In this document: positions 1 to 15,119 of the stretch, one piece after another | Numbering within the stretch: position 1 is the first letter of the stretch | How the letters are laid out: each line of letters starts with the position of its first letter | NCBI GenBank assembly: GCA_038046605.1 | Contig: JBBSVW010000076.1 | Coordinates: 1 to 15,119 of the forward strand | DNA length: 15,119 bases | Source of the DNA: Candidatus Micrarchaeota archaeon | Lineage (GTDB): Archaea; Micrarchaeota; Micrarchaeia; Norongarragalinales; SBBD01 | Direction: 5' to 3' | The notes under the pieces: generated by a model | What the model was told of the DNA's origin: nothing | Database searches by the model: none | The model's input: the letters and a program-made list of their open reading frames with translations, nothing else | Position numbers and translations under genes: made by a program

Positions 1-137
1 ATTCGCCTTGCCAATATGGAATAACGCATCAAGTAATTGTGGAGTGGTAAATTGGGGGGCACAAGAAACGATTTGGGAAAAAGCTGAAAAATCATTTATC
101 TCGAATCTATCAGTAATGATTTGCGCTTTTCCCCCTC

Positions 138-413
138 TTACCTTTGCATTCTTTTAAGGACATCTGATTCGCTTTTTATCCCCAGCCTTTTCGCATGCTC
201 ATTCCCTTCCCTTATTGCCTCCTCAAGCATTTCGGAAGCAGTAGGCACACTGATCATTTTGAAAATTATCATTTCAGGTGTTGCTGTGACTGCGAATTTG
301 GAACCGGGCAATAGGTGCCTCATCCTTCGAATCCTGCCCGGGATAACCACCTGCCCTTTTGGGGAAAGTGTCGTAATGTCCACATCGTTCTCATCTTTCA
401 TAATAGCCACCAT
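138..413 (-). CDS. AbrB/MazE/SpoVT-family DNA-binding protein (antitoxin-like), 91 aa; alternative start ATG 401
   Basis: N-terminal motif DITTLSPKGQVVIPGRIRR...PGSKFAV is the typical AbrB/SpoVT swapped-hairpin signature. A TATA-like box lies 25 nt upstream of ATG 413. Confidence 0.85.
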   Translation of the reverse strand: MVAIMKDENDVDITTLSPKGQVVIPGRIRRMRHLLPGSKFAVTATPEMIIFKMISVPTASEMLEEAIREGNEHAKRLGIKSESDVLKRMQR

Positions 414-446
414 AAGTAAATCTATTTTACTTTCTTACTTTATAAT
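414..446 (-). promoter_or_regulatory. TATA box plus palindromic operator of the AbrB-like gene
   Basis: TTTATAAT 439-446 (ATTATAAA on minus). Perfect inverted repeat AAGTAAA-N5-TTTACTT at 414-432, plus an extra TTACTT half-site at 435-440, between the TATA box and the start codon. Confidence 0.6.
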
Positions 447-513
447 GGTATCGTCCTTATTTAGGCAAAATTCATGTGTTCAACCTGGCGCTCTTGCATA
501 TGGGGCCCAATCG

Positions 514-558
514 GAATCTTTAAATATTATTAAGCTATTATTAAGTATTATAAAGTTG
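514..558 (+). promoter_or_regulatory. TATA box overlapped by three 10-bp direct repeats (putative operator) upstream of the AlbA_2/RecG-C gene
   Basis: TTTAAATA 519-526; TATTATTAAG 525-534 and 536-545; TATTATAAAG 546-555; ATG at 564. Confidence 0.65.
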
Positions 559-563
559 AGAAT

Positions 564-1898
564 ATGCAAGAATTCGAAAGCCAGGGCTTGGAACTCAAGC
601 GCGAAATAGAAAATTTCAAGGATGCATCTAAGGCTGTTTGCGCATTTGCAAACACATCCGGAGGGCGCTTGATAATAGGGATATCTTCGGATGGGAAGGT
701 TACGGGCGTGCCGGGCAATTTGGATTCACTCCAGCAAAGGCTTGAAGGGGCAATCCAGCAGGTTTCGCCAGTGCCTTTCCACAAAATTATGGTTGAGGAG
801 CGTGAAGGGAAAAAGGTTGTTGCTGTTGAAATCTACCCCATCGGACAAGGCGCATTCTGCACTTTCGGCGGAATCGTCTACTACCGCGCTGGCAGCACAA
901 ATTCGAAACTCGAGGGCAGGACCCTTCAGGACTATCTGATAAAGCGCCAGATTCTCTCATTCGATGAATCCGCAAGCAAGGCAAAAATTGGCGATATGGA
1001 TTTAGGCAAGCTATCCTCCTTCCTGAAAAAACGCTCTCCCGAGGTGGATTTTGAGGAACGCAAGGCAAAAGAATACTTGGTCAATTTGGGCGTGGCGCAG
1101 CAAAACGGGACTTACGCCATCAAGAATGCAGGCCTTCTTTTTTTTGCAAAGGAGATCGCAATCTTCCTTCCCCAAAGCGAAATCAAGCTCGCAAAATTCA
1201 AGGGCAACTCGCCAGTTGAAATAATCGACTCCAGGTTCGCCACATCGACTTTATTGGAAAATCTAAAGGAAGCGGAGGATTTCATACGCAAGAACACGCG
1301 CACAAGCATTCGAATTGAAAAGGTGCAGCGCGACGAAGTGCCCGAATATCCCCTGAAAGTGATACGCGAAGCGCTTGTCAATGCCCTTGTCCATCGCGAT
1401 TATTTCAGCAAGGATGCCGTGCAAATAAACATTTTCGACAATCGGATTGAGTTCCTAAACCCCGGAACGCTCCCAACGGGTTTAAGCAGGGAAATATTGG
1501 GGACCCTTTCAATCCAGCGCAACCCCCTAACCTATAGGCTTATGCGCGACATGGGGCTTATGGAGGGGCTGGCTACTGGCATCCCCAGAATGAGGGAGGC
1601 TATGTTGGAAAATGGCCTTCCCGAGCCGCGATTTGAAGAGCTGGGAAGTTTCTTTAGGGTCACTATTTACAGCCAGCAATTGGCGCCTAAGGGCGTTTTG
1701 AATGAAAGGCAAACAAGGGCGCTTGCATATTTGGAAAAAAATCCCTCAATCTCATCAAAAACATACGGCCAACTGGTTAAGGTTTCAAATCCTGTAGCGG
1801 TTTTAGACCTAAATGGCCTATGCAAGGAAGGTCTCCTTAAAAAAGTGGGCAAAACTCGGGGATCTTATTACATTAAAGCCCAACTTAATAATATTTAA
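564..1898 (+). CDS. AlbA_2 (Schlafen-like) domain + 'ATP-dependent DNA helicase RecG C-terminal' (HATPase_c_4) domain + C-terminal winged HTH; putative transcriptional regulator, 444 aa
   Basis: Motifs ESQGLELKR...VCAFANTSGGRLIIGISSDG (AlbA_2); EYPLKVIREALVNALVHRDY...IFDNRIEFLNPG...RNP...MEGLATGIPRM (HATPase_c_4); LNERQ...ISSKTY...DLNGLCKEGLLKKVGKTRGSYY (wHTH). Confidence 0.9.
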   Translation: MQEFESQGLELKREIENFKDASKAVCAFANTSGGRLIIGISSDGKVTGVPGNLDSLQQRLEGAIQQVSPVPFHKIMVEEREGKKVVAVEIYPIGQGAFCTFGGIVYYRAGSTNSKLEGRTLQDYLIKRQILSFDESASKAKIGDMDLGKLSSFLKKRSPEVDFEERKAKEYLVNLGVAQQNGTYAIKNAGLLFFAKEIAIFLPQSEIKLAKFKGNSPVEIIDSRFATSTLLENLKEAEDFIRKNTRTSIRIEKVQRDEVPEYPLKVIREALVNALVHRDYFSKDAVQINIFDNRIEFLNPGTLPTGLSREILGTLSIQRNPLTYRLMRDMGLMEGLATGIPRMREAMLENGLPEPRFEELGSFFRVTIYSQQLAPKGVLNERQTRALAYLEKNPSISSKTYGQLVKVSNPVAVLDLNGLCKEGLLKKVGKTRGSYYIKAQLNNI

Positions 1899-1947
1899 TA
1901 ATACTTAATAATAACCTAATAATATTTAATAATAATTTAAGGATTTC
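1881..1947 (+). repeat. Tandem array of five 10-bp units (C/T)(T/C)TAATAATA overlapping the stop codon; reverse complement of the promoter repeats at 525-555
   Basis: Units: 1884-1893 CTTAATAATA, 1894-1903 TTTAATAATA, 1904-1913 CTTAATAATA, 1915-1924 CCTAATAATA, 1925-1934 TTTAATAATA. Confidence 0.9.
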
Positions 1948-2002
1948 TTGCCTCCAATTCGTTGATTTTCATCGTTTCCAATCAGCCAAACCTTAGGTCC
2001 GA

Positions 2003-2962
2003 TCAGCACGCCGCCGTGCTCACATTATAAGTCGCATTATGCGGATAATCCAGCTTGAACCACGAGTAGCTGCTGTTAGTTACATCGCATCCCCCGAATA
2101 CGCTTGAATTGAAATACAAATGGTCGATGATGGTCTGGTTGCCCTTGGTGGGATGCCCGACTGCGGCAATTTTCTGCAGGTTCACAAAGCTCTCCAGCCC
2201 GATAACCCGCGGCGAGAGGGCCGCATACTTGCCCTGCAGGTAATTCTTCCCCTCCATCCGGTCAAGGAAGCTCCCGCCGTCATCGGTGCCCATATAAACT
2301 TCCTGCGTTATCGCCTGATCCACTGACCAACTGCCGTAAACCGTAAAGTTCGCCCGTTTGATGAGCCTTTTTATGAAGCCGTTGGTATTCAGCGGATAAA
2401 GCACATCCTCCATGCCTTCCAATGGCAAAATATAGCTCTCATTGTAAGTGCGCACAATCGAGACGATGCCATCGGTGTCCGTCGCATTTACGAACAGGAG
2501 CAGGGAAAATTGGAGGTTGAAGCTGTCGTAAGGCGCCACATTCAAATACAGGATGGTGATGTTCGTATCGAACCCGAACCGCCTCCCTTGGGCGCTCATT
2601 CGACTTGCCCAATCCAGCAAAGAGGAGCCCGCCATGAATTGCGAACTCTTGTTATAGATGGTGGCATTGTACATCAGTTCGACAATGCCCGCCTGCGAAT
2701 TGTTCAGGGCGGTGCCGTCCACGTCAATTTCGTTCACCGCGGAAATCAGCGCCCGCTTGGAGGTGATGGCAAAAATCCGGGGCACATCCTGCGAGATGGA
2801 ATTCGCAAAATTAGAAATCTCTATCCCCCTGATTTTCAGCGAAGCCAGCTCGTCGCGGGAGCCCGCCGCCTCCTGATAAGTGATTAGGTACAGCAGGATG
2901 GGCACGACTAGCAAAAGCGTGATCAGCGAATACACGATGCCTTTGTGCTTCCCTCTTGGCAT
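2003..2962 (-). CDS. Pilin-like/pilus-associated exported protein with class III-like signal peptide, 319 aa
   Basis: Start reassigned to ATG 2962, giving MPRGKHKG|IVYSLITLLLVVPILLYLI (basic-Gly followed by a hydrophobic helix). Contains EDVLYPLNTNG, GGSFLDRMEG and GLESFV motifs, which I recognise from archaeal pilin-cluster proteins. Many N-x-S/T sequons. Confidence 0.75.
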   Translation of the reverse strand: MPRGKHKGIVYSLITLLLVVPILLYLITYQEAAGSRDELASLKIRGIEISNFANSISQDVPRIFAITSKRALISAVNEIDVDGTALNNSQAGIVELMYNATIYNKSSQFMAGSSLLDWASRMSAQGRRFGFDTNITILYLNVAPYDSFNLQFSLLLFVNATDTDGIVSIVRTYNESYILPLEGMEDVLYPLNTNGFIKRLIKRANFTVYGSWSVDQAITQEVYMGTDDGGSFLDRMEGKNYLQGKYAALSPRVIGLESFVNLQKIAAVGHPTKGNQTIIDHLYFNSSVFGGCDVTNSSYSWFKLDYPHNATYNVSTAAC

Positions 2963-3088
2963 AATTCTTATCCCGAAATCCTTATGTTGTTTTCCAATTG
3001 ATCGAATATTCTTAAAACGAAGATGCGAAAAATATCTATTGCGATTTGATGTGCCGTGCATCCTTTTTTACCCTGCGCATTTTTTTTC

Positions 3089-3198
3089 TACACCCAAACC
3101 GAAATCGTCATATCCACAACACCTCGAGGGGGATAATCCCCCTACTCGTGTTGCCTCTACCCCCTTATTTACACCCAAACCGAAATCGTCATATCCAC
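3089..3198. repeat. Exact 29-bp direct repeat (3089-3117 and 3170-3198) duplicating the last codons of the large vWA gene around a 52-bp insert
   Basis: TACACCCAAACCGAAATCGTCATATCCAC occurs twice. On minus both copies read V-D-M-T-I-S-V-W-V-stop (TAA in the gene, TAG in the copy). Confidence 0.95.
3117..3165 (-). other. G-rich hairpin element, copy A (homologous to 12943-12988)
   Basis: Minus strand AGGGGGTAGAGGCAACACGAGTAGGGGGATTATCCCCCTCGAGGTGTTG. Outer stem CAACAC/GTGTTG, inner stem AGGGGGA/TCCCCCT. Confidence 0.7.
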
Positions 3199-6100
3199 CG
3201 GCCCCCAGGCGTTGGGCACAAGCTGCAGCACGTTCGCCTGCGCGTTGACCTCCCCGCCGATGATGATATCTATTGGGTTTGTGCTCTCGCCCGCATTTCC
3301 TGAATTTGAAGGAATGGTGAAATAATTGAGCTGTATGAGCAATGTCAAAATTGCGCAGTCCATCGCATCGCCGTTGGGATCGCTGCACGAAAGGAGGCTT
3401 GCCACATCAACTGGCGCAGGATCAAAGCAATTGCTCGTCAGGCTGGGTGTGCAGAGGGGCAAATCCGCCCCAAACGCAACGTTCGTGGAGCCGTCCTCTA
3501 TACCGTCATGGTTGTTGTCGTAATAGATGGTAACATTCTTCCCCTTCAGGTTCGGGTAGATGTTCCCATACGATGTTGATGCCTTCAATCTGGATGTGTA
3601 AATCACCCTGTTGAACGTGGAGCAATTCTGGCTCGTGAATGTTTTATTCAATCCGAGTTCGTCCTTCACATAGTTGAATTCATCCGTTTTCAGGAGGCTC
3701 ACCGGCAAATAAACGTGGAACGGGTCGCCCATATCCGTGTATAATAAGTTGAAACTGGTCAAATTGAAAACATTCTTGAATCCCGATGTAGCCGACGAAT
3801 TCACATAAGCTCCGCTCGTCCAGTAATTTCCGGAATAGCTGGTCATCTTTGCATCCACAATTGGATTAGCAATGTTCGATGGCGGTATGAAAAACGAGCC
3901 GTTGCAGCCTGGGAAAGTGTCGGTTTCCGATGTTACCTGTATGACCTTGTATTCGGGCGCCGGCACAGCTGGCGTATATTGGAATTCTATATACGATTCC
4001 GGGTAAAGCGTTGCTCGCGTGAGGTTTCCGGAGAATGTGATTTCCTGCGTGGCAGTAGTTTTGGTGTTGATATTGAGGGCGATTTGGCAATAGATGTTTC
4101 TTAGTTCTGAAGCATTCGTGCTTGTGTAGAAGGTGCCATTTCCCGCTTCTGCAATAGCCTCCAACGTTTGATTCGCATTCAGGCAACTAGCCAAAGGCCC
4201 GAATCCAACCGAATCGATTGTCACATTTGAGAAGGATTTGAATATCCTGTCCGCGGAATACATTGCATTCATGGATGCATACGACTGGTTGAAGAAATTG
4301 GCGCAGTTTTCATAGGAGCCGTCGGTGCCGCATGAGTTGCTCGTCCCGGAAGTATTGCCCTCAAAATCCTGCGCAAGGAATGCCGTCACGATCCACGAAT
4401 TCCCATTCCACATCACGATTCTTCCGGTACCGCCAACCGCATAGCCCTCGGAGGAATTGAGAATGGCTATCGCTTTCAGGGGGTCATTGGTATTAGGGAG
4501 TGTATATGCCGTGGTGGTGTTGATTGGGGGTGTGGGGATCCACCGGTATATCCGGCCTGTCGAAGTTGAGGCGAACGCAAGAGTCGAATTGGCAAAGGAT
4601 ATTCCCCTGATGTCAGGAGTGCTTGATGCCCTCTCCCTGAACCAATTGTTTCCTCCGTTCCAGCGGTATATTTCATCGGCATCCGTTCCCGCCAATGCGA
4701 GCGTGGAATTCCAGCCATCAAGTGAGTAAATGACCTGTCCTCCCAAATCCACATGCTGCTCCCAATTCGATTTCAAACCCTTCCATGCCCATATTTGCCC
4801 AGATGTGGTGCCTGCAAAAGCCCAGGAGCCGTTGGCGATGGTGACGGAATACCATGTCTGTGTGCCAGTATCATTGAACACCGCCCAATTCGCGCCATTC
4901 CAGCCGTATATTTCCCCATTTGCACCGACAGCGAAGCCGAATGTATCGTTCCACATATCTAATGCATTCAAATTGGAGCCTCCAACATCCTGGCTTAAAG
5001 CCCATGAATTTCCATTCCAGAAATATATCTCTCCCGCATTGGCCGCTGCGAAAGCGTAAGTTGAGTTGAGCATTGAAATTGCATTTATATGCTGGGTTGT
5101 GAGCGTTCCCTGAAAGCCCCAATAATTGCCCGTACGCCTGCTTACATTGCCATTATTTTGAACAACCATGCTGCTATACCCTCCCGTGTTGCTAGCCGCC
5201 ACTCCGTTGATTACACTGCAGGTGGTAGTAGGTATGCTTCTTTGGTTGGTCTGGCCGTCCGTCATGACAATCACGTACTTCTGCCTTGCCGGCGAGCTCT
5301 GGGTTTTCAGGATTTCCCACGCGCGGTTTATGGCGCAAGATACGCAAGTGCTTCCGCTTGGAACGTAGCCGTTGATCATATTCGTCAAATACGTGAGGTT
5401 AGCGGTCCCGCCGTTCTGCAAGCTGGTATTGTGCACGGCGCTTGTGCTGAAATTTACAATTGCCACTCGGTTCCCCAACAATGGCGTCCCGCCGCCGCAG
5501 GCAGACGTGTTCCCGCCTAAAATGGCATTGATGAAGTCCTTGTCCAAGCATCTCGCTACCGAAATCCTGTTCGTATTCGGATCGCTGTATACTGCGGGAT
5601 TGTTGCAGTCGACGATGTTATTCCCCGAACTTCCGCTGTCCATTTGCCATGCCATGCTCCCCGAAACATCCGTAATTAACACCACGTCTACCGTGCCGTT
5701 GAGCTTGCCGCCGGTAATGTTCGCGCCGGTTAGGAACCTCAAGGGCATCGTATTCTGGCTCAAATCCACGTACGTTATCCCATTGGCTGCGAACAGCGCC
5801 GTGAAATTGGCATTGTTGATCGTTATGCTCTCGGTCTGATTGTTGCCGGTGTGGTTGAGGAAAGTGGTGTTTCCGATCAGGCCTAATGTCGTATAATTGG
5901 CAAACGAATACAGCCTGATGAGCGCGTTCATCGAGGTAATGTTTCCGGGAACATAAAACGAATCATACAGGTTCACGAGCCCGTCGATTCCGGGAAAACG
6001 GTATCTCATCGTGCCGTTGATGTAAGGGATGAGCTGGCTCGTGGTATAAGTTACCCTCAAATAGCCGCCTCCGAAATATTGCTTCGTGATGTTCGCGCTC

Positions 6101-6912
6101 GGGAAAACGAACGTGAAATTATTCATCCCGCCTGCCGTGAAACCGGAAATGAACGAATCATTCGAAAGGATGGTCCAGTTATTGACCGAAAAGTTGCCCC
6201 CGCTCACATTGAACAGTTTGCAATTTGAGCTGTTCCCGTTGAGGCACATCAAGAAGTTGCTTTCCGAATTCACTTCCAAATAAATTTTATTTATGGTTGA
6301 GTTGATCGGCACGTCCGTGATGGTCGCAGTAAGGTTCCCCTCCCCCACGAACCCGCCGAAGAAGAAATAAGCGTTATCCTCCTTCCCGAGGATGTTCTCA
6401 AGGAAGGCCCTTGCGACGAATCCGGTTGAATTCCTGTTCCTCGCAAATCCCGATGCGGCCTTCCTGCTTGCAGAAACGAAATTGGTGGCGTTCATCACTG
6501 TGGAATTGTAAATAGTGTCGCTCCCGTTGATGATGAAGCTCCATTTTAGCTCTGCAGATATCAGCCCCCCCAGAAGCGCCTTTGTAATATTGGCAGCATC
6601 CCCAAGGTCCTGCGGCGTCTGCGAAGCGGATAAGCTGCCCAGCACATCAAGCAAAGTCGAATTCAAATCCTCTTCTGTCAAAGCCGGCGGCACCCTGTTG
6701 AACATCGACGCAATCACCGGTTCGTATCTTACATCCCTGATTTTCGTCTTCGAGAGCACGTCTATTGCATCCTCCGCCTGAAGGTGCAAATATTGTGAAG
6801 AGGTCTGGGGTGCGGGGCTTCTTGAAGTGAGCAAGGCCACAATCGGGATGAGAGCCAGCACTATCAAAAGCGCCAGTATCGCATCAATTGTGAACGCTAT
6901 CCCCTTGCCCAT
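3169..6912 (-). CDS. Giant pilin-like adhesin: class III-like signal, vWA domain with intact MIDAS, inserted 7-repeat beta-propeller-like module, ~1247 aa
   Basis: Start ATG 6912 after an AGGTG RBS; MGKG|IAFTIDAILALLIVLALI. vWA motifs VDVVLITDVSGSM (DxSxS at 5656-5670), NRVAIVNFS, GSTCVSCAI, YVIVMTDG, TIDSVGFG and GNGTFY. Trp-rich ~40-aa repeats at ~4378-5211. Confidence 0.88.
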   Translation of the reverse strand: MGKGIAFTIDAILALLIVLALIPIVALLTSRSPAPQTSSQYLHLQAEDAIDVLSKTKIRDVRYEPVIASMFNRVPPALTEEDLNSTLLDVLGSLSASQTPQDLGDAANITKALLGGLISAELKWSFIINGSDTIYNSTVMNATNFVSASRKAASGFARNRNSTGFVARAFLENILGKEDNAYFFFGGFVGEGNLTATITDVPINSTINKIYLEVNSESNFLMCLNGNSSNCKLFNVSGGNFSVNNWTILSNDSFISGFTAGGMNNFTFVFPSANITKQYFGGGYLRVTYTTSQLIPYINGTMRYRFPGIDGLVNLYDSFYVPGNITSMNALIRLYSFANYTTLGLIGNTTFLNHTGNNQTESITINNANFTALFAANGITYVDLSQNTMPLRFLTGANITGGKLNGTVDVVLITDVSGSMAWQMDSGSSGNNIVDCNNPAVYSDPNTNRISVARCLDKDFINAILGGNTSACGGGTPLLGNRVAIVNFSTSAVHNTSLQNGGTANLTYLTNMINGYVPSGSTCVSCAINRAWEILKTQSSPARQKYVIVMTDGQTNQRSIPTTTCSVINGVAASNTGGYSSMVVQNNGNVSRRTGNYWGFQGTLTTQHINAISMLNSTYAFAAANAGEIYFWNGNSWALSQDVGGSNLNALDMWNDTFGFAVGANGEIYGWNGANWAVFNDTGTQTWYSVTIANGSWAFAGTTSGQIWAWKGLKSNWEQHVDLGGQVIYSLDGWNSTLALAGTDADEIYRWNGGNNWFRERASSTPDIRGISFANSTLAFASTSTGRIYRWIPTPPINTTTAYTLPNTNDPLKAIAILNSSEGYAVGGTGRIVMWNGNSWIVTAFLAQDFEGNTSGTSNSCGTDGSYENCANFFNQSYASMNAMYSADRIFKSFSNVTIDSVGFGPLASCLNANQTLEAIAEAGNGTFYTSTNASELRNIYCQIALNINTKTTATQEITFSGNLTRATLYPESYIEFQYTPAVPAPEYKVIQVTSETDTFPGCNGSFFIPPSNIANPIVDAKMTSYSGNYWTSGAYVNSSATSGFKNVFNLTSFNLLYTDMGDPFHVYLPVSLLKTDEFNYVKDELGLNKTFTSQNCSTFNRVIYTSRLKASTSYGNIYPNLKGKNVTIYYDNNHDGIEDGSTNVAFGADLPLCTPSLTSNCFDPAPVDVASLLSCSDPNGDAMDCAILTLLIQLNYFTIPSNSGNAGESTNPIDIIIGGEVNAQANVLQLVPNAWGPVDMTISVWV

Positions 6913-7041
6913 GCTTCGCACCTGAAAATTTATAGCCCCGAAACGGATGAAAATTCAAAAATATTTTATTTTGTAAACATTTTCGTCTTCCTTTGCTGCT
7001 TAAGCCCGCAAGTGCCTTTTCCCATACTCAAAACATGCCGT

Positions 7042-9831
7042 TTACACCCAAAATGATATCGACATGTCCGACGGCCCCCATACGTACGGCACCAGTGAAA
7101 GCAAATCCACCTGCACGTTCAAATCGGCCGTCAGAATGATGTCTATGGGGTTGCCAATTGTACCAGAAACATTGAGATTGCCGTAGGTAGTTACCAAATT
7201 GAGCTGGTTCAACAGTTGTATGAATGCATTATCGACTGCATTTGTGCCGGGGCTCAAATCCGAGGCATTGACCGGATTCGGGTCGAATTCCGGGAGGTTT
7301 GACCCCACAGCGACGTACGAAAAGCCGTCCCAAACCCCGTCGTGATTATTGTCATAATAAACCGTAACATTCCTCCCGATGCCTTCAGGGAACACGTCCG
7401 TATAAGTTGTGGAAGCCTTCAGCCTCAGCGTGTAAATGACCCTGTCATATTGGGAGCAGATGGGGCTGTTGTAGGAGGTTGAATTGCCCAGCACGTTGTT
7501 CGCGTAATTCGTCTGGTTAACCCCGAAAAGTTCCACCGGCAGATAAACATTGAACGGATCCCCGAGGTTGACATATGCGGGCTCGTTGTAGTTTGAGAGG
7601 TTGAAAATTTCGCGCGGTAGGTTTCCGGTCAGGCTGTTATTGATAGAAACCGCCTTCGTCCAGAAATCGGATGAATAGGCGGTTCTCCTCGCATCCATAA
7701 TTCTCACGGACGGCGGCACGAAGAAGCTGCCATTGCAGGAGGGGAAGACATCCGTTTCCGCATTCAGCGAAATTTCCTTATACCCCGGATCCGGTGTTGC
7801 GGAATCGTATTGGAACTCAATGTAGGAGTCCGGATAGAGGGTGGAATTGGAGCCCTGCACGCTCACGACTTGCTGGAGGAAGGTTACTGTTTTAGTTATT
7901 TCTTTGGCGATATCTTCGTAAATTTGAAGCAATTCCGAATAATTGCTGGAAGAATATGCTTTCCCGCCGGTACAATTTGCAATGGTGCTAAGCAAGCTCA
8001 TGTTTGCATAGGGACCGAAGCCGACGGCGTAGATGGTGATATTGTTTCCGTTCTTCGCGTAGGGCGAAATGCTTCTTGTTTGGCAGGCAAGGTCAATGCT
8101 TTGCTTGTTAGCCTGGCTAGAGGAGCAGGAGGGGGAGTATGATCCGACCGATTCATCTGAATTATCGCATTGGTCAGGATTACCATCCGTCATCAATAGA
8201 ACTGCCCGGATCTTGCTGTATGAGCTGTATGGCGCCTTGGGGGGCAATGCATCCAAAGCGTCCGTTTCAGGTTTTGCTGCGAGGGGCAGTAATCTTGCGC
8301 GTGCCTCTGCGATCGCGCATGCCAAGCATCTCTTCGCTCCTCCCGGAGGATTCGGCACTGCATCAATGACCGTATATAGGGAATTTATATTATTCGTAAG
8401 CGCCTGGTCGGTATTTGAAGGCTGCGGTGCATTATTCCTGTACCCAAAGTGGGATATCCTATTTCCGCTGGTGCCATTTAAAACTACTTCCACGAATTTC
8501 TTTGCTACTGGGCGGGTGCCGTCATAAAGTGTGGCGTTTCCACCTCCGCACGAAGGAAGCGAACCATCGTTTATTAATTTACAAAGTGACATCGAGCCTG
8601 CATTTCCTGTAGTTATTACAGCATCCACGCCTCCTGTACCGTTGCTGAAATTCCCGGCCCTATGCCCAAATCTAAGGGGGTTAGTTGTGCTGCTTATTGA
8701 TGGGTAAGTTAACCCGAAACCGGCAAGCTGTGCTGCAATCGTATCATTGAATATTTTAATATCGTACAAAGTGCCATTGCCCTCCGGAACCTCCCAAATC
8801 GTCGCATTCCCTATCTGCAGGAAGGTCTGCAAATCCGTATAGAGATGCAGCCGGATGGTCATGTTCGTGATGTTCCCAATAACGTAAAACGAATCATAAA
8901 TGTTAGCGGCGCCTTCCGCTCCGGCAAAGTAATACCGGAACATCGGCACCGGCAGGAATTCATCCGTGGAATATTGCACCTTCAAATAGCCGCCGCCGAA
9001 ATACGCGCTGGAGAGCGTGTTGTTCAGGAACCGGAAAGTGAAATTGTTTACCGCTTGATCCTGCACCAAATCAAGGCAGGTCTGGTTTGTAACCGTCCAA
9101 TTGTTAACGCCAAAGCCGCCGGCATTCGTGAGGTTGAAGGTGGCGCAATAATCGTTGTTGATGTACATTGAAAAATTGTCGATCGCATTCACTTCCAAAT
9201 ATATTTTCTGGATAGTCGCGTTGAACGGGATGCCGCGGATGGTCGCCGTGATGTTTCCCTGCCCGATGAATCCGCCGAAGAAGAAATATTTCGAATCCTC
9301 CTTTCCGAAGATTTTTCCCAAGGTCGCAGACGCCGCATAACCCGTGGAGCTCTGGTTCCTCGCAAATCCCGATGCCGCCTTCCTGCTGACCGAGACGAAA
9401 TTCGTGATGTTGATGGCAGTGCTGTTGTAAACCACATCCGAGCCGTTGATGGTGAAGGCCCATTGCAATCCCCTTGGCACCAGCGGTTCTATTAGCATTT
9501 TTGTGATGTTCGCGGCATCCGCCAATTTATCCGCATCCTGTGTTGCCCACAGCCCGCCGAGAACATCCAGGATTGAGGAATTCAGGTCGTTGTCCTTCAA
9601 TACCCCCTCCCTGAAGAGGTTATCGATTACCGGCTCATTGCGGACATGCCTTATTTTCATTTTGGAGAGCACGTCCACCGTATCCTCGGACTGCAGGTGC
9701 AGGTACTCGTACGCCGTTTGCTGCGATGTGTCCCTCGAGGTAAGGACGGAAATCAGGGGGATTGCGGCCAGGATTACCAATAGCGCCAGTATCGCATCAA
9801 TTGTGAACGCTATGCCCTTTCGTTTATCCAT
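7042..9831 (-). CDS. Giant pilin-like vWA-domain protein, tandem paralog of 3169-6912, with degenerate MIDAS and no propeller insert, 929 aa
   Basis: MDKRKG|IAFTIDAILALLVIL. Collinear with the paralog (YLHLQxED, SRKAASGFARN, FFFGGFxGxGN, YFGGGYL, YDSFYV, TLYPxSYIEFQY, GDPF, NPIDII, WGPxDMxISxWV). vWA motifs VLLMTDG, TIYAVGFG and CTGGKAY are retained. Confidence 0.88.
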   Translation of the reverse strand: MDKRKGIAFTIDAILALLVILAAIPLISVLTSRDTSQQTAYEYLHLQSEDTVDVLSKMKIRHVRNEPVIDNLFREGVLKDNDLNSSILDVLGGLWATQDADKLADAANITKMLIEPLVPRGLQWAFTINGSDVVYNSTAINITNFVSVSRKAASGFARNQSSTGYAASATLGKIFGKEDSKYFFFGGFIGQGNITATIRGIPFNATIQKIYLEVNAIDNFSMYINNDYCATFNLTNAGGFGVNNWTVTNQTCLDLVQDQAVNNFTFRFLNNTLSSAYFGGGYLKVQYSTDEFLPVPMFRYYFAGAEGAANIYDSFYVIGNITNMTIRLHLYTDLQTFLQIGNATIWEVPEGNGTLYDIKIFNDTIAAQLAGFGLTYPSISSTTNPLRFGHRAGNFSNGTGGVDAVITTGNAGSMSLCKLINDGSLPSCGGGNATLYDGTRPVAKKFVEVVLNGTSGNRISHFGYRNNAPQPSNTDQALTNNINSLYTVIDAVPNPPGGAKRCLACAIAEARARLLPLAAKPETDALDALPPKAPYSSYSKIRAVLLMTDGNPDQCDNSDESVGSYSPSCSSSQANKQSIDLACQTRSISPYAKNGNNITIYAVGFGPYANMSLLSTIANCTGGKAYSSSNYSELLQIYEDIAKEITKTVTFLQQVVSVQGSNSTLYPDSYIEFQYDSATPDPGYKEISLNAETDVFPSCNGSFFVPPSVRIMDARRTAYSSDFWTKAVSINNSLTGNLPREIFNLSNYNEPAYVNLGDPFNVYLPVELFGVNQTNYANNVLGNSTSYNSPICSQYDRVIYTLRLKASTTYTDVFPEGIGRNVTVYYDNNHDGVWDGFSYVAVGSNLPEFDPNPVNASDLSPGTNAVDNAFIQLLNQLNLVTTYGNLNVSGTIGNPIDIILTADLNVQVDLLSLVPYVWGPSDMSISFWV

Positions 9832-9890
9832 TTTCTCATCCCGAAATTACCGATCCCAAATATACGAATCCATGCCGCATGACCATATGT

Positions 9891-10406
9891 TCATCTCCAA
9901 ACCGCCAATCTCAAATTCACGAATTCCTGGCTCGTATCATTATATTTCAAAATCACCAGCCGCTGCGCATACGCGATTTCCCTTGCATCCGCAGATATGG
10001 TGAAATTGGTAAAATTCACATTCTCATAAAAGACCACGTTCCCGTTCCTGTCACGCATCTCCGCCCCCAGCTGGTAAGCGCCTGCGCCCAGCCGGAATTT
10101 CGCATCGGAATAATTGCTTATCATATAGAGGAAGAAATACCTGCTCTTATTCGCGCTTAGGATGCGTTCTTCACCCTCCACGAGCCCGATGCTCTTCACG
10201 AAGGTATTGTTCCAATTCTCTGGCGAGCCCTTCGTCCTTATCAAAGTATCCGTGGCACTCAATGCGCTCGCCTGCATGTCCCGCGTCCTCTCCTGATTGT
10301 CCACCTGCAGGTTCAGCGAGCCCCACATGGGCGAGATTATCAGCAGGGCGGCTATGAAAATCACTAGCCCCACAATGAAATCGCTGGTAAACAAGCCCTT
10401 TCTCAA
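9891..10406 (-). CDS. Minor pilin-like protein with class III signal peptide, 171 aa (TTG start)
   Basis: AGGTGA RBS 8 nt before TTG. MRKG|LFTSDFIVGLVIFIAALLII with an acidic residue at +5. DTLIRTKGSPENW...SIGLV and the C-terminal LAVW are typical of archaeal pilin-cluster proteins. Confidence 0.8.
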   Translation of the reverse strand: MRKGLFTSDFIVGLVIFIAALLIISPMWGSLNLQVDNQERTRDMQASALSATDTLIRTKGSPENWNNTFVKSIGLVEGEERILSANKSRYFFLYMISNYSDAKFRLGAGAYQLGAEMRDRNGNVVFYENVNFTNFTISADAREIAYAQRLVILKYNDTSQEFVNLRLAVWR

Positions 10407-10592
10407 CTATTTTTTCACCTATTTTTCATAAATATTTTACTGATGGGGGCGGAGCCCGAATGCCTTATTTTCCCTTCCCAGTGCCAGAATGTTTCCCTTC
10501 CTAGCCGCAGATTGATTTTTTGCCGTTATTTCGGTTTTCCCATTCCTTGCCGTTAACATGACTTCTTTCCCAACATGACTTTTTCCATCTTT

Positions 10593-11006
10593 TCACGCTA
10601 TAATTATTTCCCCATTTGTATTATTGATCAAGTTCAGGCCCTGCCTTGCTCCGCCCGTGACATTTGGGGTGAGAAGGGGGAAGCTTTTCGTGTAGTTTTC
10701 GCCGTATATGATGTCCAGCCTTTGCTCATCATTGGTTATGTTTATCGTATAGTTGCTGTTCGAAAGCCCAAAGGGCATGTAAAATTTGGAACTGTACCCA
10801 TCGCCGACTGAAACGGCAATATTGATGTTTATTGCAGCAATCCCCCCGGCCTTATCCGCCTCCAGCGCATCCTGGCTCCTGCGGATTGAGTTCAGCCGGC
10901 TCGCCGCCTCGGCGCTGAAAAGTATGAGGAGCAGAAGCAGGAAGCCGAAGTAAGTAACGAGCTCGATTCCCGCTTGTGCCTTTTTAGGAGGGATAGCCAT
11001 CTTCAT
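10593..11006 (-). CDS. Type IV pilin-like protein with class III signal peptide (Q+1/E+5 type), 137 aa; alternative start 11000
   Basis: KKA|QAGIELVTYFGFLLLLLILF; INIAVSVGDGYSSKFYMP motif. Confidence 0.85.
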   Translation of the reverse strand: MKMAIPPKKAQAGIELVTYFGFLLLLLILFSAEAASRLNSIRRSQDALEADKAGGIAAININIAVSVGDGYSSKFYMPFGLSNSNYTINITNDEQRLDIIYGENYTKSFPLLTPNVTGGARQGLNLINNTNGEIIIA

Positions 11007-11023
11007 CTTTCGCCATCTTGCAT

Positions 11024-11536
11024 TTATTCCGTGATGTTCACAAAATTTGTTTCCGCTTTAATAAGTACCCTAATCCTTCCCAATCGTGTCGGGAGCGAGC
11101 CTGTCACGTTACCAATTGTGACCGCATAAATCTGGCTCACGCCCCCTGCGGTATTCAGCTTGATTAGAACCTCCCTACCCGAGGGATCATTGCCAACGGA
11201 GGTCGATTCGATGTTATCCGGCATATCCAAATCCAGGTAAATGCTAGCCGGGGGCCCTTGCACATAAACGGAATCCGCCGCATCCTTTATTTTATTCACG
11301 GCAACCCGGGCGTAAGTCACATCAAGTTCTCCCTTGGTATCCGAAAGCGATGAATTCACATAAAGCCAAAGCGGCAGGATGATTGCAATTGCAAACCCCA
11401 GCATCACCATGTATTCCATGGCGGCCTGCCCCCTTGTTTTCGTCAAGCGGGTGTGAAAACAAAGTGATGGATTATTATCTGCGGATTTCTCTTTTTCCTG
11501 CCTATGATTGATTGCTTTTTTGCCACTCATTTCCAT
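11024..11536 (-). CDS. Type IV pilin-like protein with class III signal peptide (Q+1/E+5 type), ~170 aa, first gene of the pilin cluster
   Basis: TRG|QAAMEYMVMLGFAIAIILPL; AVNKIKDAADSVYVQGP motif. Start ATG 11536 was chosen for its spacing to the TATA box at 11560-11567; 11530 is an alternative. Confidence 0.85.
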   Translation of the reverse strand: MEMSGKKAINHRQEKEKSADNNPSLCFHTRLTKTRGQAAMEYMVMLGFAIAIILPLWLYVNSSLSDTKGELDVTYARVAVNKIKDAADSVYVQGPPASIYLDLDMPDNIESTSVGNDPSGREVLIKLNTAGGVSQIYAVTIGNVTGSLPTRLGRIRVLIKAETNFVNITE

Positions 11537-11559
11537 TCTTATCAATTAACCTTCCCGGC

Positions 11560-11567
11560 TTTATAAG
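11560..11567 (-). promoter_or_regulatory. Putative TATA box of the pilin cluster (leaderless transcript)
   Basis: CTTATAAA on minus, ~24 nt upstream of ATG 11536. Confidence 0.55.
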
Positions 11568-11648
11568 CAACAGCCTCAAAAGCTGATTTTATCTCACGGA
11601 TGGATCGAATTAAGGTTCCGGGAAAAAACTAAAAATCAGATGGGCAAA

Positions 11649-12050
11649 TCAGGGATTTTTCCTCTTTTCAAAATATTTCATGAAGAAAAGCTCCTTATGG
11701 TTTGTTTCCTTGAATCCAAATGCCTTCCCGATATCCTTGATCTTCATCGCAATTGCGATGTTGCAAATTATTGCCAGCCAAATCAGGACAAAAAGCGCCG
11801 TGACATAGGTCGTTTCGCTTATTGGCAGGAATAGATCGGGTGAAAATGACGAAAGGAAGTTTACTGCAACAATCCCGCTAAGGATTGCCAATAGGAAGCT
11901 GGAATACATGATCCAGGTTATGACCTTTTTCAATAGCTCATCGCTAAGGGCCGCCCTTGCGCCGCGCAGCTCGTAAATTGCAACTGCACTTCCAATCACG
12001 GAAACGGCAAAGAATGCCGCTTCCAAACCCAGGACAAATATCGAAACCAT
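11649..12050 (-). CDS. Small integral membrane protein (about 3 TM helices, basic C-terminal tail), 133 aa
   Basis: AGGTGA RBS 5 nt before ATG 12050 (the track's GTG 12059 is part of the RBS). Three long hydrophobic segments. Confidence 0.75.
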   Translation of the reverse strand: MVSIFVLGLEAAFFAVSVIGSAVAIYELRGARAALSDELLKKVITWIMYSSFLLAILSGIVAVNFLSSFSPDLFLPISETTYVTALFVLIWLAIICNIAIAMKIKDIGKAFGFKETNHKELFFMKYFEKRKNP

Positions 12051-12235
12051 TTTGCTCACCTATCCGTTTGCAAATCCCAATTGTTTTTCCCTAATTTCTT
12101 TCCATTATTTTTTTGGGGGCCAAGCCATTCTAAAAACCATTTCATATTCTTCTTCCTTTCCAAACCATTCCGTATCTGCCATCCAAAACTCATTTTGAAT
12201 CTACCAACCAAAATGATCCCATATGCCCGTTTTCA

Positions 12236-12802
12236 TTATTTGTTCAGGCTTATGACCTTGTCTGAAATCCTGCTAAGGCCGTTCAATATCTCCGATTTCA
12301 TGTCATCCTCGACCGAAAGCATTATCCCCTGCAGGTTCTCAAGCCTGATTTTGCTTGTCAGGAAAAGCGCGAATTTCATGATCTCGTTGATGCTGTTGTA
12401 AACCGTGAGTGTGGATGGGGAATCAAACACGACGACCTTCTTTCCCGGCAAGGCAAGGGCCATCTCGTTCACGGCCATCGCTATGGCCGAGAGGTTGTTT
12501 GGCTGCACATACACCTCATGCTCCGTATGCTTGATGTACTGCTGCGTTAGGGTGGAGATGCAATCTACCGTGTAAATTTTTCCCTTGTCTATCTTGTATT
12601 CGTCATACAGCTTGGTCATCACTGCTGCCGGCCTGATCATGGTGACATATATCACGGAATTCCCCTCGGCGATAAGCGCCTTTAGGAGGGATAGGTTGGT
12701 TTCGAGGTAGCTGTTCGAATCGCTGACAAACATGATGATGTAATTCTCCGGAAGGCCTTTTAGCCCATCTTTCAATTTTTGTGATACGCTATCCGATGCC
12801 AT
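12236..12802 (-). CDS. RecA/KaiC-fold (FlaH-like) protein lacking a Walker A motif, 188 aa
   Basis: Pattern NSVIYVT..RP, IYTVDCIS, KKVVVFDSPSTL..YN...IMKF...L, GIMLS and SDKVI matches the RecA/KaiC-like alpha/beta core. No GxxxxGK[ST] is present. Confidence 0.7.
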   Translation of the reverse strand: MASDSVSQKLKDGLKGLPENYIIMFVSDSNSYLETNLSLLKALIAEGNSVIYVTMIRPAAVMTKLYDEYKIDKGKIYTVDCISTLTQQYIKHTEHEVYVQPNNLSAIAMAVNEMALALPGKKVVVFDSPSTLTVYNSINEIMKFALFLTSKIRLENLQGIMLSVEDDMKSEILNGLSRISDKVISLNK

Positions 12803-12826
12803 ATGGGAATATGGAGGCAGGGTGCC

Positions 12827-12841
12827 TATTTATGGTTTTTC
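12827..12841 (-). promoter_or_regulatory. BRE/TATA-like promoter of the KaiC-fold gene
   Basis: Minus strand GAAAAAC-CATAAATA, ending 24 nt before ATG 12802. Confidence 0.5.
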
Positions 12842-12874
12842 ATGCCCGGAACTTGGTTAAATTCGTTTTATACT

Positions 12875-12890
12875 AAAAATCCCTTAAGTA
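12875..12890 (+). promoter_or_regulatory. BRE/TATA-like promoter upstream of the G-rich non-coding element
   Basis: AAAAATCC-CTTAAGTA; expected start site ~12912-12915, just before the G-rich structured stretch. Confidence 0.4.
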
Positions 12891-12911
12891 TTGAAAAAAT
12901 TATTGATTCAC

Positions 12912-13019
12912 AGAGGTAACTAGGGGGGAGGCGGCGCAATTGAGGGGGTAGGGCGACACGGTAGGGGGATGCTTCCCACTTGGTGTCGGGGCTTAGCCCC
13001 CATGGGGTGTCAGAAACAC
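12912..13019 (+). ncRNA. Candidate small structured RNA or leader containing hairpin element copy B (12943-12988); boundaries approximate
   Basis: Stem CGACAC/GTGTCG with inner GGGGG/TTCCC; second hairpin GGGGC-TTA-GCCCC (12988-13000). Homologous to 3117-3165 with a compensatory change. No known RNA family recognised. Confidence 0.4.
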
Positions 13020-13026
13020 TTTAATA
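13011..13026 (+). promoter_or_regulatory. BRE/TATA-like promoter of the wHTH-ATPase operon
   Basis: CAGAAACA-CTTTAATA, 32 nt before ATG 13059. Confidence 0.45.
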
Positions 13027-13058
13027 CCCGCCAATGATAATAAGTCCGATTCCCTGGA

Positions 13059-13700
13059 ATGGCAAAACTGGACACATCCATCGACCGTCTGGTCGAATAC
13101 ATCAAGATGAAGAAGAGCTGCACTGTGGATGATGTATCCAAAGCGCTTGGCATGGGGGCAAAGCAAGTTGAGGAGCTTTCCGAAATTCTTGCGGAAAGCG
13201 GCCTTATCGATGTGCGGTATGAATTTTCCGGCATCCGGCTATTCCCAAAAATTGTAAAGAAGGAAGGATTGGATGATGCGGCGGGCAAGGCTAAAGTCCT
13301 ATCCGTTGTTGATAGGCTTGAGGGGGTAAAGCGCGAACTTACCGATGCCGAAAACATGTTCATTTTCTCGGGCCGGGATATTATCCGAAAGGTCGAGAAT
13401 GCAAAGGCGCATTTTAGGGAAATCGAAAAATTAAGCTTCCCAAAGGAAAATGCAAAGGAATTAGATGCGAAGATGAACGAGCTGGATTCCTCCCTCCTAA
13501 TATTCGAGGAAAAGATTGCAATCCTGCAGCAGGCAGCAGTTGACATAAAGCAGGAGGTTGATGCATTCAAGGCGCAGGTGCAAATTTTGGATCCCAGCCG
13601 GAAAACCGGCAGGATCAAATTCCCCTCGCTTGGAAATTTCATTCGTAAAATAACCGGAAAAATGAGGCGAAATGCCCAAAACCCAAAGGTCGATGCATGA
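13059..13700 (+). CDS. N-terminal winged-HTH plus coiled-coil protein coupled to the secretion ATPase, 213 aa
   Basis: TSIDRLVEYIKMKKSCTVDDVSKALGMGAKQVEELSEILAESGLIDVRY has a wHTH pattern, followed by a heptad-rich charged region. Its stop overlaps the ATPase start (ATGA 13697-13700). Confidence 0.75.
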   Translation: MAKLDTSIDRLVEYIKMKKSCTVDDVSKALGMGAKQVEELSEILAESGLIDVRYEFSGIRLFPKIVKKEGLDDAAGKAKVLSVVDRLEGVKRELTDAENMFIFSGRDIIRKVENAKAHFREIEKLSFPKENAKELDAKMNELDSSLLIFEEKIAILQQAAVDIKQEVDAFKAQVQILDPSRKTGRIKFPSLGNFIRKITGKMRRNAQNPKVDA

Positions 13701-15119
13701 TGAAAATCCTTGCCACATACAAGCTTGAAAGCGAAAAGGTCGTTGCCGACGTGAAGATCGTTGAGCGCGACAATGAATACATCAACACCTACGAGCTCGA
13801 ATACCTCCAGCTAAATGAGGCAACTAAAGCGGTCCTGAACAAGCTCAAGGAAAAAATAGTTGAAAAGGTCGACCTTAACATCTCGGATCTGATGGTTTCT
13901 GGCGAGGAGCCAAATGTGCGCAAGAAGTTCTCCGAGAAGGCGCGCGAATTCGTGAAAAAGGAGTTTCCGGATGCAACGACGGACGAGATGGAGTTCATGC
14001 TGGGCAAGCTCATCCAGGAAATGCTGGGCCTTGGCGATCTCGAGCTTTTGCTTGCGGACCCGCAGCTGGAAGAAGTGATCGTCAACTCCTCGCGCGAGCC
14101 CCTATGGGTATACCATCGCAAATTTGGCTGGCTGAAAACCAACCTTACCATACCAACTGAAGCGCAGATCCAGAATTATTCGGAAATAATTGCCCGCAAG
14201 GTCGGCAGGCAAATCACATCCCTAACCCCCCTGCTTGATGCCAACCTCCTATCGGGAAGCCGTGTGAATTCCGTGCTCCTTCCAATTGCCTCCAAGGGAA
14301 ACAGCATAGTCATAAGGAAGTTCCGCGCCGACCCTTGGACAATTGTCAATTTGATTGATCCATCCGTTGCCACCCTGAATGCCGATGTTGCAGCGCTCCT
14401 TTGGATTTGCGTGCAATATGAAATGAACATCCTTGTCGGAGGGGGGACTGGAAGTGGAAAAACCTCCTTCCTCAATTCCATCATGCTATTCACCCCAACC
14501 AACCAGCGCATCGTATCAATTGAGGATACGCGGGAGCTTGTGCTTCCGGATTTCACGCATTGGACGCCCATGGTCACGCGCCAGCCCAATTCCGAAAACA
14601 AGGGGGAGATAACCATGCTTGACCTAATGGTCAATTCCCTTCGTATGCGGCCTGATCGCATCATCGTTGGCGAGGTTCGCCGTCAGCGCGAGGCTGAAAC
14701 GATGTTCGAAGCCATGCACACCGGCCATGCCGTTTATTCGACATTCCATGCAGAGGATGTATTCCAGCTTAAAAGCCGCCTTGTCAACCCGCCGGTGAAC
14801 ATACCCGAGCTCTCGCTTGGCGCGCTAAATCTAGTTGTGATGCAATATAGGCAAAGGCGAAGCGGCATTAGAAGGTGCTTTGAAATTGCCGAATTCATCG
14901 AGGAGGACAACAAGATCAGCATCAATGTCATCTATCGCTGGAACCCATCAATTGACCAGGTGGAAAAAGTGGGTGAATCCATCCGCCTCTACACTACCCT
15001 TGGCCTTTACACCGGCATGAAGCCAAAGGAAATCACTGGCGAACTCGAAACACGCGCAAGGGTACTAACATACATGTCAAAGAAAGGGATCACATCGGTC
15101 AACAATGTCGGCAGGATTA
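13697..15119 (+). CDS. Type II/IV secretion system (TadA/CpaF/FlaI/VirB11-family) pilus assembly ATPase, 3'-truncated by the window end
   Basis: Not in the ORF track because there is no stop in the window. Hand translation: MMKILATYKLESEKVVADVKIV...GLGDLELLLADPQLEEVIVN...IRKF...Walker A GGTGSGKT (14441-14464), Asp box SIEDTREL, SLRMRPDRIIVGEVR (Walker B), His box AMHTGHAVYSTFHA. Confidence 0.95.
   Translation, partial: MMKILATYKLESEKVVADVKIVERDNEYINTYELEYLQLNEATKAVLNKLKEKIVEKVDLNISDLMVSGEEPNVRKKFSEKAREFVKKEFPDATTDEMEFMLGKLIQEMLGLGDLELLLADPQLEEVIVNSSREPLWVYHRKFGWLKTNLTIPTEAQIQNYSEIIARKVGRQITSLTPLLDANLLSGSRVNSVLLPIASKGNSIVIRKFRADPWTIVNLIDPSVATLNADVAALLWICVQYEMNILVGGGTGSGKTSFLNSIMLFTPTNQRIVSIEDTRELVLPDFTHWTPMVTRQPNSENKGEITMLDLMVNSLRMRPDRIIVGEVRRQREAETMFEAMHTGHAVYSTFHAEDVFQLKSRLVNPPVNIPELSLGALNLVVMQYRQRRSGIRRCFEIAEFIEEDNKISINVIYRWNPSIDQVEKVGESIRLYTTLGLYTGMKPKEITGELETRARVLTYMSKKGITSVNNVGRI

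Follow-up and report, generated by a model that had tools for sequence, protein, structure and literature searches.

A probable REP/MITE-like mobile hairpin, interspersed in high copy in the genomes of one Micrarchaeota family

The stretch of DNA studied here (the window, 15,119 nt in full length) is contig C76 of the genome G000, which comprises 1.64 Mb on 106 contigs. Its genes encode a Schlafen/AlbA ATPase, two large VWA proteins, a T2SSE ATPase, and several small ORFs; no tRNA was found in the window. An initial annotation drew attention to a G-rich hairpin that occurs twice between these genes, and proposed a structured RNA or single-stranded DNA module, possibly a cis-regulatory element, an sRNA scaffold, or a tiny mobile repeat, with a tie to pilus expression. 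This raises the question of whether the two hairpins, referred to as copy A and copy B, belong to the locus in which they reside or to a more widespread class of elements. Our analysis points to the latter: both hairpins probably represent a non-autonomous, REP/MITE-like mobile hairpin that constitutes a high-copy interspersed repeat of one Micrarchaeota (DPANN) family.

The two hairpins and their common architecture

Copies A and B are found at the coordinates originally assigned to them. A global alignment reveals 38 identical columns out of 49 (about 37 had been counted by hand) and a score of 24, while 2000 shuffled sequences have a mean of -7.1 and a maximum of 9, such that their likeness exceeds that of shuffled sequence. 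The 5' motif common to both copies, combined with the start of the stem, matches exactly twice in the window, and not a single match occurred in 200 dinucleotide shuffles. The outer stem reads CAACAC/GTGTTG in copy A and CGACAC/GTGTCG in copy B, i.e., the compensatory double substitution of A-T by G-C is present as described. Both copies fold into a nested hairpin, with -19.5 kcal/mol for copy A (z = -2.64, equalled by 2 of 200 shuffles) and -17.8 kcal/mol for copy B (z = -2.16, equalled by 6 of 200 shuffles), the inner stem of the latter being partly degraded. The opposite strands of A and B fold about equally well.

The unit boundaries, in contrast, had been drawn incompletely. The interval 3117-3165 assumed for copy A lies inside or next to the element delimited here, and both the flank duplication of copy A and the composite organization of copy B were overlooked. 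The two loci are composed of the following features.

3118..3169, minus strand: copy A, a simple 52-nt element, defined by its fold and by a match of the covariance model R1 (74 bits, E = 1.9e-23)
3170..3198, minus strand: upstream target duplicate, the last 29 nt of a 1250-aa VWA-domain ORF (3169..6921, minus strand), assigned to repeat family D5
3089..3117, minus strand: exact second copy of these 29 nt, an orphan gene end directly after the tail of copy A, defined by repeat comparison
12902..12922, plus strand: 5' arm of the copy B composite, a conserved ATTGATTC..TAACTA-type leader that precedes most full-length copies, defined by sequence
12923..12942, plus strand: 5' half of the outer type-2 element of the composite (G6-AGGCGGCG) followed by the 6-nt linker CAATTG, defined by simple type-2 copies elsewhere
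12943..12988, plus strand: copy B, a short-type element nested in the outer element, defined by fold, alignment, and motif match
12989..13012, plus strand: 3' half of the outer type-2 element, a small G4/C4-5 hairpin plus the GGGGTGTC tail, defined by sequence and R1 match

In addition to AATAA, a short remnant of the 5' arm, copy A comprises the head (a G-run plus TAG), the outer stem, and, as inner parts, an internal GAG/GAG loop and a G5/C5 stem. Its nearest relatives among the copies of the same genome are 92% identical. Contigs of other loci pile up on it and end at 3118/3119 and at 3170-3175, and thereby delimit the repeat. Over copy A, contig depth climbs from about 7 to 50-114, in line with the expectation for a repeat. 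Its siting, first described as intergenic, requires a correction, as the stop codon of the 1250-aa ORF and copy A touch, and two 29-nt copies of the gene end enclose the element. More precisely, the final TA of the upstream duplicate and the first A of copy A together make up the stop codon in use, while the downstream duplicate is followed by G, which gives TAG.

A composite of about 110 nt (12902-13012) holds copy B as its inner unit. An R1 match at 12898-13016 (29 bits, E = 6e-8) spans the whole composite, and contigs with the simple type-2 form leave the window sequence exactly after position 12936. The same three-part architecture is found at the loci C26, C89, C55, and C86 of G000. Directly after the composite follows a promoter-like ACACTTTAATACCC, which is conserved in the related genome G005. 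The composite was also considered as a single large structured RNA; this was discarded, the fold of the 110 nt reaching a z of only -0.34.

Judged from sharply flanked copies, the minimal unit measures about 46-52 nt. It begins with the G-run plus TAG head, after which comes the outer stem GGCRAC(A/C)C...G(T/G)GTYG; enclosed in this stem are the conserved, unpaired GAG/GAG loop and the inner stem TAGGGGG...CCCCCTA. The type-2 variant carries the head G6-AGGCGGCG and the loop GTGG/TGGG. Most copies in G000 possess, in addition, a 5' arm of about 20 nt, either of the ATTCGCA..TAAATAA or of the TTGATTCGCAAATCAAATTAA type. Longer forms contain extra hairpins between the head and the terminal hairpin, and some are composites with a nested second unit. 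The inverted repeat, i.e., the outer stem, begins 9-11 nt inside the 5' end and stops at the 3' end.

Conservation of structure and covariation, both claimed from the two copies, turned out to be real in larger sets. In 35 copies from G000 (alignment A2), 97.6% of 455 cells are standard pairs, compared to 84.0% after shuffling, and none of 500 shuffles reached the observed value. Eight of the 13 pairs change on both sides (63 cells), while slid controls pair at 47-57%. In 97 distinct copies from 11 genomes (alignment A3, which was fitted to the covariance model and is hence biased toward it), 95.3% of the cells are paired, again reached by 0 of 500 shuffles, and 11 of the 13 pairs change on both sides (157 cells). 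The best covarying example is the very A-T/G-C pair by which the two hairpins were first related, with 64 G-C and 28 A-U. The 3x3 purine loop is unpaired across copies.

Several further readings of the unit were tried and rejected. An assignment of the strand from the counts of G.U versus A.C was abandoned, since of the 45 G.T cells (against 16 A.C) a single pair supplies 35 and thus causes the asymmetry. Pairing of the head G-run with the C-run is contradicted by 9 of 35 copies with A.C at one position and 13 of 35 with G.T at another, both uncompensated. As a C-terminal coding tag, the left arm would have to terminate ORFs; it does so for ORFs of at least 60 codons in only 8 of 32 copies, and in differing frames. 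The tail GGAGGTG and the A/T-rich 5' arm were considered as possible Shine-Dalgarno or promoter signals; the spacing between tail and following gene start varies widely, from about -32 to 162 nt.

An Rfam scan of the window (E <= 10) gave a sole overlap, Hammerhead_3, whose 19.8 bits fall short of the gathering score (48.5). When 20 sources were scanned, namely the 3.3-kb region L021 and 19 short element loci, no match coincided with an element. In agreement with its first description as unrecognized, no Rfam family matches the element.

Copy number, distribution, and genomic context

The view of the element as a pair of copies had to be given up. Regular expressions recovered 32-43 copies in G000, and an HMM built from those copies (nhmmer, E < 1e-3) yielded 70 matches, 46 of which are near full length. 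Seven of 595 pairs of G000 copies are at least 95% identical, which, like the nested composites, speaks for mobility.

Beyond G000, the element follows the family boundary closely. A strict 25-mer pattern (at most 2 mismatches) occurs in 11 of 11 family genomes, including G000, and in 0 of 30 genomes from other families of the order; the reversed pattern, used as a control, gave 0 matches. Likewise, the covariance model R1 matches in all 11 family genomes, with 5-71 matches each, while 9 of 57 other genomes of the order contain 1-7 weak matches each. The genomes are all metagenome-assembled, with a completeness of 68-97%. Since family genomes of just 1.2-1.6 Mb each contain 5-71 model matches, the element matters for the annotation of this family: it makes orphan gene and tRNA ends, adds mini-ORFs, alters C-termini, and breaks assemblies. 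When species-representative genomes of prokaryotes, one for each species, were searched for the exact pattern, it occurred in 41 stretches; the titles of all of them name Micrarchaeota, Norongarragalinales, or 'archaeon' MAGs. A pattern scan of viral contigs gave 0 matches. A scan of metagenome contigs delivered another 22 stretches, which added no new context.

Gene contexts were taken from a crude ORF map of G000 with 86% coding content. According to this map, 59 of the 70 matches are intergenic. Twenty-one lie between convergent genes, where about 11 are expected from intergenic length; divergent genes enclose 14, including copy B, against an expectation of about 16. Between tandem genes, 14 matches have the same orientation as the genes and 10 the opposite one, with about 31 expected for the tandem context in total. 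Nine matches fall inside called ORFs of 258-1023 nt and two at contig edges. At least four copies (on C26, C4, C106, and C9) face a convergent tRNA gene, with 1-6 nt separating their tail from its 3' end.

These contexts bear on two further statements of the initial annotation. Orientation along the local transcription direction holds for copies A and B; for the family as a whole it does not, given the 14 tandem contexts with and 10 against the genes. The proposed tie to pilus expression is not supported: the intergenic matches lie between genes of all kinds, reveal no orientation bias, and in at least four cases abut tRNA genes. For ORFs located between neighboring element pairs, inspection of the translations suggested CoA-binding, ribosomal-protein-like, and RelE/ParE-like products, among others, and revealed no transposase-like one.

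Insertion sites and flank duplications

Of the options offered at the outset, that of a tiny mobile repeat fits the comparison with relatives. In G001 and G004, the orthologous VWA genes terminate in a single copy of the gene end, with neither element nor duplication. Along this line, a search with R1 (E <= 1, filters off) gave no match in the orthologous loci, three for copy A and nine for copy B. Given this absence at orthologous loci, copies A and B are lineage-specific insertions. In general, the element spreads within genomes, is almost always intergenic, and is missing from orthologous sites of relatives.

Four metagenome DNA runs covering the window were inspected for variants. At the level of contigs, which drop rare variants, no presence/absence polymorphism and no joint that skips the 81 nt of element plus duplicate was seen. 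A contig of 3020 nt from run X2 covers 1587-4606 with 0 differences, and a contig of 2627 nt from run X1 covers 10736-13362, also with 0 differences.

The duplication that flanks copy A is a recurrent feature. In a first test on G000, the sequence after the tail repeats 20-90 nt from upstream of the head in 12 of 34 copies. We then applied the same duplication test to 80 elements taken from ten relatives. Altogether, a tail-adjacent flank duplication was detected in 56 of 116 elements (16 of 38 in G000, 40 of 78 in the relatives) and was not detected in the other 60. The duplications measure 14-99 nt, with a median of 39.5 nt, and 12 of them are perfect, for instance those of 51 nt in G003 and of 36, 29, 24, and 20 nt in G000. 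The downstream duplicate always begins at the tail (offset -4 to +8) and often has 1-3 nt in common with it. The upstream duplicate ends 0-106 nt before the head, and the gap is empty or filled by a partial or whole 5' arm or by unique filler. Thus, the 3' end of the element is fixed, while its 5' edge is ragged. The duplicated stretch is usually the 3' end of a gene and sometimes a 5' end; in at least 8 loci it is the end of a tRNA. At least 9 loci are arrays in which duplicate and element alternate, [X][E][X][E], with different element subtypes (e.g., G000 C9:8596-8768 and C73:31384-31829).

The differences between imperfect duplicates are distributed unevenly. In 15 ungapped duplicate pairs with at least 5 differences, 107 of 158 differences fall into one codon phase, compared to a null of 73.9 +/- 3.3; none of 5000 permutations reached 107. 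This skew means that both duplicates bear the mark of coding constraint. Translations read from the sequences agree with this. At C34, the 18 residues encoded by each duplicate are the same apart from an L/V change at one position, although the nucleotides differ 14 times. At C90, the first 14 codons of a gene exist in two versions, with largely synonymous differences and three amino-acid changes. The duplicates are therefore not simple target-site duplications in neutral decay. The coding-likeness of the orphan ends may stem either from the origin of one copy in a diverged allele or relative, by allele exchange or by import along with the element, or from gene conversion combined with selection.

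Known systems and candidate routes of spread

None of the partner enzymes considered (Y1, TnpB, RT, DDE) tracks the presence of the element. A formal resemblance exists to REP/REPIN elements with their RAYT. According to the REP table of PMC2817692, a REP is a short (20-50 nt) GC-rich imperfect palindrome directly preceded by GT(A/G)G, and the inner hairpin has this format, GTAG+GGGG...CCCC(TA) in type-1 copies and GTGG+TGGGGG in type-2 copies. Also shared are tens of extragenic copies, enrichment at gene 3' ends, lineage-specific sequence, and covariation of the stem, and the G000 genome does contain one Y1 transposase gene. Nevertheless, we hold it very improbable that the element is a classical REP moved by a RAYT (REP-associated tyrosine transposase). 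The Y1 protein of G000 is of the IS200 type by score (88.2 bits with the IS200 model at a cut-off of 55, versus 21.8 with the RAYT model at a cut-off of 80), and unrelated hairpins flank its gene. Members of IS200/IS605 generate no larger target duplications, as a passage of PMC2817692 states. While the element is present in 11 of 11 family genomes, a Y1_Tnp gene was found in 5 of them, and no alternating inverted pairs of the BIME kind were seen in the G000 match list. Further differences to REP/REPIN are the lack of an associated RAYT among our findings, the extra G-run head, the second outer stem, the flank duplications of 14-99 nt, and the archaeal DPANN host. REPs are not known to have long flank duplications. 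The TnpB zinc ribbon gave 0 matches in G000. With prokaryotic MITEs, the element has in common that it is small, non-autonomous, multicopy, and intergenic, with nested and truncated copies and with flanking direct repeats of the target. Archaeal MITEs are described from Sulfolobus, Halobacterium, and Haloquadratum, among others, in passages of a review (PMC10969869) that name no DPANN host. In contrast to these, the element lacks the usual terminal inverted repeats, starting with the G-run head and carrying its palindrome internally, has one ragged edge, and is flanked by long, variable duplications instead of 2-10 bp; no parent IS was identified, the termini of DDE insertion sequences lying outside the comparison. 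Among the prokaryotic elements found in the literature survey, duplications comparable in variability and length are reported for IS1634 and IS1549 only. Passages of PMC2266710 give their direct repeats as 8-514 bp, describe the IS1634 family as diverse in archaea, and state that no mechanism had been proposed, which leaves these duplications unexplained. A MITE moved in trans by a DDE transposase of this kind would agree with the DDE_Tnp_1 genes (~410 aa) in 7 of 11 family genomes. We judge this to be very unlikely all the same, as no DDE gene was found in the search of G003, G005, G001, and G009 despite 22-50 element matches in each of them, and as the ragged 5' edge is unlike a transposase cut. 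Moreover, IS1634 and IS1549 are autonomous insertion sequences of 1.5-2 kb with a transposase of their own, in contrast to an element of about 50 nt without a consistent one.

Non-LTR retroposons and SINEs, which are eukaryotic, keep their 3' end fixed and vary at the 5' end, with target duplications that are variable as well and with microhomology at the junctions. The element reveals the same combination, with a precise 3' end and with 5' truncation or extension, as would result from target-primed reverse transcription of an RNA. However, the reverse transcriptase domain RVT_1 was found in 0 of 11 family genomes (68-97% complete), three control genomes having responded in this search, and the 3' end is without a tail repeat, which makes a SINE-like retroposon extremely improbable. 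Integrative elements that restore the 3' end of the tRNA or protein gene they target offer another parallel: they, too, leave direct repeats of gene ends with an orphan end on one side, form arrays at one site, and frequently target tRNAs. The element loci could accordingly have been left by integrative elements or mini-circles that bring in a target end of their own and recombine within it, as tRNA-targeting elements do, the hairpin then being a recombination or replication signal. The serial arrays with different element subtypes and the duplicated tRNA 3' or 5' ends at no fewer than 8 loci argue in this direction, and so do the differences between duplicates, which mostly affect third codon positions, as would be expected of an incoming copy with a past as a functional gene end. 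Against it stand more than 50 different, unrelated targets, each of which would require its own donor, and repeats of no fixed length. The element plus 0-106 nt of filler is all that lies between the direct repeats, i.e., an insert of 50-150 nt with neither integrase nor cargo. In addition, copy A and 11 other loci have perfect duplicates at sites that are empty in relatives, which indicates insertion de novo. Hence, we consider this explanation quite unlikely. A somewhat better case, though still an unlikely one, can be made for a cis-acting RNA or DNA module selected by the host, e.g., a bidirectional terminator, a stabilizer of mRNA 3' ends or tRNA trailers, or a site for a chromatin or replication protein, which spread by its usefulness with mobility being secondary. 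Such a module would account for the enrichment between convergent genes (21 versus about 11), for the element tails next to convergent tRNA genes, and for the T-rich stretch (the 5' arm in reverse) that follows the hairpin on the reverse strand. The internal loop, unpaired across copies, might be what a protein-read site would look like. On the other hand, 14 of 70 matches, including copy B, lie between divergent genes at about the expected number, tandem contexts are unbiased in orientation, the minimal unit has no T-run of the archaeal-terminator type, and relatives keep the pilus-locus genes yet lack the element at the orthologous sites.

We thus favor the reading of both hairpins as copies of a non-autonomous mobile hairpin. 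Its new copies would be made by a copy-and-paste process anchored at the 3' end of the element. Candidate routes are template switching during replication, a hairpin flap that evades processing, or a structure-specific enzyme. On the flap route, the neighboring fragment would be copied twice; the duplication length of 14-99 nt lies within the usual size of archaeal Okazaki fragments. Taken together, the fixed position of the 3' end, the raggedness and microhomology on the 5' side, and the long, variable duplications argue against a transposase with fixed stagger, and no matching enzyme was found among the families searched. We infer that a fixed 3' end, a ragged 5' end, and variable duplications are hallmarks of target-primed copying or template switching, and they would fit a flap, too. 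Retention of the hairpin itself probably reflects that it is read as a single strand during copying or recognition. Insertions would survive where the duplicated stretch holds the end of a gene or tRNA, because the gene stays whole.

A farther-reading version of this scheme we put forward tentatively, as a possibility well short of even chances. The element might represent an undescribed form of DNA movement in prokaryotes, in which a hairpin of about 50 nt is copied, starting at its fixed 3' end, and pasted with the help of neither a transposase nor a reverse transcriptase dedicated to it, for instance by a processing-resistant flap or by template switching at the replication fork, each event duplicating at most about one Okazaki-fragment length. 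As it often carries a gene end with it or lies next to one, it might then also shuttle diverged gene and tRNA ends between lineages of these DPANN archaea, the coding-like orphans being the trace of this traffic.

A survey of the literature on repeats in archaea, Micrarchaeota, or other DPANN yielded no description of such an element. As a small interspersed repeat with a hairpin, the element is a variety of a known kind, whereas its insertion signature may prove to be new. The coding-like divergence of the duplicated ends, as read from their sequences, suggests a frequent exchange of alleles between lineages, which bears on recombination in host-dependent archaea with reduced sets of repair genes.

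Gene ends and tRNA genes adjoining the element

Four copies of one gene end, which is read as coding for ...YLAKPLLKK-stop, are located at C73:31384-31829 of the source genome G000 (C-numbers denote contigs) and differ mostly by synonymous substitutions. The spaces between these copies are taken up by three or four elements, which belong to different subtypes, an arrangement that looks like serial insertions at a single site. In G004, a relative from the same Micrarchaeota family, a 99-nt gene end coding for ...LLPLLYSQI-stop is duplicated around one element (locus L122, C53:11041-11445), and a second element, of the short type, follows the duplication. The final 17 nt of the L122 gene are identical to the 5' arm preceding elements at other loci; therefore, judging from this sequence match, the arm may originally have been a transduced gene end.

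At three loci, namely window 3089-3117 and the orphan ends on C9 and C18 of G000, an in-frame ATG is found at or soon after the start of the orphan end, i.e., the second copy of the gene end that begins at the element tail. It is placed 7-10 nt past the GGAGGTG or GAGGTG of the tail and opens potential mini-ORFs of 7-27 codons. This arrangement may be due to chance.

Element tails also adjoin four tRNA genes of G000 (Leu, Arg, Arg, and one without an assigned name), where they are located on the opposite strand, 1-6 nt past the tRNA 3' end:

C26:10864-11017, tRNA gene, element tail at 3' end
C4:17587-17777, tRNA gene, element tail at 3' end
C106:10685-10926, tRNA gene, element tail at 3' end
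C9:23102-23279, tRNA gene, element tail at 3' end

At the C26 locus, a second copy of the final 20 nt of the tRNA lies beyond the element. In total, 13 (ARAGORN with introns) or 16 (Rfam tRNA model) tRNA genes are detectable in G000, whose completeness is estimated at 90.7%, which is a small number. Among the 13, seven are interrupted by long introns (74-233 nt). Probably, many of the tRNA genes in this genome are split, intron-rich or unassembled.

Neighbouring ORFs in the window

The Schlafen/AlbA_2 + HATPase_c_4 ORF (564-1898) is bracketed almost exactly by an inverted repeat, which may represent a cassette boundary or paired terminators. The two VWA-domain ORFs are neighbouring paralogues, sharing blocks of 70-77% identity in their 5' parts. 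These blocks (repeat families D1-D3, D7 and D15) are all offset by about the same distance, 2.9 kb. Only the 1250-aa ORF has an element at its end; its 929-aa paralogue is without one.

520-554 and 1895-1929, inverted repeat, 35 nt, AT-rich, arms 91% complementary
1882-1937, direct repeats, AT-rich
3169-6921, minus strand, VWA-domain ORF, 1250 aa
7042-9831, minus strand, VWA-domain ORF, 929 aa

Stretches of N and the Y1 transposase gene

G000 contains two gaps of 100 N and a single Y1 transposase gene:

C73:75023-75122, 100 N
C35:15926-16025, 100 N
C9:24252-24698, minus strand, Y1 transposase gene, IS200-type, 148 aa

The stretch on C73, which may be either a true gap or withheld sequence, starts within a composite element built like that of copy B, and such repeats therefore interrupt the genome record there. 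No TnpB was found in G000. The Y1 gene is flanked by GC-rich hairpins, which are not related to the element.
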